64,000 nucleotides of DNA from an uncultured Gammaproteobacteria bacterium (GTDB lineage: Bacteria; Patescibacteriota; Patescibacteriia; Patescibacteriales; UBA12075). Positions within the stretch are counted from its first letter, which is position 1, and every line of letters starts with the position of its first letter. The translations under genes and the position numbers were made by a program. Location of the stretch: the NCBI GenBank assembly GCA_964459725.1, contig CAYWNT010000001.1, forward strand, positions 91,529-155,528, given 5' to 3'. Under the pieces are notes generated by a model. The model ran no database searches and was not told the DNA's origin. It was given only the letters and a program-made list of their open reading frames with translations. Of the stretch, positions 1 through 64,000 are shown piece by piece.

Positions 1-700
1 GCTGGTAAATTATTTTTGTCAGAATACTCTTTGGCCAATTCTGGATGAGTTACGGTAAGATTGTTTTTTGTCGTTGCTGCCCTGCCAGAACATGCTGGAC
101 ATCCATATCCTGATCGCGACCTATTACAACCCGTAGCTTGCCATTCATGCTCGCATCCAGGCTTTGAGCATCTCCACCAAATCATTTTATTTGTACCAGC
201 TATAATCTTATTAACTGGCAGTTCGTTTTTAGATGAATATTCTTTTGCTAAATCAGGATGAGATATGGCAAGATTATTTTTCTTTGTTGCTACTCGTTTA
301 GCACAACCTGGGCAGCCTGTCCCATTTATTGCTCTATCATATCCTGAAGCCCGCCATTCATGTTCGCAATTAGGATCAGAACATTTCCACCAAAGTTTTT
401 CAAATGTCTTAGCTATTACTTTGTTGGGTTGCAATTTATTTTTGTCGGAATACTCTTTAGCCAATTCTGGATGAGTTACGGTAAGATTGTTCTTGCTTGT
501 TGCTACACGACCAGCGCAAGCTGGACAACCAGTACCACGGGAAACTCGCCTTTCTCCAGTAAATTGCCATTCATGCTCGCAATTAGGATCAGAACATTTC
601 CACCATAGCTTTTTTGCCGTACCAGCTATAACCTGATCAGCTGGCAACTCATTTTTTTCTGAATACTCCAGAGCTAAATGTGGAATATCAGAGATATAAA
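1..700 (-). repeat. Tandem ~213-nt (71-aa) coding repeats, more than 3 copies, each a zinc-ribbon unit
   Basis: 24-64 and 451-491 are near-identical (tactcttt[g/a]gccaattctggatgagttacggtaagattgtt). More diverged copies start near 247 and 673. Reverse-strand translation repeats HPELAKEYSDKN..L....VIAKTFEKLWWKCSDPNCEHEWRASGYDRAINGTGCPGCA, which resembles the DUF4379-type zinc ribbon (family assignment from memory). Confidence 0.7.
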
Positions 701-1913
701 CCTTGGTCTGTATCTTCCGTATAACTTCGAGTACATCAAGCTGGAGATCGGTAAAGTTGAAACTAAAGGCTTTGCCTGACACTTGCAGTTTTTCTTTGGT
801 TAGATCATAGAGATCTCCTGTTATCTTTTTGATTCTTTCACCTAGCTGTTGAACCATGGCGACTCTTTCGTAATTGGCTACAAAATCAAGAACTATGACA
901 TTTTCTTTGCCAAGTATTTTCCTTAACCCTCTGCCAAATTGCTGCAAGAATATTCGCTTGGAATCAGTAGAACGTAAGAATACTATTACCTCAGCGTTAG
1001 GCACATCAATGCCTTCGTTGAACTTGTCGACAGACAAGACACAGGTTAATTTACCATCCCTGAAGTCATTTAAGACTCTTCTGTTTGCCTTGTCAGAATT
1101 CTTAGAGTGACAAGTGCGTGAGCCAGGAATAAACTGGCTGAAATTCTCAGCATGATCAATGTTCTCGCAGAAGATAATAGTTTTCTTTTTGAATCCCGGG
1201 TTGTAGCTCTCAATTATGCTCGCCACTTCTTCATCGCGCTTGTCAATGAAAATAGTTTCATTAAGCTGCTTAATTGAAATCTTTTTACCTTTTTCAAGTA
1301 CATCCGCTACTATCTTCTTGAGTGCCTTGGTGTTTAAGTTATCTGATATAACATGATAGATGACATTAGTGAGCCAACCTCGGCCAATTGCTTCTTCCAG
1401 GGAATAGTCAATTACCTCATCTCCAAAGATGTCTCTGATATCTTTTTCATCCATCCTGTCCGGAGTGGCTGTAACACCTAGGAGATACTTCGGTTTGAAA
1501 TAATTAATTACCTTTTTGTAAGTTTTGGCCTGAGAGTGGTGTGATTCATCTACAATTAGAAAATCAAATTCATCTTTGAAAAACGCTTTTCTCCAGTCTT
1601 TGAATGTTTGAAATGAGGCAAAGAGCACATCTACTTCGCCATATTCCTTTTCTTTACCATGAAATACTCCAAATCTCCCTTCACCATTCATGACTTTTTT
1701 GAATTCAGCCATGTTTTGTTCCAGGATGAAGTTGTCATGACACAAAAACAGTCCTCGCATTCCCTTCTTTTCAATCAAGTATTTAGCCCAAAAAGCAGCT
1801 ACAATTGATTTACCAAGCCCGGTAGCCATAACTACCAAGGCTATGGAATGCGTATGGAACCATTTTACCAATGCCCCAAGTGCTACTTTTTGATAATCAA
1901 ATAATTTGACCAT
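1..1913 (-). CDS. SF2 (DExH) helicase with a ResIII/Helicase_C-type core, fused to a C-terminal array of zinc-ribbon repeats; 3' end lies beyond the window
   Basis: Absent from the ORF track because it runs off the window edge. The reverse strand is open from the ATG (complement of 1911-1913) down to base 1. My translation gives MVKLFDYQKVALGALVKWFHTHSIALVVMATGLGKS (motif I), DEFDFLIVDESHHSQ (DExH motif II), GVTATPDR (motif III) and FLQQFGRGLR (motif VI). Repeated CxxC zinc ribbons follow. Confidence 0.8.
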   Translation of the reverse strand, partial: MVKLFDYQKVALGALVKWFHTHSIALVVMATGLGKSIVAAFWAKYLIEKKGMRGLFLCHDNFILEQNMAEFKKVMNGEGRFGVFHGKEKEYGEVDVLFASFQTFKDWRKAFFKDEFDFLIVDESHHSQAKTYKKVINYFKPKYLLGVTATPDRMDEKDIRDIFGDEVIDYSLEEAIGRGWLTNVIYHVISDNLNTKALKKIVADVLEKGKKISIKQLNETIFIDKRDEEVASIIESYNPGFKKKTIIFCENIDHAENFSQFIPGSRTCHSKNSDKANRRVLNDFRDGKLTCVLSVDKFNEGIDVPNAEVIVFLRSTDSKRIFLQQFGRGLRKILGKENVIVLDFVANYERVAMVQQLGERIKKITGDLYDLTKEKLQVSGKAFSFNFTDLQLDVLEVIRKIQTKVYISDIPHLALEYSEKNELPADQVIAGTAKKLWWKCSDPNCEHEWQFTGERRVSRGTGCPACAGRVATSKNNLTVTHPELAKEYSDKNKLQPNKVIAKTFEKLWWKCSDPNCEHEWRASGYDRAINGTGCPGCAKRVATKKNNLAISHPDLAKEYSSKNELPVNKIIAGTNKMIWWRCSKPGCEHEWQATGCNRSRSGYGCPACSGRAATTKNNLTVTHPELAKEYSDKNNLP

Positions 1914-2143
1914 TGCCAAATCCCCCTATATTCTTTCTTGAAATAATCTTTCTTTGTTTTTAAATGAGCTTGTTTTGTAAAATACAAAACATTGCATCAA
2001 CAATATTGATTATGCTGATTGTTTATTATTAGCATTATTTATTGGTTTTGTCAAGTGATTTTGATGATTAAAATTCATTTTAAATTTCTTTACTTTTATC
2101 CACAAAAAATGTCATAATATGTCTGTTTTTTGTGTTTTTTTTA

Positions 2144-2152
2144 TGCTATAAT
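2144..2152 (+). promoter_or_regulatory. Candidate extended -10 promoter element (TGcTATAAT) for the giant gene
   Basis: tgctataat at 2144-2152 in the AT-rich divergent intergenic region. There is no good -35. It would give a ~250-nt 5' UTR. Confidence 0.35.
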
Positions 2153-2202
2153 ATTAGCAGTTGTTGATAACTTATCAATGACCTAACTTCGCCAAAGTTA
2201 GG

Positions 2203-2363
2203 GGATGTTGCTTAAATATTGTTGCGAGTGAAATTTTTTGAATTTTTCGTCATTTTGGCTTTAAAATTTTTGAGGCAATATGGTAATATTAGGGAAAAAA
2301 TTTTAAAGCCAAAATGGCAGAAATACTAAAATTTCAGCCGTGGCAATATTATAAGCAGCATCC
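2203..2363. repeat. ~160-nt imperfect inverted repeat (long hairpin) just upstream of the giant ORF
   Basis: The left arm is ggatgttgcttaaatattgttgcgagtgaaattttttgaatttttcgtcattttggctttaaaattttt. The reverse complement of the right arm is ggatgctgcttataatattgccacggctgaaattttagtatttctgccattttggctttaaaatttttt. The central loop lies at ~2271-2293. Confidence 0.65.
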
Positions 2364-2412
2364 TTACTAATTATTTTGTTTTTGATGGTGGGCTAGTTCC
2401 ACCATATTATAC

Positions 2413-5400
2413 ATGCTTGTCAGATTTTTAAACAAAAATAGAATCGCATGGGTTTTTTTGGTTTTATTTTTAATATTTTCCATTGTTTTTTCTGCTAATT
2501 TTAAGGAAAATATTGAAATAGTAGGTGCTTTTGAAACAGATAGAATCAATGTTTACCCAGGAGAATTCTCAATTGAGAAAGAAAGACAGATTCCAGAATG
2601 GAAAAATATAGATAATTCGTTTGTTCAGGATTTATCAGAGGTTGAACACATAAGTAAATTCGACCAAAATAATTCTGCAAATATCATTATTGGCTTAGAA
2701 TTGCCACCAGAAGATGAAGAGTCTGGTGGTGGCAGTTCTGAGTCTTTTTTTGATGAAGAAAATAGTGATAATCAAGAATCAGAAAGCAGCGAACAGACTG
2801 GAGATGAAGAAACCGCAACTACTTCAGTGGAGGGTGGTGAGATAGAGGACGAGGAAGATGTGGAAGTAAATATTTCTACCAGCACAAATGATTCTTCGGG
2901 GGAAGAAGAAATAGCAGATACAGATGTAGTTGAGGAGCCAGTTATCACTGAAGAAGCTCCAGAAGAGACTGTTGAAGAAGAGATTGGTTCATCCACTGAG
3001 GAAGCAGAAGAGGATAATGACGTTTCAGTTTTTGATAAGGCAATTAGAGGATTTAAGTCTGTTATTGGATATACTAAATCATATTTTAGGGATTTTAGAT
3101 CAGCTCTAGCGCAAGACGCTACCTCTACCGAAGAGAGTGAAAATAATTTTGAAGGAGAAGAAATTGTAGAGGAGGAAATAATTATAGTGGATGAATATTC
3201 AAGCACTACTACCACTCAAAATGTAACTGCTACCAGCTCTGCTGACCTCGATTTGGTCCTGGACGAGAATGAGGCCACCTCTACCGTGCTTAACGAGGAA
3301 GAGGGGCAAGAAGTTGGGCCAACTGAAAGTAGGAATGAGCAAAAACTCAGCTCTAGTATTATTTATTCTGATTTTGGTCTACCAGAGGATTATGAAGAAA
3401 AGGAAATCTCCAATGTTCAATTGAGAGTATCAATGGCGGCCATGAGTAATAAGCTAGGTGATGAATTGAATTTTGCCTTTAGGACTGATTCCGAAGGAGA
3501 GTGGCTGGATATTAGTAATTATGATATCTACACTCCAATTTCCAATTTAAATAATAGCGGTTATTACCTGATCGGCATGCCTATTTTTGAGGGATGGAAT
3601 GATATTGACGATCTCCAGGTTAGGGTGAGCTACAAAAGTGAAGACAGGGAGCAGCATAAGCAAAAAACTAGTATCTATGTTGATGCCATGTGGTTGGAAG
3701 TAGATTCAATTTTGCCTAATGAGGTGATTTTTGAAGAAGAGGAAGAAGACGCGGAGCTCTTGGAGCTTAAAAAGAGATTTTCACTTGATTTATTGTCTGA
3801 AAAATTGAGTTTTGAACCTGGCGAAAGTCCTAAGTTCAAATTTAAGTTCAAGGAAAACAGAGGATTAATTAGAAGAATTGGCGCAGGCATGATGAGTGTC
3901 GTTCGAGATGAGTACTCTGATATTGAGATAGTGGCACATTTAATGAGAGGGAAGGAAGAAGTTAGAAGCTTTGATTTGAGTACGAATTATTTAAATGATG
4001 GAGAGTTTGAGCTTGATTTTGGCTCTGAGATGCGAGAGTTTCAGCCCGGAGAATATAGGCTGGAAATAGAGATCAAGGAAAATAACCTAACCCTTGGTCG
4101 CATCTTAGACTTCTCGCAAGACTTTAGTTGGGGGGTACTGGCAATCAATCCAAACAAAACAATTTATAATCTAGGTGAAACTGCTTATCTGCAAATGGCA
4201 GTTTTGGATGATCTGGGGCACACTATTTGTAACGCTGATCTCTCTTTGGAAATAATAAGTCCTGACGGATCTGTAGTTACACAAACAACAGAAGGGGAAC
4301 TCGTTAGAAATCCAGAATGTGGACCTGATAATGTCATTGACACTCCTGATTATTATAGTTTCTACGAGACTGAAGAAGAGGGAGAGTACACCATGCGTCT
4401 GGTAGCGACTACTACTACTGGAACCAAAGAGATATCGGACAAGTTTGAAGTGAGAGCCAATGTTCCATTTGAAATAGAAAGAGTAGGGTCGACCAGAATT
4501 TACCCTTGGGCAAACTATGAAATGCGTTTTAATATCAAGGTGAATGAGGATTATCAAGGTGAGTTTGTCGAATATGTGCCTAGATCATTTATGTTTGTTT
4601 ACAGAGATGGGGCTCGGGAAATTATCAATGGGGACACTAAGGAGCTTCACTGGGATGTAGATTGGAAAGCAGGCGAGATTCATAGCCTTCGATATATATT
4701 TGATGCTCCAAATATTTCTCCGGAATTCTTCTTGTTAGGTCCTGCGTCTCTGCCAGCTTCCGGGTTTGAGGAGATTCGAAAATGGCAGATAGCAAGTGAC
4801 GCCGAAATTGACTATGTGATAGCTGAGGCTATTGGGATTGATGCTGGAACTACTGATACCGTGAACTGGACTGAGGCAGTCAATGCTGGAGCAGGGTCAT
4901 TTACAGGTGGAGACAAGTATTTTGTATATGTAACTGCCGGATTCCTTGGTTCAGCTACAGCTGTTAACACTGATTTTGAAGTAAGATACGGCGCAACTCC
5001 TCAGTACACCGGTCTAGTTGAGGCTCCTGGATCAAATAGTGATGATTTTCAGATCTCATGGTTTGATGTCTATGACCAGCCTGGATCACCAACTGATATC
5101 TCTGTTCACTATCGCACCAATTCAGGTCAGTCAAACGCTCTGCATGCCCAGGTAATAGCTATTAACTTGAGTGATTTAAATAGTAGTGACTGGAAGTACG
5201 CCAGCAATACAAGTCTGACTCAGCATACTACCGGCTTTGTTGATTTTGTAAATGTTACCTTAGATGCTGCAGACGGATCTAAGGATTGGCTAGTATTTGC
5301 CATGGAGGACGTGATTATAGATTCAGCCGGAGTAAATTATCAAGGTGAGATCTATGATGGATCAACTTCTTATATGGGGTATAGTATGGAGGGTGAAAAT

Positions 5401-8400
5401 ACTGCTGAACAGTTGCCTTATGTTTTGATGGCTCCGTTTGATGATGTGGCCCAAGATGCGGTATTTAGTTTTAGGGCAAGAGATGATGCAACCGGCATCA
5501 ATGATCATAATGGAAGTAAGATATTTGCTCTTAATTTAGATGCCTTTGAATCACATAAGACCTATTATGCGGACACTAATACTGCAATAGCGGCCAGTCC
5601 ATCATGGACTGAGATTGGTAACCTTAATTCTGGGGGAAATTATCAACCTTCTACCACGGGAAATCAGTTTATATTTGCTTCCTGGATTGATGATGCTGCT
5701 AGTGCTTCAGCCGGAACTAATGACAGATTGCAGGTGAATGGGTCTACAGTTCCAACAGGATGGGATTGGGCACAGGGTGGAGCAGTAAGTAGAACTACTC
5801 ATGATGGAAGTGATGAAAATTTATTCAACATCTCTGCTGTAGCCAGTATTCCTACCACAGGAAATCCAATTGATATGGACGCTACGGAAATTATCAGAAA
5901 TTCTCAAATTGCAGATGAGGTCAGTATGACTGTCTTCTCTACGGAGTTAGTTGGTCAGTTAGCCCCAACCGGGAATTTTAATTCAGTTGCTCAAAAAACA
6001 GATGGTTCAAAAATAGTTGATATTTCTATTGAGATAAATGATGCTAATTCAGATAACATAACGGCTAGGATAGACTATGCAACAGGCACTACTTGTAGTT
6101 TTGTCTCTCCCGGAGATCCTACCCTGGAAGAAGCAACTACTACAATCATAGAAGATTTTGGTGATGTTCATATTGATAATGAAAGCACTTATCAGGTCGG
6201 TACAACTAGTTATGAAATTATAACTACAAGCGGGTCAAATACGGTTAATTTTGACTGGAATGCATATTTAGATTTGCCAGGAATTGAGGGAAGTTATTGT
6301 GTGCAGTTAACCGCCAATGACGGAACAGTTGATCAGAGTCCGGTAGCTACTACAACTATTTATATAGACAATATAAACCCTACAGCTCCCGGGGTCTGGA
6401 CAGTTGAAAATATTTATTATGACGCTATAGAGTTTAATTTTGGTGCTACCTCAAGTGATACGAATTTTTCTGAGTATAGAATTTATTACAAGGAAGGTAC
6501 TTCCGGAGTAAGTCAGAGTGATAACTATTGGGGATCAAGTAATGATTCTAACTTAGGCTATGATGATTTCAATGGAGCAACTAGTACCCGAGTTGGCATA
6601 CTAAAGCCTGATACTGACTATGTATTTGCAGTTTACGGTGTAGATATTTATGGTAATGCTGCTAGCTCCTTAGAGCTTACTGTCAAAACTGGAACCGGTA
6701 GAGCTAATACCGTTGTTTTCCCAGCAGGAGTTTATTCAGCTGATGGCACTACTGGGCAAAATACGGATACTGATTATACATTTAATACTTTTAATTTTGA
6801 CTTAGTTGAGACTGGGGTAAAAATTGAAAATGCTTTTGTAATCTTCGAGGCGCAATTCGAAGCTTATGTAAATAACGCTAATCCTTATACTGGTTACTCA
6901 CTTTACTTTGATACTTGTGCAGAGCCTTGTACTGCTAATGCGGTTAGCGGAACGGATGCTGCTTCTACTACCGATACTACAACTTTGGCCAATAATGAAT
7001 CGGAGAGTAATCAAGGTAAGATGATTTTTGATGTAACTGAGGAGGCTCAAATGGCAAGTTACACTGGTGGTCAAATGGAGGCACAGGTCGGTTATAGAAT
7101 AAATAATGGTCTAACTGCTAACTCTATAAGTGCTGCCCGGGCCAGGTTGGTTGTTACCTATTCTTATCATCCTGATTCAGAGTCGCTGACCAAGACAGTT
7201 GTCTATCCGCTGGAGTCGACTGCAGCAGGGGATAGTGGTTCTAGACAGTCATCTCAGGCTATATGTACGGTTGATAATAATTGTCCTTTCTTTACTTACA
7301 ACATGGATATTCCGGAGTTTAGCTCTTCTCTTGCAGATTGGTTTAGCGTGACTGGTGTTAGGGATGGTAGTACTGATTCAAGGATTGACTTAAATATTGA
7401 AGGAAATGACAACCCAAGCTCAGTCTATGTCCATGAAGGAGCACTTGGAGGTCAGCAATCAACCTATCCAAATTTGATATTTGATGATACTCCAGGATTT
7501 ACTGAGAACACAGATCAAACATTAGAATATCATGTTTACACTGGAGGAACTACTTATTTGATGGGTGGAGAAGTTTATGATACTTATACGGCTTCAGCTA
7601 CAGCTCCAATTAAAACAAGAACTGTAGTTTTTCCTGTCGGAGTTTTGAATAACGGGATCACTACCGCCACATCTTCTGGAGGGGTAGATGTTTATTTCCC
7701 AGAAAACGGAACAACAAATGGGAATGTAGATATCAAGAGAGCTTGGTTCAGGGTTAAGACCAATAATAGAGTTGATGGCTCTCAGTACATGTATCTGAGA
7801 TCAAGAGTGGGAAGCACTGCCTCTTCATCAATGTATAGTTATAATTATAGTCCAGGAGGGTCAGTTATTAAGCCAGTCTTTGATATTTATCATGTGCTTG
7901 CTACTACCACATACAGCGAGCTAGATAACGCTAACGCCACAACTCCGGTAAAGGTAAATATTGATACTAGAAACAGTACGGTTAACAACGGAGGAACTTC
8001 AGTAGAGCTGGTGGTGACATACACTTACTCTTCAGAAGCTGAAGGATACCTAACATCACTTCTTGTAAATGGTGGACAAGTTGACAAGGAAACAAATACA
8101 GCTCTAGCTACTGGAACTACTGCTGCCTTAGTATTCCCTGAGGATGAAAGTAAGAGAACCTTGCTTGCTGCTGGCATGAATGCTAGTTACTTAATCAGCG
8201 ACGGAGATGGCGGGGTGCCGGTGGGTTATACCATAGATATTAATATGTCTACCACCACTCCAGTTTGTTCGGACATATTTGAGTCTCCAACTGATGGAAT
8301 CAATGCTTTTATTGAATACACCAAGGATGTAACAGCTGCGATCTCTAACGCTCACAATACAACTTATAACACTTGTTATTCTAATGACCAGGGCGGGGAT

Positions 8401-11400
8401 GTAAACTTCGGTGGAGCCAAGGTGAATAGCACGGTTTTATATACTTACATGTATTACACCCCTCAGATGGTAAAGATAATGAGTCAGGACCAGAGAAAAG
8501 CTGATGATACAACCAGTATTCCAAATAACACCTGGACAGATGAGTCTGAGGTGAATCTTCATGCCAGCGCCTTGGACGTAAATGGTGGAACTAGTACGGA
8601 CTTTTATTTTGAGCTTATTGGAGCAGGTGACCCTTTCACCTCTACAACTACTGAGCCGGCTTCTGCTTGTGCTGACGGTACTGGGTATGCGGCTTGTTCT
8701 GAAAAGATTTGGACAAAAAATATTACAAAAACAGGTCAAGCTTCTTGGTATGACTCTAATTGGTCATATCGCTTACCGATCACCATAAATGCCTCAGAAG
8801 TAGTATCACATGAGTCAAATTTCCCAGTCCTGGCTACAGGTACGATTTCTGCATTGGCTTACACCGGGTCAGGGGGTAAGGTAGCTAGCTCTAGTGGGGC
8901 AGATATTGTGATTACTGATTCAAGCGGGACTACAACCTTAGGTTATGAGAGAGCGCTGTATGATAGTGCCACCGGTGAGTTTAGATTTTGGGTAAATGCT
9001 GATATATCTTCCACTACAGATACGGTTTTATATTTATATTATGGAAATTCAAATATTTCAGAAGACATGGCCTCAACGACTCTTGCTTGGAATTCAGGCT
9101 ATGACCTGGTTTATCACTTGGAAGAAGCTCCAGCGCCAGATGGTATTCACTATGATTCTACTGCTAACTCCTATGATGCTAATTTTAGAGATGCTAATAG
9201 TAATTCTGATACTAATGTGTCAGGTGTTATTGGAGGAGCAGATCTATTTAATGGAGATGCTGACTACTTGGCAATTCAGGATATGACTTATACCGCAGCG
9301 GGCATACCTGAGGTAACGGTTGAAACTTGGATCAATACAACCGATGGAGCTGATCAGATGATCGCTTCTTTTGATAGAAATCAATTTTGGAGACTGGAAG
9401 TAAACGGTACAGCCGGAGGTATTGGAGAAATTGGATGGGGCATCATGACTAGTGGTGGTCAGCTTGATTTCAATAGTAACACCAGGGTGGATGATGGATT
9501 ATGGCATCATGTAGCAGCCACTTATGACAATGGCTCTGTAGCAGTTTATATTGATGGTCAATCTGTAAATACCACTTCTATAGGAGCTACTTATGGTACG
9601 GCTGCTACTCGATATGGATACTTCGGTGTTGGTTCAGAGTCAGCTACCTTTGACAGTACAAAGGGGCCAACTAGTTATGTTGATGGCTATTTGGACGAGC
9701 TTCGTATTTCAAATGTTTCCAGAAGCTCAGGCTGGATAGCAACACAGTACAAGAATCACACCGATGTTGACTCTTTGATGAGCTTTGGCAGTGAAGAAAC
9801 TGAGTATTTTGACGGTTCAGTAAATATCACATCCATCCCAGATTCAGCAACAGGTTATAAATGGCAGATTAAGGCATGTAATGATAGTGGTGATTGTAGT
9901 ATTTGGGACGACTTCAATGCTGCTCCAAATTTTATGGTAGATGCTACCGCACCTACTGCGCCTGGTAATTTAACCGACGGAGGAAAAACTTTTAGAACAA
10001 TTACTGTGAACTTTGGTGGTCAAACTACAGAGACAAATTTTGCAGAGTACAAGATATTTTATGCAACCAGCTCAAATGTAACAGAAGCTGATAGTGAGCA
10101 TGATGATGGAGACCTAGATTTTCAAAATTATAACACTACAAGTGACACAACCATAACTGATCTCCAGCCAGATACTGATTATTGGATAAATATTTGGGCC
10201 TATGACCTGGCTGGTAAGAAAGCAAGTGCTACCCCTGTTCAAATTACAACCAATGCTTCACCTCGAGCAAAAACTGTTATGTTCCCAGCCGGTATTTATA
10301 CAGGTGATGGCACAACAGGACAAAATACAGATACAGACTATTCATTTACTTCATTTGATTTCAGCTTAGCTGAGGCAGGAGTAAGTATTGAAAACGCTTA
10401 TGTTGTATTAGAAGCTCAGTTTGAGGCCTATACTGATAATGCAGGGAATTATGATGGTTACACTATTTACTTTGATACCGATTCAAGTAGTGCTGATGCC
10501 ATAAACAATGGAGTTCAAGTTAGTGATACTAACATACTTGCTTATAATGAAACTGAAAGTAATCAGGTTAGAATTTTAGCTGACGTAACAAGCGAGGCTC
10601 AACTTGCAGCTTATTCGGGAGGAAGTGAACTAAAAGCCCAAGTTGCTTACAATCTAAGCAAGGGCGGAGCAACTGAAAATTCAATTGCCAGCGCCAAGGC
10701 GAAATTGGTTGTTACTTATACCTATGACGTAACATCAGAGTCTGTGACCAATACGGTCGTCTATCCTTTGGAGTCTACTGCTTCAGGAGATCAAGGAACC
10801 AGAGCTAATGTACAGAGTGATGATTGTACCAAAGATTCTGATTGTCCAACATTTGATTACAATATGGATATCGTGGAATATTCAGCTTCTCCAAACTCTG
10901 AGAGACTAGCATCCTGGTTTGAGACTTTCAATCAGAGTGATAATAATAGGGCTAATGATGTTAGTGTGGATGTAAATATTGAAAGTGCCGGAGATGAGTT
11001 TGATAGTTATACATTTATCCACGAAGGAGCCTTGGATGATCAGGTGTCTCTACCTAATATTTATTTCAGCTCACTGGATAATTATGTAGAGAATACAGAT
11101 CAGACTCTAGAGTATTACGCCACTTCTCCTGGAAGCGCTTTTTATTACTTAGTTGGTGGAGAAGTATTTGAAACCTATACAGCTTCAAGTTCTGCTAGTA
11201 CGAAGACAAGAACAGTTCGACTTCCATTGGGAGTAATAAACAACGGACTCACCACAGCCACAACAAGTGGAGAGATTGATGTTTATTTCCCAGAAAACGG
11301 ATCGGCCACAGGCACGGTCGAGATTAAGAAAGCATGGTTTAGAGTGATATCAAATAACTATGCAAGTGCTGCTAATAATATTTCAATTTCGACCAAAATG

Positions 11401-14400
11401 GGAGATAATTCTACTACCACCAATCAGGTTTATGATTATAATTCAGGAACTGTGGTGGTTAAGAATTCATTCAATATTATTCATGTGATCCCAGGCTCTG
11501 ACTATGCAGAATTGGAGAGTGCCAATGCTAATACTCCGGTTACGGTCCGTCTAAATACAAAAAATAGCAATGCTACAGCCCAGGGTGGTATGTCAGCAGA
11601 GCTCATGATTACTTATGCTTACAGCAGTGAGTCAGATGGATACCTAGCATCACTTAGCATATTTGGTGGTCAGACCACATCAGACGAGAGTACAGATTTT
11701 AGGAACTCTACTTCGTCAACAGCTAGCTTAATTGCTCCAGAAATGAAGTCTAAGAAAACTATGATTGGGGCCGGTATTTTATCAAGCTATCTTTACTCAG
11801 ATAGCGATGGAGGAGTAAATACTGGCTATACAATAGATTCTAATATCGCTCTCAGTTCTCCGGTATGTTCAAACTCTTTTGAGGCCTGGGCGGATGGTAC
11901 TAATAGTTTTACAGAGTATTATCAGGATGTATTGTCTGTATTAACCGTGGATCATGATCAGTCATACGAGACTTGTTTTTCAAATGATGGCGGAGGAGAC
12001 GGAGCTTCAGGTGGAGCTAAGGCAAATGCTGAGCTAATTTACACCTACTCTTATAATGATCCTCAGGATGTTTCAGTGGATGCTTATGCCCAGTACAAGA
12101 GTGATGGATCTACCCAGATAAGTAATGGAACTTATACCAATGAAAATCAAGTCATACTCTCAGCTCTAGGAAGTGATATTTACGGATCTGAGGATTTCAA
12201 TTTCTATTTTGAATTATTAGATTATAGCGGAAGTTTTGAAACAGACACCACAGAGCCAGTTGGGGCTTGCTCGTATGGTGATTCTTATGCTGGTTGTGGA
12301 GGCAAGATCTGGACAGTAGCAGCTACTTCTTCTCAGTCAGACTGGTACGATCAAAACTGGCTATACAGAAAAACTCTTACCATTGATGCTAGTCAGGTTG
12401 TGGGAAATGAAACTGATTTCGTGGCTTTGGCTACTACTACTGACTCTAATCTTCTTTCTTATGCTAGAAGTGACGGATTTGATATTTTGTTTACAGAGTC
12501 AGACGGGCAAACTAGACTGGATCATGAAAGAGTGTCTTACTCCTCCACAACTGGAGAGTTGATTGTCTGGATTGAAACCGATATATCAAGCACGTCTGAT
12601 ACTGATCTGTTTATGTATTATGGAAATCCGGCAAGCACAGATCAGTCTACCACAACCGGTACTTGGTCAAATGGATTTGAGGCTGTTTGGCACATGGAGG
12701 TTTCGCCTGATGGCACTAGTGATGAAATAGTGGATAGCACAGGAAATGGTAATGATGGTACAAGTTACAACATGGATGGAACTAATCAAAATTCTGACAC
12801 GATTGGTAGCTCATTGAATTTTGACGGAACTAGTGAGTATATTGCCCTAAACACAAATTACACCGGAGCAGGATCAATATCAGAGCTTACAGTCTGTGCC
12901 TGGTTTAATACTTCTTTTTCTGGAGGTGCTTATAATGATAACTGGGCGTTATTAGATTTTGACAGAAGTGACTATTTTGATTTTTATGTTCGAGGAGATA
13001 CAGGTGCTCTTGAGTTTTCTACATCTGATGGAACTGTCGATGACTTTATAGGTAACACATCAGGACATAATGATGGCAATTGGCATTATGGTTGTGCGGT
13101 TTATGACGGCACTGACAAGTATCTCTATATTGATGGTAATCCAGATGGAATTGATCTAAATTCCCATGGAGGAAGTGGGCTCGGTACTGCCAATACAAGA
13201 TATGGATTTATCGCTGATGGATCAGAAGCAACAACCTTTAATGGAGGTAGGAATGCTTTTTACTACGAAGGTGATATTGATGAGATGCAGTATTCTCTGA
13301 CCACCAGAGGGCCAAATTGGATAAAGACTAGTTTTAATAATCAAAAAAGCGCTGACAGTTTTGTAGGCTTTGGTTCTCAGGAGATTGGAGTATTCTCAAC
13401 TGAAGCAAAAGTAGCAATCACCAGCATCCCTGATTCTGACACAGGTTATAAATGGCAGGCCCTGGCGTGTAATGCTTCAAGCACTTGTAGCGCTTGGGAT
13501 GACTTTGATGTTCCACCGAATTTTTATATCGACACTACACCTCCTGATGCGCCTGGAAATTTAACGCTCGACTCAAAAACGACCAGAACAGCAACTCTAA
13601 ACTTTGGCTTTGAGTCAGATGATGCGCATTTCAGCCATTATCAAATATTCTACAAGGAAGGAACAAGCGGAGCTACAACTGATGACATAGAACACGTGGA
13701 TTCAAATCTAAACTACAAGAACTATTATGGAGCAAGTGACACTACCTTGACCGGGCTAGAGCCAGACACTAATTATGTTGTAAATATTTGGGCTTATGAT
13801 TCAGCTGGTAATAAAACTCCGGCAGCCACAGAGCTCACCTTTATGACTAATCCGGCACCGCGAGCCAAGACTGTGCAATTCTTGGCCGGAACATATAGCG
13901 CCGATGGAAGCACTGGTCAAAACACTGACACGAAATATGTTTATCCAACCTTTAATTTTAAGTTAGTTGAGAATGATGTTTATATAAGCAATGCCTATAT
14001 TGTTTTTGAGCCAATGTTTGAGGCCTATGCTGACAATGCAGGCAACTACACTGGGTATGATATAGCGTTTGATGTTTGTCAGGAGCCATGTACTGCTAAT
14101 GCGAGTTCATCTGCTGACATGATAGAGAAAAATAGCACATCAGTACTTGCCTACAACGAAACTGAAAGTAATGTGGCTAGAATTTTATTTGATGTAACAA
14201 ATGAAGCTCAAATGGTGGCCTATACTGGGGAAAGTGTGGAGCTGGAAGCTCAGTTCGCTTATCAGTTAAACAAGGGGTCAATCGAAAATTCCATTTCAGC
14301 TACCAAGGCCACTTTAGTAGTTACTTATACCTATGATGATACTTCACCTTCGTTTACAAACACTGTAATATATCCGCTTGAGTCCATGGGTTCTGGAGAT

Positions 14401-17400
14401 AGTGGCTCCAGACAGGCAGTTCAGACTGATGATTGTTCTCTGGATTCAGATTGTCCTTTGTTTTTCTATAATATGGACCTAGTAGAGTACTCAGCTGGAG
14501 CTAGTGGAAGACTTTCTCAGTGGTTCCAGACTTATAATCTAAATGATGCTCATGGAGCAAATGATATTTATATAAATGTGAATATTGAGGGAGATGATGC
14601 CACCTCTTCTACTTATATTCATGAAGCAGCTAATGGTGCAGAGCAAAATAGCACACCAATGACCATCTTTAGCTCTGTATCAGGATTTATTGAAAATACT
14701 GATCAGTATTTAGAGTATCAAGCTTATGACCCAACTGCTGGAGGTAATTATTATATGATTGGTGGCGAAGTTTTTGAGACCTATATTGCTTCTAGTTCAG
14801 CCAGCTCCAAGACCAGAACAGTGAGTTTCCCTATTGGAGTAATAAATAACGGACTGACAACAGCTACTACGACCGGGGCCGTAGATGTTTATTTCCCTGA
14901 AAATGGTTTATCAACTGGAAATGTTACCATCAAAAAAGCCTGGTTGAGAATGAAGAGTAATAACTATCTTGATGGATCAAATTCAATTAATATTGAAACG
15001 CAGGTGGGAGATAATGCTTCAAGCACTAACCTTGTTTATGACTATGTGTTTGGATCAAATATTGTAAAACCATCTTTTGATATTGTTCATGTGGTTCCAG
15101 GTTCTGACTATACTGAAATGGCAAGAGCGAATGTAAACACTCCAAAAAGAATTAATGTAGCTACTAGTAATACCAATGCCAATCAGGGTGGTATGTCAGC
15201 AGAGCTCATGATCACTTATATCTACACTGATGAGACAGAAGGGTATCTGACATCACTGAGTATTCTGGCAGGTCAGTCTGATGATGATTCCAATAGTCAG
15301 AATTCAACTACTAACTTTACTTCAATCTTACCTGAGTCAAGTGGGGCAAAAACTGTTCTTGGGGCTGCTTTACTTTCTAGTTATTTGCAGACTGATAGTG
15401 ATGGTGGAGTGACAGGTGCTCAGGGTCTAGTGGGGTCAAACATTGCTACCAGTTCTCCGGTTTGTTCAAACACATATAATTCTCGTGCTGATGGCATGAA
15501 TGGATTTGTAGAATATTATAACAATGTGACTGCCTCACTACTTACTACCCATAACCAAACTTATGAGGCTTGCTTCTCAAGTAATGGTCACACTGACACT
15601 TCAGGTGGTGCTAAGATGAATGGTCAGTTGGTCTATACTTACCAGTATTATGTTCCTCAGAATTTACTATTAACAATTGATAATCAGTACAAAGCAGATA
15701 ATGTATCAGTAATTCCAAATGGGGACTGGACTAATGAGTCAGAGGTAAATCTCAAGGCTTCCGCAGTTGATACTAGCGCCAGTTCTACTTATGTAGATTT
15801 CTTTTTCCAGACAATTCCTTCAGGCAGTTCATTCTCAACCACTTCAAAACCAACTGAGTACTGTGCTGACGGTACAGCTTATTCAAGTTGCTCTTCCAAG
15901 ATTTGGGCTGCTTCAACATCTCTTAGTACTGCCGCAGAATGGTATGATAGTGATTGGCTATACAGAAAGAAGCTAACAATAAATGCCACCAAGGTAGTGT
16001 CAAATGAAACTGACTTTCCTGTTTTTGCCTCAACTACACATTCTGACTTTGCTCATACCGATCACGCTGGTCATGTAGCTAGTTCGAGTGGGGCAGATAT
16101 CATGATTACTGCCTCAGATGGAACAACAGTGCTTAACTACGAGAGAGAGGTTTATGCCTCATCCACTGGACGATTAGGGCTTTGGATAAAAACAGATATA
16201 TCGTCTACTACAAATACAGAGCTTTATATTTATTATGGAAATTCTTCTGTGGTCTTAGATCAGGCTACAACAACAGGTGTTTGGGATGATGATTATGATA
16301 ATGTCTGGCATTTAAGTGAGGTTCCAGATGGGTCTTCTGATGAGATATTAGACAGCACAGGAAAGGGAGGGGATGGTACAACCTATGGAGCCATGGATGC
16401 AGCAGACTCTATCGAGGGACTTGGTGGTAAGGCCCTGGATTTTGATGGAGGCAGTGACTATGTAGCGCTAAATTCAAGTTTTTCTGGAGCCGGGTCAATA
16501 TCAGAGATGACTGTTTGTAATTGGTTTAATACCACTTGGAATGGAACTGGTTTTACTGATAATTGGGCTTTTCTTGACTATGATAGAAGTGAATATTTTA
16601 ACTTTTATTTAGCTGGAGATACTGACACCTTAGAGTTCTCTACCAGTGATGGCTCAATGGATGATTTTGTTGGGAATACTTCCGGATTGAATGACGGAAC
16701 CTGGCATTATGGATGTGCTGTGTATGATGGAACAGACAAGCACATTTATCTTGATGGAAATCCAGATGGAACACAGTTAGATCCACATGGGGGAAGTGCT
16801 CTAGGAACAGCCAATACTCGTTATGGATTTATCGGTGATGGATCAGAGGCAACAACTGCAAACGGAACTAGAAATAATATTTATTATCAAGGAAAAATTG
16901 ATGAAGTGCATTATTCTAGTGTGGCCAGAACTCCTGCCTGGATCAAGACTTCATTTAATAATCAGTCAGACGCTCCGACCTTTATTTCTTTCTCATCAAC
17001 AGAGGAGTCATACTCATCACCTTCTGTAAGTGGAGAAGTAAATATTACTTCTATCCCTGATAGTGCGACAGGTTATAAGTGGCAAGCTATGGCCTGCAAT
17101 GATGAGGATACCTGTTCTGAGTGGAAATTCTTTGATACAGCTCCAAACTTCCTGGTGGATTCAACCCCACCAACCACTCCTGGAGACCTGACTCTGTCAA
17201 CTACCACTGCTACAAGTTTCACAGTTAATTTTGGGGCTACTACGACTGAAGATAATTTCTCTACCTATAAGATTTTTTATAAGCAAGGACTTTCCGGAGT
17301 AGATGAAAATGACACAGAGCTTACAGACTCTAACCTAACTAATATTTTGTACAATGGAGCAACAAGTACAATTATCACAGGGCTTTCAGCCTATACTCAG

Positions 17401-20400
17401 TATGTGGTAAATATTTGGGCTTACGATTTAGCTGGAAATAAAACCGCAGCTACAGAGTTACAAATTATGACCGCGGAGGCTCCTCATGCCAGATCGAGAA
17501 CAGTAATGTTCCATGCAGGAAGTTTTTCTGGAACCGGGGCTACTGGTAAAAACTCTGATGAGGATAACGCCTTTAGCACATTTAATTTCCAGTTAGCTGA
17601 AACAGATGTTGATATTAGAAATGCTTATATAATATTCGAGGCGCAGTATGAAGCCTATGCTAATAATGCTGGTGACTACACTGGTTATGAGCTGATGTTT
17701 GATTCTTGTGCTGAGCCTTGTACGGCTGATGCTTTGACCGGGACAGATAGACTCTCAAAGACTGATAGCAATGTCCTCTCTTATGATGAAACAGAAAGTA
17801 ATCAAATCAGATTATTATTTGATGTAACTTCAGAAACTCAAATAGCAGCATATGGAGGAGACAATAGTCAGCTAGAAGCCCAGGTTGGATATAGTATCAA
17901 TAGAGGGACTTTGGTAAACTCCATCGCCAATGCCAAGGCGACTTTGGTTGTGACCTATGCTTATGATAGTGATAACTCAACAAACTATACCAACACTGTT
18001 ATCTATCCTTTAGAGTCAACCGCTGTGGGAGATACCGGTACAAAACAAGTTCAACAAAATGATGATTGTGTGTTAGACAGCAGCTGTCCTCTGTTTGATT
18101 ATAATATGGAGGTTCCTGAAATTGATACAGATTTAGGAGATTGGTTTGAAATGTATGGATTAAATGACAATGCAGGAGGAAATGATTTGAATATAACTGT
18201 TAATATTGAATCAGTAGATGTAGATAGTGATGTATACATTCATGAATCAGCCCTTGGAGGTGATCAGTCAGTGCTTCCTAAAATGATTTTTGATTCTGTT
18301 TGGGGCTTTAATGAAAACTCTGATCAGATATTGGAATACCATATGTATGATCCAACTGGTGGAGGAGCTTTCTTCTTGCTGGGTGGAGAGGTGGTTGATA
18401 CTTACACAGCCCCAGTGAACGCTACCACAAAAACCAGAACAGTTAGTTTTCCAATGGGAGTATTAACAGACGGGCAAACCACATCTCTTGCTTCTACCTC
18501 AATCGATGTGTACCTGCCGGAGAATGGATCAGGATCTGGAGTGGTTAGTGTCAAGAAGGCCTGGTTTAGAATTAAGGGAAGTGTATATGATGCCGGAACT
18601 TTGGCAGACGTCACTGTTTCGAGCAAGTTCGGAGACAATATTTTATCTGGCGATGAGGTTTATTATCTACGTCCGGGAAGTACGGTAGTTAAACCATCAT
18701 TTACGATTATTCATGTAGCATCAACAACTGATTTCACCGAGCTGGATCTGGCCAATGGAACTACTCCAAAAGAGGTGGTATTAAACGTTACAAATAGTAA
18801 TGCAAATCTTGGCGGCGTGTCGGCGGAACTCATGATTACCTATACATACACCAGTGAGGCTAATGGTTATCTAACAAGTTTAAATTTATTTGGAGGTCAG
18901 TCTGACTTGGACGGGAACTCTACAAGTGATACTCAGTCAGCAGCACTTTCCGTATTTCCAGAACTCCGTGGTGTAGAGACAGTTCGAGCAGCCGGTCTCC
19001 TTTCTAGTTATTTAATCAATGATAGTGACTTTGGAGTTCCTGCCGGATGGTTCTTGTCAGACACTAATATTTCTACTGGTACTCCAAGTTGCAGTGATAG
19101 TTATGGCACCAGAACTGATGGAATGAATGGCTTTACAGAGATGTATAAAAATGTATTTTTAAGCGTTGATAATATTGATCAGCAAGCATTTACAACTTGT
19201 TTCTCAATAAGTAATGCTGACTTGTCAGCCGGGGCGAAAATGAATAGTCAGTTTATCTATACTTATCAGTGGAATGGACCACCAACAGAGTTTACCCAGA
19301 CTAATTGGCGTTGGTATGAAAATATCGATAATATTACAGCATCAAGTTCTCTGGCAGCGGAAAAAACAGCTATTACTGGAGTGGATATAGGAGAAGCACT
19401 CAGACTCAGAATGAATATTGGTGTAGCAAATGAAAATCTGGCAATTTCTTCCCAGACATTTAAGTTAGAGTACCTGCTTGGATCAGATTGTTCTACTTCT
19501 ACCGGATGGACAGATGTAGGCGGTTTGGCAGGAAGTGAAGACTGGATTGGCTATAATAATCCAGATCCAGTTGATGGAGCAACTCTTCCTTCAGTGCTTC
19601 TTAGCGATTCAGATGTGGCTGAAACTTATGAGGAAAAAAATAACACATCAGTAAACCCTAATGCCTTAATGGTGGGAGAGTATGGTGAGTGGGATTGGGT
19701 AATCTATAATAACTCAGCAAGCTCTACTTCAGATTATTGCTTTAGAACAGTGAAGGGAGATGGTAGTGAGTTAGATGATTACTTAGGAGATTCTTATCCA
19801 AAACTAACTACAAACAAGTCCAATACTCAGCCTGAGGATGCTAGCTCCTTAGCTCAGTTCAGAGGTGATGGCACTACACAGATACCTAATGCAAGCTGGA
19901 TAAACGAAAATGATGTTAACTTGGTGGCAGGGGCAATTGATCCCAATATTAATGAAGTCATCACACTTTATTATGAATTAGTGCCAAATGCTAGTTCTAC
20001 TCTAACTGCTACTTCAGTGCCTATTGGGGCTTGCTCATCAGGCACTGCTTATGATTCTTGTTCTAGTAAGGTGTGGTATGTGACTTCTTCTCAGGGGGAT
20101 TATAGGACAGTGCCTTTCATAGGCACAACCAGTATTATAACTATTCCTGATAGCACCGCTGGTTATAAGTGGCAGGTTCTTGCTTGTGATGATGATAATG
20201 AATGTTCTTCCTGGGTAACTCCGGCATCAAATCCGAATTTCAAGATTGATACTATTGCCCCAACCATTCCTGGCGCCCTGATCGCTACTTCTGTTGCAGC
20301 TACCAGTATTACCTTAGAATTTGGAGCCACTACCACTGAGGACAATTTTGATACTTATAAATTATTCTATAAGCTAGGAACGTCCGGGGTTACTGAAACA

Positions 20401-23400
20401 GATAATGAATCAACAGATCCAAATTTAGAGAATATTTTATATAATGGTGCTGCTACTACAACAGTTATAAATTTATCTGCAAACTCTACTTATGTATTTA
20501 ATATCTGGGCTTATGACTTGGCAGGTAATAGCTCTAGTTCTACAATTGAAACATCCACTTCGACACTTAGCTCTTTTACAGCGCCAACTGCTGCTTTAGT
20601 CGATGTATCTCAGAAGACTGATGGGACAGGGGCGGTAGATATCGCTATCAGGGTAGATGACCTTGATAATGATGATGCTTTACGAGCCAAGGTGCTGTAT
20701 GCTGCTGGAGCAGGTTGTGTTTTTGGAGCTGGAAGTGATCCTACTCTGGACGAAACAGATGATAATATTACAGCTACTTACGGAGACCCTGATATCTACA
20801 ATAGTCAGGAATTCCAGGTTGGTTCGTCGTCTAATTGGATTATTACCTCTCCGGGGGAAAACTATGTATTATTTGACTGGCTAAGTAAAACAGAATCAAA
20901 TGGCTCTGATGGAACTTATTGTATTGGGTTGGTAGTTAGTGATGGAATGTTTACTATTGCCACCAGAACTCGACTCTTTATTCTAGATAATAAAGCCCCA
21001 AATGCTCCTGGAGCTTTAACTCTAGAAAATAAAGATTTCGACAGTGTAAAATTACAATTTGGATCACAAAGTAGCGATACTCGTTTTGATAGATATAGAA
21101 TATTTTACAAAGAAGCCGTAAGCGGTGTAGTTGAATCAGATACCGAGCACAATGATTCAAATTTGGCCTACGATGATTATAATGGTGCCACCACAACTGA
21201 AATCACCGGACTTTCACCTAACACCGAGTACGTCTTTAATATCTGGGCATATGACACAAGAGGAAATAGTACCAGCTCTGTTGAAATTAACGTAAAGACA
21301 AATGCAGTACCAACTAGTATTTTAGCAGATAACCAATTTAAAATTGATGAAGTAACAGCAGTTTCTAATAATACTTGGACAGATGAAGATAGTATAGTGC
21401 TTAGTGCTTCAGTTCATGACCAGGATGTGGCCGATGAAATAACTTTCTTTTATGAGTTAAGAGATGATAGTTCTTCCTTTTCCAGCCCAGCTACTGCTCC
21501 GGTCAATCCATGTGCTTCTTCTACTACGTATGCGGCTTGTTCAAATAAAATTTGGGCAGCCTCAACTACAAATCAGGTATTGCCGGCAAGTTGGCTTGGT
21601 TCAGATTGGCTCTACAGGAAGCAGCTCACAGTTAACTCAAGCCAGGTTGACTCAACAGAGAATAATTACCCGGTACTAGTAAATATAACTGATAGTGATT
21701 TAGCTCAAGACGCTAGATCTGATGGATTGGATATTGTCTTTACTAGTGATAATGGTACTTCTACTCTTAATTATGAAATAGAAAATTATAACTCTGGAAC
21801 AGGAGAGATTTCAGCTTGGATAGAGGGAGATGTTTCATCTACTACGGATTTAAATTTCTACATGTATTATGGCAATGGTGCAAATACCACGGATTATTCA
21901 ACTACTACTGGAGTTTGGGATAATGACTTTGTAGGAGTTTGGCATTTGGATGAAACAGTAGTAGATGAGTCAACAGCAGTAAACGCTCATTATGACTCTA
22001 CGGTTAATAATCAAAACGGTGATCAGGATGGAAACAATGAGCTAGCTGGTCAAGTTTATAGGGGTCAGGAATTTGACGGAGATGATTCAATTGATATTGG
22101 CAATGATCAATTGCTTGATATCGAGGATGATATCACTTTGTCAGCCTGGATGTATGTTGATGGTGAAACAACCTGGAAATACATTAGAAATATCACTCTT
22201 TCTCCTGCTACACCAGTTGATGACTATCAGATTAGAATAGAGCTAACGCCATCTAACTTTGATTACTCCAAGGCGAATATTGATGGATCTGATTTGCGTT
22301 TTTATGACAGCTCAGACACTTTGCTTGATTACTATATTGGCGCCTGGGACACAGCCGCTACATCTACTGTCTATGTCAAGGTAGAAAACTCTGGATCAAC
22401 TGCAATAGTGATGCACTATGGAAATGCTTCTGCCAGCTCCCTATCTGACGCTACCAGCACTTTTGAGTTCTATGAAAACTTCGAAGATGGTAGCATCAGT
22501 GATTGGACTACTTATGGGTCTGGTGATGTACAGATTTACTCAGGAGGATTTGATGGATCAGGATATGCAATTGAGAAGATCAACAATGGAGATCCTGCTG
22601 GTGGTTATAAGTCGTTAGGATTTACAATTGATGATTACGAATTGATTGCTAAGACCAATAAATACATGACTGCCAACCAGCTCAGAATGGGACTGGAAGA
22701 CAGTAGCCATAATGGTTATTCTTTGCAATTGACTAACCCATTTGGAGCCGGAAATCAAGCTATTGAAACTCGTACAGCAGGAACTGGAGGCAATGGAGAT
22801 GTGGCTAGTCAGGCTTTTTCTCCTTGGCTTGATGAATGGAGAGAGGTCAGACTTAGAAGATTTGGAGCTAATAATTTGGAATTTGATGTTTATACTGCCT
22901 CTGGAACAACATTACTTCAATCTGTAAGCGGAACTGACTCAACATACACATCCAATTTTGACAGAGTAGTAATCCATGGAGGTTTACCATACTTGGTTGA
23001 TGATATTATGATTAGGAAGTATTCGGCAAATGATCCGGCTATAACAATAGGAGAGGAGATTGGCGGAGGATTAGGCAAGCTGGGTTCATTTGGAATTTAT
23101 GCTAATCAAGCTTCAACCACAGCTCTTATTAATGGAACTTCAGTAAATGCTGGAGCAATATCTGATTGGAGTTTGGTAACAATGACTTACGACAAGGACG
23201 CGGCTAGCAATAACCTGAAATTATACATTGATGGAGTATTAGCAGCTAGCACAAACTACACTCAGTCAATCGGCACATCTTCAGCAGAATTGTTATTTGG
23301 TAATATGTTTGTTGGTCGATTGGACGAGGTTCAGCTGTCTAGCGCTGTTCGTTCTGCTTCTTGGATTAAGACAGCATATAATAATCAGAATAATCCGAGC

Positions 23401-26400
23401 AGCTTTATAACGGTAAGCAGTGAATCAAGAGTTGTTTCATACTTCGAGTCAATACTAGCTATCCAGCTACCAGAATCTCCTGATGTAAACTCAGGATATA
23501 AGTGGCAAGTAATGGCTTGTGACGATGATGATGATTGTTCATCCTGGACAAGCTTCAATCCGACTGTTCCGAATTTTAAGGTGGATACTATTTCACCGAC
23601 CACTCCGGGAGCCTTGAGCATGAGATCCAGATCAAGTAATTCTATTTCTTTGAATTTTGGTTCACAAACTACAGAAACTAATTTTTCTGAATATAGAATA
23701 TTCTACGCCACCAGTACGGCAGTTTCTGAGACTAGTTATGAGCTCATCGATGCAGATTTAGGATTTATTGATTATAATTCTACAACTTTTACCAGTGTTT
23801 CAGGGCTCACCCCGGACACTGATTATTATTTCAATATTTTTGCTTATGATGAGGTTGGTCATGTAGCCAGTTCGACCATAGTCAATATCAAGACCACAAT
23901 CCCTGTCTCAACTCCTGGTGTTAGTTTTTATCATAAAGGGGATCGTGTTCTCTACTATAAGATTTGGGACGGAACTGATTGGAGTACAGAGCAAACCGGA
24001 CCAACATTAGGAAGTGCTGCCGGAGATGATATCCGTCATATCAGGACGCTCAGAAGCGATGATGGATCCAAGATTGCTGTTTTGGCCAGAACTTCAGATG
24101 GAGGTTCACAAGAGTTCTGGGCAACAGTCTATCAATTTGCAGCAGATAGCTTTGTAAACACTTCTCAGCTTGGCTCAGCTCAAGCAGGAACAAATAACGA
24201 GCAGCTTATGTCTGGTTGTCTTGGGTCGTTGTCTGGAGGAGAGTTCTTTGTAGTTAGAAACAATAACGCGGCAGACGGCACCTTGGTATACTCATGGGAT
24301 TCTTCTGGATGGACAACTGAGGCAGCAGGACCAGATCCTATAGCAGTTTTGGCTAATTGTAAATTGGTACGTAGACCTGGAACGGATAATTATATTTTAT
24401 TAACTCATGATGATGACAATGACACTGGAACGGCTTACTACTATGGAGGTTCAACATACTCTAATAGTTGGACTCTCTGGACACAGCACTCAGGCACCGA
24501 GGAAGATCCTGATAATTTTGCCATTGATGCTTTCTTTGATGAGGGCGATAATACTCAAGGTGCCATTACTTATTCAGGTAGTGCTGCAAATTGGTATGGA
24601 ATTGGAAAGTACTTTATTGCCGGGGATAGTTCTCTGAATTTTGGTGCTACCGCCAATATGCCGACAGAGTGGACAGATGACTATGTGGATGGTGAATTTG
24701 CAGCTGACCCGGCAGGTTCTGGTATTGCTTATTTCATGGGAAGAGATGTTGATTATAGAGCTAGTGTTCTCCAGATTGATATAAGTTCTGGAGCGCCAGT
24801 CTGGTCAACTACAACTAATGGCACTAGTATTTCCGGAACCAATCTCTATCAGCATACCTTTGATTCTTTCAAGCCTTATGCAATTAACTTCTACAAAGAT
24901 AATAAAGGGTTAGCAATTTATAATGATCGAATCAATTCATTACCATATTATAGAATTATAAATGCAACTACTAATACTTTAGATGCAGCTAGCACCCAAG
25001 TTGAAGGGGCGACTAGTGATCTTTGGGTAAGAGTTAGAAGTTATAATGATCCACAGGAGGATGAATCCTTGATGTTGTTCCAAAATGATAATGAGGATTA
25101 CTATGCAGTATTTTGGAATGGCGGGAGTGAAAAGTTCTATAACACCGCAGATAATCCTAGCTCAAATCAGGTTTGGACTTCTATGGCGAGTGGCCTTACA
25201 GTAACCAATCCAGAAGATGAAAATGTTAGCTTTGCCTTTGCCGCCTATAACTCTCCACCATTATCTCCAACAGGATTAATGCAGTACAAGACGGATGCAT
25301 CAACCACTATAGCAAATACAGCCTGGACCAATGAATCTACAGTAAAGTTTGAAATATCTGCCAATGACCCTGATACAGCAGAAAATATTAGAGTCTTCCT
25401 TAATTTGGATACTGCTACCAGTACTTTCAGTTCTACTTCTACTATTCCTGATAATGCCTGTGCTTCTACCACTACTTTTTCTCTTTGTTCAAGTAAGATC
25501 TGGGAGGTTGCTTCGAGTACGGTTGGGGATTACAGTGTTACTCCTTTTGTTGCTACAGCAACGATTGCCGGTATTCCAGATTCATTTATTGTAACAGCAG
25601 GGTATAAGTGGCAAGCATTTTCTTGTGACGACGATGGCGAGTGTTCATCCTGGTCTGTGTTCAATGCCACAGTTCCAAACTTCAAGGTGGATACGGTTGT
25701 TCCCACTATTCCGGGTAGTTTATCAGTTGATAGTGTTACCAGCGATACTGTGACTTTGAGTTTTGGAGCTGAAACTAATGAAGATTATTTTAGTGAATAT
25801 AAATTATTTTATAAAGCGGGATTGTCAGGCGTAACAGATTTGGATTTAGAACATATTGATTCTGACTTGGGGTATATTAATTATAATGGTACCACTGATA
25901 CTACAGTAACCAGTCTGTCTTCTTCTACTCAGTATGTCTTTAATATTTTTGCTTACGATTTAGCAGGAAATGTAGCCAGCGCCACAGTGGAAGCTCTAGC
26001 TACTACCACAGCAGCAGCTAACCTGGTACAAGCTTCATACATCTTTGAAAATGACAATGCTAGTGATGTAAATAGTAATTCAGCCGCTGGAGCAATAGAT
26101 ACACAAATTAGTGATCTCCATATTGGCGAAAGAGTGTTGGCCAGAATTCAATTAGAGAATAATGGTGGAGACGAAGCAGCTAGCAAGAATTATGTCTTGC
26201 AATTCGAGAATCAAACAGATGATCCTGGAACCTGGACTGACATTGGCGCTGCTACGGAGCTAAGTTATTCAGAAGGACTATCTGGTGATAGTGGAGACTT
26301 TATTACTTCATTCAAGGCAGCGGCAAATGGCGCTAGTTGGATAAATGGTTATTGGTATGAAAATACTCACCAAACAACAAGCTTTACTATTTCTAACAAC

Positions 26401-29112
26401 GAATATACAGAATTTGTTTTCGCTGTTGAAACCAGTAATGCCTTACTTGGAAAGACTTATAGACTAAGACTTTATAATAATACTGACTCAATGCCTCTTG
26501 ATGTCTATACCAGCTATCCTACACTTACCTCAACCTCAACAGATGTTATAAGACACTCCAAGGAAACAATAACTAGCCTACCAACAGGGAATAATGATTA
26601 TAAGTATTTCTTGGATCCATTAGGCTATACAAATGTAAGTTCTGACAATGGAAGCAGAGACAGCATTACAACTTCTGCGCAGTATCCGGTTTATTATTTT
26701 GCTACCAAGCACAGCAATAATACTGATGCTTTAAACGTAATCTGGAATGGCCAATCTAGCGTGGATGGATCAGTGAGCAATATTGTTCTGCAAGTTTATT
26801 CTTATGGTTCTCCAAACCAATGGAAAACAATTAAAACGAATAGCACCAGCACAGCTGGAAATGACTTTAGCTTGACGGCTAATATAAACTCAGATATTAG
26901 TGAACATTACGATCTTTCTAATTGGACCTATTGGAGAGTTTATCAAGAAACAGGAAGTCAGACGCTTAGCACGGATTATTTTGATATTTCCTTTGCCCCA
27001 CCAGTTGAGAGTGTTGATCAGCTTCATTATAGATGGAGAGATGACGACGGAGGAGAGTCAGGGGCGACCTGGAGAGATGCGGAAGATGAAGGAGATCCAA
27101 CCGGAGGAAGTTCGCCGATTGAGCCTGGAGACAAGATTCGTCTAAGGGTAGAACTGGCTAATATTGGCGGAGGAGATGCTACAGATTATGAATATTATTT
27201 GGAATTTGCCACTACAACGGATAACTGTGTAGCTAGTTTTGGAAACTGGACCAAGGTTCCAACTAACACCAGCACGCATTGGAGAATTGCGTCAAGCACA
27301 AACTACTCTAACGGTGATAGCACTACAGCGCAATTGGCAAACTCTGAGAGTTATACTTTTGTAGCCGGCTCAATGATTGAGGATCCATATACCACTTCAA
27401 GTCCTGTTACTTTATCAGAGGATGAGTTTACTGAGGTTGAATATGACCTTACTCCGACTTCGAATTCACAAATTGGAGGAACATATTGTTTTAGAGCTAC
27501 TAATAATGGGGCAGCGCTCGATGCTTATTCTGTTTATCCAATAGTTACTCTGGGTGGTGTTACCAATACTTCTCCATACTTTACAGTTGAGCCGGTTGAT
27601 GGTAACTCTGCTTCTACTTCTCCAACTGACATGGGTCAGGCTGTGTCTTTTGCTGCCACCGCTGATGATCTCGAAGGAGATGACTATTATCTGGCAATCT
27701 GTAAGACCAATAGTATTACCGCGGGTAATGATGGACCGCCTACCTGTACTGCCGGAGATTGGTGTATTTCAGATTTAGCATCAAGTACTGACGAAGCAGC
27801 CTGTAACTATGTAACCGATGATGCAGGCGAAGTCTTGGATTGGTATGCCTTTGTCTGTGATAAGTATCCTGGATTTGGTGTAGCTAAGTGTTCAGCAAGT
27901 TCGCAAGGATCAGGAGATATTTTTGAAGATTCACCATTTGTTATTAACCATCCGCCAGCCTTCAGCGCAGTTTCTACCCTAGTAGACAACCAGGATCCGG
28001 GTAGCGCATTTACTATTTCTACTGTTTCATCAGATACAGATAGTGCTGGTGTTCAAGATACTTTGAGTCTATATGTTTGCTTGACCAATTCAGCATCATT
28101 TGCCGGATGTACTGGTGGGGCAGGTGATACGGTTTGTTCAGCAGTAGCAACTAGCTCACCAAATGCTAAGTGTAGCTTTAATGACACAGCTCCGAGTCCA
28201 CCTGGTGCGACAGCTTATTATGCCTTCCTCTATGATAGTCATGGGCTGCCGGCAACATCTAATTCCAGAAATAATAGTTATACTATAAATAACACAGCGC
28301 CTTCCTTGGGATCTCTAGTATTAAATTCAGGTAGTGACATTACCTTGTTTATGAAGGGAACTGATACAACAATCCAGACTATAAACTCATCTATCACTGA
28401 CCTGAATGGCTGCTCATCATTGGTGAGCGCTACTGCTGTTGTTTATATGTCAAACGTTACCGGCGGCTATAATTGTGCTCCGAATGACAATGATTGTTAT
28501 TTGGTGGGTACTTCGGATTGTGTGATAGGAGATTGTTCTGGTGGAGATGACATGACGGCAAGTTATACTTGTGATGCTGACTTGAAGTACTTTGCAGTCC
28601 CAACTGATAATTCAACCAATAATCCAAATGAGGCTTATAATTGGTTGTCATACATGAATGTTTATGACGGATCTAATTATGTAGCTACAACGTCTCAAGG
28701 AGTTGAGTTATTTACATTAACCGCCCTAGAAGTTCTAGAAGAAAATATTGATTTTGGCAGCAATATGATTTCAGGGTCTGATACTGGAAATGTGAATGCA
28801 ACAACCACAGTTGAAAATATCGGAAACTCACCAATAGATACCAGTCTCACAGGTACAGATATGACAGGAAATCCAAGTGGAACGATAACTGTTGGAAACA
28901 TAGAATGGAGCTTGAATAACTTCTCTTGGTCAGTAGGAACTGATTTGACTACCACGGGTGATGATGCTGGCTTAAACATTATAAAGCCAACTTCTGAGTC
29001 AGGTGAGTCAGATGCTGTTTATTGGGGACTGGGAGTGCCATTTGGTACAGATGCTAGCCAATTTACAGGAACTAATAGCTTCACAGTTCAGCTTTATGAT
29101 GGTGGTTGGTAA
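2413..29112 (+). CDS. Giant (8,899 aa) secreted or membrane-anchored modular surface protein (FN3-like, DUF2341-like, LamG/ConA-like and unassigned beta-rich modules)
   Basis: One uninterrupted ORF in the track. It has an N-terminal hydrophobic segment (RIAWVFLVLFLIFSIVFSANF) followed by an acidic E/D/S/T-rich stretch. Recurring modules are FN3-like (P[TD]APG...NFSEY[RK]I[FY]YK), paired ~300-aa units (TVxFPAGxY...FEAQFEAY...LVVTYTY and KTRTVxFPxGV...KKAWFRV...ELxITYxY), DUF2341-like (WYDxxWxYRxxLTI...FPVLA...LYIYYGN), LamG-like (WHxxxxVYDG...YIDG) and a Cys motif (GYKWQxxAC[ND]D..CSxW). Opposite-strand ORFs inside are short and low-complexity. Confidence 0.85.
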   Translation: MLVRFLNKNRIAWVFLVLFLIFSIVFSANFKENIEIVGAFETDRINVYPGEFSIEKERQIPEWKNIDNSFVQDLSEVEHISKFDQNNSANIIIGLELPPEDEESGGGSSESFFDEENSDNQESESSEQTGDEETATTSVEGGEIEDEEDVEVNISTSTNDSSGEEEIADTDVVEEPVITEEAPEETVEEEIGSSTEEAEEDNDVSVFDKAIRGFKSVIGYTKSYFRDFRSALAQDATSTEESENNFEGEEIVEEEIIIVDEYSSTTTTQNVTATSSADLDLVLDENEATSTVLNEEEGQEVGPTESRNEQKLSSSIIYSDFGLPEDYEEKEISNVQLRVSMAAMSNKLGDELNFAFRTDSEGEWLDISNYDIYTPISNLNNSGYYLIGMPIFEGWNDIDDLQVRVSYKSEDREQHKQKTSIYVDAMWLEVDSILPNEVIFEEEEEDAELLELKKRFSLDLLSEKLSFEPGESPKFKFKFKENRGLIRRIGAGMMSVVRDEYSDIEIVAHLMRGKEEVRSFDLSTNYLNDGEFELDFGSEMREFQPGEYRLEIEIKENNLTLGRILDFSQDFSWGVLAINPNKTIYNLGETAYLQMAVLDDLGHTICNADLSLEIISPDGSVVTQTTEGELVRNPECGPDNVIDTPDYYSFYETEEEGEYTMRLVATTTTGTKEISDKFEVRANVPFEIERVGSTRIYPWANYEMRFNIKVNEDYQGEFVEYVPRSFMFVYRDGAREIINGDTKELHWDVDWKAGEIHSLRYIFDAPNISPEFFLLGPASLPASGFEEIRKWQIASDAEIDYVIAEAIGIDAGTTDTVNWTEAVNAGAGSFTGGDKYFVYVTAGFLGSATAVNTDFEVRYGATPQYTGLVEAPGSNSDDFQISWFDVYDQPGSPTDISVHYRTNSGQSNALHAQVIAINLSDLNSSDWKYASNTSLTQHTTGFVDFVNVTLDAADGSKDWLVFAMEDVIIDSAGVNYQGEIYDGSTSYMGYSMEGENTAEQLPYVLMAPFDDVAQDAVFSFRARDDATGINDHNGSKIFALNLDAFESHKTYYADTNTAIAASPSWTEIGNLNSGGNYQPSTTGNQFIFASWIDDAASASAGTNDRLQVNGSTVPTGWDWAQGGAVSRTTHDGSDENLFNISAVASIPTTGNPIDMDATEIIRNSQIADEVSMTVFSTELVGQLAPTGNFNSVAQKTDGSKIVDISIEINDANSDNITARIDYATGTTCSFVSPGDPTLEEATTTIIEDFGDVHIDNESTYQVGTTSYEIITTSGSNTVNFDWNAYLDLPGIEGSYCVQLTANDGTVDQSPVATTTIYIDNINPTAPGVWTVENIYYDAIEFNFGATSSDTNFSEYRIYYKEGTSGVSQSDNYWGSSNDSNLGYDDFNGATSTRVGILKPDTDYVFAVYGVDIYGNAASSLELTVKTGTGRANTVVFPAGVYSADGTTGQNTDTDYTFNTFNFDLVETGVKIENAFVIFEAQFEAYVNNANPYTGYSLYFDTCAEPCTANAVSGTDAASTTDTTTLANNESESNQGKMIFDVTEEAQMASYTGGQMEAQVGYRINNGLTANSISAARARLVVTYSYHPDSESLTKTVVYPLESTAAGDSGSRQSSQAICTVDNNCPFFTYNMDIPEFSSSLADWFSVTGVRDGSTDSRIDLNIEGNDNPSSVYVHEGALGGQQSTYPNLIFDDTPGFTENTDQTLEYHVYTGGTTYLMGGEVYDTYTASATAPIKTRTVVFPVGVLNNGITTATSSGGVDVYFPENGTTNGNVDIKRAWFRVKTNNRVDGSQYMYLRSRVGSTASSSMYSYNYSPGGSVIKPVFDIYHVLATTTYSELDNANATTPVKVNIDTRNSTVNNGGTSVELVVTYTYSSEAEGYLTSLLVNGGQVDKETNTALATGTTAALVFPEDESKRTLLAAGMNASYLISDGDGGVPVGYTIDINMSTTTPVCSDIFESPTDGINAFIEYTKDVTAAISNAHNTTYNTCYSNDQGGDVNFGGAKVNSTVLYTYMYYTPQMVKIMSQDQRKADDTTSIPNNTWTDESEVNLHASALDVNGGTSTDFYFELIGAGDPFTSTTTEPASACADGTGYAACSEKIWTKNITKTGQASWYDSNWSYRLPITINASEVVSHESNFPVLATGTISALAYTGSGGKVASSSGADIVITDSSGTTTLGYERALYDSATGEFRFWVNADISSTTDTVLYLYYGNSNISEDMASTTLAWNSGYDLVYHLEEAPAPDGIHYDSTANSYDANFRDANSNSDTNVSGVIGGADLFNGDADYLAIQDMTYTAAGIPEVTVETWINTTDGADQMIASFDRNQFWRLEVNGTAGGIGEIGWGIMTSGGQLDFNSNTRVDDGLWHHVAATYDNGSVAVYIDGQSVNTTSIGATYGTAATRYGYFGVGSESATFDSTKGPTSYVDGYLDELRISNVSRSSGWIATQYKNHTDVDSLMSFGSEETEYFDGSVNITSIPDSATGYKWQIKACNDSGDCSIWDDFNAAPNFMVDATAPTAPGNLTDGGKTFRTITVNFGGQTTETNFAEYKIFYATSSNVTEADSEHDDGDLDFQNYNTTSDTTITDLQPDTDYWINIWAYDLAGKKASATPVQITTNASPRAKTVMFPAGIYTGDGTTGQNTDTDYSFTSFDFSLAEAGVSIENAYVVLEAQFEAYTDNAGNYDGYTIYFDTDSSSADAINNGVQVSDTNILAYNETESNQVRILADVTSEAQLAAYSGGSELKAQVAYNLSKGGATENSIASAKAKLVVTYTYDVTSESVTNTVVYPLESTASGDQGTRANVQSDDCTKDSDCPTFDYNMDIVEYSASPNSERLASWFETFNQSDNNRANDVSVDVNIESAGDEFDSYTFIHEGALDDQVSLPNIYFSSLDNYVENTDQTLEYYATSPGSAFYYLVGGEVFETYTASSSASTKTRTVRLPLGVINNGLTTATTSGEIDVYFPENGSATGTVEIKKAWFRVISNNYASAANNISISTKMGDNSTTTNQVYDYNSGTVVVKNSFNIIHVIPGSDYAELESANANTPVTVRLNTKNSNATAQGGMSAELMITYAYSSESDGYLASLSIFGGQTTSDESTDFRNSTSSTASLIAPEMKSKKTMIGAGILSSYLYSDSDGGVNTGYTIDSNIALSSPVCSNSFEAWADGTNSFTEYYQDVLSVLTVDHDQSYETCFSNDGGGDGASGGAKANAELIYTYSYNDPQDVSVDAYAQYKSDGSTQISNGTYTNENQVILSALGSDIYGSEDFNFYFELLDYSGSFETDTTEPVGACSYGDSYAGCGGKIWTVAATSSQSDWYDQNWLYRKTLTIDASQVVGNETDFVALATTTDSNLLSYARSDGFDILFTESDGQTRLDHERVSYSSTTGELIVWIETDISSTSDTDLFMYYGNPASTDQSTTTGTWSNGFEAVWHMEVSPDGTSDEIVDSTGNGNDGTSYNMDGTNQNSDTIGSSLNFDGTSEYIALNTNYTGAGSISELTVCAWFNTSFSGGAYNDNWALLDFDRSDYFDFYVRGDTGALEFSTSDGTVDDFIGNTSGHNDGNWHYGCAVYDGTDKYLYIDGNPDGIDLNSHGGSGLGTANTRYGFIADGSEATTFNGGRNAFYYEGDIDEMQYSLTTRGPNWIKTSFNNQKSADSFVGFGSQEIGVFSTEAKVAITSIPDSDTGYKWQALACNASSTCSAWDDFDVPPNFYIDTTPPDAPGNLTLDSKTTRTATLNFGFESDDAHFSHYQIFYKEGTSGATTDDIEHVDSNLNYKNYYGASDTTLTGLEPDTNYVVNIWAYDSAGNKTPAATELTFMTNPAPRAKTVQFLAGTYSADGSTGQNTDTKYVYPTFNFKLVENDVYISNAYIVFEPMFEAYADNAGNYTGYDIAFDVCQEPCTANASSSADMIEKNSTSVLAYNETESNVARILFDVTNEAQMVAYTGESVELEAQFAYQLNKGSIENSISATKATLVVTYTYDDTSPSFTNTVIYPLESMGSGDSGSRQAVQTDDCSLDSDCPLFFYNMDLVEYSAGASGRLSQWFQTYNLNDAHGANDIYINVNIEGDDATSSTYIHEAANGAEQNSTPMTIFSSVSGFIENTDQYLEYQAYDPTAGGNYYMIGGEVFETYIASSSASSKTRTVSFPIGVINNGLTTATTTGAVDVYFPENGLSTGNVTIKKAWLRMKSNNYLDGSNSINIETQVGDNASSTNLVYDYVFGSNIVKPSFDIVHVVPGSDYTEMARANVNTPKRINVATSNTNANQGGMSAELMITYIYTDETEGYLTSLSILAGQSDDDSNSQNSTTNFTSILPESSGAKTVLGAALLSSYLQTDSDGGVTGAQGLVGSNIATSSPVCSNTYNSRADGMNGFVEYYNNVTASLLTTHNQTYEACFSSNGHTDTSGGAKMNGQLVYTYQYYVPQNLLLTIDNQYKADNVSVIPNGDWTNESEVNLKASAVDTSASSTYVDFFFQTIPSGSSFSTTSKPTEYCADGTAYSSCSSKIWAASTSLSTAAEWYDSDWLYRKKLTINATKVVSNETDFPVFASTTHSDFAHTDHAGHVASSSGADIMITASDGTTVLNYEREVYASSTGRLGLWIKTDISSTTNTELYIYYGNSSVVLDQATTTGVWDDDYDNVWHLSEVPDGSSDEILDSTGKGGDGTTYGAMDAADSIEGLGGKALDFDGGSDYVALNSSFSGAGSISEMTVCNWFNTTWNGTGFTDNWAFLDYDRSEYFNFYLAGDTDTLEFSTSDGSMDDFVGNTSGLNDGTWHYGCAVYDGTDKHIYLDGNPDGTQLDPHGGSALGTANTRYGFIGDGSEATTANGTRNNIYYQGKIDEVHYSSVARTPAWIKTSFNNQSDAPTFISFSSTEESYSSPSVSGEVNITSIPDSATGYKWQAMACNDEDTCSEWKFFDTAPNFLVDSTPPTTPGDLTLSTTTATSFTVNFGATTTEDNFSTYKIFYKQGLSGVDENDTELTDSNLTNILYNGATSTIITGLSAYTQYVVNIWAYDLAGNKTAATELQIMTAEAPHARSRTVMFHAGSFSGTGATGKNSDEDNAFSTFNFQLAETDVDIRNAYIIFEAQYEAYANNAGDYTGYELMFDSCAEPCTADALTGTDRLSKTDSNVLSYDETESNQIRLLFDVTSETQIAAYGGDNSQLEAQVGYSINRGTLVNSIANAKATLVVTYAYDSDNSTNYTNTVIYPLESTAVGDTGTKQVQQNDDCVLDSSCPLFDYNMEVPEIDTDLGDWFEMYGLNDNAGGNDLNITVNIESVDVDSDVYIHESALGGDQSVLPKMIFDSVWGFNENSDQILEYHMYDPTGGGAFFLLGGEVVDTYTAPVNATTKTRTVSFPMGVLTDGQTTSLASTSIDVYLPENGSGSGVVSVKKAWFRIKGSVYDAGTLADVTVSSKFGDNILSGDEVYYLRPGSTVVKPSFTIIHVASTTDFTELDLANGTTPKEVVLNVTNSNANLGGVSAELMITYTYTSEANGYLTSLNLFGGQSDLDGNSTSDTQSAALSVFPELRGVETVRAAGLLSSYLINDSDFGVPAGWFLSDTNISTGTPSCSDSYGTRTDGMNGFTEMYKNVFLSVDNIDQQAFTTCFSISNADLSAGAKMNSQFIYTYQWNGPPTEFTQTNWRWYENIDNITASSSLAAEKTAITGVDIGEALRLRMNIGVANENLAISSQTFKLEYLLGSDCSTSTGWTDVGGLAGSEDWIGYNNPDPVDGATLPSVLLSDSDVAETYEEKNNTSVNPNALMVGEYGEWDWVIYNNSASSTSDYCFRTVKGDGSELDDYLGDSYPKLTTNKSNTQPEDASSLAQFRGDGTTQIPNASWINENDVNLVAGAIDPNINEVITLYYELVPNASSTLTATSVPIGACSSGTAYDSCSSKVWYVTSSQGDYRTVPFIGTTSIITIPDSTAGYKWQVLACDDDNECSSWVTPASNPNFKIDTIAPTIPGALIATSVAATSITLEFGATTTEDNFDTYKLFYKLGTSGVTETDNESTDPNLENILYNGAATTTVINLSANSTYVFNIWAYDLAGNSSSSTIETSTSTLSSFTAPTAALVDVSQKTDGTGAVDIAIRVDDLDNDDALRAKVLYAAGAGCVFGAGSDPTLDETDDNITATYGDPDIYNSQEFQVGSSSNWIITSPGENYVLFDWLSKTESNGSDGTYCIGLVVSDGMFTIATRTRLFILDNKAPNAPGALTLENKDFDSVKLQFGSQSSDTRFDRYRIFYKEAVSGVVESDTEHNDSNLAYDDYNGATTTEITGLSPNTEYVFNIWAYDTRGNSTSSVEINVKTNAVPTSILADNQFKIDEVTAVSNNTWTDEDSIVLSASVHDQDVADEITFFYELRDDSSSFSSPATAPVNPCASSTTYAACSNKIWAASTTNQVLPASWLGSDWLYRKQLTVNSSQVDSTENNYPVLVNITDSDLAQDARSDGLDIVFTSDNGTSTLNYEIENYNSGTGEISAWIEGDVSSTTDLNFYMYYGNGANTTDYSTTTGVWDNDFVGVWHLDETVVDESTAVNAHYDSTVNNQNGDQDGNNELAGQVYRGQEFDGDDSIDIGNDQLLDIEDDITLSAWMYVDGETTWKYIRNITLSPATPVDDYQIRIELTPSNFDYSKANIDGSDLRFYDSSDTLLDYYIGAWDTAATSTVYVKVENSGSTAIVMHYGNASASSLSDATSTFEFYENFEDGSISDWTTYGSGDVQIYSGGFDGSGYAIEKINNGDPAGGYKSLGFTIDDYELIAKTNKYMTANQLRMGLEDSSHNGYSLQLTNPFGAGNQAIETRTAGTGGNGDVASQAFSPWLDEWREVRLRRFGANNLEFDVYTASGTTLLQSVSGTDSTYTSNFDRVVIHGGLPYLVDDIMIRKYSANDPAITIGEEIGGGLGKLGSFGIYANQASTTALINGTSVNAGAISDWSLVTMTYDKDAASNNLKLYIDGVLAASTNYTQSIGTSSAELLFGNMFVGRLDEVQLSSAVRSASWIKTAYNNQNNPSSFITVSSESRVVSYFESILAIQLPESPDVNSGYKWQVMACDDDDDCSSWTSFNPTVPNFKVDTISPTTPGALSMRSRSSNSISLNFGSQTTETNFSEYRIFYATSTAVSETSYELIDADLGFIDYNSTTFTSVSGLTPDTDYYFNIFAYDEVGHVASSTIVNIKTTIPVSTPGVSFYHKGDRVLYYKIWDGTDWSTEQTGPTLGSAAGDDIRHIRTLRSDDGSKIAVLARTSDGGSQEFWATVYQFAADSFVNTSQLGSAQAGTNNEQLMSGCLGSLSGGEFFVVRNNNAADGTLVYSWDSSGWTTEAAGPDPIAVLANCKLVRRPGTDNYILLTHDDDNDTGTAYYYGGSTYSNSWTLWTQHSGTEEDPDNFAIDAFFDEGDNTQGAITYSGSAANWYGIGKYFIAGDSSLNFGATANMPTEWTDDYVDGEFAADPAGSGIAYFMGRDVDYRASVLQIDISSGAPVWSTTTNGTSISGTNLYQHTFDSFKPYAINFYKDNKGLAIYNDRINSLPYYRIINATTNTLDAASTQVEGATSDLWVRVRSYNDPQEDESLMLFQNDNEDYYAVFWNGGSEKFYNTADNPSSNQVWTSMASGLTVTNPEDENVSFAFAAYNSPPLSPTGLMQYKTDASTTIANTAWTNESTVKFEISANDPDTAENIRVFLNLDTATSTFSSTSTIPDNACASTTTFSLCSSKIWEVASSTVGDYSVTPFVATATIAGIPDSFIVTAGYKWQAFSCDDDGECSSWSVFNATVPNFKVDTVVPTIPGSLSVDSVTSDTVTLSFGAETNEDYFSEYKLFYKAGLSGVTDLDLEHIDSDLGYINYNGTTDTTVTSLSSSTQYVFNIFAYDLAGNVASATVEALATTTAAANLVQASYIFENDNASDVNSNSAAGAIDTQISDLHIGERVLARIQLENNGGDEAASKNYVLQFENQTDDPGTWTDIGAATELSYSEGLSGDSGDFITSFKAAANGASWINGYWYENTHQTTSFTISNNEYTEFVFAVETSNALLGKTYRLRLYNNTDSMPLDVYTSYPTLTSTSTDVIRHSKETITSLPTGNNDYKYFLDPLGYTNVSSDNGSRDSITTSAQYPVYYFATKHSNNTDALNVIWNGQSSVDGSVSNIVLQVYSYGSPNQWKTIKTNSTSTAGNDFSLTANINSDISEHYDLSNWTYWRVYQETGSQTLSTDYFDISFAPPVESVDQLHYRWRDDDGGESGATWRDAEDEGDPTGGSSPIEPGDKIRLRVELANIGGGDATDYEYYLEFATTTDNCVASFGNWTKVPTNTSTHWRIASSTNYSNGDSTTAQLANSESYTFVAGSMIEDPYTTSSPVTLSEDEFTEVEYDLTPTSNSQIGGTYCFRATNNGAALDAYSVYPIVTLGGVTNTSPYFTVEPVDGNSASTSPTDMGQAVSFAATADDLEGDDYYLAICKTNSITAGNDGPPTCTAGDWCISDLASSTDEAACNYVTDDAGEVLDWYAFVCDKYPGFGVAKCSASSQGSGDIFEDSPFVINHPPAFSAVSTLVDNQDPGSAFTISTVSSDTDSAGVQDTLSLYVCLTNSASFAGCTGGAGDTVCSAVATSSPNAKCSFNDTAPSPPGATAYYAFLYDSHGLPATSNSRNNSYTINNTAPSLGSLVLNSGSDITLFMKGTDTTIQTINSSITDLNGCSSLVSATAVVYMSNVTGGYNCAPNDNDCYLVGTSDCVIGDCSGGDDMTASYTCDADLKYFAVPTDNSTNNPNEAYNWLSYMNVYDGSNYVATTSQGVELFTLTALEVLEENIDFGSNMISGSDTGNVNATTTVENIGNSPIDTSLTGTDMTGNPSGTITVGNIEWSLNNFSWSVGTDLTTTGDDAGLNIIKPTSESGESDAVYWGLGVPFGTDASQFTGTNSFTVQLYDGGW
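6379..17169 (+). repeat. Three tandem ~3.6-kb (~1,200-aa) coding super-repeats inside the giant gene; a truncated fourth copy continues to ~19290
   Basis: The P-[TPD]-x-P-G motif that opens each FN3-like domain recurs at 6379, 9952, 13543 and 17170, giving periods of 3573, 3591 and 3627 nt. The domain order is the same in each unit. Units are diverged, roughly half to two-thirds identical in protein by eye. Confidence 0.8.
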
Positions 29113-29149
29113 TGAAGAGCATAAACTAATCTAAAAAAATAAAAAAAAA

Positions 29150-29179
29150 CAGATCCCGTGAAGAAGGATCTGTTTTTTT
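29150..29179. terminator. Bidirectional rho-independent terminator between the giant gene and the convergent 192-aa gene
   Basis: An A-run precedes the stem cagatcc (29150-29156) / ggatctg (29166-29172). A T-run follows at 29173-29179. Confidence 0.75.
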
Positions 29180-29262
29180 CAATATATCAAAGAATAAATG
29201 TTTTTAGCGGCTAACTCCTAAGTTAAACGCTAAATAAATATTTAAACTAAGATGAAGATAGA

Positions 29263-29841
29263 TTAGAATGAATATAAACGGATGTTATTTTTTGTCTTCA
29301 GTACATCAGTTCCGAATCCGTCATTGGCCAGAACCATGGAGTTATCATCAAACTTAAAACCATTCCAAGTGGCGTCTGGTGATTTTTGGGTCTTAAAGGA
29401 TATTTGAGCTATTGGAGATTCTACATTTATTCCTGGGTAAGGCTTTCCGCATTGGATACTTATCTTTCCCTCTTTATTATCGATAGTGTGCTCGATGAAT
29501 AAGTCGCAAAATGAGTTTTCGATATTAATAGAAGTAGCTTCCAGGGTGGAAGTTGAGAAAAATATAAAGACCCCAACAGCATTTATTGACTGCCCGCCGG
29601 GATCTACGCTGATATCGAGAAGAATTTCATCAGATGAAGTAGAGTCTCCTAGGTCCATATTGAGAATTGCAGTGGAACTGGTTGCTTTCACAGGTGTTCT
29701 TACTGTATTTTCACTTTTGACTAAAGTCGGGGATGAGAATATCAAAAATAAAGCAATAATTATAAGGAGGATAATCTTTACTACTCGAAAAAATTCACTT
29801 CGAATGAATATTTGTGTTTTTAGCATGTTAGCAGTTTTCAT
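29263..29841 (-). CDS. Membrane-anchored cohesin-like domain protein
   Basis: ORF track entry. It has an N-terminal TM segment (VVKIILLIIIALFLIFSS). DISVDPGGQSINAVGVFIFF...SMVLANDGFGTDVL resembles the cohesin-domain proteins common in CPR genomes. This is recalled similarity, not a search result. Confidence 0.5.
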   Translation of the reverse strand: MKTANMLKTQIFIRSEFFRVVKIILLIIIALFLIFSSPTLVKSENTVRTPVKATSSTAILNMDLGDSTSSDEILLDISVDPGGQSINAVGVFIFFSTSTLEATSINIENSFCDLFIEHTIDNKEGKISIQCGKPYPGINVESPIAQISFKTQKSPDATWNGFKFDDNSMVLANDGFGTDVLKTKNNIRLYSF

Positions 29842-29919
29842 ATTGTTGATAACTGCCCCTTCTTTTGAGTTATGTTTTCACATCCGGGGCCTTAAGTCAA
29901 TAGATGATTGCAAATTTGA

Positions 29920-30336
29920 TTAATATTTTATTTCTACTTCCTCTTTTATTTGACTATTTGTCTTTGTAAATTTTTTTCCATTAACATAGATTTGCATATT
30001 GGTGGTGATGTCCAGTCTCTCGTTGCTGGTTTTGTATATCTCATACCAGCCTTGTACTGTGGCGGACATTTTTACACTTGTTGGTATTGAGGAGGTAGAT
30101 GTGGTTATTTCAATTTTATTTGTTTGAGGTATTGAAGCCTCAGATTCTGTTTTTGCCTGTACAAAGTAGAGGGAAGAAACTAGGGCTATGGTAGATATGA
30201 TAAATATTGATCCGATTTTTATGCGTTTAGCTGGCTTTACATTTTCTTTCTGTGGTTTTTTTAGATCTATCACAAAATCATTTCCTGGAGAATCGTGCTT
30301 ATTTATTATTTTGTTGAATAATTTTTTACCTAACAT
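29920..30336 (-). CDS. Hypothetical single-pass membrane protein
   Basis: ORF track entry with a basic N-terminus followed by a TM segment (IGSIFIISTIALVSSLYFV). It is in the same orientation as the cohesin-like gene, 78 nt upstream of it. Confidence 0.55.
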   Translation of the reverse strand: MLGKKLFNKIINKHDSPGNDFVIDLKKPQKENVKPAKRIKIGSIFIISTIALVSSLYFVQAKTESEASIPQTNKIEITTSTSSIPTSVKMSATVQGWYEIYKTSNERLDITTNMQIYVNGKKFTKTNSQIKEEVEIKY

Positions 30337-30357
30337 GTGATTCTAAATAAAACAGGC

Positions 30358-30390
30358 AGTGAACCCCACTGCCTGTTTTGTATAATAATT
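30358..30390. terminator. Strong hairpin flanked by A- and T-runs, 25 nt upstream of the start of the minus-strand 138-aa gene
   Basis: aacaggcagtg (30361-30371) pairs with cactgcctgtt (30377-30387). An A-rich run lies 5' and a T-run 3'. On the minus strand it reads as a terminator directly in front of the ATG at 30336. Confidence 0.55.
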
Positions 30391-30431
30391 CCTAGTTTAA
30401 GTTAGAATTAAACAAAGTTTTATAAAATAGT

Positions 30432-30526
30432 ATTTGTGGTGGGTTCGCTACTAGCTCAACATTATTCTATTAGCGACCAGTTAGAGAATAATGTTTCTTA
30501 GCTTCAGTGGGGAGCTCCCCCTTTTT
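30432..30526 (+). ncRNA. Candidate ~95-nt structured small RNA of unknown class
   Basis: A perfect 11-bp stem pairs aacattattct (30458-30468) with agaataatgtt (30485-30495), extended by agct/agct. It is followed by the self-complementary ggggagctcccc plus a T-run (~30507-30526). tataaaat at 30421-30428 is a possible -10. No ORF is present. Confidence 0.25.
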
Positions 30527-30733
30527 GTTTTAATGATCTTCTCTCCTTGCCTCATGTTTAATATACCAGAAGCATGTTAACATAGAATTAATTAAAAATT
30601 ATAATAAGATTAAATATTATTAAGCCTTGGCTTATAAGATGTTTTTACTAAAATTTTCTGTTATCATTGCAAATATTAGATAATTATATTATTATAATAA
30701 TTAATAATAAATTGTTTTATTTATAGTAAAAAT

Positions 30734-31435
30734 ATGTTTAAATTTAGAAATAAACCAAATTCAGTCTTTAATTTATTTAGCATTAGCAAGTCAGATAGAC
30801 ACGATTTATGTGAATACATTATTGATTCTTCAGCGCCGAAAAGCGATTTTTATTTTTTGGTAATTTTATCTACCTTGATAGTGTCTTTAGGCCTTGTTGC
30901 CAATAATGTTATTTTAGTTATTGGGGGGATGTTGGTAACCCCTTTACTTTCTCCTATTTTAGCTATCTCTCTCGGTCTAGTTATTACCAATTTGAAAGTT
31001 TTTATAAGAAGTTTTAGAATAGTGTTTGTTTCATTTTTTCTTTCAGTTTTAGTTTCTTTTATAACGGGTTATTTGGTTGAATTTAATATAAACAACATTG
31101 ATTTGATAAAAATAATGGAGCCGTCAATTTTTACCCTGGTGGTTGCTTTTATTGCCGGGCTGGCTGCTAGTTTTACCTGGGCCAAACCAGAGCTGAGCAA
31201 TACCTTGCCTGGTGTAGCCATTACCGTTACTTTGATTCCGCCGATTACAGCTATTGGTCTTTCAATCGCCGCACAAAACTTGGTAGTATTACAAAGTACT
31301 TTTTATGTCTTGCTTATCAATATCTTTGGAATAATTGCTGCTAGTATTTTGATATTGTTGGTTATGGGATTTTATAAAGAAGAGAAGAAGGTGTTAGCAG
31401 AAATTAAAGAAGAGGAAAAGGAGTTGAGTAATTAA
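30734..31435 (+). CDS. DUF389-family integral membrane protein
   Basis: Multi-TM protein containing VIGGMLVTPLLSPILAISLGLV, typical of DUF389/TIGR00341-type proteins (recalled). Confidence 0.6.
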   Translation: MFKFRNKPNSVFNLFSISKSDRHDLCEYIIDSSAPKSDFYFLVILSTLIVSLGLVANNVILVIGGMLVTPLLSPILAISLGLVITNLKVFIRSFRIVFVSFFLSVLVSFITGYLVEFNINNIDLIKIMEPSIFTLVVAFIAGLAASFTWAKPELSNTLPGVAITVTLIPPITAIGLSIAAQNLVVLQSTFYVLLINIFGIIAASILILLVMGFYKEEKKVLAEIKEEEKELSN

Positions 31436-31468
31436 AGTTAATTATTTAGATTTTAGAATTTTAATATT

Positions 31469-32689
31469 ATGTCAAAAGTAATTACAAATAAAGAACAAGT
31501 AAATGAATTGATTAGCAGGGGTGTCGAGGCTATTTATCCTAGCAGAGAGGACTTGGAAAAGAAGTTGCTTTCTGGTGAGAGAATTAGACTTTATTGCGGA
31601 TTTGATCCTTCAGCTGACTCTCTTCATATTGGAAATGCAATCATGATCAATAAGCTGGCTCAGTTTCAAGCCATGGGGCATGAAGTGATTTTCTTAATCG
31701 GAGATTTTACCGGCATGATTGGTGATCCTACAGATAAGTCTGCCACCAGAAAGAAGCTTACCAGAGAAGACGTGCTAAAGAATTGCAAGAACTACCAAAA
31801 ACAAGCTTCAGCTTACTTGGATTTTGATGGGGAGAATAAGGCCGAGGTAAAATACAATAGCAAATGGCAAGACAAGATGACATTTAAGGACTTGATTGAG
31901 GTGTCATCTCATTTTACAGTGCAGCAAATGATTCAAAGGGATATGTTTCAACAAAGACTTAAGAGTGAGAAACCAATTCATCTACATGAATTTTTATATC
32001 CACTAGCCCAAGGTTATGACAGCGTAGCCATGGATGTTGATTTGGAAATTGGGGGAAATGATCAAATGTTCAATATGATGGCAGGGCGTGATCTTATGAA
32101 ATCAATGGGAAAGAAGGAGAAGTTCGTTTTGACTATGAAGCTCCTGGCAGACGATAAAGGAAGCAAGATGGGTAAGAGCGAGGGGAATGCTGTATTTATG
32201 AACACAGATTCAAATAATATGTATGGTATTATCATGAGCTGGCCGGATGGCACAGTGCCTGTTGCTTTCGAGCTTTGTACTAGTGTTCCTATGAGCGAGC
32301 TCGAGGGAATTTACAAAGATATTAAAAATCCAGAATTAAATCCAAGAGATTTGAAAATGAAACTGGCTTACGAAATAACAAAGATAATTCATGGCGAGAA
32401 AAAGGCGAAAGAAGCAGAGGAACATTTTATAAAAACAGTACAAAAAAAAGAAATACCAACAGAAGTTGAAAGTCGAAAGCTAAAAGTCGAAAGCATGAAT
32501 ATTATTGATTTATTAGTTGAGACTGGGTTAACAACAAGTAAGAGTGAGGCGAGGAGGATGATAAAGCAAAATGCGGTAAAAATTGATGAGAAAGTGGTGA
32601 ATGATGAAAAGGCGGAGATTAAGATAACGGAAGAGGGGATTTTGCTGCAGAAGGGCAAACGAGGATTTGTAAAAGTAGTAAAAAAATAA
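31469..32689 (+). CDS. tyrS: Tyrosine--tRNA ligase
   Basis: Class I signatures GFDPSADSLHIGN (HIGH) and KMGKS (KMSKS), plus a C-terminal S4-like domain (SKSEARRMIKQNAVKIDEKVV). Length is 406 aa. Confidence 0.9.
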   Translation: MSKVITNKEQVNELISRGVEAIYPSREDLEKKLLSGERIRLYCGFDPSADSLHIGNAIMINKLAQFQAMGHEVIFLIGDFTGMIGDPTDKSATRKKLTREDVLKNCKNYQKQASAYLDFDGENKAEVKYNSKWQDKMTFKDLIEVSSHFTVQQMIQRDMFQQRLKSEKPIHLHEFLYPLAQGYDSVAMDVDLEIGGNDQMFNMMAGRDLMKSMGKKEKFVLTMKLLADDKGSKMGKSEGNAVFMNTDSNNMYGIIMSWPDGTVPVAFELCTSVPMSELEGIYKDIKNPELNPRDLKMKLAYEITKIIHGEKKAKEAEEHFIKTVQKKEIPTEVESRKLKVESMNIIDLLVETGLTTSKSEARRMIKQNAVKIDEKVVNDEKAEIKITEEGILLQKGKRGFVKVVKK

Positions 32690-33109
32690 ATGGGAATTCC
32701 AACAAGAGCTGTTAAGGCGATAATTAAAAATGAAAAAGAGGAGGTTCTTATGATGAAAAGCCCAAATGGTGTATGGGACTTGCCAGGAGGGTTGATTGAC
32801 GACGGAGAATCAGAGGAAGAAGCAATGATTAGAGAGATCGGGGAGGAAACTGGTTTGGAGGCAGAAATTATAAGTAGGTCTGGAAAGTGGAGGCTCTTAA
32901 GAGAGAAAGATAATAACTGGGTGGATATGCAGAACTTTTTATGCAGGATTGTTGGCGGAGAGTACAAAGAAAGTGATGAGCATGAAGTTGGCGAATGGAA
33001 AACCTATGAAGAAATAAAGGGATTAAAGATAAAACATGAAAGTTTTCTTAGGGCACTTGAAGAGGAGATTGGCCCGAAGTGGGATGAGTTGAAGAATATG
33101 TCACGTTAA
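32690..33109 (+). CDS. NUDIX hydrolase
   Basis: Nudix box GGLIDDGESEEEAMIREIGEETGLE. The start codon abuts the tyrS stop codon. Confidence 0.85.
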   Translation: MGIPTRAVKAIIKNEKEEVLMMKSPNGVWDLPGGLIDDGESEEEAMIREIGEETGLEAEIISRSGKWRLLREKDNNWVDMQNFLCRIVGGEYKESDEHEVGEWKTYEEIKGLKIKHESFLRALEEEIGPKWDELKNMSR

Positions 33110-33131
33110 ATAATTTAATTCTATATTAAAA

Positions 33132-33154
33132 GTCGCCTTTCGGGGCGATTTTTT
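33132..33154 (+). terminator. Rho-independent terminator after the NUDIX gene
   Basis: gtcgcctttcggggcga hairpin followed by tttttt. Confidence 0.65.
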
Positions 33155-33193
33155 AAATTTAAGACTGAGACGCAAGCCAATGAAAAAATAATT

Positions 33194-33229
33194 ATCTACG
33201 TAGATGTCTACGTAGACATCTACGTAGAC
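33194..33229. promoter_or_regulatory. Three abutting 12-bp palindromes (NTCTACGTAGAN x3); candidate operator array upstream of argS
   Basis: atctacgtagat / gtctacgtagac / atctacgtagac. Each contains the perfect palindrome tctacgtaga. The array lies ~30 nt upstream of a candidate promoter (TTGAAA 33260-33265, TAGAAT 33282-33287). Confidence 0.5.
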
Positions 33230-33316
33230 AGATACTAATAAAATGTATAAATTTACTCCTTGAAAAATATGAAAAGTATGTTAGAATTAGGAAACAATAG
33301 TAAAAAAGTTGAATAA

Positions 33317-35029
33317 ATGTATTTTTTAGACAAAGTAAAATTGGAAATAACAGAGAAAATTAATAAGGCACTTGGAAGTGATTTGGTTCAAGTGACTGAT
33401 TTGTCATATCCGCAATTGGGCGAGCATGGCGATATTAGCTTTGCTTGTTTTATTTTATCCAAGGAGTTGAGCAAGTCTCCGGCTGACATAGCTAGTGAGT
33501 TGGTAGGCAAGATTGGAGCCGATGGATGTATCTCTGGTGTAAATGCGCTAGGGCCTTATTTGAATTTTACTTTAGAAAAAGAATATTTAGCAAAAGAAGC
33601 TTTGAGTGAGGTTGAGACACAAAAAGATAATTACGGAAGAAATAAGGATCTCAAGGGCAAGAGAATTATGATAGAGTTTGCTCATCCCAATCCTTTTAAG
33701 TCATTTCACATCGGTCACCTCAGGAATATTATCTTGGGCGAGTCAATTGTTAGATTACTGGAAGCGCAAGGAGCAGAAGTTATTAGAACAAATTATCAGG
33801 GGGATGTAGGAATGCATATTGCTAAATGTCTTTGGTCCTTCAAGGACGTGAAGGTTGAGGACTATCCAGAAAATGCAGATGAGAAAGTAGCCTTGCTTGG
33901 CAAGTGCTATGCAGAGGGGGCCAAGGCTTTTGAAGAGAACGATGTTGCGCAGCAGATGACTAAGCTCATTAATGAAAAAATTTATAAAAAAGACGACGAA
34001 GAGGTAGATAGATTGTGGGAGACAGGTAAGAAATGGAGCTTGGAAAAATTTCATGAGATTTATGATCGTGTTTATTCTCATTTTGATAGGGAATATATGG
34101 AATCAGAAGTTATGGAAGACGGAGTAAAGAGGGTTAATGATGCGTTGGATAAAGGAATTTTGGAAAAAAGCGAGGGAGCAATAATTTTTAATGGTAGTAA
34201 ACACAAGTTAGATACCAGAGTTTTTATGAATTCTCAAGGTTTGCCAACATATGAGGGCAAAGAGATTGGCTTAGCGTTTAGAGAGTTTAGCGATTTTGGT
34301 GACATAGACTTATGTATCCACGTGGTCGCTGTTGAGCAAATTAGCTTTTTCAAAGTCACATTCAAAGTCGAAGAATTATTGGACGAAAAGTTATTCAAAG
34401 GCAAGCAATATCATCATGCTTATGAATTTGTGGGTCTTAAAAAGGGAAAAATGTCATCAAGGAAGGGTGATGTTGTCTTGGGGAATGATATTTTGAATGA
34501 GGCAGTGGATAGAATCAAGGATTTAGTAACAGAGAAAGGAGCTACTACAGACGTAGGGAAAGTTTCAGAAATTGTAGGCGTGGGTGCTATTAAATATTCG
34601 TTTTTGAAAATTAGCCCATTCAAATATTTAGCTTTTGACATGGAGGAGAGCATAAGTTTTGAGGGTGATTCAGGACCTTATATTCAGTATACTAATGTGC
34701 GTATAAATAGCATCTTAGAAAAAGCAGGAAGAATTAACAAAGATACTGATTTGAGTTTAATAAAAGAGGAAAAAGAGTCTAAGTTGGTAATGCACTTGGC
34801 AAAATATCCTGAAATTGTTAAAAAGTCAGCAAAAGAGTATAACTCTTCTGAAATGACAAAATATCTATTCGAATTAGCGCAGTTTTTTAACGATTATTAT
34901 CATAGCGTGCAGATACTTAAGTCAGAGAAAAAAACACGTGATGCCCGATTAGCTTTGTGCGTCTCAGTTTCACAGGTAATAAAAAACGGGCTCGACCTCC
35001 TAGGTATAAAAGTCGTAGATAAAATGTAA
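33317..35029 (+). CDS. argS: Arginine--tRNA ligase
   Basis: HPNPFKSFHIGHLRN (HIGH region), 570 aa, and a C-terminal DALR-type anticodon-binding region (YLFELAQFFNDYYH). Confidence 0.9.
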   Translation: MYFLDKVKLEITEKINKALGSDLVQVTDLSYPQLGEHGDISFACFILSKELSKSPADIASELVGKIGADGCISGVNALGPYLNFTLEKEYLAKEALSEVETQKDNYGRNKDLKGKRIMIEFAHPNPFKSFHIGHLRNIILGESIVRLLEAQGAEVIRTNYQGDVGMHIAKCLWSFKDVKVEDYPENADEKVALLGKCYAEGAKAFEENDVAQQMTKLINEKIYKKDDEEVDRLWETGKKWSLEKFHEIYDRVYSHFDREYMESEVMEDGVKRVNDALDKGILEKSEGAIIFNGSKHKLDTRVFMNSQGLPTYEGKEIGLAFREFSDFGDIDLCIHVVAVEQISFFKVTFKVEELLDEKLFKGKQYHHAYEFVGLKKGKMSSRKGDVVLGNDILNEAVDRIKDLVTEKGATTDVGKVSEIVGVGAIKYSFLKISPFKYLAFDMEESISFEGDSGPYIQYTNVRINSILEKAGRINKDTDLSLIKEEKESKLVMHLAKYPEIVKKSAKEYNSSEMTKYLFELAQFFNDYYHSVQILKSEKKTRDARLALCVSVSQVIKNGLDLLGIKVVDKM

Positions 35030-35084
35030 TTTTTTTAATAATTAAATTCCTGCCCGTCCTTTGGCGGGATTAAATTTAAAATCT

Positions 35085-35771
35085 ATGAATAAAAAAACAA
35101 CCATTATAGCTGTAGCAGTTATTGTAATTATTGGTGGCTTATTTTTAGTCTTCAATAAAAGGGATGGAAATCGAAATGTCGGATTAAATATGGCAAGTGA
35201 CACTGATCAGAGTATTCTTTCTTGGTTAAACAAGGGAAAGGCAGTTGAGTGTGAGTTTGGCTCAGAAGAGGGTAATGTCAGAATCAGAACCAAGGATGGA
35301 AAAGTTAGAATCGATGGTATTCCCTATGCATTTGGCGGAGAAAAAGCCACCCCAGGATCTTCTATAACTAATGGAGATTGGATGTATATGTGGAGTGGGA
35401 AAAAGGGTGCAAAAATGAACATAAAAGAAATGGAAGAAATAGGTAGAAAGTTTGACACAGAGGAAGAATCAGATTATAGTGAAGAAAATCCTTCATGGGA
35501 AGAATATGTTAAGGGCTGGGATGAAAAGGAAGTAGATTATGATTGTCATGAAACAAGATTTTCTGATGAAGTAATGGTCCCACCTACTGATGTAGAGTTT
35601 ACCGATCTTAATCAAGCAATGAAGGGACTGGAAGCTATGAGTGAGAACCTTTTAAAGATGCAAGAGGGTGGAGAGAGTATGAATTTTGAGGATATTAATG
35701 AAAAATTGGAAGAAGGAGGATTTGGTGACTTAATGAAGGGCATGACACCACCGGAGACAATACCTGAATAA
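35085..35771 (+). CDS. Hypothetical membrane-anchored protein
   Basis: The track ORF starts at TTG 35061. I prefer ATG 35085 (MNKKTTIIAVAVIVIIGGLFLV), which gives an N-terminal TM anchor. I recognise no family. Confidence 0.6.
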   Translation: MNKKTTIIAVAVIVIIGGLFLVFNKRDGNRNVGLNMASDTDQSILSWLNKGKAVECEFGSEEGNVRIRTKDGKVRIDGIPYAFGGEKATPGSSITNGDWMYMWSGKKGAKMNIKEMEEIGRKFDTEEESDYSEENPSWEEYVKGWDEKEVDYDCHETRFSDEVMVPPTDVEFTDLNQAMKGLEAMSENLLKMQEGGESMNFEDINEKLEEGGFGDLMKGMTPPETIPE

Positions 35772-35809
35772 AATCAATATAAAATTATTAGGTTCATTTG
35801 AAATAAAGG

Positions 35810-35837
35810 CTAAGCAGAGATATTGCTTAGTCTTTTT
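35810..35837 (+). terminator. Rho-independent terminator
   Basis: ctaagca (35810-35816) pairs with tgcttag (35824-35830), followed by tcttttt. Confidence 0.6.
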
Positions 35838-35839
35838 AT

Positions 35840-35867
35840 TTGACTATTTTTATTATCAATGTATAAT
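35840..35867 (+). promoter_or_regulatory. Sigma70-type promoter of the glyQS leader
   Basis: TTGACT at 35840-35845, a 16-nt spacer, and TATAAT at 35862-35867 with TG immediately upstream. Confidence 0.6.
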
Positions 35868-35874
35868 TATATTC

Positions 35875-36019
35875 ATAAGGGAGATTGGCACCCCTTTAGA
35901 AAATAGAATATATTGAGGTGCCCCGACGCAAGGTCGGGGAAACTAGATGGAACCGCGGGAAAAAAATCTCGTTCTAGTAATTTAGGAACATTTTTTAAAT
36001 TGCTTGAACGAGTTTTTTT
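35875..36019 (+). promoter_or_regulatory. T-box riboswitch leader (glycine-specific by context) with terminator/antiterminator
   Basis: Stem III pairs ccccgac with gtcgggg (35921-35939). The antiterminator has actaga (35942-47) paired with tctagt (35973-78), a 7-nt bulge UGGAACC (35948-54), and cggga paired with tctcg. The competing terminator pairs ctcgttc (35968-74) with gaacgag (36006-12) and has T7 at 36013-19. A GGC-A sits in the loop of a small hairpin (aaggg/ccctt, 35877-35896). glyQS lies downstream. Confidence 0.75.
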
Positions 36020-36037
36020 ATTTCAAATGTTTAATTC

Positions 36038-36060
36038 ATAATAATAATAATAATAATAAT
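36038..36060. repeat. (ATA)n microsatellite, ~7.7 units
   Basis: ataataataataataataataat lies between the T-box terminator and the glyQS start. Confidence 0.9.
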
Positions 36061-36076
36061 TTAGGTAATCAAAAAT

Positions 36077-37468
36077 ATGAAAAAAGAAAAAGATAATTTA
36101 ATGGAAAAAGTAGTCTCTCTTTGTAAGAGAAGAGGTTTTGTGTTTCCTTCTTCAGAGATTTATGAGGGATACGCTGCAGTTTACGATTATGGTCCTTATG
36201 GAGCTGAACTGGCAAACAATATAAAAGATTATTGGTGGAAGTCCATGGTTCATAAAAATGAAAATATCGTAGGCCTAGACTCCAGTATTTTTATGCATCC
36301 TAAGGTTTGGGAAGCCTCAGGTCATGTTGGAGGATTTTCTGATCCACTTTCAGAGTGTAAGAACTGTCACACTAGAAGCAGGGTTGACCACCTCTTGGAA
36401 GATATTGGTGTTTTTGCAGATGAGAAAATGACAGAAGACGAAATAAACAAGCTACTGACAGAGAATATGGAAAAGGTTAAGTGTCCAAAGTGTGGTCAAA
36501 GTGATTTTTCTTCAGCAAAGAGTTTTAACCTTTTAGTTAAGTCAAACCTTGGAAACTTTACCGGTGACTGGGAGAAGGACCCAACCTATCTTAGAGGAGA
36601 AACTTGTCAGGGAATATATATCAATTTCAAAAATGTTTTAGACTCAACCAGAATGAAAGTGCCTTTTGGTATCGCTCAGATTGGTAAAGCTTTTAGAAAT
36701 GAAATTACAGCAAGACAATTCATTTTCCGCAAAAGAGAGTTTGAACAAATGGAAATGCAGATGTTTGTCCACCCTGACAAGGAAATGGAAACCTATGAAG
36801 AATGGAGAGAAAAGAGATGGCAGTATTATTTAGATCTGGGATTAAAAGAAGAGAATCTAAGATGGCACGAACATGAGAATCTGGTTTTTTATGCCAAGGC
36901 AGCTTGGGATATTGAATATAATTTCCCTTTTGGATTTAAGGAGCTAGAGGGAGTTCATGCGAGAGGTGATTATGATCTCACTCAACATACAAAGTTTTCA
37001 GGAAAAGATTTAACCTATCGTGATCCCAAGACAAACGAAAAATTCACACCTCATGTGGTAGAAACATCTGTTGGAGTAGATAGGACATTTCTAGCGGTAA
37101 TTACTGACGCCTACACCGAAGAAAAACTAGAAGATGGGACCGAGAGACTAGTTATGAAATTTCCAAAAAACATCGCCCCGGTAAAAATCGCAGTTTTCCC
37201 ACTTCTCAAAAATAAACCTCAGCTAGTGGAAAAAGCAAAAGAAATCTTTGATTCACTTAAGGGTGATTTTATGTGCGAGTTTGATGACAACGGGAATGTT
37301 GGCAAGCGCTACAGAAGACAAGACGAGATTGGTACACCGTATTGCGTGACTATTGATTTCGACACAGTAGAGAAGGATGATACAGTGACGGTTAGAGACA
37401 GGGATACTATGGAGCAGGTTAGAGTGAAGGTAGAAGAGTTGGGCGCCTACTTTAAAGAAAAATTTTAA
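36077..37468 (+). CDS. glyQS: Glycine--tRNA ligase, dimeric (alpha2) type
   Basis: MEKVVSLCKRRGFVFPSSEIYEGYAAVYDYGPYGAELANNIKDYWWK is the typical GlyQS N-terminus. Length is 463 aa, with class II motifs (FRNEITARQFIFRKREFEQME). Confidence 0.9.
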   Translation: MKKEKDNLMEKVVSLCKRRGFVFPSSEIYEGYAAVYDYGPYGAELANNIKDYWWKSMVHKNENIVGLDSSIFMHPKVWEASGHVGGFSDPLSECKNCHTRSRVDHLLEDIGVFADEKMTEDEINKLLTENMEKVKCPKCGQSDFSSAKSFNLLVKSNLGNFTGDWEKDPTYLRGETCQGIYINFKNVLDSTRMKVPFGIAQIGKAFRNEITARQFIFRKREFEQMEMQMFVHPDKEMETYEEWREKRWQYYLDLGLKEENLRWHEHENLVFYAKAAWDIEYNFPFGFKELEGVHARGDYDLTQHTKFSGKDLTYRDPKTNEKFTPHVVETSVGVDRTFLAVITDAYTEEKLEDGTERLVMKFPKNIAPVKIAVFPLLKNKPQLVEKAKEIFDSLKGDFMCEFDDNGNVGKRYRRQDEIGTPYCVTIDFDTVEKDDTVTVRDRDTMEQVRVKVEELGAYFKEKF

Positions 37469-37475
37469 TACTTAA

Positions 37476-38330
37476 ATGAAAAATAATTTATTTAAAATAT
37501 TAATTATTTTCGGAATAATATTGATGACCTCAATATTATTTTTTTTATTTTTAAAACCTAATGAGCAAAGTAGATTGGAGGTCAGCTTTTTAGATGTGGG
37601 GCAGGGGGATAGCACCCTGATCCGAACTCCATTCGGTCAAAATATTTTGATTGACGGCGGGCCGGATGATTCTGTGGTCTATGGATTATCGCAGGAGCTT
37701 CCGTGGTGGGACAGGACTATTGATCTTGTTATCCTGACTCATCCTCATGATGATCATGTGTTTGGGCTTATTGATGTTTTGGAGAGATACAGAGTGAAAA
37801 AGGTGCTCTATACTGGCGCTTTGCACTCTTCGCCTGGCTACATTGCTTGGCTAGAGTTAATTAGAGATAAGAAAATTCCCCTAGCTATAATTAGGGGGCA
37901 GCAGAGGATAAACTTGGGAGATGGTTGCTATCTGGATATTTTGTATCCTAACGAGGACTTTGTTAATAAGGAGGTGGAGGAATTAAATAATACTTCGATT
38001 GTGACCAAGCTTGTCTATGGAGAAACAAGCTTTTTATTTACAGGAGACGCTGAGGCAGAGTTGGAAAATAAGTTATTAGAATTAGGCATAGATATTTCTG
38101 CTAATGTTTTGAAAGTAGCTCACCACGGATCAGACACTTCCAGTAGGGCAGATTTTCTTGTTGCAGTAGATTCAGATATAGCCGTTATATCTGTCAGTAG
38201 TGATAATGATTTTGGCCATCCGAGCGGCAGGGCGTTAAAAAGACTAGAGAGGAGTGGCGCAAAAGTTTATAGGACTGACAAAGATGGGTTGATAAAATTT
38301 AAAAGTAACGGGATGAGAATATATAAATAA
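37476..38330 (+). CDS. MBL-fold metallo-hydrolase, ComEC C-terminal-domain-like, membrane anchored
   Basis: VSFLDVGQGDSTLIRTP...ILIDGG, THPHDDH and VAHHGSDTSS motifs, plus an N-terminal TM segment. Confidence 0.75.
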   Translation: MKNNLFKILIIFGIILMTSILFFLFLKPNEQSRLEVSFLDVGQGDSTLIRTPFGQNILIDGGPDDSVVYGLSQELPWWDRTIDLVILTHPHDDHVFGLIDVLERYRVKKVLYTGALHSSPGYIAWLELIRDKKIPLAIIRGQQRINLGDGCYLDILYPNEDFVNKEVEELNNTSIVTKLVYGETSFLFTGDAEAELENKLLELGIDISANVLKVAHHGSDTSSRADFLVAVDSDIAVISVSSDNDFGHPSGRALKRLERSGAKVYRTDKDGLIKFKSNGMRIYK

Positions 38331-38334
38331 ACTA

Positions 38335-38362
38335 TTGATTTTTGTGTAAATAGTGTTATAAT
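38335..38362 (+). promoter_or_regulatory. Sigma70-type promoter with extended -10
   Basis: TTGATT at 38335-38340, a 16-nt spacer, then TGtTATAAT at 38354-38362. It lies 34 nt upstream of the receiver gene. Confidence 0.5.
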
Positions 38363-38395
38363 ATTATTTAGTTAAGACTAAAAAGTTTAAAAGTT

Positions 38396-38758
38396 ATGTC
38401 AAAAATACTTATAATAGAAGATGATGAAATGATCAGAAATATGTACCAGATCAAGCTTACACAGGAAGGTTATGAGGTGGCAATTGCCAAAGACGGTATA
38501 GAGGCAGTTAAAATAGCGAAAGAAGAGAATGCTGATTTGATCTTGTTGGATATTATTATGCCTGGAATGGATGGTTTTTCAGTTTTGGAGGAACTCCGAA
38601 TAAATCAAGGCATAACAGCACCAATTATAATGCTTACAAACCTAGGAACAGACGAAGATAAGGAAAAGGGTAAGGATCTGGGAGCTGATGGGTATTTGGT
38701 TAAGTCTAGCTTGACCCCTTCTCAGATTAGTGCTGAAATTAAAAACTATATAAAATAA
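38396..38758 (+). CDS. Stand-alone response-regulator receiver (CheY-like) protein
   Basis: ILIIEDDEMIRNMY...DLILLDIIMPGMDGFSVLEEL...GADGYLVKS. Length is 120 aa with no output domain. Confidence 0.85.
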   Translation: MSKILIIEDDEMIRNMYQIKLTQEGYEVAIAKDGIEAVKIAKEENADLILLDIIMPGMDGFSVLEELRINQGITAPIIMLTNLGTDEDKEKGKDLGADGYLVKSSLTPSQISAEIKNYIK

Positions 38759-38803
38759 TAAATAATTATTGGTCTGTAAATACATTTATTTATAGATAGG
38801 AAT

Positions 38804-38836
38804 ACAAATTTTGCAGATTGCGAATTTGTTTTTTTT
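38804..38836 (+). terminator. AT-rich rho-independent terminator
   Basis: acaaatt (38804-10) pairs with aatttgt (38823-29), followed by T8. Confidence 0.5.
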
Positions 38837-38901
38837 ATAAAATAAGGAGATTGTTTGAAATTGTAACAGAATTAATTTTATCAATTTCTAAATAAAGAAA
38901 T

Positions 38902-39504
38902 ATGAAACATCCAAAAAAAGAAAGATCATTTGTGATTATTAAGCCAGATGGCGTCCAAAGATCACTGGTAGGTGATATCATCTCTAGATTTGAAAGAGCC
39001 GGTCTAAAGATCGCAGCTATGAAATTTTTTGTTCCAGCCGAAGATCAGTGCTGGGATCATTATAATAAGAATGATGCTTGGTTTACGGAAAAAGGAGAAA
39101 ATATAGTAAAAGAAAGAGAAGCAGCCGGCATGTCAGTGGATAAAGAAGCTATTGAGTATGGAAAAGATATAATAGGACAATTAGCCTCTTTTATGACTTC
39201 CGGGCCTGTTGTGGGAATGATTTTGGAAGGAAATCAGTCTGTTGGAGTGGTCAAGAAGATTGTAGGAGGAACAGAGCCTCTAACTTCTGATGTGGGTACT
39301 ATTAGAGGGGATCTAACACTTGACTCTTATGCTTTGGCTGGAGTTGACGAGAGAGCGGTCAGAAACCTGATTCATTGCAGTGACAAACCGGAAGAAGCAG
39401 AAAGAGAAATAGAGATTTGGTTTGATAAAAAAGAGATTATTGATTATAGACAAGTTCAGGAGCAAATACTTTATGATGTGAATTTGGATGGAATTTTAGA
39501 ATAA
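38902..39504 (+). CDS. ndk: Nucleoside-diphosphate kinase with a ~40-aa internal insertion
   Basis: ERSFVIIKPDGVQRSLVGDIISRFERAGLKIAAMK, SGPVVGMILEG, GTIRGD and NLIHCSD (catalytic His context). The 200-aa length exceeds the usual ~140-150 aa. Confidence 0.85.
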   Translation: MKHPKKERSFVIIKPDGVQRSLVGDIISRFERAGLKIAAMKFFVPAEDQCWDHYNKNDAWFTEKGENIVKEREAAGMSVDKEAIEYGKDIIGQLASFMTSGPVVGMILEGNQSVGVVKKIVGGTEPLTSDVGTIRGDLTLDSYALAGVDERAVRNLIHCSDKPEEAEREIEIWFDKKEIIDYRQVQEQILYDVNLDGILE

Positions 39505-39529
39505 TATTTGTGGATAAATACTAAAAAAA

Positions 39530-39560
39530 CTGCTGGAAGCAAAATTTCCAGCAGTTTTTT
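39530..39560. terminator. Strong terminator after ndk
   Basis: An A7 run precedes ctgctggaa (39530-38) paired with ttccagcag (39546-54). T6 follows. Confidence 0.8.
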
Positions 39561-39621
39561 GTTTATTTTTAGCATTTTTTTTATGTATTGACTTATTGTA
39601 TGAACGTGTTAAAAATAAGAT

Positions 39622-39702
39622 ATGGAAAGAATCATTCAAACAATTTTAACAACAATTAAGTCTGTCCTGCTGGCAGGCGTTATTGTGTTGAAAAAAGTTT
39701 GA
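39622..39702 (+). CDS. Leaderless 26-aa hydrophobic micro-ORF (candidate leader peptide L1): MERIIQTILTTIKSVLLAGVIVLKKV
   Basis: The ATG lies 6 nt after a candidate -10 (aaaaat 39611-16). The -35 is TTGACT at 39588-93 with a 17-nt spacer. The stop codon lies inside the first arm of the downstream alternative hairpins. The ORF is below the 60-aa cutoff of the track. Confidence 0.4.
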   Translation: MERIIQTILTTIKSVLLAGVIVLKKV

Positions 39703-39770
39703 GTGGTTTAAGATGAAATAAACAAAAAGTTTAGATAAAGACCACTCAAACTAATTGAGCGGTCTTTTTT
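39697..39770 (+). promoter_or_regulatory. Antiterminator/terminator switch downstream of L1
   Basis: Seg1 is gtttgagtggt (39697-707, containing the L1 stop). Seg2 is (g)accactcaa(ac) (39740-51). Seg3 is ttgagcggtc (39755-64) followed by T6 (39765-70). Pairings 1:2 and 2:3 are mutually exclusive. Confidence 0.55.
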
Positions 39771-39795
39771 AACACAATCAATCTGGGAGGTGGTT

Positions 39796-40011
39796 ATGGC
39801 GAGTGGGCGATCAAATCATTTGGGCAAGGAAGTAAAGGGCAGAAAGCCTGTGAAAATTTCCTTTGGAATAGATAGTGCATTTCCGGTGAATTATCTTGAT
39901 GGTTATGAGTGTGCAAATAGTAATTGCAGATCAGAGGCTGTGGTAAGAGGTGAACGAAACGTTTTTTGCAACATCTGTGGGTCAACAAAAGTAGGAGAGA
40001 GGAGTGTGTAA
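39796..40011 (+). CDS. Small zinc-ribbon protein (71 aa)
   Basis: The GGGAGG RBS lies 5 nt before ATG 39796 (the track starts at GTG 39790). It contains CANSNC...CNIC Cys pairs. Confidence 0.6.
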   Translation: MASGRSNHLGKEVKGRKPVKISFGIDSAFPVNYLDGYECANSNCRSEAVVRGERNVFCNICGSTKVGERSV

Positions 40012-40217
40012 TGGAAAAGGGAGAGTCTGGGGTAAAGCTTTATGTTGAGGTTGGTTCTTTGGAGTTTGGAGGATCACAGGAAGAGAAAGTCCGCAGTTTT
40101 TCAGAACAAGCTAAAATAGGCCGAGATAAACGGGGGATGATTAATAAGCCAGGGTATAAACCAATTGAGACCAGAGGACCGGTTTCTAGACAGAGCGTAG
40201 AGAAAATTGATTGTTGA
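40011..40217 (+). CDS. Small hypothetical protein (68 aa), translationally coupled
   Basis: The ATG at 40011 overlaps the upstream stop (TAATG). The track ORF 39966-40217 is in the same frame. The protein begins MEKGESGVKLYVEVGSLEFGG. Confidence 0.5.
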   Translation: MEKGESGVKLYVEVGSLEFGGSQEEKVRSFSEQAKIGRDKRGMINKPGYKPIETRGPVSRQSVEKIDC

Positions 40218-40455
40218 AGTTGATCTTTTATTGATCTGTAAAATGAGCAAGAGGAAAACAGCCTCAGTGATAGCTTCTAAACTTCACCCATGAGTTTAGA
40301 AACAACTAGCACACTCATTTTAGAAATCTGAAACTTCTAAGTGAAAAACATTCATTTAAGAGGTAGCAATCGGGAGAAATAGTGATCCTATTTCTCCCTC
40401 CAATTCAATTATTATTTATTAATATAATATTATTCGTAGTTACAGATTATATTTT

Positions 40456-40533
40456 ATGTATTTTCAAGAGATATTAAATATTAGAATTATTTTGAGCCTC
40501 ATTATTCTGAGTGCGCTTTTTAATACCTCTTGA
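40456..40533 (+). CDS. 25-aa Ile/Leu-rich micro-ORF (candidate leader peptide L4): MYFQEILNIRIILSLIILSALFNTS
   Basis: No Shine-Dalgarno. TATAAT at 40423-28 and gattat at 40445-50 lie upstream. The stop codon TGA (40531-33) overlaps seg1 of the downstream switch. Confidence 0.35.
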   Translation: MYFQEILNIRIILSLIILSALFNTS

Positions 40534-40589
40534 AGACGAAAATAATTTAATTAGAAGTAGGTCGTCTTTCAAGGGAAGACGATTTTTTT
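40532..40589 (+). promoter_or_regulatory. Antiterminator/terminator switch downstream of L4
   Basis: Seg1 is gaagacga (40532-39). Seg2 is tcgtctt (40562-68). Seg3 is aagacga (40576-82) followed by T7. Seg1 and seg3 have the same sequence and compete for seg2. Confidence 0.55.
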
Positions 40590-40648
40590 AGTTAAAAAGT
40601 GGCGTGTTGTTCTTTGTAAGCATCTGCCAAACAAAGGGGGTATGAGTT

Positions 40649-40945
40649 ATGTATGATGATGAAAGCGGAAGCATTGGCGAAGATGCGGCGATCACCGAGA
40701 ATCAGATGAGGAAATCATTAGGATTAGGTGAGCCTAAAATCAAAGTACTAGAAATTTTTATGTCAGAGGAGGAGCTGAGGAATAAGTTGCCGGTTGGAAA
40801 GGTGGCTGTAGCGGGAAAAAGAAAAGGGCTATTGCATCTTCATAGTGACAGACCCCTTGATCCCAGTGAAGAAGATGTAAAATTTCATTTATCTGGAGCA
40901 AAAATGATTTTTGGTGAAAAAAATGTGGTTTTAGTAGAGAGCTAA
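40649..40945 (+). CDS. Hypothetical 98-aa protein
   Basis: ORF track entry. The GGGGG RBS lies 6-7 nt upstream of the ATG. I recognise no family. Confidence 0.55.
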   Translation: MYDDESGSIGEDAAITENQMRKSLGLGEPKIKVLEIFMSEEELRNKLPVGKVAVAGKRKGLLHLHSDRPLDPSEEDVKFHLSGAKMIFGEKNVVLVES

Positions 40946-40997
40946 TTTTTTCTACTTTATCACAACCTCCCCACGAGATAAAACTTGTGGGGAGGGA

Positions 40998-41025
40998 TTG
41001 ACTTTTATAAAAACTTTGATAATAT
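40998..41025 (+). promoter_or_regulatory. Sigma70-type promoter with extended -10
   Basis: TTGACT at 40998-41003, a 16-nt spacer, then TGaTAATAT at 41017-25. Confidence 0.55.
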
Positions 41026-41031
41026 ATTCAC

Positions 41032-41106
41032 ATGAAAAAAGTTTATGTAAAAAACTTATTATTAGGTTTATTGCTGCTTTTTACGAGCGGTCTTGTTTTT
41101 GTTTGA
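41032..41106 (+). CDS. Leaderless 24-aa Leu-rich micro-ORF (candidate leucine leader peptide L2): MKKVYVKNLLLGLLLLFTSGLVFV
   Basis: The ATG lies 7 nt after the -10. Eight of 24 codons are Leu, with runs tta tta tta and tta ttg ctg ctt. It lies upstream of a terminator and a LeuA-family gene. Confidence 0.45.
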   Translation: MKKVYVKNLLLGLLLLFTSGLVFV

Positions 41107-41133
41107 AAAAGTATAACATTTCTTACAAAAAAT

Positions 41134-41159
41134 AAGACTGCCAGAATAGGCAGTTTTTT
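41134..41159 (+). terminator. Attenuator terminator between L2 and the LeuA-like gene
   Basis: actgcc (41137-42) pairs with ggcagt (41149-54), followed by a T-run to 41159. The upstream gcggtctt (41086-93, inside L2) can pair with aagactgc (41134-41) as an antiterminator. Confidence 0.5.
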
Positions 41160-41205
41160 AATTGTTCTTTAAATCTATAATTCAACCAGCATAAAGGGGG
41201 AAGTA

Positions 41206-42828
41206 ATGAGGAAAATTATTTTACGTGATGTGCTCTTGAGAGAGTCTGACCAAGTTGAAGGCGGAGCAATGTCCCCTAGGGATCAGCTGAATTATGTTCA
41301 GCTTTTGATTGAGGGAGGTATTGACGAAATTGAGGTCGGTTATCCAAGTAGCACAGCAGAGCAGTTGGCAACTTGCAAAAGAATTATAGCATTTGTAGAT
41401 GAATTTTGTACTAGAAATCCGAAGTTAAATCGTCCTCTTTTGTCAGGACTTTCTGTGGCAAGAAAGAAGTCTATTGATGCGGTGGCAGAGGCCGGTTTGG
41501 ATATTTGTCATATTTACATTCCCGCTAGTGACGAGCTTCTTCAGGCTCAGTTTGGTGATATGAAGTATGGTGAAACTCAGGAAGAGAAACGCGATTGGGT
41601 AATTAGGCAAGCTGCCAAGATGGTGAAATATGCAAAATCATTAGACTTCAAAAAGGTTCAGTATTCTCCTGAGGATGCTGGTAGAACTGGTAAGGAGTAT
41701 TTACTCCGTGTTGTTTCGTCTGTGGCTTCGGCTGGAGTTGATTATTTGAATATTCCAGACACTACAGGACATTGTATTGGTTCAGAGTTTCGTGATTTGA
41801 TTAAATGTGTTTCTGATGCCCTTGTGGGTTTTAATCAAGTTGAGATATCTGTCCATTGCCACAATGATTATGATCACTCCGTGCCCAATGCTATTCAAGC
41901 AGTGCTGGGTGGGGCAACTCAGATTGAAGGTACTTTTTACGGATTAGGAGAGCGCAGTGGGATGACCAAGTTTGAATCTGTTCTTTTGGTAATGAGCTCA
42001 AGAAAAGATATTTTTGAGGATTTCGAGATAGGATTCAAAAAGCAGGGTACAGTAAAATTGGTAAATTTTCTGGGCAACGCCCTTGGCATGCCAGTTCCCA
42101 GACATTGGCCGGTAGTTGGTATTCAAAATGGCATATGTAGCTCAGGTACACATCAGGCTATTGAAGCTAGGGCTAAGGAGGCAGGAAAACCAAGTCCTTA
42201 TTATGGATGGGATCCTAAATCGTTTGGTCACGAAAGTGTAAAAATAGTGATCAATAAATCTTCTGGTAGAATTGGCATTGGCAAGAAACTGAGAGAGCTG
42301 GGCTTCTTGGTGGCCAAAAAGGATATCTCCTTAGTTTATGATAAGGTTATGGAGATATCAGAGGCCAAGGGAGGAAAAGAGGTCGAAGAAGCAGAGCTCA
42401 TTGCTATTGCCCAGGATGTTGTCTCAGAGATTCCCTTTTATATTAATATTGACTGGTGTCAGGTGGTTGGAGGGAGAGGAACAATTCCAACCAGTACTGT
42501 AAAACTGGAAGTTAAGGGAGAGGTAAAGATTGACTCAGCAGTTGGTGATGGAACTATTGATGCTATTATGAAAGCAGTCCTTAGGACAGCGAGACAGCAT
42601 TTTCCTGCTTTAAATGATGTTGAGATCGCCTTAGACCATTGCTCCTTTGTAGGTGTCACTAAAGGTTCAGATGCTCTGGCGGATTTTTACTGTAGAATCA
42701 GGGTGGAAAACGGAGAACCTCAGCTTTTTGCTGGAAGATCTGTTCATTTGGACACTTCTCAGGCAGCAGCACAGTCATTTGCTAACTGTATTAGTTGGTT
42801 TTTGGCATCGAAAAATGGGAGTGGATAA
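41206..42828 (+). CDS. 2-isopropylmalate/citramalate/homocitrate synthase family protein (HMGL-like domain plus a LeuA-type C-terminal domain)
   Basis: EVGYPSS, IPDTTGHCIG and HCHNDYDHSVPNAIQAVLGGATQIEGTFYGLGERSGMTKFESV match the DRE-TIM aldolase motifs of the LeuA/NifV/CimA family. The C-terminal GDGTIDAIMKAV region is like the regulatory domain. The GGGGGA RBS is present. Confidence 0.8.
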   Translation: MRKIILRDVLLRESDQVEGGAMSPRDQLNYVQLLIEGGIDEIEVGYPSSTAEQLATCKRIIAFVDEFCTRNPKLNRPLLSGLSVARKKSIDAVAEAGLDICHIYIPASDELLQAQFGDMKYGETQEEKRDWVIRQAAKMVKYAKSLDFKKVQYSPEDAGRTGKEYLLRVVSSVASAGVDYLNIPDTTGHCIGSEFRDLIKCVSDALVGFNQVEISVHCHNDYDHSVPNAIQAVLGGATQIEGTFYGLGERSGMTKFESVLLVMSSRKDIFEDFEIGFKKQGTVKLVNFLGNALGMPVPRHWPVVGIQNGICSSGTHQAIEARAKEAGKPSPYYGWDPKSFGHESVKIVINKSSGRIGIGKKLRELGFLVAKKDISLVYDKVMEISEAKGGKEVEEAELIAIAQDVVSEIPFYINIDWCQVVGGRGTIPTSTVKLEVKGEVKIDSAVGDGTIDAIMKAVLRTARQHFPALNDVEIALDHCSFVGVTKGSDALADFYCRIRVENGEPQLFAGRSVHLDTSQAAAQSFANCISWFLASKNGSG

Positions 42829-42841
42829 CTCTTGATGACAA

Positions 42842-42874
42842 TAGGGGCAATATGTTAATTATTGCCCCTATTTT
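42842..42874 (+). terminator. Terminator after the LeuA-like gene
   Basis: taggggcaat (42842-51) pairs with attgccccta (42861-70), followed by tttt. Confidence 0.6.
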
Positions 42875-42900
42875 ACTAATATTAGTTAAAATAACATCTA

Positions 42901-42929
42901 TTGAATATTTTTTTCAATTATGCTATATT
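42901..42929 (+). promoter_or_regulatory. Sigma70-type promoter
   Basis: TTGAAT at 42901-06, a 17-nt spacer, then TATATT at 42924-29. Confidence 0.5.
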
Positions 42930-42937
42930 AGTTTTAT

Positions 42938-43030
42938 ATGATTAAGACATTACAAAAAACTTATTTCTATTTTTGGTTCTTCTTCTTCCGAAGTCGGAGA
43001 TTAGTTTTTTGTGGTGTTTTAACTGATTAA
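42938..43030 (+). CDS. Near-leaderless 30-aa aromatic-rich micro-ORF (candidate leader peptide L3): MIKTLQKTYFYFWFFFFRSRRLVFCGVLTD
   Basis: The ATG lies 9 nt after the -10. Nine consecutive aromatic codons (tat ttc tat ttt tgg ttc ttc ttc ttc) are followed by a terminator. Confidence 0.4.
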   Translation: MIKTLQKTYFYFWFFFFRSRRLVFCGVLTD

Positions 43031-43055
43031 GTTTGCACCATTAGGGAAAACAAAA

Positions 43056-43090
43056 CTGGTCTCCATTACGGAGGCCAGTTTTATTTTTAT
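43056..43090 (+). terminator. Terminator downstream of L3
   Basis: ctggtctcc (43056-64) pairs with ggaggccag (43070-78) with one G-U pair, followed by ttttatttttat. The upstream ggaga (42996-43000, inside L3) can pair with tctcc, but this alternative is weak. Confidence 0.6.
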
Positions 43091-43115
43091 TAATAAAACA
43101 AAAGAGGAGGAGAAG

Positions 43116-43292
43116 ATGAAGGATATTTATGCATCGCCATGGTCAGAAGAAAGCTTGAATGCCGCCAGGGAGGAAGTCCAATCAAGCGCTGTGAAAGGAA
43201 CAGCTATAGAGGAGTCAAGAATAGGTTTGGCAATGCAAGTTAAAAATCCACCGTCAAGAATACAGGAGAAAGGAGGGGAAAATGCAGAGTAG
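43116..43292 (+). CDS. Hypothetical 58-aa protein (MKDIYASPWSEESLNAAREEV...)
   Basis: A strong RBS (AGAGGAGG) lies 6 nt upstream. The ORF is below the track cutoff and I translated it by hand. Confidence 0.5.
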   Translation: MKDIYASPWSEESLNAAREEVQSSAVKGTAIEESRIGLAMQVKNPPSRIQEKGGENAE

Positions 43293-43452
43293 GCCTGAAG
43301 TATTAACAAATGCAATGAAAGGCAGAGGCAAAGTTGCCGAGAATAGCGAAAAAACTGCTATTTTAAAGGCGAATGGAGAGCAAGTACCTCGCAAGCCTCC
43401 ACCCACAATAGAGCCAAAACCGACACATGCTGGTGATGATGCAGGTTTTTAA
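43282..43452 (+). CDS. Hypothetical 56-aa protein (MQSRPEVLTNAMKGRGKV...PPPTIEPKPTHAGDDAGF), overlapping the previous ORF by 11 nt
   Basis: The RBS AAAGGAGGGG is embedded in the end of the upstream ORF. The ATG at 43282 is in the +1 frame relative to it. Confidence 0.5.
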   Translation: MQSRPEVLTNAMKGRGKVAENSEKTAILKANGEQVPRKPPPTIEPKPTHAGDDAGF

Positions 43453-43462
43453 GGCAACAAAA

Positions 43463-43528
43463 ACCTCGGAAGCGTAGCTTCCGAGGTCGTTTTTTTTAAA
43501 CCATCAAGTTGTGCTTGGTGGTTTTTTT
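43463..43528 (+). terminator. Two back-to-back rho-independent terminators
   Basis: The first pairs acctcggaagc with gcttccgaggt (43463-87) and has T8. The second pairs aaccatcaag with cttggtggtt (43499-523) and has T7. Confidence 0.8.
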
Positions 43529-43929
43529 ATGGTTAATCAAAGACGATGGCCTTATTTAATTTTATATTAATATTTGACTAATACAATGCTAACATGGGTG
43601 TGGTTTAATAAAGGTGAAGATAAAAAGAGGGCACAAGAAATTGGGGATAAAAACAATTTTTTTGAGTACAAACCGAAAAAAAGAAAATCTCAAAAGCACT
43701 TGACAAAAAGAAATATTTAAGGTATGATAAACGATTCTAGCTCATTTTACCTTAAATAAGTTAATAGACTGTTAAAAAGTCTGTGCAAAACCCTGTGTAA
43801 AAAAATGGCAAAAATTGTTTAAAACTAGCCCAAAAACACCCTTGCAAAAAAATAAATTTTAGCTATAATATACACACAAACAAAAAACTAAAACACATAC
43901 ACACATTTTTCTTCCTGGAGGGGATGGAC

Positions 43930-43995
43930 ATGAAAGACAAAGCAAGACGGATGATTTACATCATGGACGTGGTTGCAGAAGAAGAAGGAAGATAA
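43930..43995 (+). CDS. Possible 21-aa micro-ORF (MKDKARRMIYIMDVVAEEEGR)
   Basis: The GGAGGGG RBS lies 6 nt upstream. It is preceded by a near-consensus promoter (cttgca..N17..tataat, ~43842-43870) and a CA-rich leader. A hairpin plus T7 follows (~44016-44058). Confidence 0.3.
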   Translation: MKDKARRMIYIMDVVAEEEGR

Positions 43996-44405
43996 AAGGC
44001 AATAATGCCAAAAAAAGTTTTTCGAGGGTTTTTAGCACAAGCTAACAGCCCTCTTTTTTTATTTAATTTTTCTATATTTTGTTAGTTAGGATAAAATATG
44101 GTAAAATTAGATTGAAATAGCTTTTTTAAGGTTTATTTCGAATTGTTCATTACAAAAACCAGAAAAAGGAGAGTCAATATATTTATCGTTAGCGGTTGAT
44201 ATTTTTTTAAATTTGCACCAGAGCAGAGTTAAAAAGGAAGAGTGAAGAGTGTAAATTTCTGAATGTGGTACAAATATGACAAACCAGATGTGATATTTCT
44301 CTAAAGAGTTATATGAGGGGTTTTATTCCAAGTGGCTTCTGATCAGGAAGCGAAGAAGTCAAGAATTTATAGTATTGTATTATAATACTAGGGGGAGGAG
44401 AGATC

Positions 44406-45593
44406 ATGTGTGAGTTTGAGAGTTTTAATCATATTCGAAAACAAATACAAGAAAACACTAGTGGCAAGGTAAAGAGGTACAAGAGATTAGAGGATCAATT
44501 TTGCCTAGGAGGCAAGGATGATCTAAAAAAGATAGTGAGCAATACATACATTAGTTTTTTTCTTGATGATGATTTAGATCGAGAAATGGTTTTTCAACGA
44601 TTGTCTCACTACGGAAAGATTTTTATGGATGTCAATGGCCTGAAAACCACTAATGAAATGACCAATCATGAGAAAGGAGATATTCATCTCTTGAGAATCG
44701 TCAGGTGTTTGATTTATGATGAGAAAATCGTCAGGTTCATAAAAAAATTCAATATCCATTTTCCGAAAAAGATAGCAAAAGACGAATATGTTTTTGTACC
44801 CTTTCAGGAGTTAAGCGAATCAGAAAGAAGGGATGTTTTTTATCAGGTATTTAGAGAAGGTGGAGATGAATTTTCTATGTTAATTTATTCTCCAGATCAG
44901 CCTTTGACTGATTGTATTTCTTCTGATGGCTGGCTTGATTGCAGTCCTGGCGACTGCTCTAAAAAGCGACCTATTATCCGTGTATTTTTGAGCTTGGTTG
45001 TAAATCAAATATCAAATATAAGGATAGACGATTTGGTTCCACTCAGTTGTATGAGAAGTAAAATGAGTGGTCATGAATTGGTAATGCTTGAGAAAGCAAT
45101 TAATGCCGGCTTTGTCCACACAGCCTCTGTTGCAGGATCAGAAGTTACGTTTGATTTTATTGTAAGCGATTATATCAAGCGCCACGATGTGCCTTACCTG
45201 GATTTTACACGAGCAGAGTGGGGAAACACCTTTATGGGCGCAACTCAAAATTATACCGACAAGATCGCAAATCGTCATAAGGCCATGTTCAAAAAAATGT
45301 GCAGAGAAAGCACCGATCCTAACGACAATCTTGAAGGACTCCTAATCACAAGAGGAGGGGAAGCGCAAATGCTCTATGGTCTTCTTAGGAAGCTTAAAGA
45401 AAGGATGAGGGGAGTAATTGAAAATTACATCTTTCAGCAGGCCATGCACATATCTGATCATGATCGGATATTGGATAGCAGTCAAAATTTTTCCCCTTCC
45501 AAAAAACTAAAATCAATTAACAAAAAACAAAAAGAAACATTGGCTTATTTAGAACAAACAACCGATAAGACAATGAATGAAATCGCAGCTTAA
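44406..45593 (+). CDS. Orphan GGDEF-fold nucleotide-cyclase-like protein (intact GGDEF motif, long insertions, no sensor or TM domain)
   Basis: KIFMDVNGLKTTNEMTNHEKGDIHLL (compare FxDxDxFKxxNDxxGHxxGD) and VFREGGDEFSMLIYS. The GGAGGAG RBS is present and TATAAT lies at 44381-86. Confidence 0.7.
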   Translation: MCEFESFNHIRKQIQENTSGKVKRYKRLEDQFCLGGKDDLKKIVSNTYISFFLDDDLDREMVFQRLSHYGKIFMDVNGLKTTNEMTNHEKGDIHLLRIVRCLIYDEKIVRFIKKFNIHFPKKIAKDEYVFVPFQELSESERRDVFYQVFREGGDEFSMLIYSPDQPLTDCISSDGWLDCSPGDCSKKRPIIRVFLSLVVNQISNIRIDDLVPLSCMRSKMSGHELVMLEKAINAGFVHTASVAGSEVTFDFIVSDYIKRHDVPYLDFTRAEWGNTFMGATQNYTDKIANRHKAMFKKMCRESTDPNDNLEGLLITRGGEAQMLYGLLRKLKERMRGVIENYIFQQAMHISDHDRILDSSQNFSPSKKLKSINKKQKETLAYLEQTTDKTMNEIAA

Positions 45594-45601
45594 TAGGCAT
45601 A

Positions 45602-45638
45602 GTGCCCCTCTGTTCATAGAAACGGAGGGGCACTTTTT
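45602..45638 (+). terminator. Rho-independent terminator
   Basis: gtgcccctc (45602-10) pairs with gaggggcac (45625-33), followed by T5. Confidence 0.75.
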
Positions 45639-45757
45639 AAATAGGGGGGGGTATGTTATTATGTCGCTTGACAGCAAGTCTTGACCGTTTGATTATTAAG
45701 GAATAATATAATCAATCATCATAAAATAATTAACTTAGAAGATGGGAGGGTATTAAA

Positions 45758-45997
45758 ATGAATCTGAAAAATTGTGCTCCTGCCGACATAAGCCTTATTC
45801 TCGAATTTAGAAGATTTTTACGAAGGTCGGATTTATTGAGAATGGGATGGTCCAAAGACGAACTTTTACCGACAGAAGGTGAAAAATTTTGGTTAAAAAG
45901 AAGAGGAGAGGAGGATGAAAAAATAAGAAAAAAAAGAATAAAAGAAGGTTTGAAAATTCTCTTAAAAAAAAGAGAAGAGGCAAAATCAAAAGAGTAA
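45758..45997 (+). CDS. Hypothetical 79-aa basic protein
   Basis: The GGGAGGG RBS lies 7 nt upstream and a strong terminator follows. The overlapping minus-strand ORFs (45730-46068, 45807-45989) are low-complexity. Confidence 0.55.
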   Translation: MNLKNCAPADISLILEFRRFLRRSDLLRMGWSKDELLPTEGEKFWLKRRGEEDEKIRKKRIKEGLKILLKKREEAKSKE

Positions 45998-46035
45998 AAC
46001 CCGAAGTAACAATAACTGTTATTTCGGGTTTTTTT
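45998..46035 (+). terminator. Rho-independent terminator
   Basis: aacccgaagtaaca pairs with tgttatttcgggtt, followed by T7. Confidence 0.75.
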
Positions 46036-46036
46036 G

Positions 46037-46045
46037 TGGTATAAT
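46037..46045 (+). promoter_or_regulatory. Extended -10 element TGgTATAAT
   Basis: tggtataat lies directly after the terminator, ~170 nt upstream of the next CDS. Confidence 0.4.
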
Positions 46046-46193
46046 ATACTTAAGTGCACAATTAGCATCGTGGCGAAAATTACATATTTTTAGGAAATTT
46101 ATTCAAAAATTTTTTAGGCAATATAGTAGTATTATTGTCTGGAAAATTTTTGGGAAAATTTACAAAAATAGGAGATTTGCAGAAGTAATAATT

Positions 46194-47624
46194 GTGTATT
46201 TAAGTCTCTTTCGATGTATGAAGTTAAAAATGGAACAAAACTTAGCACAGCCACTTAAGGAGTTAGAGGAAAAAGAGCAGGCTCCAAGTGAAGAAAAAAT
46301 CCATAATGGATTGAGTTTTTTGGACCGCAAGAGAAGGATCCACAAGGAAAGAGCAGCTCATGATATATTGTCTGAAATTTCTGAGAAGGATCTCATTACC
46401 AAGCATGATGCTGACAGGATTACAGAAACTATAAACGGTTATGATGGGCGGGTAGATGATGATGTGCTCCGAGAATTTGCTCTTGATTTGGTAGATACAG
46501 CCATGCTTAATTCAGCCAATGAGAAGTTGAATATTCCGGATTATTCTTTTATGCGTTCTGAGCTTTTCAAGTCTTTTGATAGGGTGAAAACAGAGGAGGA
46601 CCTCAAGAAAACTGCAGTTATATTTTTTGATCTTGATGGACTAAAATCTGTTAATGACAATGCTATTGGAAAATATGAGGGCCACCGGGCAGGAGACGAG
46701 TATCTAAGGAGGGCCGCAGAGGTTTTTACGCTTGGAAGAACTGCGAAATGGCTAAGTAAGATTGGGGTCAACTATGTCCCATCTCACAGATCAGGAGATG
46801 AGTTCTTGGTGTCAGTCATTGCCGAGTTCCCGATTACAGAAAAAATGAAATTCAAAGGAGTTGATGGAGAGGATGTTGATGATGTTTTTGCAGATTATGT
46901 CACTAGAAAGATTGAGGAGGATGTTGAGAACATGGAGGTGTCTGATATTATTGATTTTCAAAATGCTGATCAGAGAGCAAAATTTCATGGAGAGATAGGA
47001 AAGCTATCATCAGATCTCCACTTGGCAAACGATAAGGAGATGTCAGAAAAATTGATAGATGATGAACTCAAGAATATTAAATACAAAGCAGGAATAAGCG
47101 GAGGCTGGGCAAGCTTTGAAGATTCTTTTGTGAGTAGTGGCAAGGACGAAACCATAGATCCGAACGAGTTAGAATATGAGGATTACTTGAGGGCGATGTA
47201 TGGTAGAGTAATACATGTTTCAGATCTTAAAATGAAGGAGAGAAAAGAGGAGAGACAGAAACAGAGAAAGTCCGGAAGCAAAGAGGACAGAATACAGGAG
47301 GCCATCTTTAGAGCGGGCAGAAGTGGTAACGAAGAAGCAGTAAAGAGAGATGTAGAGGAAAAGCTCAGAGAACAGATGAAGCACTATGCGGAAAGCATAG
47401 CAGTAATGGATAAAAAAATAGCTGCCTACAATGAGAAAATCAGTGAACTGATTCGAGAGCTGACAGAGCTTGCCAAGATGGGCGCAGGCGGTGTTATTTT
47501 TTCAGAGGATGAAAAAGAGCGCCTAAGAGAGATCGAAGAGGAGATATCCAAGAATGAACAATTCAGGAATGGTTTAGAAGAAAATAAAAGTATATTATTA
47601 AAAATATTTTATGACAAACAGTAA
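46194..47624 (+). CDS. Degenerate GGDEF-fold protein (SGDEF motif) with a long C-terminal coiled-coil/charged tail
   Basis: AVIFFDLDGLKSVNDNAIGKYEGHRAGDEYL and SHRSGDEFLVSV. The C-terminus is K/E-rich. The track start is GTG 46194, the in-frame ATG at 46218 is equally plausible, and no clear RBS supports either. Confidence 0.65.
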   Translation: MYLSLFRCMKLKMEQNLAQPLKELEEKEQAPSEEKIHNGLSFLDRKRRIHKERAAHDILSEISEKDLITKHDADRITETINGYDGRVDDDVLREFALDLVDTAMLNSANEKLNIPDYSFMRSELFKSFDRVKTEEDLKKTAVIFFDLDGLKSVNDNAIGKYEGHRAGDEYLRRAAEVFTLGRTAKWLSKIGVNYVPSHRSGDEFLVSVIAEFPITEKMKFKGVDGEDVDDVFADYVTRKIEEDVENMEVSDIIDFQNADQRAKFHGEIGKLSSDLHLANDKEMSEKLIDDELKNIKYKAGISGGWASFEDSFVSSGKDETIDPNELEYEDYLRAMYGRVIHVSDLKMKERKEERQKQRKSGSKEDRIQEAIFRAGRSGNEEAVKRDVEEKLREQMKHYAESIAVMDKKIAAYNEKISELIRELTELAKMGAGGVIFSEDEKERLREIEEEISKNEQFRNGLEENKSILLKIFYDKQ

Positions 47625-48543
47625 TAATGCGGCAAAATTTGCCTTTTATTATCTACTCTCTTTAGTGGCGCTAGTTTTCATGTCGCTGTCTACGGGGATG
47701 ATAATTTTTCAAATCATTAATAAGTTTATCGTAGATGTGATAAACGAGTATAGCGGACGTTATTCAGACGAAGCTATGAAGTTTGCAATTTCCTCGATTT
47801 TTATTGCTGCTCCTATTTATTATTTTGTTTCTAGAGCTATCATGCAGAATATTTTTTCAGGTAAACTGGATAGAGAATCTCAGATTCGTAAATGGCTCAG
47901 CTATCTCATCCTGCTTATTTCTTCGGTTGTGATGATTGGGTGGTTGATTGGAACTCTGAATAGCTTCTTGGACGGAGAACTGACTTTGAAGTTCTTCCTC
48001 AAGGCACTGACAGCTGTAGGAATTTCTGCAACTATCTTTTCTTATTATTATCTTGAGATCAAGAGGCGAGAAGTTGTAGGAGTGAAGAGTAAGATGGTAC
48101 AGAGTTATTTCTGGGGATCGCTAGCAGTGGTGGTGATTGTTTTTGTTTCCGCGTTATTTATTGTTGAGTCTCCTAGGGAGGCCAGAGACAGAAAGATTGA
48201 TGAGAGAATATTGTCAACATTTAATTATATCGACAATGAGTTAAATAGATATTATAACGAGAAAGAAACTTTGCCGGAAAATTTGAAAGTTCTTAAGGAG
48301 GAATATCCTTATATCGAGGATGATGATTTTGAAAATCCAATTACCAAGGAACAAGTAGAGTACAGGGCAGTAGATGGGGCAAAATATGAACTATGTGCAA
48401 ATTTTCGGACTTCCAATAGGAATATTGAGAGCGATGATCGCATGTACGAAGATAAATGGCCTCATGACAAGGGAGATCAGTGTTTGAAGCAAAAAGTGTA
48501 CACAGATAATCATGACGATGTTTTGCCTCTGAGGCTAAAATAA
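47611..48543 (+). CDS. DUF5671-like multi-pass membrane protein
   Basis: AAKFAFYYLLSLVALVFMSLSTGMIIFQIINKF resembles the N-terminus of DUF5671 proteins (recalled). The start overlaps the upstream stop by 14 nt. Confidence 0.5.
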   Translation: MTNSNNAAKFAFYYLLSLVALVFMSLSTGMIIFQIINKFIVDVINEYSGRYSDEAMKFAISSIFIAAPIYYFVSRAIMQNIFSGKLDRESQIRKWLSYLILLISSVVMIGWLIGTLNSFLDGELTLKFFLKALTAVGISATIFSYYYLEIKRREVVGVKSKMVQSYFWGSLAVVVIVFVSALFIVESPREARDRKIDERILSTFNYIDNELNRYYNEKETLPENLKVLKEEYPYIEDDDFENPITKEQVEYRAVDGAKYELCANFRTSNRNIESDDRMYEDKWPHDKGDQCLKQKVYTDNHDDVLPLRLK

Positions 48544-48576
48544 GGTATAATATAGTAATAGTAAGGATAAAAGTAT

Positions 48577-49203
48577 ATGCCACAAAAAAAAGTAAAAAAA
48601 ACTAAGAAGAAGGCGCTTAAGCCACTAAAGAGAGTAAAGGTGCCAGCCAAGTTGGTGAAGTATCTTGATGCTGCCGGAGTGAAACATGATATTTTAGAGC
48701 ATAGGACGGTCTACACGGCAATTGATGCAGCCGCTACCCTGAAAAAGAAAATTAATGAGATAGCTAAATCGTTGTTGGTTAAGGCGGACAAGGATTATTT
48801 TTTGGTTCTGCTTCCAGGAGACCACAATCTTGATTTTGATAAGCTGAAAAAAATCATCGGTAAAACTCGCGGAAAAGATGTGAAGGTGATCAAGATCCCG
48901 GGGGAGAAAATCGTTGAGAAAATAATCAAGGCGAAGGCTATGAGCCTAACCGCTTTTGGAAAGCTGCACAAGGTGGAGGTAGTGCTTGAGAAAAAACTGG
49001 AAAAGGTAAAAAAGGCAGTACTAGCATCAGGCAGCCCGAATTATTCTATAGAAATGTCGATAAAGGATTTCATCAGATTAGAAGAAGCTGTTTTGGGAGT
49101 TTTCGGTAAAAAGAAAAAGATAAAAAAAGTAAAAACAATGAAACCGGCTCGGAAAGCGAAGAGCCCGGCTAAGAGTAAGAAAAAACAAGTACGGAAAAAA
49201 TAA
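48577..49203 (+). CDS. YbaK/ProX-type aminoacyl-tRNA editing-domain protein with Lys-rich tails
   Basis: LVKYLDAAGVKHDILEHRTVYTAIDAA...SLLVKADKDYFLVLLPGDHNLDFDKLKKI resembles the tRNA_edit (YbaK) domain. Both termini are K-rich. Confidence 0.5.
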   Translation: MPQKKVKKTKKKALKPLKRVKVPAKLVKYLDAAGVKHDILEHRTVYTAIDAAATLKKKINEIAKSLLVKADKDYFLVLLPGDHNLDFDKLKKIIGKTRGKDVKVIKIPGEKIVEKIIKAKAMSLTAFGKLHKVEVVLEKKLEKVKKAVLASGSPNYSIEMSIKDFIRLEEAVLGVFGKKKKIKKVKTMKPARKAKSPAKSKKKQVRKK

Positions 49204-49205
49204 TC

Positions 49206-49913
49206 ATGAATATAAAGTTTGAAAAATTCGAAGGTCCCCTAAGCCTCCTCTTGAAGATGATTGAAATGGAAGAGTTAGATATCACAGAGGTGAGTCTGGC
49301 TCAAATTGCTGATCAGTATGTGGATTTCATAAGAAATGATGAGAATATTGATCCTGATCATATGACTGATTTTCTGATAGTCGCAGCCAGACTTCTGTAT
49401 CTGAAGTCTAGGGCACTTTTACCTTATCTTGTTTTGGATGACGAAGAAGAGGAGAATATTGAAGAGCTAGAAAAGCAACTCAAGATGTATAAGGAATTTT
49501 TGCTTGCTAGTGAAAAAATCGAGGAGATACTCAAGAAAGAGAATATCATGTTTGCTCGAGAGTTCAATCGTAAGGTTGCCCTCTTTGCTAGCAAATTTTC
49601 TCCACCGAAAAATTTGAGCTCCAAGGACATGGCCAATGTTTTTGAGGAACTTCTAGTCAGAATAAAACCGGCTGAGAAAATGAAAGAGGAGATAATTGAG
49701 AGAAAGGTAAGTATGGAAGAAAAAATATTGCACATACAAAAGGTAATTTTAAATAAAATCAAGACGAGTTTTGATAAAATAGTTTCAAGTAATGCCTCAA
49801 AATCAGAAATAGTAGTGAGTTTCTTAGCCGCACTAGAATTGATGCGTCAAAAGGAGATAGTGCTTTCGCAAGAAGGATTGTTTGGTGAGATAAAAATTCA
49901 AAAAGCAGAATAG
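49206..49913 (+). CDS. scpA: Segregation and condensation protein A
   Basis: FEGPLSLLLKMIEMEELDITEVSLAQIADQYVDFI is the typical ScpA N-terminus. scpB lies immediately downstream. Confidence 0.85.
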   Translation: MNIKFEKFEGPLSLLLKMIEMEELDITEVSLAQIADQYVDFIRNDENIDPDHMTDFLIVAARLLYLKSRALLPYLVLDDEEEENIEELEKQLKMYKEFLLASEKIEEILKKENIMFAREFNRKVALFASKFSPPKNLSSKDMANVFEELLVRIKPAEKMKEEIIERKVSMEEKILHIQKVILNKIKTSFDKIVSSNASKSEIVVSFLAALELMRQKEIVLSQEGLFGEIKIQKAE

Positions 49914-49915
49914 TT

Positions 49916-50461
49916 ATGAATACAAAATCAAAAATAGAATCATTGTTATTTATTTCGGCTAAGCCAATGTCTGTAAAGCAGCTAGTCGACATAATTGGAG
50001 GAGACAAGAAAGATATTGTCGTAGCAGGAGAAGAGCTTATCTCAGAATATTCAGAAACCAATAAAGGGATTCAAATAATAAAGAACGGAAGCAAGTACCA
50101 GATGGTGAGCTCACCTGATAATACAGAGCTGGTGAAGAAATTTTTGAAAGACGAGACAACCGGAGAGTTATCCCGTCCGAGTCTGGAAACCCTGACCATT
50201 ATCGCCTATAAGGGGCCTATTAGTAAGGCCGACTTGAACCGAATCAGAGGCGTGAATTGCTCTATGATTCTTAGGAATTTGCTACTTAGAGGATTGGTCG
50301 AGACTGATAACGACTCTGAAACCGGTGAAGAACAGTATGTTATAACTATCGATTTTTTGAAATATCTTGGAATTAATGACGTCAGTCAATTACCTGACTT
50401 TGAGAGGCTTAGCAAGAGTGAGAGCATAGACAAGGTTTTAAATGAAGATAGTAGTGAATAG
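49916..50461 (+). CDS. scpB: Segregation and condensation protein B
   Basis: IESLLFISAKPMSVKQLVDI...LSRPSLETLTIIAYKGPISKADLNRIRGV is the ScpB winged-helix pattern. Confidence 0.85.
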   Translation: MNTKSKIESLLFISAKPMSVKQLVDIIGGDKKDIVVAGEELISEYSETNKGIQIIKNGSKYQMVSSPDNTELVKKFLKDETTGELSRPSLETLTIIAYKGPISKADLNRIRGVNCSMILRNLLLRGLVETDNDSETGEEQYVITIDFLKYLGINDVSQLPDFERLSKSESIDKVLNEDSSE

Positions 50462-50495
50462 AAAGTTTATAAAAAAATAAATAATACGTATCCCC

Positions 50496-51470
50496 ATGCG
50501 ATTTTTAGCCAAAATTTTTTTTGTTGTGTTTTTTTTGTATGCAGTTTTTTTGCTTGGAGTACCTTCATCCAATCATTATTTTTCAGATAGAGGTTATCCC
50601 GAAGGAAGAGTTTTGGGAGTGGATGAGGAAGAGGATGACTTTGAGCCTGTAGATTTTTTGAATAATTTTCCGGAAAACGATATTAAATCTTTACCACCTA
50701 TAAAAAAGGACGAGGATAATGAGTTTTATCTTGATAATGAAATTGGAGCAGTACTAGACTGCGAAAGTGGGGAAGTGATATATTCTAAATCAGCAGACAA
50801 GCAAGTTCCTGTAGCTAGCATTACCAAGCTGGCAACTGCATTAGTTTTTTTGGAAAATAATCCTGGGCTACAAACATTATACAAGGTAAGAAGTGGAGAC
50901 AGGGTAGAAGGAGGGCAGATATACTTGTATGGCGGAGAAGAGGTTCACCTGGAGACGCTTTTGAGACTTAGTTTGATTGCTTCAGCAAATACAGCTACGA
51001 TGGCTCTGGTACACTCAACTGGGATGACCGAAGCGGAATTTGTGGGTGAGATGAATAATCTCGCAAAGGAATTAGGCTTAGAGAAGACAAGCTTTGAAGA
51101 TCCGGTTGGTCTTGGAGCTGATAATCTGTCCACAGCAGAGGAAGTAGCCAGACTGATAAATGTCGCCTTGGAAAGAGAAGAGATTGAGAATGTACTATCA
51201 ATGAGCGAATATATTTTTACAACAAATGGAGGCAGAATAGGTAAGGCCTATAATACAAATAAGATTTTGGGAAAAAGCAGTGATAGATTTACAAACATTG
51301 CCGGTAAGACCGGTTTCACCAACTTGGCTGGATATTGTTTTGCGGGCAAGTTCGAGCTAGACGACGAAAAGAGTATAATATCCGTGATTTTGGGTAGTGA
51401 TAACAAAGGAGCTAGATTTTCAAAAGCAGAAAATATGGCTGAGTGGATATTTAAAAGTTATATCTGGTAA
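50496..51470 (+). CDS. D-alanyl-D-alanine carboxypeptidase (peptidase S11 family)
   Basis: SxxK (ASITK), SxN (SAN) and KTG (GKTGFT) motifs in the expected order, plus an N-terminal TM/signal segment. Confidence 0.8.
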   Translation: MRFLAKIFFVVFFLYAVFLLGVPSSNHYFSDRGYPEGRVLGVDEEEDDFEPVDFLNNFPENDIKSLPPIKKDEDNEFYLDNEIGAVLDCESGEVIYSKSADKQVPVASITKLATALVFLENNPGLQTLYKVRSGDRVEGGQIYLYGGEEVHLETLLRLSLIASANTATMALVHSTGMTEAEFVGEMNNLAKELGLEKTSFEDPVGLGADNLSTAEEVARLINVALEREEIENVLSMSEYIFTTNGGRIGKAYNTNKILGKSSDRFTNIAGKTGFTNLAGYCFAGKFELDDEKSIISVILGSDNKGARFSKAENMAEWIFKSYIW

Positions 51471-51509
51471 ATTATAAAAATTTAATAATATAATTAATCA
51501 ACAATAAAC

Positions 51510-52277
51510 ATGAAAGAAGAAAAAATAATAATTGCAAATTGGAAAATGAAATTGAGCCTGGCTGAGACTTCTGCCTTGGCTAAAAAGATGAAGACAAAGT
51601 TCAAGGCATTAAAAAATGGGAATATTGTAATTTGCCCTAATTTTTTGTCTCTTGTAGAAGTCAGTGAGATAATAAAGGGTAGCAACATCAAGCTTGGATC
51701 TCAGGATACATTCTGGGAAGACAAGGGAGCCTATACAGGCGAGGTATCACCAAGCATGCTTTTGGAAGCGGGATGTGAGTATGTGGTTATCGGTCATTCG
51801 GAAAGAAGAAAATTTTTGATGGTAAACTATGAGATGATTCACAAGGAAGTAAAAGCGGTTTTGAAACATGAGGATCTGACACCGGTGATTTGTATTGGAG
51901 AAAATTGGGATGAAAGAAAAACAGACCGAAGAGACTTTGTGCTTTTTGATCAGTTGCAACAAGCTTTGAGTGGAGTAGATATTGTGGGCAATCAGCAAAT
52001 AATAATCGCTTATGAGCCGATCTGGGCTATTGGATCAGGAACTGCTATTGAGCCGTCAGAAGCTGAATACGCTCACAAGATTATCAGACTGACTTTGAAT
52101 GATATGTTTGGATCAAAAATAGTAAATAATAACTTCAAGATTATTTACGGAGGAAGTATCAATAGCAAGAATGTTAAAGGGTTTACCAATTTAGAGAATC
52201 TGGACGGGATGCTCGTGGGTGGAGCCGGACTTGATGCTGATGAATTCTACAGTGTAGCTAAAGTTGTTTTTAAATAA
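51510..52277 (+). CDS. tpiA: Triose-phosphate isomerase
   Basis: IIANWKM, VIGHSERR and AYEPIWAIGSG motifs. Confidence 0.9.
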   Translation: MKEEKIIIANWKMKLSLAETSALAKKMKTKFKALKNGNIVICPNFLSLVEVSEIIKGSNIKLGSQDTFWEDKGAYTGEVSPSMLLEAGCEYVVIGHSERRKFLMVNYEMIHKEVKAVLKHEDLTPVICIGENWDERKTDRRDFVLFDQLQQALSGVDIVGNQQIIIAYEPIWAIGSGTAIEPSEAEYAHKIIRLTLNDMFGSKIVNNNFKIIYGGSINSKNVKGFTNLENLDGMLVGGAGLDADEFYSVAKVVFK

Positions 52278-52287
52278 ATAATATTTT

Positions 52288-53160
52288 ATGTTAGTACATA
52301 TTAGTAAGTTAATAAAAGATGCAAAAAAGGGAGGTTATGCTGTTGGCGCTTTCAATGTGCATGGGCTTGAGTCTATTTTGGGAGTAGCGCATGCTGCGGT
52401 GAAGGCCAAGTCTCCGGCCATCATTCAGGTGTCAGAAGGAGCTATTAAATATATGGGATTGAAGCCAGTCACGCATTTAGTTTCGACTGTTGCCAAAAAC
52501 ATAGCCGCAGAAGTTCCTATTGCTCTTCACTTAGATCACGGGCGAAGTCTTGATTCAGTCTTGGGGTGTATCAGTGCTGGATTTAGTTCTGTTCATATTG
52601 ATGCTTCTCACCTTCCTTTTGATGAGAATATTGCCCTTACACGACAAGTGGTAGAAATTGCTCACAGAAAGAAAGTCTGGGTTCAGGGAGAGGTTGGCGC
52701 TATTGTTGGCGGTCATGGAAAGATTGGGGGCAAGCTGAAGATTCCATTGGCAGATCCGAAGGATGTTATCGAATTTGCGAAAAAAACAAAGATAGATACC
52801 ATAGCTGCTGCCATTGGAACGGCGCATGGGATCTACAAAAGTCAGGATATTAAATTTAATTTACTCAGAGAGATAAAGCAAAAGACCAAGAAACCATTTG
52901 TTTTGCATGGTGGATCAGGAAATAGCGACGCTAAAATAAAAAGAGCTATCAAGGAGGGGGTAAATATTATAAATATCGGCACCAATATAAAGGTGGCTTT
53001 TTCTAAAACCTTGATTGGTAATTGTAAAAAAAATCCAAAAGAAACCGATCCTAGGAATTTACTGAAGCCTTCGATTGCGGCTGTAGAGAAAGTGGCCATA
53101 AAACATATGAAGTTATTTGGCAGTGCTGGCCGAATAGAATTTAATGACGTAGAAACTTAA
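52288..53160 (+). CDS. fba: Class II fructose-bisphosphate aldolase
   Basis: GGYAVGAFNVHGLE, ALHLDHG and VLHGGSG motifs. Confidence 0.85.
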   Translation: MLVHISKLIKDAKKGGYAVGAFNVHGLESILGVAHAAVKAKSPAIIQVSEGAIKYMGLKPVTHLVSTVAKNIAAEVPIALHLDHGRSLDSVLGCISAGFSSVHIDASHLPFDENIALTRQVVEIAHRKKVWVQGEVGAIVGGHGKIGGKLKIPLADPKDVIEFAKKTKIDTIAAAIGTAHGIYKSQDIKFNLLREIKQKTKKPFVLHGGSGNSDAKIKRAIKEGVNIINIGTNIKVAFSKTLIGNCKKNPKETDPRNLLKPSIAAVEKVAIKHMKLFGSAGRIEFNDVET

Positions 53161-53170
53161 TTTATTATTT

Positions 53171-54034
53171 ATGTACAATATAATACCTTTGATATTAATA
53201 TTAGTTAGTTTGATCGTGATCATCACGATCGTTATGAAGAAGTTTACTATACTTGCGAATTTGGATTTGGATACTATTCAGTCAGAAAGAGAGGCTGAGT
53301 TCAAGGAACGAATTATCGGCAATAGAATAAAGAGGAATTTTTTTAAGTATTATTCTAGAGTAGTAAATATGGTGAAGCCGCTCATTTCAGCTGTGGCCAA
53401 TGTTTCTAAAACAATGCATGACAAGCTTATAAACTTCAAGGAAACTTACAATAAGGAAAAAATTGTTAGAGATGCTCCGAATGAGGAAGTGCATGTTGAT
53501 AAGCTGTTTTTGGAAATTGAAGAGTTGATAGCCAAGAATGAAACCGAGGAGGCAGAAAAGAAGTATATTGATATCATAGGAATTGATAGCAAGAACATCC
53601 AAGCCTTCAAGGGGCTTGGGAAGTTATATTTTGAAAAGAAGAATTACAACGAAGCTAGACAGACCTATAGCCATGTTCTTCGACTTATAGAAAAAGATTT
53701 AGCTAGTGTATATGCTGATGAAAACAGTGATGAGTATAATGAATTGAATAGCCAGCTGGCGAGTATTTATTTTGATTTAGCGGCAGTAGAAAAGGCAGCC
53801 GAAAATACAGACAAAGCTTTCGAGAGTATCAAAAAGGCAATAGACATTGAACCAAACAACCCAAGATATCTTGACACAAAATTAGAGTTAAGTATAATTA
53901 GTAAAAACAAGGAATTGGCTCTCGAGGTATACGAAAAACTAAAAAGCGTAAACCCTGATAATCAGAAATTAGAAGAGTTGAAAGAACAGATTGATAATAT
54001 ATCAGGAGAAAGCGAAATAGTTACTCCAGAATAA
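53171..54034 (+). CDS. Membrane-anchored TPR-repeat protein
   Basis: N-terminal TM segment (IIPLILILVSLIVIITIVM). TPR-like repeats include AFKGLGKLYFEKKNYNEARQTY and AFESIKKAIDIEPNNPRY. Confidence 0.65.
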   Translation: MYNIIPLILILVSLIVIITIVMKKFTILANLDLDTIQSEREAEFKERIIGNRIKRNFFKYYSRVVNMVKPLISAVANVSKTMHDKLINFKETYNKEKIVRDAPNEEVHVDKLFLEIEELIAKNETEEAEKKYIDIIGIDSKNIQAFKGLGKLYFEKKNYNEARQTYSHVLRLIEKDLASVYADENSDEYNELNSQLASIYFDLAAVEKAAENTDKAFESIKKAIDIEPNNPRYLDTKLELSIISKNKELALEVYEKLKSVNPDNQKLEELKEQIDNISGESEIVTPE

Positions 54035-54068
54035 GTAATCAATAAAAAAGCAGAGAATAAATTAAATC

Positions 54069-54091
54069 ATACTGCAAGAGCAGTATTTTTT
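54069..54091 (+). terminator. Rho-independent terminator
   Basis: atactgc pairs with gcagtat, followed by T6. Confidence 0.7.
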
Positions 54092-54106
54092 AATAAAGCC
54101 GTTGTA

Positions 54107-54320
54107 GACCGACATAAAAGTCGGGACTCCGACCGAAGCGTCGGAGCTCAACCCGAAGGATCCCCCTTGGGGGCGGTACCCACCCGAAAGTCCCGTTCGG
54201 TATGGGCGGGGAGCATCCCGAGTACTCGGGAGAAGGTGTCGTAATTTGTTGAATAAAATTAAAGTATCTAGCTTGCATTTCGAAGTTTCCTGTCTGTCGA
54301 CAGGCAGATAGCGTAGTAGT
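54107..54320 (+). other. GC-rich, hairpin-dense non-coding segment of unknown class
   Basis: Visibly GC-rich against AT-rich flanks. Hairpins include ccgac-ataaaa-gtcgg (54109-24), ctccgac-cgaagc-gtcggag (54127-46), cccc-cttg-gggg (54162-73), ccgaa-agtcccg-ttcgg (54184-200), tcccgag..ctcggga (54216-31) and ctgtctg-tcga-caggcag (54290-307). gaaagtcccg recurs at 54186 and 54507. Confidence 0.5.
54289..54307. repeat. Member of a short GC-rich palindrome family (CCTGYCTGYCGRCAGRCAGG-like)
   Basis: cctgtctgtcgacaggcag. Related copies are cctgtctgccg...caggcag (54469-54507, in the T-loop of the tRNA-Thr-like gene) and cctgcctgccggcagacagg (56336-56355, in the tRNA-Tyr fragment). Confidence 0.55.
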
Positions 54321-54392
<72 letters not shown>

Positions 54393-54535
54393 CAAAGGGT
54401 GTAACAATAGAGCACTTCCATGCGTGCCCCGTGTTTATCTACGGGGGTAAGGAAGGGGTCTCGGGTTCCCTGTCTGCCGATTTATGTGCCTGTAGGCGTA
54501 CAGGCAGAAAGTCCCGACAACGGCTCAATAAAAAT

Positions 54536-54558
54536 CATGGCTTTCGCCATGTTTTTTT
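54536..54558 (+). terminator. Rho-independent terminator after the tRNA-Thr locus
   Basis: catggc pairs with gccatg across the loop tttc, followed by T7. Confidence 0.75.
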
Positions 54559-54676
54559 ATTTAGAAAAAACAATATTTAATCATTTTCTTACTTGATTTT
54601 TATGTAGTAAAATGATAAATTTAGGACAAGATGAAATGTTTTTAGTTTAAGATTTTTATAGAATTGAAATAAAAAT

Positions 54677-54799
54677 ATGAAAAAGCATCATAAAGTTGGA
54701 AATAGACCAAGTAGGCCTGGCTATAGAACACCTTCTGATTTTAAGGCCAGAAAAACACACGAAGTTTCAAAGAGTAAAACAATTTCAAAAAATAAATAA
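54677..54799 (+). CDS. Possible 40-aa highly basic protein (MKKHHKVGNRPSRPGYRTPSDFKARKTHEVSKSKTISKNK)
   Basis: Hand-translated ORF. It has no clear RBS and lies directly upstream of the GNAT gene. Confidence 0.25.
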   Translation: MKKHHKVGNRPSRPGYRTPSDFKARKTHEVSKSKTISKNK

Positions 54800-54828
54800 T
54801 AGGATTAGGCAAAGAGGGAGGGGTGAGA

Positions 54829-55392
54829 ATGGATGAAGACACAGTGTTCTTGAGTGGAGAAAGTGTTGATCTTTGTGTTCCGGATAAGGAGCTACACGCA
54901 GATTGTTGCCTTAAGTGGATCAACGATCCAGAAGTGAGCTCAATGCTTCTTATTGGAGTATTTCCAATTTCTGGAATGGTGGAGAAGGAATGGCTAAAAG
55001 TCATTTTGGAAGATAAAGATGACATTATGTTGATTGTTGTGACCAGGGAGGGTAAGCCAATCGGCACAGTCGGTCTTTACGAAATTGATTTTACAAACAG
55101 AATGGCAAAAATTAACGTATTGATCGGAGAAAAAGATGAGTGGGGCAGGGGCTATGGTAGTGAAGCAGAGAGATTATTAATTGAGTTTGCTTTTAGCTCC
55201 TTAAAATTGTTGAGAATAACTAGGTTGTATTGTGAGCAAAATATAGCCAGTAAGAGAGTGGGAGAAAAAAATGGTTTCACAGAAGAGGGTTTGTTACGAG
55301 GTCAATTCTGTGTAGCAGGAGAGTATGTAAATATCATGCGATCTTCAATATTCAAAAATGAATTTGAAGTCCAAAAAAGCTATTGCGGATAA
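54829..55392 (+). CDS. GNAT family N-acetyltransferase (RimJ/RimL-like)
   Basis: IGEKDEWGRGYGSEAERLLIEFAF and GEKNGFTEEGLLR. I prefer ATG 54829 (RBS AGAGGGAGGGG) over the track's GTG 54823. Confidence 0.75.
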   Translation: MDEDTVFLSGESVDLCVPDKELHADCCLKWINDPEVSSMLLIGVFPISGMVEKEWLKVILEDKDDIMLIVVTREGKPIGTVGLYEIDFTNRMAKINVLIGEKDEWGRGYGSEAERLLIEFAFSSLKLLRITRLYCEQNIASKRVGEKNGFTEEGLLRGQFCVAGEYVNIMRSSIFKNEFEVQKSYCG

Positions 55393-55408
55393 TGCGGTAG
55401 CTTTTTTT
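55379..55408 (+). terminator. Terminator overlapping the GNAT stop codon; a second hairpin plus T-run lies at 55465-55487
   Basis: gctattgc pairs with gcggtagc (two G-U pairs), followed by T7. Further on, aaatcc pairs with ggattt, followed by T7. Confidence 0.6.
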
Positions 55409-55498
55409 CTTTGTTTCTTAAAGTCTTGATTATTTTTTATGATTGTGTTATTCTCAATAATAAGAAATCCTTTGAGGGGATTTTTTTATGATTCTAAT

Positions 55499-55596
55499 GG
55501 GTCGATACTCAAGCGGTCAATCACCGCTTATAGCGGGACAAGCGAGGGCAGACTGCCACCGCCTTCGGCGGGGTGTCGTCTGGGCGACATAAATCT
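55499..55596 (+). pseudogene. tRNA-Tyr-like 5' two-thirds carrying two hairpin insertions
   Basis: gggtcgatactcaagcggtcaa[22-nt insert, 55521-42]cgagggcagactg[34-nt insert, 55556-89]taaatct. Outside the inserts it is identical to the intact tRNA-Tyr at 55906. It diverges after position ~41. Confidence 0.6.
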
Positions 55597-55606
55597 ACGT
55601 TATATT

Positions 55607-55852
55607 ATGTATAAGGCTTATATTTTATATAGTGAACAATTTGATCGATATTATATTGGCCATACAGATAATTTGGAAAATAGATTGAATAGGCACAATA
55701 AAGGATATGTAAAATCAACGAAGCCTTATAGGCCGTGGAAGGTGGTGCACACAGAAGAGTTTGAAACAAAACAGGAAGCATACAAAAGAGAGTTTCAAAT
55801 TAAATCATATAAAAAAGGAGCGGCATTTAAAAAATTAGTAACACAAATATAA
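55607..55852 (+). CDS. Small GIY-YIG nuclease family protein (81 aa)
   Basis: MYKAYILYSEQFDRYYIGHTDNLENRLNRHNKG...EAYKREFQIKSYKK carries the GIY / YIG / R / E pattern. The track ORF (55439-) extends upstream only by reading through the tRNA-like segment. Confidence 0.8.
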   Translation: MYKAYILYSEQFDRYYIGHTDNLENRLNRHNKGYVKSTKPYRPWKVVHTEEFETKQEAYKREFQIKSYKKGAAFKKLVTQI

Positions 55853-55905
55853 TATAAATTTTAAATAGTTAGTGACGATTCGCTAACTGTTGAGAGTTTA
55901 TAGCT

Positions 55906-55988
55906 GGGTCGATACTCAAGCGGTCAACGAGGGCAGACTGTAAATCTGCTGGCTTCGGCCTACGTAGGTTCGAGTCCTACTCGGCCCA
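55906..55988 (+). tRNA. tRNA-Tyr (anticodon GTA at 55940-55942), long variable arm
   Basis: The cloverleaf reads gggtcga ta ctc aagcggtcaac gag g gcaga ctgtaaa tctgc tggcttcggcctac gtagg ttcgagt cctac tcggccc a. No CCA is encoded. Confidence 0.9.
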
Positions 55989-55997
55989 CTAAAAAAA

Positions 55998-56024
55998 AGA
56001 GCACTGAAGTTTCAGTGCTCTTTT
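55998..56024 (+). terminator. Terminator after tRNA-Tyr
   Basis: An A8 run precedes agagcactgaa paired with ttcagtgctct, followed by tttt. Confidence 0.7.
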
Positions 56025-56075
56025 GTATTTAAAAATTTATTTTTATACCGATAAAGCTCTCTATTCGCAGCGGAT

Positions 56076-56164
56076 CAGACTGCCACCGCCTTTGGCGGGG
56101 TCCCGCAGCGGCGGGATAAATCTGCTGGCTTCGGCCTACGTAGGTTCGAGTCCTACTCGGCCCA
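56076..56164 (+). pseudogene. tRNA-Tyr-like 3' two-thirds with a 34-nt anticodon-loop insertion
   Basis: cagactg[34-nt insert, 56083-116]taaatctgctggcttcggcctacgtaggttcgagtcctactcggccca. Outside the insert it is identical to the intact gene. There is no intact 5' acceptor strand upstream, only a degenerate ccgata...gctc. Confidence 0.6.
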
Positions 56165-56204
56165 CATACAAAAGAACACTGTGAATGCAGTGTTTTTTTG
56201 TATG
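56165..56204 (+). terminator. Terminator after the tRNA-Tyr-like 3' copy
   Basis: catacaaaagaacactg pairs with cagtgtttttttgtatg (core aacactg/cagtgtt), followed by a T-run. Confidence 0.7.
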
Positions 56205-56227
56205 TTGTTGAGTAGATTGCTTGAACC
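56203..56227. repeat. Diverged inverted copy of the tRNA-Tyr 3' half
   Basis: tgttgttgagtagattgcttgaacc compares with the reverse complement of the tRNA T-arm/acceptor, tgggccgagtaggactcgaacc. Confidence 0.4.
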
Positions 56228-56327
56228 TAGTTGACCAAAGTGAATCATCAATCAATCATCAATCAAAGTAATAACAAGGGAAACAAATACGAGGTAATAC
56301 CATAATGATCGAAAAATGCTCTGCTTT

Positions 56328-56367
56328 TTCGAGTCCCTGCCTGCCGGCAGACAGGCTACTCGGCCCA
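56328..56367 (+). pseudogene. tRNA-Tyr 3'-end fragment (T-loop to discriminator) interrupted by a 20-nt palindrome
   Basis: ttcgagtc[cctgcctgccggcagacagg]ctactcggccca. A hairpin plus T-rich tract follows at 56381-56409. Confidence 0.6.
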
Positions 56368-56445
56368 CAACCAATATAAAACGGTACAATTTGTGCTGTT
56401 TAATTTTGTTTAATATTAGCAATAGTTATACAGTAAAGGATTTTA

Positions 56446-56474
56446 TTGACTTTTTTTATTTTTTGTAGTACTAT
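56446..56474 (+). promoter_or_regulatory. Candidate promoter of rpmG
   Basis: TTGACT at 56446-51, a 17-nt spacer, then TACTAT at 56469-74. A hairpin plus T6 (aacagac..gcctgtt, ~56486-56515) lies between it and the start codon. Confidence 0.4.
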
Positions 56475-56536
56475 GAACTCAACAAGGATAACAGACAGAT
56501 TATGCCTGTTTTTTATTATTAAGATTTGAAAATACT

Positions 56537-56692
56537 ATGTCTCAGGACAATATGATCAAGTTTGAGTGTACTGAATGTAAAAGGGTTAATTATTTTTCTA
56601 GAAAAAATAAAAAAACTTTGAAAGAGAGACTCAATCTCAAAAAATATTGTAAGTTTTGCAAAAAACATACAACACATAAAGAAACAAAATAG
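56537..56692 (+). CDS. rpmG: 50S ribosomal protein L33
   Basis: Hand-translated as [51 protein letters not shown], which matches the canonical L33 pattern with both CxxC pairs. It is below the track cutoff. Confidence 0.85.
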
Positions 56693-56729
56693 AAAAGTTT
56701 TGTTTCTTTTTTGTTAAATAATTCTAGTT

Positions 56730-57137
56730 ATGAATATTTATTCAAAAATTTTTCTAGTATTAATTGGTGTTTTGTTTATAAATGGATGTTCGGTTATGGA
56801 AAGTCTTAGAAATGCTGACCAGAAAATGGGAGACATGTATGAGGATTTTCAGGACAGCAGTGAGGAAAATGCGAATGACTTTATCAAGGATACAAAAGAA
56901 AATATTGGAGAAGTGGTTGAACTGTCAGAGGAGCAGAAAGGTAAAGTCGATAAATGGCTGGAAGGAAATGATTTCAATAAATTCGGTGATGCCCTCGGCA
57001 CAATGTATGCTGGCGGTACGCCGCTTTTCAACGAGGCAACAGGAGAAATTAAGGATAGGTTTGAATATATAATGGAAAAAATTCCAGATATTTTAGAAAA
57101 GATAAAGGAGATAGAATTGGAAGAATTTGCAGAATAA
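56730..57137 (+). CDS. Hypothetical lipoprotein
   Basis: Signal peptide with a lipobox (LIGVLFINGC). The mature part is acidic. Confidence 0.65.
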   Translation: MNIYSKIFLVLIGVLFINGCSVMESLRNADQKMGDMYEDFQDSSEENANDFIKDTKENIGEVVELSEEQKGKVDKWLEGNDFNKFGDALGTMYAGGTPLFNEATGEIKDRFEYIMEKIPDILEKIKEIELEEFAE

Positions 57138-57150
57138 AAATTAAGCAGAA

Positions 57151-57221
57151 GCGGGCGTGGTATAATGGTAGTACAAGAGTTTCCAAAACTTTTAGCGGGG
57201 GTTCGATTCCCTCCGCCCGTG
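57151..57221 (+). tRNA. tRNA-Trp (anticodon CCA at 57183-57185)
   Basis: The cloverleaf reads gcgggcg tg gtat aatggta gtac a agagt ttccaaa acttt tagc ggggg ttcgatt ccctc cgcccgt g. The acceptor stem has a G1-U72 pair. No CCA is encoded. Confidence 0.8.
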
Positions 57222-57629
57222 CAAAATATGAACAGGACTTTTTGTCCTGTTTTTATTTTGTGCGAGTGGAGCTTGAATCGAACACCTTTGAGAAATGTAA
57301 CATGAAATGATAAGTATAAAAACATGAATAAATTTTGCATTTCAAAATGAATATGTTTACCTGATTGAAAACGCCTTGGCTTTTCGATTCCCTCCGCCCG
57401 TGCAAAAATAAACAAGGTCACAAATTGTGATCTTGTTTATTTTTGTATGGGCTGATGCAGAATCGAATCCCGTTGATTATAGAATTTAATATAGGAAAAC
57501 TTTATTAAATAAAGTAAATTTTTAGAACGAAATAATAGTGAGCTGTATGATGGTGCTGGGGCTTGAACCCTTCGATTCCCTCCGCCCGTGCAAATATAAA
57601 ACAGTCCTGAGTACTCAGGGATGTTTTTT
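57202..57629 (+). repeat. Array of three copies of the tRNA-Trp 3' end, each with its own terminator, interleaved with inverted 3'-half-like copies
   Basis: ttcgattccctccgcccgtgcaaa occurs at 57202-225 (within the tRNA), 57383-406 and 57571-594, a spacing of 181 and 188 nt. Terminators lie at 57231-58, 57411-44 and 57602-29. Inverted diverged copies are tgtgcgagtggagcttgaatcgaacacc (57259-86), tgtatgggctgatgcagaatcgaatccc (57444-71) and tgtatgatggtgctggggcttgaaccc (57544-70). Confidence 0.75.
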
Positions 57630-57713
57630 ATATATTAAAGATTTGTTAACAATAATTAATAAATAATGGTATAATATAAATATAACTTAAATACATATTA
57701 TAATATAAAATTT

Positions 57714-59588
57714 ATGAAAAAATTGTTTATATTTTTAGCTTTTTTGCTCCTGCCATTATCATCTCAGGCAAGCGATGATTATGATTGGAATGATTTTAGT
57801 CAGTCTTGTTTTACTAAGACATTTAATATTTACTCAGTGGATGATGAGGTTCTAAAAGTTGAAGTTCCTAGGGAGAGTGACCTCTTTTTTGTGCAAAATG
57901 ATGCTTTATTGCCAAATAAAGTTTTTGATTATGGGACAGGAGAGTATATCGAGCATGATGTAGTGAGAGTGACTGGAGCTAGTTACACAAGTAAGGATAT
58001 AAGCTATTTAAATGATGGAAATTTACAGACTTCTCTTTACTTCAATCCGTATGCAGAAAGTAAAAAAGGAATCATTATTGATGCAAGAGAAATTCTGACT
58101 GCCAACTCATTTTCTTTTAAGTTCGATTACAAGGGGGATTACGCCCCTCATTATCATATATCAAAGGACGGCACTAGTTACATAGAGGTAGAAAATGTTG
58201 AGAACTACGATTTTCGATACCTTAAATTAATTTTTAGTGAGCACGAAGAAATCCCGAGTAAAAAGTTATCCATCCGAGAATTAGGGTTTCTTAGATATGA
58301 AAATTATACTTATTTAGTTAAGTCAAATTCGACTCAAGTGATAAGAGTTTTTGCCGACTATAAATGCGAAGACATTGAGAAGGTCCATCAGGCTATAAAT
58401 TTTGTTGGCAGTAAAACTCGTAATGCTGTGTTTGGCATTGATGCAAACACAAAAGAATATAAAATTTCTTTTAATGATAATCGATTTTATAATTCAGATA
58501 TAGATAGGGATACTATTTTAAATGATTATGACAATTGTCCTTTTGTTTATAATAAGGATCAGGTGGATTCTGATGCTGATTTTGTAGGAGATGAGTGCGA
58601 CTTGAATAATGAGGTGAAAAATTTCCATGAAAAAGACAGTGACAAGGATGGCGTGGGAGACTCAGAAGATAATTGTCTGAGTCTGTACAATCCTCAACAA
58701 TTAGATAGTAACGCCGACAAGAAGGGAGATCTCTGCAGCGATGATGATAAGGATGGGGTAATCGGTTATCTAGATAATTGTATTAATGTAAAAAATAAAG
58801 ACCAGGCAGATATTAATGTAAATTCAATTGGAGATGCTTGCGAGTTTGACAAGGATGAGGATGGAGTATTCGATGGTTTTGATAATTGTATAACCAGCCC
58901 AAATCCAAATCAAATAGATGAGGATAATGATGACATAGGTGATATATGTGATAACTGTAATTATTATAATCCTAGACAGATTGATAAAAACAATGACGGA
59001 GTAGGTGATAGATGCGAAGAAGAAAAGAGGCTGGAGCAGGACCGTGATAGTGATGGCATACTAAATGAGGATGATAATTGCCAGGACGTGATTAATTTTG
59101 ATCAAAAAGATAAGGACAAAGACGGTATAGGTGATAAGTGTGATAATTGTATAGATATTCAAAACTCTGACCAAAAGGATGAAAACGAAAATGGTGTAGG
59201 AGATCTATGTGAAGATGAGGATGGTGACAACGTCGTAGGATATCTGGATAATTGTCCAAAACATAAAAACACTGATCAGTCTGACCAGGATAATGATGGG
59301 GTAGGAGATATGTGCGAAGATGAGGATGGAGATAAATTTGTCGCCGCAGAAGATAATTGTCCGTTTGATTACAATAAAGATCAGTCAGATGTTGACAAGG
59401 ATGGAGTTGGTGATAAGTGTGACGAAAAGGACGATAGGTTTATTGAATCCAACAAAGAGCTATTCTTCAGTTTTATTATTGTGATTGTGTTAGTTTTTTC
59501 TGTTCTGATATTTTTTATGTTAAAAAAGATAAAGAACGATAGTCAGGGCGAGGGAGAAAATGAAAAAAATAACGATGAAATAATATAA
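57714..59588 (+). CDS. Secreted, C-terminally anchored thrombospondin type-3 (calcium-binding) repeat protein
   Basis: It has a signal peptide (LFIFLAFLLLPLSSQA). More than 12 repeats of DxDxDGxGDxCDNC / NxDQxDxD lie between ~58500 and 59430. A C-terminal TM segment (LFFSFIIVIVLVFSVLIFFML) is present. Confidence 0.75.
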   Translation: MKKLFIFLAFLLLPLSSQASDDYDWNDFSQSCFTKTFNIYSVDDEVLKVEVPRESDLFFVQNDALLPNKVFDYGTGEYIEHDVVRVTGASYTSKDISYLNDGNLQTSLYFNPYAESKKGIIIDAREILTANSFSFKFDYKGDYAPHYHISKDGTSYIEVENVENYDFRYLKLIFSEHEEIPSKKLSIRELGFLRYENYTYLVKSNSTQVIRVFADYKCEDIEKVHQAINFVGSKTRNAVFGIDANTKEYKISFNDNRFYNSDIDRDTILNDYDNCPFVYNKDQVDSDADFVGDECDLNNEVKNFHEKDSDKDGVGDSEDNCLSLYNPQQLDSNADKKGDLCSDDDKDGVIGYLDNCINVKNKDQADINVNSIGDACEFDKDEDGVFDGFDNCITSPNPNQIDEDNDDIGDICDNCNYYNPRQIDKNNDGVGDRCEEEKRLEQDRDSDGILNEDDNCQDVINFDQKDKDKDGIGDKCDNCIDIQNSDQKDENENGVGDLCEDEDGDNVVGYLDNCPKHKNTDQSDQDNDGVGDMCEDEDGDKFVAAEDNCPFDYNKDQSDVDKDGVGDKCDEKDDRFIESNKELFFSFIIVIVLVFSVLIFFMLKKIKNDSQGEGENEKNNDEII

Positions 59589-59609
59589 TTATTTACTCAC
59601 TTTTTTATT

Positions 59610-62600
59610 ATGATCAATTTAATAAATAGGATTGCCTGGTTCGTTAGTTTTGCGATGGGCTTTCTAATAACATTTTCTGTCGGCTTAATGTTTGATATGC
59701 TTGATGACAGATACTCCTTTGACGACAGCACTTTTATGTTTTGGATGATCGGCGTGGTGGTTTTTGGAAGTCTTTTTAAGAAATTATTTTTCGCCAAGTC
59801 TTATATTTTGTTTGCTATGGGCAAAAAGGAGGCGGAGATTGTAGGGAAGAAGAAGGAAGAGAGCATAGAGAGAGCTGAGAAGGTAGAGAGACCGGAGAGA
59901 GAAGAGAAGATTGAGGAGCCTACTGTGGAGAAATTTAGTGAACCTATGACCAGCGAAAGTATGCCTATTGCTGGGAGCGATAAAGCTGAGATAAGTGATG
60001 AGAGCCAGAGAAGGAAGGAAAATTCAGTAGAAGAGGAAATAGAAAAATATGAAACAAAGGAGGAGCGGCTTGCAGAGGAGCCTCGAGGACCAAACTTTAT
60101 TCAGAAGTTTTTTGCAGAGAATATGCTGGCAAAGGTTGGTGGTATTTTGTTATTCTTGGCAGTGTTGTTCTTGCTCCAGCTCGTTTATACCGTTATTGGA
60201 CCGATTGGAAAACTGATGATTGGCTTCTTGGTTGGATTTGTTATATTTGGAGTCGGTGTATTTATAGATGGGAAAGGATACAAAAAAGAATCTGGGATTC
60301 TCATGGGAACTGCGATTCTGATAAACTATCTCGTGATTTTATCTGGGAGATACTTGATTGGAGAGGAATTGTTTGCGGATAAAACAATATTAAATGAGAG
60401 CATGACTTTTCTTTTGTTGATTGTAAACACTGTGTTTGCAATCACTGTATCAATAGCCTACAATTCTCACGCCCTACTATTTTTCTCATTTGTGGTGGCT
60501 TACTTAAATCCGTTTTTGGTGGGAATGAAAATGACTCTTACGTTTTTTAATTCTCTTAGTTATGCTTTATTTGTTTCTTTTGGCGCTGTGCTTTTGAGTT
60601 ATTATTATAGAAACAAGAATAAGATATATTCTTACGGTCTTTTAAGTATTGCCTTTTTTGGTGGAAATATTTTGATATTAACTACGCCGTTTTCTAGCAC
60701 TGTTGAGTGGTTGGTGAAGTTAGGTGCGATGGCGATTCTATCCTTATTGTGCATTGTGGTTGCCTACAGAAGTAAAAATTCAGATCTCATTGGGAGTTAT
60801 TTTATGGGTCTTTATATGTTTTTTATCGGCTTATTGTTTTATGGTAATTACGAGCTTGGAAATTTATTTTCCTCGTCCAGTATAATGATTGGGTACTTAT
60901 TATTCATGGTAATTTCAGTAATTGGAGGAGCGTTTTTGTTCGCCTCCACATCCATTATTTCAGTATTCTATATACTCCTGTTGCCTATTTTCATTTTGTT
61001 GGGGTTGATGTATTCCGGGGTTTTATATGTGATGGATATTGGCCTAGTGTTGACGGGCACGATAATACTGTATTTATCCATCTTTGTTAAATTGACATCT
61101 AGAATGTTGATCCAAATGAAATATCTGATTTTTGCAGTCTTGGGAGTTTTTATTTTTCTGGTTAGTGACTATATAGGTGAAGCAATGAGAAGCAAGGCGA
61201 TGGTTGATGCAGATGTTGAAATTCAGGCCTACGGAGTGATAGCCGCGACTTTTATATTTTTAATTTTTTCTTATTATTTTTCAAGTAAGAAGAGTTTGGA
61301 ATATTTGTATACCCTTGGAACGATATTCAGCATGGTTGCTTTATTGCCTGTTATTGAGAGAGCTGGAAGTCTGAAAATGATCAGCGTCATAAGCATAGTC
61401 TTATTAATGGCTATTAATATAGCTACACCTTTCATAAATAAAGCTTTGTTGCTGAGCAGGGTCAGAAATCTGGCACTTGGACTTGTTTCAGGAGTTGTAT
61501 TTGCAACATTTGAGATATTTTATTTTTGGTACGGAGACGCAGATCAATCAAAGATTACAATTGGGTTAGCTATATTAATGTTGGCAGTTTTGTATTTTTT
61601 TGTTAGTTTTGCAATGCATAATAGGATAAAACGTTACAGAGAATCTCAGGTTGTTGAAGAGGGTAGGACGGTTAGCTTAGGAGCGTTTCATGCCTTGATC
61701 GGAGCTTCGATTTCGTTATTTTCACTATCAGTTGCTTATATTTTTTCTGAGAGCTCCGAAGTGATTTCCGCGATTTGGCTTTTTGAGTCTAGTCTTCTGT
61801 ATTATTTCTATGGCAAGACAAAGGACGTTAAGATTTATATTTTTGCTTTTATTTTGATGGTTGTAGGTTTGGTGAAATTATCTACCCTGTTGGGCGCAGT
61901 ACAGTCGAGGGAATATACCTCACTGATTTCTTTGTTTATTATCTTTTGGTCATTTGTGGCTAGTTTGAAATTTTTAAATTCAGAAAAAAAAGAAATTCGT
62001 TCCTTGCATGACTTTGGGCATATGGTTGGAATATTTCTAACTGCATGGATGTTGATTGAAATTATTCCTGATTATTGGTTTGGTTGGTATATTCTTGGTT
62101 TGTCTATTTTTGGTGTTTTGTTGTCTTTGGTTTATAGCAGGCTGTATACCGGGAAAATAAAATATTTTTATATTTTATTCTTGTCAGCTATATTTGTTGT
62201 TCAGATATTTAGCCTTGAAACTTTCTTTGCCAAGGCAGACGCGGTTGACATGTCGTATGTGCGCGTAGCCCAGTATTTGTCTACTGTCTTGCTTGGCATG
62301 GCATATTATATTTTTAATTATTTACAAAAGGTATTTAATCAAGAAAATAATGATAGAAATTTGTCTTATGCCCTAACGATTATATTTTCTCTCTATTTAT
62401 TTATTATAACTTCGCAGTATGTTTTCTTTCTGTTTAATGAAAATGAATTTGTGCTAACTATTTATTGGGGCGTGATATCTTTTGTATTTTTGAATATCGG
62501 AATCCAGAAGGATATAATAAGACTAAGAACAATAGGACTTTATATCCTGAGCCTAACAACAATAAAAATCCTGCTCTATGATATTTGGTCAGGACTTGAT

Positions 62601-62753
62601 GATGCTATTGTGAGAGTAATAGCTCTTATGATCGTTGGAGGAATAATGATAGCTGTTTCAACCATTTATTCAAAGAAGTATGGAGGAAATCTAAAAGGGG
62701 AATTTGACCTAGAGAATTTGAAGAATAAATTTCCTAATAATCCAAAAGAGTAA
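59610..62753 (+). CDS. Large polytopic membrane protein, DUF2339-like
   Basis: 1,047 aa. A Glu/Lys-rich linker is followed by FIQKFFAENMLAKVGGILLFLAVLFLL and more than 20 hydrophobic segments. The family call is from memory. Confidence 0.55.
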   Translation: MINLINRIAWFVSFAMGFLITFSVGLMFDMLDDRYSFDDSTFMFWMIGVVVFGSLFKKLFFAKSYILFAMGKKEAEIVGKKKEESIERAEKVERPEREEKIEEPTVEKFSEPMTSESMPIAGSDKAEISDESQRRKENSVEEEIEKYETKEERLAEEPRGPNFIQKFFAENMLAKVGGILLFLAVLFLLQLVYTVIGPIGKLMIGFLVGFVIFGVGVFIDGKGYKKESGILMGTAILINYLVILSGRYLIGEELFADKTILNESMTFLLLIVNTVFAITVSIAYNSHALLFFSFVVAYLNPFLVGMKMTLTFFNSLSYALFVSFGAVLLSYYYRNKNKIYSYGLLSIAFFGGNILILTTPFSSTVEWLVKLGAMAILSLLCIVVAYRSKNSDLIGSYFMGLYMFFIGLLFYGNYELGNLFSSSSIMIGYLLFMVISVIGGAFLFASTSIISVFYILLLPIFILLGLMYSGVLYVMDIGLVLTGTIILYLSIFVKLTSRMLIQMKYLIFAVLGVFIFLVSDYIGEAMRSKAMVDADVEIQAYGVIAATFIFLIFSYYFSSKKSLEYLYTLGTIFSMVALLPVIERAGSLKMISVISIVLLMAINIATPFINKALLLSRVRNLALGLVSGVVFATFEIFYFWYGDADQSKITIGLAILMLAVLYFFVSFAMHNRIKRYRESQVVEEGRTVSLGAFHALIGASISLFSLSVAYIFSESSEVISAIWLFESSLLYYFYGKTKDVKIYIFAFILMVVGLVKLSTLLGAVQSREYTSLISLFIIFWSFVASLKFLNSEKKEIRSLHDFGHMVGIFLTAWMLIEIIPDYWFGWYILGLSIFGVLLSLVYSRLYTGKIKYFYILFLSAIFVVQIFSLETFFAKADAVDMSYVRVAQYLSTVLLGMAYYIFNYLQKVFNQENNDRNLSYALTIIFSLYLFIITSQYVFFLFNENEFVLTIYWGVISFVFLNIGIQKDIIRLRTIGLYILSLTTIKILLYDIWSGLDDAIVRVIALMIVGGIMIAVSTIYSKKYGGNLKGEFDLENLKNKFPNNPKE

Positions 62754-62780
62754 TTACTACTAACATTGTTAAATACATAA

Positions 62781-62814
62781 AAAAATAATCAGCTTAACCA
62801 GCTGATTATTTTTA
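62781..62814. terminator. Bidirectional terminator between convergent genes
   Basis: An A-run precedes ataatcagct paired with agctgattat, followed by a T-run. Confidence 0.75.
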
Positions 62815-62825
62815 TCTTGATTGGA

Positions 62826-63845
62826 TTATCTGACAGCGCCACTATAAGCAATGGCACGAACCAGGTCCCAGTCAGAGGCCTCTACCGGTTTTTTGTTAAA
62901 AATTGACCGGTATATTTTTATTGCATTTTTTTCACTTTCTATATTTCTGTCAGCTGGGCGTAGTCCATAAGCTATTACCGTGACCGCGGCATTGTCTTTT
63001 GGGTTATCCATGTTTGGTTCTCTCTTATAAATAGCGCTAAAGTAGATGTCTGCAGCTTTTTCTTCTGACTCTTTGTCTCTTTGATTGGGCCAACGTCCAT
63101 TAGCTATTTTTATTACATCTTGCCATTCCAGGGTATTGGTGGGGAGCTTGTCAAAGACAGATAAATAAGAATTTAGAACACCTGCTCTTTCTCCCTCGCC
63201 TAGTAGAATTGTGGTAGGAGTGCCAGAGTCTATGAAATATGAGATGGCCCCCTTGTCTTGGTTTGTTAGGTCATGCGGACTTTTTACTATGATAAAAAGT
63301 GCAAGCCTTCGGGAGTTGTCGTTTTTTACTTCGTTTACAGTCCTGTTGTAGCTGAATACATAACCAGCCTCGCCCAGAGTTACTTCGTTTACTCTTTTAG
63401 CTGGTGAGCCGACAAGGGAGGAAGTCTCGCCACTTTTTGGTGGTGCAGGGTTTTCTCTTTCTTCTTCTTGGCTTATTTTGGGATTGTTTTTCCTGATTAC
63501 TGTGGCTTCGGAGCGATTTTCTGATTTATCTATAGAAAATAAAATATAATAGTAGGGGAGATTTTCTGCAAGATTGGTGTCCGTATAGCTCTCTTCTCTT
63601 CCTTCGTATATTTTATCACAAAATGCCTCCACTGCTTCATAGGTGAAGTAGTCCTCTATCAGGGTGTTAGATCGGAATAAAACACTTTTAGAAAATGTCA
63701 TAACATCCGGGTTCTCCCATGAAATTATTGAAGTTTTTGTATCTCCTTCAACTATAAAATTTACCGGCTTTTCTACATTGACCTTTGCCAGGGAGGGAAG
63801 GGGTATTAACAGTGTTATTATAATGAGAATATAAATTTTTTTCAT
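62826..63845 (-). CDS. Secreted repeat protein of unknown function
   Basis: It has a signal peptide (ILIIITLLIPLPSLAKV) and three ~45-aa repeats of the form [FY]xxI[FY]x[KR]xP....W[DQ]xVxxIAxG. Confidence 0.6.
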   Translation of the reverse strand: MKKIYILIIITLLIPLPSLAKVNVEKPVNFIVEGDTKTSIISWENPDVMTFSKSVLFRSNTLIEDYFTYEAVEAFCDKIYEGREESYTDTNLAENLPYYYILFSIDKSENRSEATVIRKNNPKISQEEERENPAPPKSGETSSLVGSPAKRVNEVTLGEAGYVFSYNRTVNEVKNDNSRRLALFIIVKSPHDLTNQDKGAISYFIDSGTPTTILLGEGERAGVLNSYLSVFDKLPTNTLEWQDVIKIANGRWPNQRDKESEEKAADIYFSAIYKREPNMDNPKDNAAVTVIAYGLRPADRNIESEKNAIKIYRSIFNKKPVEASDWDLVRAIAYSGAVR

Positions 63846-63864
63846 ATTTATATTATATAATATT

Positions 63865-64000
63865 TTATTTTCTTATCAAAGTAGAGAAATCATCACTTTC
63901 ACTATATTTCTCAGCACGTTCGTTTATTAGGAACACCTTTTTAGCTTCTTCTAGTGATAATTCAGTGTCTATCAGGTCTAGGTCAAAAGCGAGTTCATCA
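63865..64000 (-). CDS. 3' end of an unidentified CDS (the start lies beyond the window)
   Basis: The reverse strand reads ...DELAFDLDLIDTELSLEEAKKVFLINERAEKYSESDDFSTLIRK*, with the stop at 63865-63867. Confidence 0.4.
   Translation of the reverse strand, partial: DELAFDLDLIDTELSLEEAKKVFLINERAEKYSESDDFSTLIRK

Follow-up and report, generated by a model that had tools for sequence, protein, structure and literature searches.

Introduction

Classical transcription attenuation has been summarised in PMC4007540, citing Yanofsky 1981, and leaderless leader-peptide attenuators are known in Deinococcus deserti (PMC4007540) and in Corynebacterium (PMC5784534). The mechanism itself is therefore not new, and the original prediction for the DNA described here went too far in treating the leaderless arrangement as a departure from known attenuation. 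Its description of the genome as biosynthetically minimal likewise went beyond what 64 kb of sequence can support. A literature search has revealed no paper describing attenuation for Patescibacteria.

Within the 64,000-nucleotide stretch of DNA that was analysed (the window), which comes from a Patescibacteria (CPR) genome, 3.5 kb contain four cassettes in the order L1 (39588-39773), L4 (40456-40592), L2 (40998-41160) and L3 (42901-43090), all on the + strand, like every feature of the window described below. Judging from their sequence and from the comparison with relatives, these cassettes are very probably four classical ribosome-mediated leader-peptide transcription attenuators of the type found in trp, leu and phe operons.

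Structure of the four leader cassettes

Each cassette displays the same succession of elements: segment 1 (codons 2-8 of the upstream ORF, uORF), the regulatory codon run, segment 2, which is located at or over the leader stop codon, and segments 3:4, which constitute an intrinsic terminator. Segment 1, the 5' part of the uORF, pairs with segment 2, so that each cassette is a full four-segment attenuator, and all four are intact, each having a start, a codon run, a stop that falls within segment 2, three helices and a U-tract. The pairing between segments 1 and 2 had been overlooked in the original prediction.

In L1, the promoter-like site (39588..39616) was found by the scan as TTGACT-17-AAAAAT, or can be read by eye as TTGACT-16-TAAAAA, and the ATG is located 5-6 nt past the -10. 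The leader ORF MERIIQTILTTIKSVLLAGVIVLKKV (39622..39702; 26 codons, no Shine-Dalgarno sequence, SD) is rich in Ile, Leu, Val and Thr. In the MFE fold, segment 1 GAAUCAUUCAAAC (39629..39641) is paired with segment 2 GUUUGAGUGGUUU (39697..39709), which holds the UGA stop and has segment 3 as its other possible partner, and segments 3:4 form the intrinsic terminator AAGACCACUCAAA-loop-UUGAGCGGUCUU followed by U6 (39737..39773), which is missing from the terminator scan because of one A.C mismatch in the stem. Two genes for orphan proteins follow, g71 (39796..40011; 71 aa, Cys-rich with CxxxxC...CxxC, SD GGGAGG, codon-usage score 0.154, no Pfam match) and g68 (40011..40217; 68 aa), whose start overlaps the g71 stop. 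A hairpin between g68 and L4 (40372..40398), with an invariant loop GTGATCC and a covarying stem, was seen only in the window and in the related contigs L086 and L104, and may mark where the L1 transcription unit ends.

The L4 leader ORF MYFQEILNIRIILSLIILSALFNTS (40456..40533; 25 codons, Ile-rich, no SD) had no match in the promoter scan, and by eye a TATAAT with a poor -35 can be read at 40423-40428. The fold places segment 1 at 40461..40478, segment 2, which holds the UGA stop, at 40519..40536, and segments 3:4, an intrinsic terminator also listed by the scan, at 40559..40592. The gene g98 (40649..40945) encodes a protein of 98 aa whose family is very small, with neither Pfam nor NCBIfam match, and the scan listed a terminator-like hairpin 3' of it (40966..40995).

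L2 is preceded by the promoter-like site TTGACT-16-TAATAT with an upstream TG (40998..41025, scan), the ATG being 6 nt past the -10. Its leader ORF MKKVYVKNLLLGLLLLFTSGLVFV (41032..41106; 24 codons, 7 Leu in 9 codons, no SD) includes segment 2 GCGGUCUUGUUUUUGU (41086..41101), the 5' arm of the anti-terminator, and is followed by segment 3, the terminator hairpin 41134-41157 and the U-tract (41129..41160, scan and fold). The downstream gene (41206..42828) encodes a LeuA-like protein of the 2-isopropylmalate-synthase family, with HMGL-like and LeuA_dimer domains, that belongs to a Patescibacteria-specific clade; its probable terminator ATAGGGGCAAT-loop-ATTGCCCCTAT plus UUUU (42841..42875) was read by eye and is absent from the scan list.

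In L3, the scan found the promoter-like site TTGAAT-17-TATATT with an upstream TG (42901..42929), 8 nt before the ATG. The leader ORF MIKTLQKTYFYFWFFFFRSRRLVFCGVLTD (42938..43030; 30 codons, no SD) has 9 consecutive Phe/Tyr/Trp codons; segment 1 (codons 2-8, 42942..42961) pairs with segment 2 (42995..43022), which pairs alternatively with segment 3 through GGAGAUUAGUUUU, and segments 3:4 (43052..43090) form an intrinsic terminator with a 13-bp stem and a U-rich tail. Two hydrophilic orphan proteins are encoded behind it, g58 (43116..43292; 58 aa, strong SD, codon-usage score 0.260, no Pfam match) and g56 (43282..43452; 56 aa, score 0.254), which overlaps the end of g58.

What had been described for these cassettes was recovered: four micro-ORFs of 24-30 codons, the ATG close behind the -10 (5-8 nt in L1, L2 and L3) with no SD in any leader, a hairpin with a U-tract 3' of every micro-ORF (for L1, from the MFE fold) and small ORFs with strong SDs downstream. 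The claimed sigma70-like promoters correspond to scan matches at L1-L3 but not at L4, already considered unclear.

Folding and composition of the leaders

The terminator scan has revealed 17 terminator-like sites in the region against 3.4 +/- 1.9 in shuffles, including the leader terminators 40559-40585 (L4), 41134-41157 (L2) and 43052-43082 (L3). Promoter-like matches as a class were not enriched in this AT-rich region (13 found, 15.8 expected from shuffles), and these putative sites draw their weight from being found again at corresponding places in relatives. Equivalents of the L2 promoter are present in L087, L088, L089, L092, L094 and L100, those of L3 in L092 and L086 (with a spacing of 6 nt), and TTGACA-16-TAAAAT precedes the L1-type leader of L104 in the same arrangement as in the window.

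The 1:2 and 3:4 helices are part of the MFE fold in L1, L4 and L3; in L2, whose 1:2 helix is weak, the MFE fold has the 2:3 helix. The alternative pairing proposed for the 5' arm of the terminator was borne out by 2:3 helix energies of -18.9 (L1), -14.2 (L4), -19.7 (L2) and -26.0 (L3) kcal/mol. Whole-cassette folds gave z values against shuffles of -7.3 (L1), -4.0 (L4), -4.2 (L2) and -7.8 (L3), and for each cassette none of 200 shuffles folded as well as the native sequence.

The composition of the leaders was ranked among the ATG-ORFs of the window with a length of 15-60 aa (453 in total), counting each residue class per 9 codons. The amino acid biases noted originally hold for L2 and L3, which are first for Leu (7/9) and for Phe/Tyr/Trp (9/9), respectively, but are not exceptional for L4 (Ile, 5/9) and L1 (Ile/Leu/Val/Thr, 8/9), since each of these scores is reached by 12/453 ORFs, L4 or L1 itself counted; for these two leaders composition alone is therefore weak evidence.

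Conservation of the leaders in related genomes

A search for the cassettes in relatives, as the original prediction had proposed, found all four leader types again in contigs of related Patescibacteria, where the peptides and the identity of the codon run are conserved and compensatory base changes occur. The Leu-type leader, with the peptide consensus N-L-L-L-x-L-L-L-L...R-V-A, is present in 11 genomes, each time upstream of a LeuA-like gene, followed in some of them by leuCD-leuB. Its anti-terminator is paired in 89.8% of cells, with 5 of 8 pairs changed on both sides and 0/500 shuffles as high, and its terminator in 88.6%, with double changes in 5 pairs; pairing reaches 94.9% in each of the two helices of the aromatic-type leader (6 genomes), with double changes in 5 pairs. 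All these values come from alignments in which the pairing motifs served as manually set anchors and which therefore lean towards structure. In the window L2, segments 2, 3 and 4 have changed in concert from GGUGG/CCACC/GGUGG to GCGGU/ACUGC/GCAGU.

The aromatic-type leader is located directly upstream of DAHP synthase in L100 and precedes a 102-aa gene and prephenate dehydratase in L086. In L103 it is followed by a 108-aa gene, a terminator-like hairpin and PDT-TyrA/CM-aminotransferase, and because of the intervening hairpin these prephenate dehydratase-region enzymes are only candidate targets. Two further contigs were found for each of the other types: the Ile type (homologue MNFQDLLIKESILLIIIDECLIGS in L086@391 and L104@593, two copies nearly identical to each other) and the BCAA type (MFQAVRTILSSISLNILLGLVVVIL at L103@9533 and MKRTILTISVFFAAIFGLDVILIES at L104@97, whose 1:2 helix and terminator are arranged as in L1). 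In the clade, a Val/Ile leader precedes an ilvA-like/ilvE/ilvD/ilvB cluster and an Ile leader precedes a citramalate-synthase-like gene.

A protein, a tRNA or a small molecule might select between anti-terminator and terminator independently of translation, the ORFs being by-products of T-rich sequence. AT-rich DNA readily gives Phe-, Leu- or Ile-rich ORFs, L1 and L4 are not outliers, no uORF has an SD, and in Streptomyces leader-like ORFs before ilvB and leuA do not behave as classical attenuators (PMC1262725). This explanation is nevertheless very improbable, as the ORF is kept with its start and frame, and with a stop inside or just after segment 2, in 11 genomes (Leu) and 6 genomes (aromatic) although their nucleotides have diverged, the 75 Leu codons of the 11 Leu runs use all six synonymous codons, the Rfam search gave no match to a T-box, riboswitch or other family, and L2 and L3 rank first for their residue classes.

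It is extremely improbable that the micro-ORFs encode small hydrophobic membrane peptides, type-I-toxin-like (as had been suggested) or other, as real products with their own promoter and terminator, the alternative pairings being incidental. The hydrophobicity of the peptides suffices for a membrane helix, each has a terminator and a promoter-like site, and trans action of a leader peptide is known from Sinorhizobium (peTrpL, PMC7298713). However, relatives keep the RNA segments and, in each run, one amino acid class (Leu, or Phe/Tyr/Trp), the run fits the pathway of the genes that follow, the 2:3 and 3:4 helices both covary, and a non-rigorous look revealed no conserved antisense RNA feature. 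The conserved ends of the peptides correspond to segments 1 and 2, which explains their conservation; in the aromatic leader the conserved ends MIKTLQKT and VFCGVLT are explained by a strong 1:2 helix. Conserved peptides, two covarying helices and the match between codon run and pathway in relatives all favour ribosome-mediated attenuation, as originally proposed.

Proposed attenuation mechanism

Transcription of L1-L3 would start at, or a few nt before, the AUG of the leader ORF, and we infer leaderless translation from the -10 to ATG spacing only; L4 may have its own weak promoter or be transcribed from upstream. Segment 1 (leader codons ~2-8), segment 2 (at or over the leader stop), segment 3 (5' arm of the terminator) and segment 4 (3' arm and U-tract) would then operate as follows. 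With no ribosome on the leader, 1:2 and 3:4 would form and transcription would stop; a ribosome reaching the stop codon would cover segment 2, again allowing 3:4 to form and transcription to stop. When the cognate charged tRNA is scarce, the ribosome would stall on the codon run, which separates segments 1 and 2, and would mask segment 1, so that 2:3 would pair, the terminator would be blocked and the downstream genes would be transcribed.

Judging from the codon runs, the signals would be Leu for L2, with the LeuA-like gene as target; Phe/Tyr/Trp for L3, with g58 and g56; Ile (plus Leu) for L4, with g98; and Ile/Leu/Val (plus Thr) for L1, with g71, g68 and possibly, by read-through, L4-g98.

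Small genes behind the putative attenuators

The gene content at the ndk-adjacent site differs between genomes, some of which hold full leu/ilv operons or aromatic genes, whereas the LeuA-like gene is the sole such biosynthetic gene of the window there and L1, L4 and L3 are followed by small, fast-evolving orphan proteins (71+68, 98 and 58+56 aa). At the loci of the fetched relatives no homologue of g71, g68, g58 or g56 was found, not even in L103, with which the window shares 75% identity in Ndk. The g98 family, always found 3' of a BCAA-type leader, has homologues in L103 (P0122), L086 (P0123) and L104 (P0124), together with an L4-type leader in the last two, and the g98 of the window shares only 32% identity with its L103 homologue.

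Since three attenuators do not precede biosynthetic genes and their targets lack detectable homologues even in L103, these units could be relics: L2 would be functional, and L1, L4 and L3 would be left over from lost ilv/aro operons, with small ORFs that are non-functional or accidental and nothing of consequence regulated. Such decay is unlikely, because every element of the four cassettes is intact, the L3 leader is nearly identical to those of L103 and of the more distant L094, and the small ORFs all have strong SDs, with in-frame codon-usage scores (0.15-0.26) that fall among those of real genes (0.26 +/- 0.10) and exceed the spurious-ORF mean (0.02 +/- 0.15). Small genes are also located directly behind attenuators in L086, L089, L094, L103 and L104.

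With four functional attenuators as the preferred reading, the window would represent a gene-poor version of the locus that has kept the sensors, with small orphan proteins now under the control of three of them. Two features are unusual: the phylum, and the predicted control of tiny orphan proteins, instead of biosynthetic enzymes, by three of the four putative attenuators.

Architecture and folding of the cassettes

The four leader-peptide attenuator cassettes L1 (39588-39773), L4 (40456-40592), L2 (40998-41160) and L3 (42901-43090) precede, respectively, the genes g71 and g68, the gene g98, a LeuA-like gene, and the genes g58 and g56 (the numbers being the lengths in amino acids of the encoded proteins). 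An ORF listing has returned the four micro-ORFs exactly as given in the original prediction, each of them followed by a hairpin and a U-tract. In all four cassettes the leader ORF is separated from the first structural gene by a Rho-independent terminator that ends 23-57 nt upstream of the downstream start codon. Three of the four are listed by the terminator scan; the L1 terminator, with one A.C mismatch, is absent from the scan and present in the fold. In the region as a whole the scan detected 17 terminator-like sites, versus 3.4 +/- 1.9 in shuffled sequences. Sigma-70-like hexamers were found at L1, L2 and L3, those of L2 and L3 carrying an extended -10 TG, and no promoter passing the scan was found at L4; with 13 found versus 15.8 expected, promoter-like matches show no enrichment in this AT-rich DNA. 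The distance from the end of the -10 to the ATG is 5-8 nt in L1-L3, no Shine-Dalgarno sequence was found at the leader ORFs of the window, and strong GGAGG-type ribosome-binding sites were read at all the downstream genes (g71/g68, g98, LeuA-like and g58/g56).

Each cassette was folded from the AUG to the U-tract and compared with shuffled sequences, yielding z values of -7.3 (L1), -4.0 (L4), -4.2 (L2) and -7.8 (L3). The leaders, of 130-155 nt, are wholly accounted for by the upstream ORF and four pairing segments, with a 1:2 hairpin in the leader ORF, a 2:3 anti-terminator and a 3:4 terminator. The minimum free energy structures of L1, L4 and L3 contain a long 1:2 hairpin that encloses the hydrophobic codon run, plus the 3:4 terminator, with segment 1 formed by leader codons 2-8 approximately and segment 2 located at or over the leader stop codon, whereas that of L2 is the anti-terminator. 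Folded alone, the 2:3 helices have energies of -18.9 (L1), -14.2 (L4), -19.7 (L2) and -26.0 kcal/mol (L3). The 1:2 pairing is strong in L1, L4, L3 and their relatives; it is weak in L2 of the window and clear in four related Leu-family loci (L094, L087, L088 and L089). The leader stop codon is placed inside segment 2 in L1 and L4, 3 nt past it in L2 and 6 nt past it in L3. The competition between 2:3 and 3:4 pairing that had been proposed for these sites is borne out by the folds, while segment 1 had been overlooked: the cassettes are full four-segment attenuators of the trp/leu/phe design.

Other readings of these elements were also considered. A T-box or riboswitch has been ruled out, as no aptamer is present and no Rfam match was obtained. 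The micro-ORF peptides are hydrophobic, and in the window scan the few minus-strand promoter-like matches (e.g. 40572-40544) were at chance level; type I toxins, the alternative that accompanied the original prediction, are considered a very improbable reading of the micro-ORFs.

Codon runs of the leader peptides

The composition of the leaders was compared with that of the 453 ATG-initiated ORFs of 15-60 amino acids present in the window. L2, with seven Leu in nine codons, ranks first of the 453 for Leu, and L3, with Phe, Tyr or Trp in nine of nine codons, ranks first for that class. The runs of L4 (five Ile in nine codons) and L1 (Ile, Leu, Val or Thr in eight of nine) are weaker, each being equalled by 12 of the 453 ORFs, themselves included. 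All four leaders carry such a run, and the runs are conserved in relatives. A scan of the whole window for terminators preceded by a short ORF has recovered L4, L2 and L3 and no further hydrophobic-run cassette elsewhere in the 64 kb. Among the intergenic sites of that scan, L2 and L3 have the strongest anti-terminator duplexes (-18.0 and -20.0 kcal/mol), and the L4 duplex (-10.0 kcal/mol) is within the range of other sites.

A different short ORF was observed downstream, at 43842-44056, where a promoter-like TTGCAA-16-TATAAT is followed by a Shine-Dalgarno sequence, a hydrophilic ORF of 21-23 codons and a terminator-like hairpin; this ORF, MKDKARRMIYIMDVVAEEEGR (43931-43995), is not of the hydrophobic-leader type and has a negative codon score.

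The LeuA-like gene and the Leu leader family

The LeuA-like protein is a member of a Patescibacteria-specific clade, showing 44-63% identity to about 47 proteins, several of them named 'Patescibacteria group bacterium', and about 32% to ordinary LeuA. A contig scan with this single protein as query gave no match, and a scan with the full LeuA alignment relied on generic motifs, giving only true LeuA genes of other phyla; the metagenome scan with a clade-specific LeuA sub-alignment produced six useful loci. A total of 14 related contigs were fetched (loci L090 and L101 share one contig). Five contigs with an identical LeuA-like protein represent the same population and hold no variants in the region, so that a selection test is impossible.

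Of the 11 related contigs with the LeuA-like gene, 10 have a Leu leader ORF with the motif N-L-L-L-x-L-L-L-L ahead of it. The R-V-A codons that follow the run, CGGGUGGC, are segment 2, and the terminator downstream of it has the form GCCACCC-loop-GGGUGG-U(n). The 75 Leu codons of the Leu-family runs include all six Leu codons, which indicates that selection acts on the amino acid. In alignments with windows anchored by hand on the pairing motifs, the Leu anti-terminator was 89.8% paired, with five of eight pairs changed on both sides, a result reached by none of 500 shuffles (slid controls, 32-49%), and the Leu terminator was 88.6% paired, with five pairs showing double changes. In the window copy, L2, segments 2, 3 and 4 have changed in concert.

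In the higher-GC relatives (L090/L101 at 7674, L091 at 2899, L093 at 3244 and L102 at 7828) the Leu leader is without its own promoter, and it either overlaps the stop codon of a gene for a coiled-coil protein lying upstream or begins no more than 15 nt past that codon, which suggests translational coupling rather than leaderless initiation in these organisms.

Aromatic, Ile and BCAA leaders

The aromatic leader has been found again in five related loci (L103, L094, L092, L086 and L100). In the hand-anchored alignment of this family both helices are 94.9% paired, with five pairs showing double changes, and segments 1 and 2, which correspond to the conserved ends of the peptide (MIKTLQKT and VFCGVLT), form a helix of about 20 bp. 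The distance from the -10 to the ATG is 6 nt in the aromatic leaders of L092 and L086 and 9-40 nt in other members of the leader families. Genes of the cognate pathway lie behind this leader: DAHP synthase directly in L100, prephenate dehydratase (PDT) after a 102-aa gene in L086, and, in L103, a 108-aa gene and a terminator-like hairpin followed by PDT, TyrA/chorismate mutase and an aminotransferase.

The Ile-type leader L4 is found again before g98 homologues in L086 and L104, two loci nearly identical to each other, with segments 1-4 conserved. The BCAA-type leader L1 recurs with its layout unchanged in L104 and L103, and in the latter it is followed by a Cys-rich 69-aa gene and a g98 homologue. 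For L1 and L4, anti-terminator versus terminator pairing was seen by inspection in two further copies each. According to the window energies and to the hand-anchored Leu and aromatic alignments, 2:3 pairing is exclusive of 3:4 pairing and the helices covary.

In this clade a Val/Ile leader is also located ahead of an ilvA-like/ilvE/ilvD/ilvB cluster and an Ile leader ahead of a citramalate-synthase-like gene. The first gene behind the Val/Ile leader (L101, 14006-15868; L102, 12945-14795) encodes a PALP-family, threonine-dehydratase-like enzyme fused to a LeuA_dimer regulatory domain, which is an unusual domain combination. An extra leader-like upstream ORF of consensus MKYSA[LI]KTNYGFKG..TI[YF]MVWF[HY]V.APGPG, with a terminator, was observed in three loci (L101, ~6023-6930; L102, ~5908-6760; L093, ~1700-1840), and behind it lie a conserved GC-rich stretch of about 250 nt that appears to be structured, a 58-aa gene and a second conserved structured stretch. 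This region of the relatives has no Rfam match at gathering score, and the ORF and its structured stretches are absent from the window.

The four-segment folds, the conserved runs and the covarying helices in relatives support the ribosome-mediated attenuation originally predicted, and with it classical attenuation as the mechanism of the window cassettes. Leader translation, transcription starts and conditional read-through are all predicted from the nucleotide sequence. RiPP precursor peptides have been ruled out, as no modifying enzymes are encoded nearby and the runs match the pathway genes in relatives.

Gene content of the locus and target genes

The region belongs to a plus-strand gene run that encodes, in this order, GlyRS, a protein of metallo-beta-lactamase fold, a response regulator and Ndk (38902-39504), followed by the four cassettes and then by unannotated genes. 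The order Lactamase_B, response regulator, Ndk, variable island and, further on, DUF5671 is common to the window, L103, L101 and L102, and the L103 Ndk is 75% identical to that of the window. The island combines leuA-leuCD-leuB with an ilv operon in L093 and L102; L101 has these genes too, but there leuCD and leuB are encoded on the opposite strand. Aromatic pathway genes occupy the island in L103, LeuA accompanies DAHP synthase in L100 and PDT in L086, and the window has none of these pathway genes but the LeuA-like one. The site next to ndk therefore differs in gene content between genomes, and the window is a gene-poor version of it.

Several other features were observed in the window. A hairpin that separates the g68-type gene from the L4 cassette (40372-40398, and also L086, ~336-364, and L104, ~536-564) has an invariant 7-nt loop, GTGATCC, on a covarying stem of 10-11 bp followed by CCAATT; it was found nowhere else in the fetched loci and might serve for weak termination, for processing or for protein binding. 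Two back-to-back terminator hairpins follow g56 (43463-43487 and 43498-43524), the first of which reads as a minus-strand terminator too. Upstream of the cassettes, a 38-nt near-perfect palindrome, tgtctacgtagatgtctacgtagacatctacgtagata, lies between the NUDIX and ArgRS genes (33193-33230), and one open reading frame, 8899 codons long, extends over 27 kb of the plus strand (2413-29112).

Only L2 has a cognate-pathway target in the window, whereas in relatives the leader families have such targets (leuCD/leuB, ilv genes and DAHP synthase, and, further downstream, PDT). The targets of L1, L4 and L3 in the window are orphans with no Pfam or NCBIfam match. Searches of every fetched locus by tblastn and all-against-all blastp, the close relative L103 among them, gave no homologue of g71, g68, g58 or g56, nor were these proteins detectable as pieces of DAHP synthase, PDT or any other enzyme of these loci. 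The codon-usage scores of the target ORFs (0.15-0.26) fit those of real genes (0.26 +/- 0.10; spurious ORFs, 0.02 +/- 0.15).

The g98 protein belongs to a family of four members, carried by the window and three contigs (the nearly identical L086 and L104, and L103), always behind an Ile/BCAA-type leader, which fits a real, conserved regulatory link. A word-indexed search with g98 retrieved only g98 itself, an exhaustive HMMER search retrieved one relative, and the AlphaFold2 models were unusable both without an alignment (pLDDT 39) and with the 4-sequence alignment (pLDDT 42). A profile match to the staphylococcal enterotoxin-like toxin X among PDB sequences (E 2.7e-6) has been taken as chance because its score sums two weak stretches (i-E 0.005 and 13).

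With orphan targets behind them, L1, L4 and L3 could be regarded as relic attenuators, a reading that we consider improbable. A less remote, still tentative proposal is that they operate as stand-alone sensors of tRNA charging, at a site from which the leu, ilv and aromatic pathway genes are absent except for the LeuA-like gene. In its strong form, the attenuators would have been kept and would now gate fast-evolving micro-proteins as starvation effectors, not biosynthetic enzymes. The micro-proteins concerned would, with similar doubt, be the Cys-rich g71 with g68, the g98 family, and the hydrophilic g58 with g56, and such effectors might conceivably be growth-arrest or host-interaction factors of an episymbiont.

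Comparison with known attenuation systems

Leader-peptide attenuation is among the oldest known RNA-based control mechanisms. The Patescibacteria cassettes resemble the enterobacterial trpL, leuL, pheL, ilvL and thrL systems in the short leader ORF with a codon run for the regulated amino acid, in the four RNA segments that form 1:2, the 2:3 anti-terminator and the 3:4 intrinsic terminator, in the stop codon set so that a terminating ribosome would mask segment 2, and in the association of a Leu run with leuA and, in relatives, of an aromatic run with aromatic-pathway genes. They differ in that the leader ORFs lack a Shine-Dalgarno sequence and appear, from their promoter spacing, to be leaderless or nearly so, in that the peptides are longer and more uniformly hydrophobic, in that small orphan proteins, not enzymes, follow three of the four copies in the window, and in the phylum itself. 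At gathering score, no Rfam family, including Leu_leader, Phe_leader, His_leader, Thr_leader, Trp_leader and leu/phe leader, matched the window or seven related loci, and at E<=10 no useful match was found in the window, the best sub-threshold one being Phe_leader (23.5 bits versus a gathering score of 55).

Leaderless leader ORFs have been described in Corynebacterium (PMC5784534) and in Deinococcus deserti, where 14 are predicted (PMC4007540); examples from these papers are the leu leader of C. diphtheriae, MNRANLLLLRRGGSQA, and a leaderless ilvB leader, MNIIRLVVITTRRLP. Points in common are a peptide rich in the cognate residue, targets in amino-acid biosynthesis and a transcription start at the leader AUG, which was mapped by RNA-seq in those organisms, whereas here it is deduced from the -10 spacing. 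Those leaders are shorter (10-16 aa) and belong to lineages unrelated to Patescibacteria. The L089 leader, MNRAIPQNLLLSLLLLKSPR, resembles the MNRA..LLLL..R pattern of these organisms, which may be convergence.

Actinobacteria and Firmicutes have leader peptides as well (PMC1262725, PMC2965389, PMC5794164), among them a Leu-rich attenuator peptide in the ilv-leu operon of Staphylococcus aureus and the Firmicutes his leader peptides (PMC5794164; PMC2965389). The S. aureus and Firmicutes cases are alike as leader-peptide attenuation outside Proteobacteria and Actinobacteria, and they indicate a phylogenetically widespread mechanism, but their sequences are unrelated, their initiation is SD-dependent, they work alongside CodY or T-boxes, and each operon has one attenuator, in contrast to the four within 3.5 kb found here. 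In Sinorhizobium meliloti, attenuation yields trans-acting products, the rnTrpL sRNA and the peTrpL peptide (PMC7298713, PMC7968998). By analogy, the terminated leader transcripts and the peptides described here could be products in themselves, which would be relevant where the downstream genes are orphans. A full-text literature search returned no paper tying attenuation or leader peptides to Patescibacteria/CPR; the mechanism is known, and the phylum is new within the searched literature.

Biological significance

The results support the extension of classical leader-peptide attenuation to Patescibacteria/CPR. Covariance models for the annotation of CPR genomes could be built from the conserved leader families, of which there are four to six (Leu, aromatic, Ile, BCAA and Val/Ile). 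Some members of this lineage have a regulated island of BCAA and aromatic biosynthesis beside ndk, which bears on CPR metabolic evolution because auxotrophy is the usual description of CPR bacteria. Three of the sensors precede small orphan proteins, which may be effectors of amino-acid starvation.

Follow-up and report, generated by a model that had tools for sequence, protein, structure and literature searches.

Leader-peptide attenuators and the L1 locus

Attenuators of the leader-peptide kind have been modelled for the enterobacterial trp, his, leu, thr, ilvGMEDA and pheA systems (PMC1183508). The locus described here, L1, has much in common with these: a short leader ORF; four RNA segments that pair 1:2, 2:3 and 3:4; an intrinsic terminator just 5' of the first structural gene; and a leader transcript of ~150 nt. 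We propose that it works in the same way, too, a ribosome on the stop codon blocking the 2:3 pairing, and stalling at control codons leading to antitermination. In other respects, however, L1 departs from them. It has no similarity to the enterobacterial leaders in sequence or by covariance model, and no run of a single amino acid; its stop codon sits within segment 2 itself; it lacks a Shine-Dalgarno sequence and apparently starts leaderless; its cargo is two small proteins without a family match; and its host belongs to the Patescibacteria (CPR). The peptide itself, a mixture of Ile, Leu, Val and Thr, is reminiscent of the thr and ilv leaders.

Leader-peptide attenuators also occur outside the Proteobacteria. 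Those of Actinobacterial and Corynebacterium ilvBNC and leuA have a three-hairpin architecture, as predicted by comparative genomics (PMC1262725, PMC11857589, PMC10272879). Compared by description, they resemble L1 in having leaders rich in branched-chain residues, but what they control are ilv and leu enzymes. In mycobacteria, leaderless polycysteine short ORFs sense the amino acid, and several form a 'ribulon' (bioRxiv 10.1101/834739). L1 as we propose it would likewise be an unannotated, leaderless first cistron on which ribosome stalling remodels the RNA structure downstream; unlike them, it has a canonical terminator hairpin and U-tract, signifying transcriptional control, and the codons sensed in mycobacteria form a Cys run, instead. 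Arrest-peptide leaders of the erm and cat type are short and hydrophobic, with a conserved internal motif, and there, too, the stalled ribosome remodels competing helices; mostly they unmask a Shine-Dalgarno sequence, and the genes they control confer resistance. L1 has no resistance cargo.

We put the probability at roughly 65% that L1 attenuates transcription by way of ribosomes on a leader peptide, in the classical four-segment manner, in a member of the Patescibacteria with a tiny genome. It would gate a pair of small proteins, not a biosynthetic enzyme.

Organization of the locus

The short ORF of L1 lies between a promoter-like site and the first structural gene, a 71-aa gene led by a Shine-Dalgarno sequence. 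The features of the locus and its surroundings in the window—the whole 64-kb stretch of DNA analysed—are:

39524..39560, both strands: terminator of the upstream ndk gene, strong and bidirectional, with a 16-pair stem and T-runs on both strands
39588..39616, + strand: promoter-like site, TTGACT, a 16/17-nt spacer, and TAAAAAT with TG before it
39622..39702, + strand: leader micro-ORF, 26 codons and a TGA stop (39700-02); peptide MERIIQTILTTIKSVLLAGVIVLKKV, with IIQTILTTI at codons 4-12
39629..39641, + strand: segment 1 (anti-antiterminator), GAAUCAUUCAAAC, within ORF codons 3-7; 13-bp pairing with segment 2
39660..39678, + strand: inner G+C-rich hairpin, over codons 13-19
39697..39709, + strand: segment 2, the 5' arm of the antiterminator, GUUUGAGUGGUUU, with the stop codon inside
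39738..39751, + strand: segment 3, AAGACCACUCAAAC, common to antiterminator and terminator
39755..39770, + strand: segment 4, UUGAGCGGUC, the 3' arm of the terminator, with its T6 tract (39765-70)
39785..40011, + strand: GGGAGG Shine-Dalgarno sequence and 71-aa zinc-ribbon protein (ORF 39796-40011; CxxxxC...CxxC, i.e. C-ANSN-C ... C-NI-C)
40011..40217, + strand: gene of a 68-aa protein, translationally coupled (TAATG overlap); predicted mostly disordered
40456..40592, + strand: paralogous internal attenuator L1b, micro-ORF MYFQEILNIRIILSLIILSALFNTS, with UGA inside antiterminator arm UCUUGAAGACGA
40649-40945: gene of a 98-aa protein, downstream of L1b
41032-41163: sister cassette L2, with a Leu run
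42938-43090: sister cassette L3, with an aromatic run

To judge from its sequence, the ndk terminator would shield L1 from transcription entering from upstream. The -10 element of the promoter-like site ends 5-6 nt 5' of the micro-ORF ATG, and for this reason the micro-ORF would be leaderless, or almost so. No Shine-Dalgarno sequence precedes it, and translation would need leaderless or non-Shine-Dalgarno initiation. In the orthologous cassette of a second metagenome, L087, the -35 ATTGAC is kept and the best -10 element lies 24 nt 5' of the micro-ORF ATG; leaderless initiation is therefore not a conserved feature. Downstream, strong Shine-Dalgarno sequences precede both the 71-aa and 68-aa ORFs, a pair that the sequence-only reading had already called, overlap included, and that is present as it said. 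The 25 nt between the L1 terminator and the zinc-ribbon ATG are mostly Shine-Dalgarno sequence, and no promoter-like site is found among them.

Competing helices and the proposed switch

The sequence-only reading described L1 as a competing-helix switch of three segments, and the geometry it gave was right. Its first segment, gtttgagtggt (39697-707), contains the micro-ORF stop; its second, accactcaaac (39741-51), is a perfect 11-nt reverse complement of the first; and its third, ttgagcggtc (39755-64), with T6 next, pairs with gaccactcaa (39740-49) except for one A.C mismatch. First and third are near-duplicates, with 8/9 bases identical. These three are our segments 2, 3 and 4. What was missed is segment 1, the anti-antiterminator within the ORF, and once this is counted L1 displays the full trp-type 1:2 / 2:3 / 3:4 geometry.

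The 1:2 pairing closes an 81-nt hairpin of -32.2 kcal/mol. The inner hairpin, which possibly acts to pause RNA polymerase, is found over codons 13-19 in L087, too, with a different sequence. The 2:3 antiterminator (39697-709 with 39738-751) comprises 11 Watson-Crick bp, or 13 if G-U pairs are included, at -20.3 kcal/mol, and the terminator hairpin (39737-39767), with its single A.C mismatch, comes to between -13.9 and -14.3 kcal/mol. Both make use of segment 3, and the two folds are mutually exclusive.

We infer translation of the micro-ORF, and a transcription start on its AUG or only just ahead of it; the transcript would then have to pass the terminator (3:4 plus T6) ahead of the zinc-ribbon gene. 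With no ribosome on the leader, segments 1 and 2 would pair, leaving segment 3 free for the terminator. Were translation to proceed smoothly, the ribosome at the UGA would cover segment 2, and the terminator would form once more. An early stall, on the other hand—at codons 1-13 in the folding model, a stretch that includes IIQTILTTI—would cover segment 1 and leave segment 2 free to pair with segment 3 (-20 kcal/mol, versus -14 for the terminator). RNA polymerase would then carry on into the 71-aa gene and its coupled 68-aa neighbour, and probably further, to L1b and the 98-aa gene; L1b probably belongs to the same transcription unit as L1.

When ribosome occlusion is modelled by folding, the window L1 is predicted to adopt the antiterminator fold with the A site on codons 1-13, and the terminator fold from codon 14 to the stop. 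The earlier suggestion that a ribosome on the stop codon occludes the 5' arm and favours termination fits this model, although it left unstated what would keep ribosomes off the stop: stalling, at the Ile/Leu/Val/Thr-rich codons 4-12. The competing-helix interpretation draws support from the same model and from the conserved layout: in 4/4 family members examined, the UGA falls within the paired 5' arm of the antiterminator. As a purely thermodynamic one, however, the model fails to flip the terminators of the L087 orthologue of L1, of window L1b and of L3, and so we do not claim it as general support; for those three, switching would need a kinetic argument.

Could all of this be an ordinary terminator accompanied by a fortuitous repeat? 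L1 lies in A+T-rich intergenic DNA, where short ORFs and hairpins abound. The shuffle tests speak against it. Folding z-scores are -5.66 for the leader, -4.53 for the antiterminator and -6.51 for the terminator. Dinucleotide shuffling of the upstream leader gave 11 consecutive Watson-Crick bp with the terminator's 5' arm in 2/5000 trials; the 2:3 duplex energy was reached in none of 1000 shuffles, and the 1:2 pairing energy in 2/2000. The motif is unique in scans, besides. Defined as a terminator, an antiterminator of at least 8 Watson-Crick bp and a micro-ORF stop inside that antiterminator, it matches L1 alone on the two strands of the 64-kb window, and in related DNA, 1.18 Mb when both strands are counted, only the L1 orthologue and two likely spurious sites. 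That orthologue, conserved with compensatory changes, effectively refutes chance, which we consider scarcely credible.

Conservation in L087 and L1b

The L087 locus, from another metagenome, is syntenic with the window (ArgRS...GlyRS...MBL, response regulator, NDK), and its NDK is 75% identical. Its cassette comprises a homologous peptide, a UGA within segment 2, a 13-bp 2:3 helix and a perfect terminator, with a Shine-Dalgarno sequence next, ahead of a Cys-rich protein of 69 aa. Compensatory changes have preserved all of the helices. The near-duplication of segments 2 and 4 is conserved there: they read TTGTGAGCGGTT and GTAAGCGGTT, both changed along with segment 3. Across window and L087 the 2:3 helix is 100% paired, versus 31-46% with the partner columns shifted out of register. 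Both sides have changed in 7/13 column pairs, a count that owes part of its size to a 1-nt slide of both arms; aligned by hand in the register fixed by the TGA, there are three compensatory pairs. Other contigs that carry the window's proteins are 100% identical, and because of this they yielded no population variation.

The paralogue L1b repeats the arrangement. Its terminator, at 40559-85, is followed by a T-run; its peptide is similar, and its UGA-in-arm layout is that of L1. L1b is also conserved in a third genome, at locus L084.

Known RNA families were considered for L1 and set aside. It is not a T-box, RF00230 having no match in 39588-39796; nor is it one of the riboswitches or other cis-regulatory families in Rfam, the Thr, Leu, Phe and His leaders included, none of which gave a significant match with E values up to 10. 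The one Rfam match over 39624-39768, to FuFi-1 (15.5 bits, E = 9.8), is noise.

A protein or ligand that binds the long 1:2 hairpin might in principle decide the fold, leaving the ORF incidental and translation irrelevant. The strength of the structure (the leader z-score above) would suit such a switch, as would a micro-ORF with no Shine-Dalgarno sequence, and an RNA-sensing leader does exist elsewhere in the organism: a T-box-like element upstream of GlyRS (RF00230 at 35803-35979, 41.7 bits, below the gathering score). We nevertheless find this explanation quite unlikely. L1 matches no Rfam family; four members, highly diverged in sequence, all retain an ATG-started ORF of 24-26 codons whose UGA falls precisely within segment 2; and related cassettes contain cognate amino-acid runs.

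The leader peptide and its likely signal

Ile, Leu and Val make up a fraction of 0.50 of the L1 peptide, which places it in the top 1.7% among 1209 background micro-ORFs. Enrichment in I/L/V(/T) is moderate (top 0.5-4% versus background micro-ORFs), the Thr codons are not conserved, and a tandem run of any single residue is missing from the leader. The orthologous L087 peptide is MFQAVRTILSSISLNILLGLVVVIL, with Ser where the window has Thr codons; a motif, TIL(T/S)(T/S)I, and the codons ACAATTTTA..C..CAATT are common to both, and the codons that flank them drift. In both peptides, 19-20 hydrophobic residues lie between charges, as in a transmembrane helix; a transmembrane-like nature would likewise account for the I/L/V-rich composition.

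If L1 is an attenuator of the kind we propose, then its signal is most likely a shortage of tRNA charged with branched-chain amino acids—Ile and Leu, and perhaps Val. The peptide might stall the ribosome in a different way, instead: by nascent-peptide arrest, in which (Q/R)TIL(T/S)(T/S)I responds to a small molecule or to translation stress and frees segment 2 just the same. This would account for the retention of TIL(T/S)(T/S)I and its codons amid drifting flanks, for Thr-to-Ser changes that preserve peptide chemistry rather than codon identity, and for a leader with no single-amino-acid run ahead of non-biosynthetic cargo. On the other hand, the L1b paralogues retain the RNA layout although their peptides lack the motif; the sister cassettes plainly belong to the amino-acid-run type; and the nucleotide-level conservation could stem equally well from the 1:2 hairpin. 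We regard arrest as unlikely, on balance.

Nor do we much favour the thought that L1 simply encodes a toxin, or a small and hydrophobic peptide of the membrane, and has a terminator of its own, its product being the ~150-nt RNA or the peptide, and read-through control being secondary or absent. The hydrophobic stretches in window and L087, and the partial conservation of the peptide sequence, are what one would expect of such a gene. It leaves unexplained, however, the 2:3 helix and the way in which segment 3 co-varies with its two partners, and it sits poorly with a cargo gene that has no promoter of its own. Charged residues (IKES, DEC) interrupt the hydrophobic stretch of the L084 L1b peptide, and so there is no conserved transmembrane helix; antisense promoters and terminators were not seen at L1, either. 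All told, we judge it very unlikely. An sRNA or type I toxin locus was likewise set aside as unlikely.

Cargo proteins

The immediate cargo of L1 is non-biosynthetic, and its sequence is not conserved between the window and L087. A homology search of 5.8 billion proteins with the 71-aa zinc ribbon matched only itself, and neither it nor the 68-aa or 98-aa protein has a match in Pfam, NCBIfam or PADLOC. AlphaFold models of the cargo proteins are of low confidence (pLDDT 62 and 58), and Foldseek against the PDB gave generic zinc-ribbon matches only, with E > 2. The 98-aa protein likewise retrieved nothing but itself from a word index. Exhaustive searching by HMMER gave a single relative, P0123, and through it the syntenic L087 locus was reached. 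No cognate link from amino acid to pathway backs a branched-chain signal for L1: the peptide is I/L/V(/T)-rich, the cargo has no family match, and the neighbouring LeuA-family gene has a Leu leader of its own. Under the attenuator reading, L1 would nonetheless offer a concrete handle on what these proteins do: they would be induced upon branched-chain amino acid shortage.

Sister cassettes and attenuation in the lineage

L1 and its sisters amount to four attenuators within about 3.5 kb. L1b, L2 and L3 resemble L1 in promoter type, in micro-ORFs that lack a Shine-Dalgarno sequence, in a hairpin that spans the ORF, and in a terminator just 5' of genes led by Shine-Dalgarno sequences. L2 and L3 differ from it in their unmistakable Leu and aromatic runs and in their cognate cargo (LeuA-family; PDT/TyrA in relatives). 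An LLxLLLL leader precedes the LeuA-family gene and is conserved in L085 and L086; FYFWFFFF, an aromatic-run leader, precedes genes of PDT, prephenate dehydrogenase and an aminotransferase (pheA/tyrA) in L084 and L087. Since these leaders match their cargo, ribosome-mediated attenuation operates in this lineage. Querying the genome contigs with a single LeuA protein gave no match, and with a LeuA alignment (generic LeuA motifs) only canonical leuA of other phyla.

CPR bacteria, or Patescibacteria, are usually portrayed as having a minimal metabolism and little regulation. In the literature collection searched by full text, no paper joins leader-peptide attenuation with them. L1 and the sister cassettes argue that the lineage does control transcription through coupling to ribosomes, and they imply a tight coupling of transcription to translation, probably with leaderless initiation. 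They suggest, too, that such switches are used not only for the rare biosynthetic genes (LeuA-family; pheA/tyrA in relatives) but for small proteins as well. L1 itself would be an RNA switch both compact and testable, and from a phylum as yet uncultured.

We wonder, more tentatively, whether this lineage has diversified its leaderless attenuators—Leu-run, aromatic-run, and mixed Ile/Leu/Val—so as to sense the supply of amino acids from host or environment, and to switch on fast-evolving small proteins. It is a possibility, though a doubtful one. If true, the proteins switched on would be very small, often zinc ribbons, and encoded next to ndk, and the few retained biosynthetic genes would be controlled as well; organisms thought to be almost without metabolic regulation would have a starvation-induced small-protein programme; and the abundant terminated leader RNAs, each ~150 nt, might also act in trans.

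Cassettes of the L1/L1b type occur in three genomes only and are absent from 77 other NDK loci; nhmmer, given the L1 pair, turned up no additional L1 copies among 80 NDK loci. In five other relatives, a second family of I/L/V-rich micro-ORFs follows ndk, and its 2:3 helix is 94.5% paired.

Architecture of the L1 leader

L1, the leader cassette 5' of the 71-aa zinc-ribbon gene and its 68-aa companion, contains every element that the sequence-only reading had placed there: the micro-ORF, the stop codon within segment 2, segments 2 to 4, and the T6 run. Segments 2 and 3, claimed to pair perfectly over 11 bp, are exact reverse complements, and the two cargo ORFs with their TAATG overlap are predicted by independent gene callers, too. 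That reading's competing-helix switch is also supported, but it was incomplete: a fourth element, segment 1 at 39629-41, had been overlooked.

39524-60: strong, bidirectional terminator, at the end of the upstream ndk gene
39588-39616: promoter-like site, TTGACT-16/17-TAAAAAT, ending 5-6 nt 5' of the micro-ORF ATG
39622-39702, plus strand: L1 micro-ORF, MERIIQTILTTIKSVLLAGVIVLKKV, TGA stop at 39700-02
39629-41, plus strand: segment 1, GAAUCAUUCAAAC, ORF codons 3-7, 13 bp with segment 2
39697-707, plus strand: segment 2, gtttgagtggt
39741-51, plus strand: segment 3, accactcaaac
39755-64, plus strand: segment 4, ttgagcggtc, followed directly by T6; partner gaccactcaa (39740-49), one A.C mismatch
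39796-40011, plus strand: 71-aa ORF, CxxxxC...CxxC, GGGAGG Shine-Dalgarno (SD) sequence 5' of its start
40011-40217, plus strand: 68-aa ORF, overlapping the 71-aa ORF at TAATG

No SD sequence precedes the micro-ORF. The T-tract ends just 25 nt short of the zinc-ribbon ATG, an interval without any promoter-like site, so the cargo can be transcribed only by passing the L1 terminator.

Folding and switch logic

Fold z-scores are -5.66 for the leader, -4.53 for the antiterminator and -6.51 for the terminator. Of 5000 dinucleotide-preserving shuffles of the upstream leader, just 2 produced 11 bp of Watson-Crick complementarity to the 5' arm of the terminator, and among 1000 shuffles none attained the energy of the 11-bp antiterminator duplex. 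A scan for terminators with an antiterminator of at least 8 Watson-Crick bp, and a micro-ORF stop codon within that antiterminator, matched L1 alone in the window (64 kb, both strands); a further 1.18 Mb of related DNA, a figure that counts both strands, yielded the L1 orthologue, two spurious-looking sites, and nothing else.

In the full-length fold, segments 1 and 2 close an 81-nt hairpin across almost the entire ORF (-32.2 kcal/mol); the energy of the 1:2 pairing was matched in just 2 of 2000 shuffles. The 1:2 helix is the anti-antiterminator, 2:3 the antiterminator (-20.3 kcal/mol), and 3:4, with the U-tract, the terminator (about -14 kcal/mol); with the fourth segment found, the layout is therefore of the complete classical type. 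If the ribosome is modeled as a 30-nt footprint held unpairable, an A-site at codons 1-13 is predicted to yield the antiterminator, and one from codon 14 to the stop, the terminator. Codons 4-12 read IIQTILTTI. In enterobacterial attenuators, stalling at control codons leads to II:III pairing, and a ribosome at the stop blocks it (PMC1183508). We give L1 a roughly two-in-three chance of being a translation-coupled terminator/antiterminator switch.

An orthologous cassette and covariation

The 98-aa protein encoded downstream has a single relative, P0123, among 1.8 billion representative proteins. P0123 is encoded at L087 (JGI Ga0233425_10002592), a locus that shares its gene order with the window—ArgRS, GlyRS, MBL, response regulator and NDK (NDK 75% identical)—and carries a cassette between ndk and a 100-aa gene:

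Start: TTGACA promoter
Micro-ORF: 25 codons, MFQAVRTILSSISLNILLGLVVVIL, homologous to the L1 peptide
Antiterminator: UGA inside TTGTGAGCGGTT, 13 bp with AACCGCTTACAAT
Terminator: perfect, AAAACCGCTTAC/GTAAGCGGTTTT plus T
Cargo: 69-aa Cys-rich protein, strong SD sequence

The 2:3 helix is 100% paired in both window and L087, versus 31-46% with partner columns slid. In seven of its 13 column pairs both bases have changed, partly through a 1-nt slide of both arms; with the register fixed on the UGA, 3 compensatory pairs are counted by hand (G-C/U-A, U-A/G-C, U-A/C-G), and the terminator, also by hand, adds 3 more. At two positions of segment 3, changes are matched in both of its pairing partners. 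Segments 2 and 3 of the window are GUGGU/ACCAC and segment 4 retains GCGGU, leaving the antiterminator perfect and the terminator with its A.C mismatch, as expected if selection acts on the 2:3 pairing itself. Both orthologues have an inner hairpin at codons 13-19, different in sequence, that could be a pause hairpin.

Sister cassettes

An amino-acid run matched to the controlled pathway is a hallmark of leader-peptide attenuation. Two sister cassettes in the window have runs:

L2, 41032-41106 (region 40998-41163): MKKVYVKNLLLGLLLLFTSGLVFV, LLLGLLLL run, ahead of a LeuA-family gene
L3, 42938-43030 (region 42901-43090): MIKTLQKTYFYFWFFFFRSRRLVFCGVLTD, aromatic run FYFWFFFF

L2-type leaders with the same core, MKQANFTKQLLSLLLLEPSGQAACFYMNKL and MKQVNFTKNLLSLLLLEPSRRAACFYMNKKK, occur at orthologous LeuA-family genes in the related loci L085 (5400-5600) and L086 (160-350), where the run is LLSLLLL, with a TTGACT promoter on the 5' side and a terminator on the 3' side. 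Leu-run leader and terminator precede a Patescibacteria-specific clade of LeuA-family genes; the leader is kept in these two distant relatives and missing from the closest, L084. L3 recurs in L084 (2720-2900, MIKNIQKTFTSFWFYFYGFSPKG), before a 102-aa gene and prephenate dehydratase, and in L087 (10587-10730, MIKTLQKTYFYFWFYFGLRRSVFCGVLTA), before genes for prephenate dehydratase, prephenate dehydrogenase/chorismate mutase and an aminotransferase. The window's L3 precedes only two unmatched ORFs (58 and 56 aa), its cargo apparently having been replaced. As far as sequence comparison reaches, the run-pathway matches of L2 and L3 validate leader-peptide attenuation in this lineage. The L2 leader also carries GAGCGGTCTTGTTTTT (41083-41098), near-identical to the 3' arm of the L1 terminator, GAGCGGTCTTTTTT (39757-39770), a likeness that hints at module duplication as the origin of the cassettes.

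Right after ndk, five other relatives carry a separate family of I/L/V-rich micro-ORFs (L097 5804-5896, L098 5696-5788, L099 3778-3870, L108 5692-5775, L125 1953-2057), with the same three-segment logic and a 2:3 helix 94.5% paired. These micro-ORFs (e.g. MNNFSTKFAIVLLDLNILLVGGKFSLGNIA) lack SD sequences, have N-termini like those of L2 and L3 (MKQxNFTK, MIKxxQKT), and are followed by a terminator 23-30 nt past the stop and by small SD-led proteins without obvious relatives. Such cassettes are absent from the remaining NDK loci compared.

The ATG lies 5-9 nt past the -10 element in 6 of 10 cassettes, and none of the 10 micro-ORFs has an SD sequence; both L087 cassettes have leaders of 24-27 nt. 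The short spacing and missing SD sequences suggest leaderless translation.

The signal sensed

Ile and Leu make up 35-46% of the four L1/L1b peptides, and Ile, Leu and Val 50-56% of the two L1 peptides. Against 1209 background micro-ORFs, these shares rank in the top 0.5-4%. The peptides have no single-residue run, and Thr codons of the window's L1 are Ser codons in L087. Branched-chain amino-acid (Ile/Leu) limitation is thus our best guess, with roughly even odds if the attenuator model holds. The motif conserved through the Thr-to-Ser exchange, TIL(T/S)(T/S)I, may instead act as an arrest peptide.

Cargo and L1b

A search of 5.8 billion proteins gave no homologue of the 71-aa zinc ribbon, and neither it nor the 68-aa protein matches a family in Pfam, NCBIfam or PADLOC. 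The structural model of the zinc ribbon resembles generic ribbons only (Foldseek E > 2), and mostly coil is predicted for the 68-aa protein. In L087, the protein encoded at the equivalent position has no BLAST similarity to the window's; it resembles a 66-aa protein two genes upstream of canonical leuA in another related locus, L095.

The paralogous cassette L1b (40456-40592) comprises a micro-ORF, MYFQEILNIRIILSLIILSALFNTS, whose start pairs with its end and whose UGA lies within the antiterminator arm, and a terminator (40559-85), and precedes the 98-aa gene. It is kept in L084 (391-523, peptide MNFQDLLIKESILLIIIDECLIGS), again with the 98/104-aa gene family downstream; this 98/100/104-aa family, behind L1b in the window, is the conserved cargo of the unit. 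Neither window nor L084 has a promoter for L1b itself; in the window, transcription probably arrives by read-through from L1. L084 starts with ACCACTCTTTAGTAGGAGTGGTTTTTT, immediately 5' of a 66-aa gene; this is probably the terminator of an L084 copy of L1 that the contig end has cut off.

The intergenic RNA between (40218-40455) is strongly structured (z = -5.35). Its hairpin at 40373-40399 (about 345-375 in L084) has a conserved loop, GUGAUCC, and 3' flank, CCAAUU, and a co-varying stem; no U-tract follows.

Host and relation to known systems

From the names of the closest LeuA-family homologues, the host is a Patescibacteria/CPR bacterium. The window derives from JGI contig Ga0105000_1000094; other contigs with the window's proteins are all 100% identical. 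L1 resembles enterobacterial leader-peptide attenuators in mode of action, sharing every structural feature that can be tested, and is unrelated to the Rfam leader families by sequence or covariance model. Its apparently leaderless, putative sensory ORF recalls mycobacterial polycysteine short ORFs, which work on translation, not a terminator (bioRxiv 10.1101/834739). Full-text literature searches turned up no paper in which Patescibacteria, or the candidate phyla radiation, are linked to leader-peptide attenuation. L1 is unusual in its phylum and in its cargo, non-biosynthetic and without detectable relatives; its seemingly leaderless start would be a further peculiarity.

Other features of the window

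Upstream of the GlyRS gene (36077) is a divergent T-box-like leader (35803-35979), with an (ATA)n run after it (about 36040-36062); the leader scores 41.7 bits against Rfam RF00230 (E = 1.3e-6), far under the gathering score of 93. With this leader beside L1-type cassettes, T-box and leader-peptide sensing seem to coexist in the genome. Positions 2413-29112 form one ORF of 8,899 codons, and a near-perfect 38-nt palindrome of TACGTAGA-type units (33193-33230) is intergenic, upstream of ArgRS. Between 43842 and 44050, all upstream of a 395-aa gene, are a promoter-like TTGCAA-16-TATAAT, an SD-led 23-codon ORF (43924-43995, MDMKDKARRMIYIMDVVAEEEGR) and a hairpin plus T-run; together they may make up another regulatory cassette, SD-led and so of a type unlike the others.

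Follow-up and report, generated by a model that had tools for sequence, protein, structure and literature searches.

A probable leucine-responsive leader-peptide attenuator upstream of a leuA-lineage gene in a Patescibacteria-type bacterium

The leader region and its alternative structures

We examined a 64,000-nt stretch of DNA (the window) from a Patescibacteria-type bacterium, in which a gene for a LeuA-family synthase is preceded by a promoter, a short leucine-rich open reading frame (ORF) and an intrinsic terminator, all on the forward strand (Table 1). A hairpin behind the preceding gene insulates this cassette from transcription entering from upstream, and intrinsic terminators are commonly used in the genome, with 19 found in 9 kb against 4.9 expected. 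Transcription is predicted to start at, or beside, the A of the leader ATG (41032). Because the promoter, a strong one, ends 6 nt before this ATG and no Shine-Dalgarno sequence was found upstream of the ORF in the window sequence, the leader is probably leaderless and would be translated from a start that needs no such element.

Table 1 Features of the leuA-lineage cassette in the window
Feature	Position	Strand	Details
Intrinsic terminator of the 98-aa gene that precedes the cassette (40649-40945), a hairpin	40966-40995	+	12 pairs, 8 G-C
Sigma-70-type promoter	40998-41025	+	-35 TTGACT (40998-41003), 16-nt spacer, extended -10 TGaTAATAT (TG at 41017-18, hexamer at 41020-41025)
Leader peptide ORF	41032-41106	+	24 codons and stop; MKKVYVKNLLLGLLLLFTSGLVFV*
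Regulatory Leu codons	41056-41079	+	7 Leu in 8 codons: TTA TTA TTA ggt TTA TTG CTG CTT
Region 2, antiterminator 5' strand	41084-41101	+	Lies within the final 7 codons of the leader
Region 3, antiterminator 3' strand	41127-41143	+	5' flank and whole 5' arm of the terminator
Intrinsic terminator (regions 3:4)	41134-41159	+	AAGACTGCC / loop AGAATA / GGCAGTTTT; dG -12.0 kcal/mol
Shine-Dalgarno sequence of the structural gene	41196-41201	+	GGGGGA; read from the sequence and compared across loci
LeuA-family synthase	41206-42828	+	540 aa; HMGL-like catalytic domain and LeuA_dimer regulatory domain

The conceptual translation of the leader contains the leucines that the earlier note had counted: eight of its 24 codons encode Leu, in runs of three (41056-41064) and four (41068-41079). 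Leu makes up 6.1% of the codons in the window's genes. The two strands of the window hold 453 ATG-initiated ORFs of 15-60 codons. Of these, the leader ORF alone reaches seven Leu in eight codons, and first-order Markov simulations gave an expectation of 0.02 such ORFs per window. The proposed terminator was likewise found where it had been described, with a core of actgcc (41137-41142) and ggcagt (41149-41154) that can be extended to 41134-41157 and a T6 run at 41154-41159.

The terminator competes with a second structure. Region 2, which stops 2 nt short of the leader stop codon, forms a 15-bp duplex with region 3 (-18.0 kcal/mol; z = -5.35 against shuffles). The two pairings are exclusive, with region 3 overlapping the terminator 5' arm at 9 of 9 nt, and an outer helix between 41073-41079 and 41147-41153 also ties up the terminator 3' arm. 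An antiterminator of 8 bp had been suggested before; the pairing is real and one of its segments, aagactgc, lies at 41134-41141 as claimed, but its extent had been underestimated, and the partner gcggtctt occupies 41087-41094, one base off from the 41086-93 given earlier, so that it lies 10-17 nt ahead of the point where the stop codon begins (41104).

The leader from 41060 to 41165 folds better than shuffled sequences (z = -4.3). In the window, the full antiterminator hairpin, at about -29 kcal/mol, is far more stable than the terminator (-12), and we found no convincing 1:2 'protector' hairpin in the window leader; untranslated RNA from the window would therefore be expected to read through. 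On these predicted folds, termination in the window would depend entirely on a ribosome getting to region 2 in time. The gap between the last Leu codon of the run and region 2 is only 4 nt here, so that a ribosome would have to stall no later than the fifth or sixth Leu codon for region 2 to stay free. A 1:2 hairpin is also weak or absent in several other loci, and was predicted with significant z-scores in four (L090, L095, L096a and L094).

The gap that separates the terminator from leuA holds a perfect TATAAT (41176-41181). We rejected it as a separate leuA promoter, as it lacks an acceptable -35 element, and the promoter scan reported none there.

Comparison among orthologous loci

We looked for the same arrangement upstream of related genes. 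An alignment used to scan genome contigs brought up canonical LeuA genes in such numbers, at about 30% identity (L001-L080), that its matches could not be used, and a single protein as the query gave no match in genome contigs; scanning metagenome contigs with a clade-specific block of 54 residues yielded six useful loci. The earlier note had named the presence of the micro-ORF upstream of orthologous genes as a check, and a Leu-run micro-ORF precedes the gene in 15 of the 16 orthologous loci of the clade. The terminator and a matching antiterminator accompany it in the same arrangement, again in 15/16. Leaders from other loci include MKQVTLKNLLLGLLLLLLPQRVACFNVKI*, MKQANFTKQLLSLLLLEPSGQAACFYMNKL* and MKHYTAQNLLALLLLVEEGFCVG*. 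At the locus of the closest orthologue (L084; 63% identity), a plain promoter stands before the gene and the leader is missing.

The leader is specific for Leu throughout the clade. Its codons vary: all six Leu codons are used, and TTA or TTG exchange with CTG, CTA and CTC between loci. When L085 and L086 were compared, all three changes within the Leu run were synonymous, and four of the five outside it were non-synonymous. Leu has been kept through synonymous and two-base codon changes, and selection therefore appears to act on decoding, not on the nucleotides. Beyond the run, the peptide sequence is unconserved, but the complementarity of the same stretch of RNA is conserved.

The geometry of the cassette was compared in 13 leaders. 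The last Leu of the run lies 24-45 nt from the stop codon, which in turn lies 18-37 nt from the terminator. Region 2 sets in 4-19 nt past the last Leu and ends anywhere from 14 nt before to 11 nt after the stop codon. Region 2:3 duplexes have 9-18 bp and energies of -12.8 to -24.8 kcal/mol (-20.7 and -21.5 kcal/mol for L098 and L099), and in 13/13 leaders the minimum-energy fold without region 4 sequesters 75-100% of the terminator 5' arm. Nine of the 13 share a promoter layout of TTGACA/T, a spacer of 16-17 nt and a TG-extended -10 that ends 6-12 nt 5' of the ATG; at three loci (L089, L092 and L093) we did not see a sigma-70-type promoter directly upstream of the micro-ORF.

The terminator arms differ between loci (ACUGCC, GCCACC, GCCGCC, UAGCCAC, ACCAUCC, CCUGAC, GCUCGACA and AGCUAUCC), and region 2 changes to match. 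RNAalifold, run on a plain MAFFT alignment of the 13 leaders, recovered only the terminator, the alignment being out of register at the antiterminator; covariation was tested instead by duplex energies of cognate and non-cognate pairs and by tables of pairs at each position. Cognate region 2:3 duplexes averaged -15.3 kcal/mol against -11.2 kcal/mol for non-cognate ones, and none of 20,000 permutations reached the cognate mean. In the pairing tables, which are energy-based and optimised towards pairing, 87 of 90 loop-proximal positions of the terminator 5' arm form a standard pair with region 2, with three to five pair types per position. The antiterminator thus has the covariation that had been proposed as its second check. 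This comparison among the loci of the clade is the decisive evidence for an attenuator.

Neither the window nor the 12 orthologous loci scanned contained a match that reached the gathering score of any Rfam family. The model of the enterobacterial leu leader (RF00512, Leu_leader) stayed without a match even when E values up to 10 were admitted. What this looser threshold did bring up was at chance level, namely miRNA families, together with Phe_leader and His_leader matches of 20-24 bits, where the cut-offs are 49-55 bits. We rejected a T-box or riboswitch, there being no model match and the conserved feature being a coding Leu run.

The LeuA-family enzyme and its neighbours

The 540-aa protein carries the Pfam domains PF00682 (4.8e-50) and PF08502 (5e-17). 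It belongs to a clade of 48 proteins with 44-63% identity, the named members of which are nearly all from Patescibacteria; identity to canonical LeuA is about 32% or less. By the ranking of NCBIfam scores, on which we based its placement, bacterial LeuA models come first, by a wide margin over the models for homocitrate synthase (HCS, 159), NifV (158) and CimA (114). The cut-offs of the LeuA equivalogs (NF002086 / TIGR00973) are missed: the best scores are 300 bits where 532 are required and 277 bits where 599 are required. In the active-site motifs, which in canonical enzymes are LRDGEQ and the HxHxD metal site, HCHND and the Arg are invariant across the clade. The Asp of LRDGEQ, which is the metal ligand in the solved LeuA structures, is replaced by Glu in 42 of 47 members, and the canonical GE is S/G-A, giving LRESAQ.

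The gene is an orphan in its surroundings, as previously described: Pfam searches of the window turned up none of leuB, leuC, leuD and the ilv genes, and the 10 kb that follow its 3' edge hold none of them either. This status holds locally, for the roughly 74 kb inspected of a contig of about 200-224 kb. Two of the 16 loci do show an association with leuCD and leuB. In L092 an LRESAQ orthologue is part of an operon of the order leader-leuA-leuCD-leuB, and in L093 an LRESAQ orthologue is adjoined by convergent leuB and leuCD. At the remaining loci, neither leuB nor leuCD was found in flanks of 3-5 kb, using Pfam tables of called genes or tblastn with the LeuB and LeuCD of L093 as queries.

Because the same gene adjoins or precedes leuCD and leuB in relatives, it most likely belongs to the real leuA lineage and does not encode a citramalate or homocitrate synthase; as for LeuA, its substrates would be 2-oxoisovalerate and acetyl-CoA. 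The earlier suggestion of a citramalate- or homocitrate-type synthase, or of a role outside biosynthesis, found no support: LRESAQ orthologues sit with leuCD and leuB, LeuA models rank first, and the leader is Leu-specific across the clade.

An attenuation model, its alternatives and known systems

Taken together, the cassette is very probably a ribosome-mediated (leader-peptide) transcription attenuator that ties expression of the leuA-lineage gene to the supply of charged tRNA-Leu. That classical attenuation responds to Leu-tRNA charging had been proposed from the window alone, and the conservation in 15/16 loci and the covariation of antiterminator with terminator now argue for it. In our model, transcription would begin from the promoter at 40998-41025 with the 5' end of the transcript no more than one base away from the AUG (41032), and the leader would be translated leaderless. 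With plentiful Leu-tRNA, the ribosome would cross the seven Leu codons (41056-41079), cover region 2 and reach the stop codon at 41104; the masking of region 2, as judged from usual ribosome footprint sizes, would allow region 3 to pair with region 4. The hairpin at 41134-41157 with its U-run would then form, and RNA polymerase would halt 47 nt upstream of leuA. When Leu-tRNA is scarce, the ribosome would stall at the early Leu codons and region 2 would remain exposed. Its pairing with 41127-41143 (15 bp) would use up the terminator 5' arm, and the predicted outcome is read-through into leuA (41206-42828).

The switch might be real and yet be set by something else, namely an RNA-binding protein, direct binding of uncharged tRNA or the overall capacity for translation; the Leu run would then be incidental. 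The default fold in the window is the antiterminator, so any slowing of translation would produce read-through. We nevertheless consider another trigger unlikely, given that the window and the 12 scanned loci contain no T-box, riboswitch or other Rfam family, that Leu identity outlasts the codon changes described above, and that the position of the Leu run relative to region 2 is conserved.

It is more improbable still that the micro-ORF is an independent gene for a small hydrophobic peptide, of a membrane or signal-like kind, with leuA transcribed from a weak promoter past the terminator. The leader peptide does begin with a charged N-terminus and continue into a hydrophobic stretch, a perfect TATAAT precedes leuA, and the gap between terminator and leuA reaches 150-350 nt in four loci. 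However, the stretch is almost pure Leu in 15/15 loci instead of a mixture of L, I, V, A and F, and what follows the run is conserved as a complement of the terminator arm, not as peptide. The TATAAT has no -35 element and was not called as a promoter by the scan, the micro-ORF is constantly linked to this gene family (15/16 loci), and the enriched residue fits the pathway of the gene downstream, here as in the aromatic cassette. A chance ORF in AT-rich intergenic DNA beside an ordinary terminator or hairpin, for which an AT-rich genome with common TTA and TTG codons and abundant short ORFs (453 in the window) would offer material, is already refuted by the comparative sequence data, as the ORF is kept in 15/16 loci at 44-63% protein identity with covarying pairing, quite apart from the 0.02 expected per window.

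The attenuator model has close precedents. The leu leader of Escherichia coli and Salmonella (leuL, RF00512) is a short ORF with consecutive Leu codons and a terminator before leuA; an exclusive antiterminator uses the terminator 5' arm, and the stop codon is placed for masking of region 2. The cassette shares the Leu-codon ORF, the terminator before leuA, the exclusive antiterminator and the placement of the stop codon with leuL. It differs in having seven Leu in eight codons of mixed type, where leuL has four consecutive Leu codons, and in having no Shine-Dalgarno sequence, with the start of the ORF at about the start of transcription. In contrast to leuL, the window has no clear 1:2 hairpin, and its untranslated RNA is predicted to read through, not to terminate. 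The gene also stands alone here, whereas the enterobacterial one heads leuABCD. A T-box senses uncharged tRNA by binding it directly and works without a leader ORF. The leucine T-box leaders of Firmicutes have in common with the cassette the link to tRNA-Leu charging and the choice between terminator and antiterminator, but there is no T-box match here, and the conserved feature is the run of Leu codons in an ORF.

In Corynebacterium glutamicum, leuA is monocistronic and is preceded by a leader peptide (cgb_03035/cg4015) that has four Leu codons in a row (PMC4046766; PMC3890552). According to the title of Morbach et al. 2000, the ilvB leader peptide is formed without a ribosome binding site, and to judge from that title the ilvB leader of C. 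glutamicum comes closest to the start described here, which lacks a Shine-Dalgarno sequence. C. glutamicum is an actinobacterium and a full prototroph, unlike the present Patescibacteria-type bacterium with no leuCD or leuB within 74 kb, and the likeness comes without an established sequence relationship.

Our literature search found no description of leader-peptide attenuation or of a leucine pathway in Patescibacteria. The cassette is very probably a classical amino-acid-sensing attenuator, new to Patescibacteria-type bacteria but not a new mechanism or regulatory principle. On this reading, members of the lineage monitor tRNA-Leu charging by a classical mechanism, and some retain a leuA-leuCD-leuB operon. 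The locus offers annotators a concrete RNA element to model and experimenters a compact 210-nt switch, and the unusual LRESAQ active-site motif flags the enzyme clade.

Patescibacteria (CPR bacteria) are, as a rule, considered auxotrophic for amino acids. A broader reading, which we put forward as speculation and think doubtful, is that the genome has lost the pathway downstream of LeuA and has kept the Leu-tRNA-sensing attenuator with an intact LeuA-family enzyme. Attenuators of a branched-chain type (39588-39790) and an aromatic type (42901-43100) would have been kept as well, now in front of small proteins of unknown function, and the three cassettes would form a battery that senses amino-acid starvation in an auxotrophic, host-dependent bacterium. 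The enzyme might then make 2-isopropylmalate or a related 2-alkylmalate for purposes other than leucine, for example as a signal or as a metabolite exchanged with the host.

In a parallel that favours the attenuator model, leaders with aromatic runs in relatives precede genes for prephenate dehydratase, prephenate dehydrogenase and aminotransferase.

The leucine-run leader and its alternative folds

Upstream of the LeuA-family gene lies a 24-codon, leucine-rich leader ORF (see the table). An earlier note had described this cassette from the sequence alone, and its description proved correct throughout, except that the segment gcggtctt, proposed to pair with the 5′ flank of the terminator, occupies 41087-41094 and so begins one base further right than stated. 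Among 453 small ORFs in the window (ATG-initiated, 15-60 codons, both strands), this leader was the only one with at least seven Leu within eight codons. First-order Markov simulations gave an expectation of 0.02 such ORFs per window, and Leu makes up 6.1% of the codons in window genes; AT-richness does not account for the run.

Features of the Leu cassette, the neighbouring cassettes and the leaders at orthologous loci (L handles; positions refer to the window unless a locus is named)
Feature	Position	Strand	Sequence or detail	Basis
Terminator of preceding 98-aa gene	40966-40995	+		hairpin scan
-35 element	40998-41003	+	TTGACT; 16-nt spacer to extended -10 TGaTAATAT, ending 41025	
Leader ORF, 24 codons	ATG at 41032, stop 41104-41106	+	MKKVYVKNLLLGLLLLFTSGLVFV	translation
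Hairpin	41134-41157, T6 run up to 41159	+	AAGACTGCC/AGAATA/GGCAGTTTT	hairpin search
Shine-Dalgarno of structural gene	41196-41201	+	GGGGGA	sequence reading
540-aa ORF (LeuA-family)	41206-42828	+		translation
Cassette 1, Ile/Leu/Val/Thr-rich leader	cassette 39588-39790, ORF 39622-39702		MERIIQTILTTIKSVLLAGVIVLKKV; extended -10 promoter; terminator ~39739-39776	
Cassette 3, aromatic-run leader	cassette 42901-43100, ORF 42938-43030		MIKTLQKTYFYFWFFFFRSRRLVFCGVLTD; terminator 43052-43082	
L085 leader peptide			MKQANFTKQLLSLLLLEPSGQAACFYMNKL	
L087 leader peptide			MNRAIPQNLLLSLLLLKSPRVALFSRR	
L090 leader peptide			MKQVTLKNLLLGLLLLLLPQRVACFNVKI	
L091 leader peptide, part			SLLGLLLLLLSYF	
L093 leader peptide			MFKINQKLNIKPFLNLLLLLPLRRVAVFT	
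L094 leader peptide			MSKIMQKISKSLLLLSLLLSLLGRDFLDGLNAKA	
L095 leader peptide			MKHYTAQNLLALLLLVEEGFCVG	
L096 tandem Leu-type leaders	L096 3680-3751; 3832-3906		MKYHATQNLLALLLLVEEGFCVG; MKHHFVQKLHKWLPLLLSVCFCVE; own terminator each, upstream of a single leuA orthologue	
L098 leader peptide			MNLAQTKNLTLNLSLLLLALLLLLPFGVAKLSLL	
L099 leader peptide			MKIANVQNLLLSLLSLLLPRRVAGFPAY	

Folded against shuffled sequences, 41060-41165 formed a single long hairpin (-29.3 kcal/mol, z = -4.3). Duplex prediction paired the final seven leader codons (41084-41101) with 41127-41143 over 15 bp (-18.0 kcal/mol), taking in all nine bases of the terminator 5′ arm, and in the predicted fold the 3′ arm was also engaged by an outer helix (41073-41079 with 41147-41153). 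The 8-bp antiterminator pairing proposed earlier is present but had been understated. The segment beyond the stop codon, folded by itself, gave the terminator (-12.0 kcal/mol), and terminator and antiterminator exclude each other. The switch strand lies within the leader ORF, past the Leu run and before the stop codon.

Conservation and covariation across the clade

We compared 16 independent orthologous loci (the window, L084-L087, L089-L096, L098 and L099; L088 shares a contig with L093), gathered by exact-protein look-ups and one metagenome scan limited to a clade-specific block. A Leu-run micro-ORF was found upstream of the leuA-type gene at 15 of them, so the absence from orthologues that might have spoken against the leader is not borne out by the data. 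The sole exception, L084, is the nearest locus by protein identity and has a plain promoter instead. All six Leu codons are used over the loci, with TTA and TTG at some and CTG, CTA and CTC at others. In the close pair L085 and L086, all three changes within the run were synonymous, whereas four of five outside it were non-synonymous. Leucine itself is what is conserved in the leader.

Every leader was followed by a hairpin and a T-run, and the geometry was tight over the 13 leaders measured: 24-45 nt separated the last Leu of the run from the stop codon, and 18-37 nt the stop codon from the terminator. Region 2, the 5′ strand of the antiterminator, started 4-19 nt past the last Leu of the run, and its end fell anywhere from 14 nt ahead of the stop codon to 11 nt beyond it. 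In minimum-energy folds computed minus the terminator 3′ arm, 75-100% of the 5′ arm was sequestered in all 13, each time by the last ORF codons. Duplexes of region 2 with region 3 (the antiterminator 3′ strand, including the terminator 5′ arm) spanned 9-18 bp at -12.8 to -24.8 kcal/mol; those of L098 and L099 reached -20.7 and -21.5 kcal/mol (z = -5.1 and -4.1).

Region 2 followed the locus-specific terminator arms, as with UUUGGAUGGUUU against AAACCAUCCAAA in L094, GGGCGGC against GCCGCCC in L089 and GGGUGGC against GCCACCU in L093. Mean region 2:3 energy was -15.3 kcal/mol for cognate and -11.2 kcal/mol for non-cognate combinations, a cognate mean that none of 20,000 permutations reached, and 87 of 90 loop-proximal 5′-arm positions formed a standard pair with region 2, using 3-5 pair types each. 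Covariation of the antiterminator, the lack of which had been named as grounds for abandoning the idea, was found. RNAalifold on a plain MAFFT alignment recovered the terminator alone, with compensatory changes in five of eight pairs; that alignment was out of register for the longer-range antiterminator helix. The full-length minimum-energy fold combined a 5′ hairpin, pairing the ORF start with region 2, and the terminator in L085, L086, L087, L090, L091, L095 and L096, corresponding in these models to the classical state of protector hairpin (1:2) plus terminator (3:4). The predicted ground state was the antiterminator in the window, L089, L092 and L094. We also noted a T-rich motif, roughly GWTCTTTWMAAA, right behind the terminator T-run (window 41163-41174) and in the same place in L085, L086, L094 and L091; examples are ttgttctttaaa, gatctttgcaaa, gatctttacaaa and gctctttacaaa.

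A LeuA-family enzyme and its gene surroundings

The 540-aa protein consists of an HMGL-like catalytic and a LeuA_dimer regulatory domain (Pfam), and its closest solved structures are isopropylmalate synthase-type enzymes (E ~1e-36). Its database clade is sharply bounded, with 48 proteins at 44-63% identity to the query, nearly all named members being labelled Patescibacteria or Parcubacteria; the next matches drop to about 32% identity or below and are canonical LeuA. Members of the clade retain the substrate Arg and the HCHND metal site. LRESAQ (41239-41253, residues 12-16) replaces the LRDGEQ of canonical LeuA and homocitrate synthase, and 42 of 47 clade members have Glu at the position of the canonical Asp, the metal ligand in solved LeuA structures. 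The motif may be a sign that the metal site or the substrate pocket is altered.

We found no leuB, leuC, leuD or ilv gene in the window (Pfam) or the following 10 kb. The earlier note, which had likewise seen no leuB, leuC or leuD nearby, suggested a citramalate or homocitrate-type synthase. Over the ~74 kb inspected, of a contig of ~200-224 kb, the gene is indeed an orphan locally, but this does not hold for the entire clade. In L092, leader, leuA, fused leuCD and leuB follow one another on one strand; in L093, leuB and leuCD adjoin leuA in convergent orientation; and in L098 an Aminotran_4 (branched-chain aminotransferase-type) gene lies ~2.4 kb downstream. Bacterial LeuA models filled the top NCBIfam ranks with scores of 300 and 277 bits, only about half their curated cut-offs, and the homocitrate synthase, NifV and CimA models scored 159, 158 and 114 bits. 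Because of these gene links, the Leu-specific leader and this ranking, we argue that the protein belongs to the leuA lineage of these bacteria rather than to the citramalate or homocitrate synthases. In the window genome, leuCD and leuB may lie elsewhere or have been lost.

The L093 LeuB homologue (5886-7493, minus strand) has 535 aa, its isopropylmalate dehydrogenase domain being preceded by a fused DUF559-like N-terminal extension, and its neighbour encodes a fused LeuC-LeuD of 664 aa. The remaining content of the window, including aminoacyl-tRNA synthetases, glycolytic enzymes, ScpAB and one 8899-aa ORF (2413-29112; nearly no Pfam matches in two 1000-residue stretches tested), is typical of small CPR genomes.

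Proposed attenuation, leader start and neighbouring cassettes

Classical ribosome-mediated attenuation is the explanation with most support; leader anatomy, conservation and covariation, all shown by the comparison, support the leu-operon logic proposed earlier, and we infer from sequence that the leader is translated, where transcription starts and which way the switch responds. With ample Leu-tRNA, the ribosome would arrive at the stop codon and region 2, masking the latter; the terminator would form and transcription would stop ~47 nt before leuA. When Leu-tRNA is scarce, stalling at early Leu codons would leave region 2 unmasked to take the terminator 5′ arm, and leuA would be transcribed. 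In the window only 4 nt separate the end of the Leu run from region 2, and a stall would be productive only at about the first five or six Leu codons. When untranslated, the window leader should read through, as it has no convincing protector hairpin; this is the opposite of the E. coli trp leader, which shows 'superattenuation' in that state.

Functionally, the device is of the same kind as the leu leader of enterobacteria and the leuA leader of Corynebacterium glutamicum. The window leader belongs to none of the Rfam leader families, and in the literature searched neither leader-peptide attenuation nor a leucine pathway was described for Patescibacteria, a lineage usually regarded as unable to make amino acids. 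We therefore rate it a new example of a known mechanism: its presence and strong conservation in this lineage are new, and the mechanism itself is textbook. Some interest also comes from the start, which is likely leaderless, and from the enzyme being an orphan locally.

A near-consensus promoter (TTGACA/T, 16-17-nt spacer, TG-extended -10) ended 6-12 nt ahead of the ATG in 9 of 13 leaders. None of the 13 leader ORFs was preceded by a Shine-Dalgarno sequence, unlike leuA, whose Shine-Dalgarno is strong in the window and most loci. Given the usual spacing of ~7 nt between -10 element and start site, a leaderless ORF would be expected for the window, L095 and L096a, and a 5′ UTR of 1-5 nt for the others. 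C. glutamicum offers a precedent for such a start: RNA-seq detected leader peptides upstream of its leuA, trpE, ilvB and aroF (PMC3890552), its leuA leader contains a run of four Leu codons (PMC4046766), and the title of Morbach et al. 2000 (cited in PMC4046766) describes an ilvB leader peptide formed without a ribosome binding site.

Both neighbouring cassettes share the build of the Leu cassette and support a general attenuator reading of these sequences. No small ORF in the window other than the cassette 3 leader carries an aromatic run; homologues of this leader occur in L094 (~6695-6790, MIKTLAKTVLSFSFFFYGFQRGSAVFGDVL) and L084 (~2758-2829, MIKNIQKTFTSFWFYFYGFSPKG). In both relatives a prephenate dehydratase gene comes after one or two small ORFs, with prephenate dehydrogenase and aminotransferase genes further downstream in L094; the window cassette is followed by two small ORFs alone (43116-43292 and 43282-43452, no Pfam matches). 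Cassette 1 has a terminator/antiterminator pair of its own, in which the terminator 5′ arm AAGACCACTCAAAC complements GTTTGAGTGGTTT, which overlaps the leader stop codon; its counterpart in L094 (751-855, MSLAIQKINAVLAVVLAVVVAVIASAFFGWHLSF) is rich in Val and Ala, and small ORFs without assigned function follow at both loci. In this genome, cassettes 1 and 3 precede only small proteins without assigned function. On the upstream side, the leuA cassette adjoins a small protein without a Pfam match in the window (40649-40945, 98 aa) and in L084 (552-866, 104 aa); short stretches look alike by eye, such as EELRNKLPVGKVAV and KELTSALPDGTAVV, which suggests a neighbour conserved between the two.
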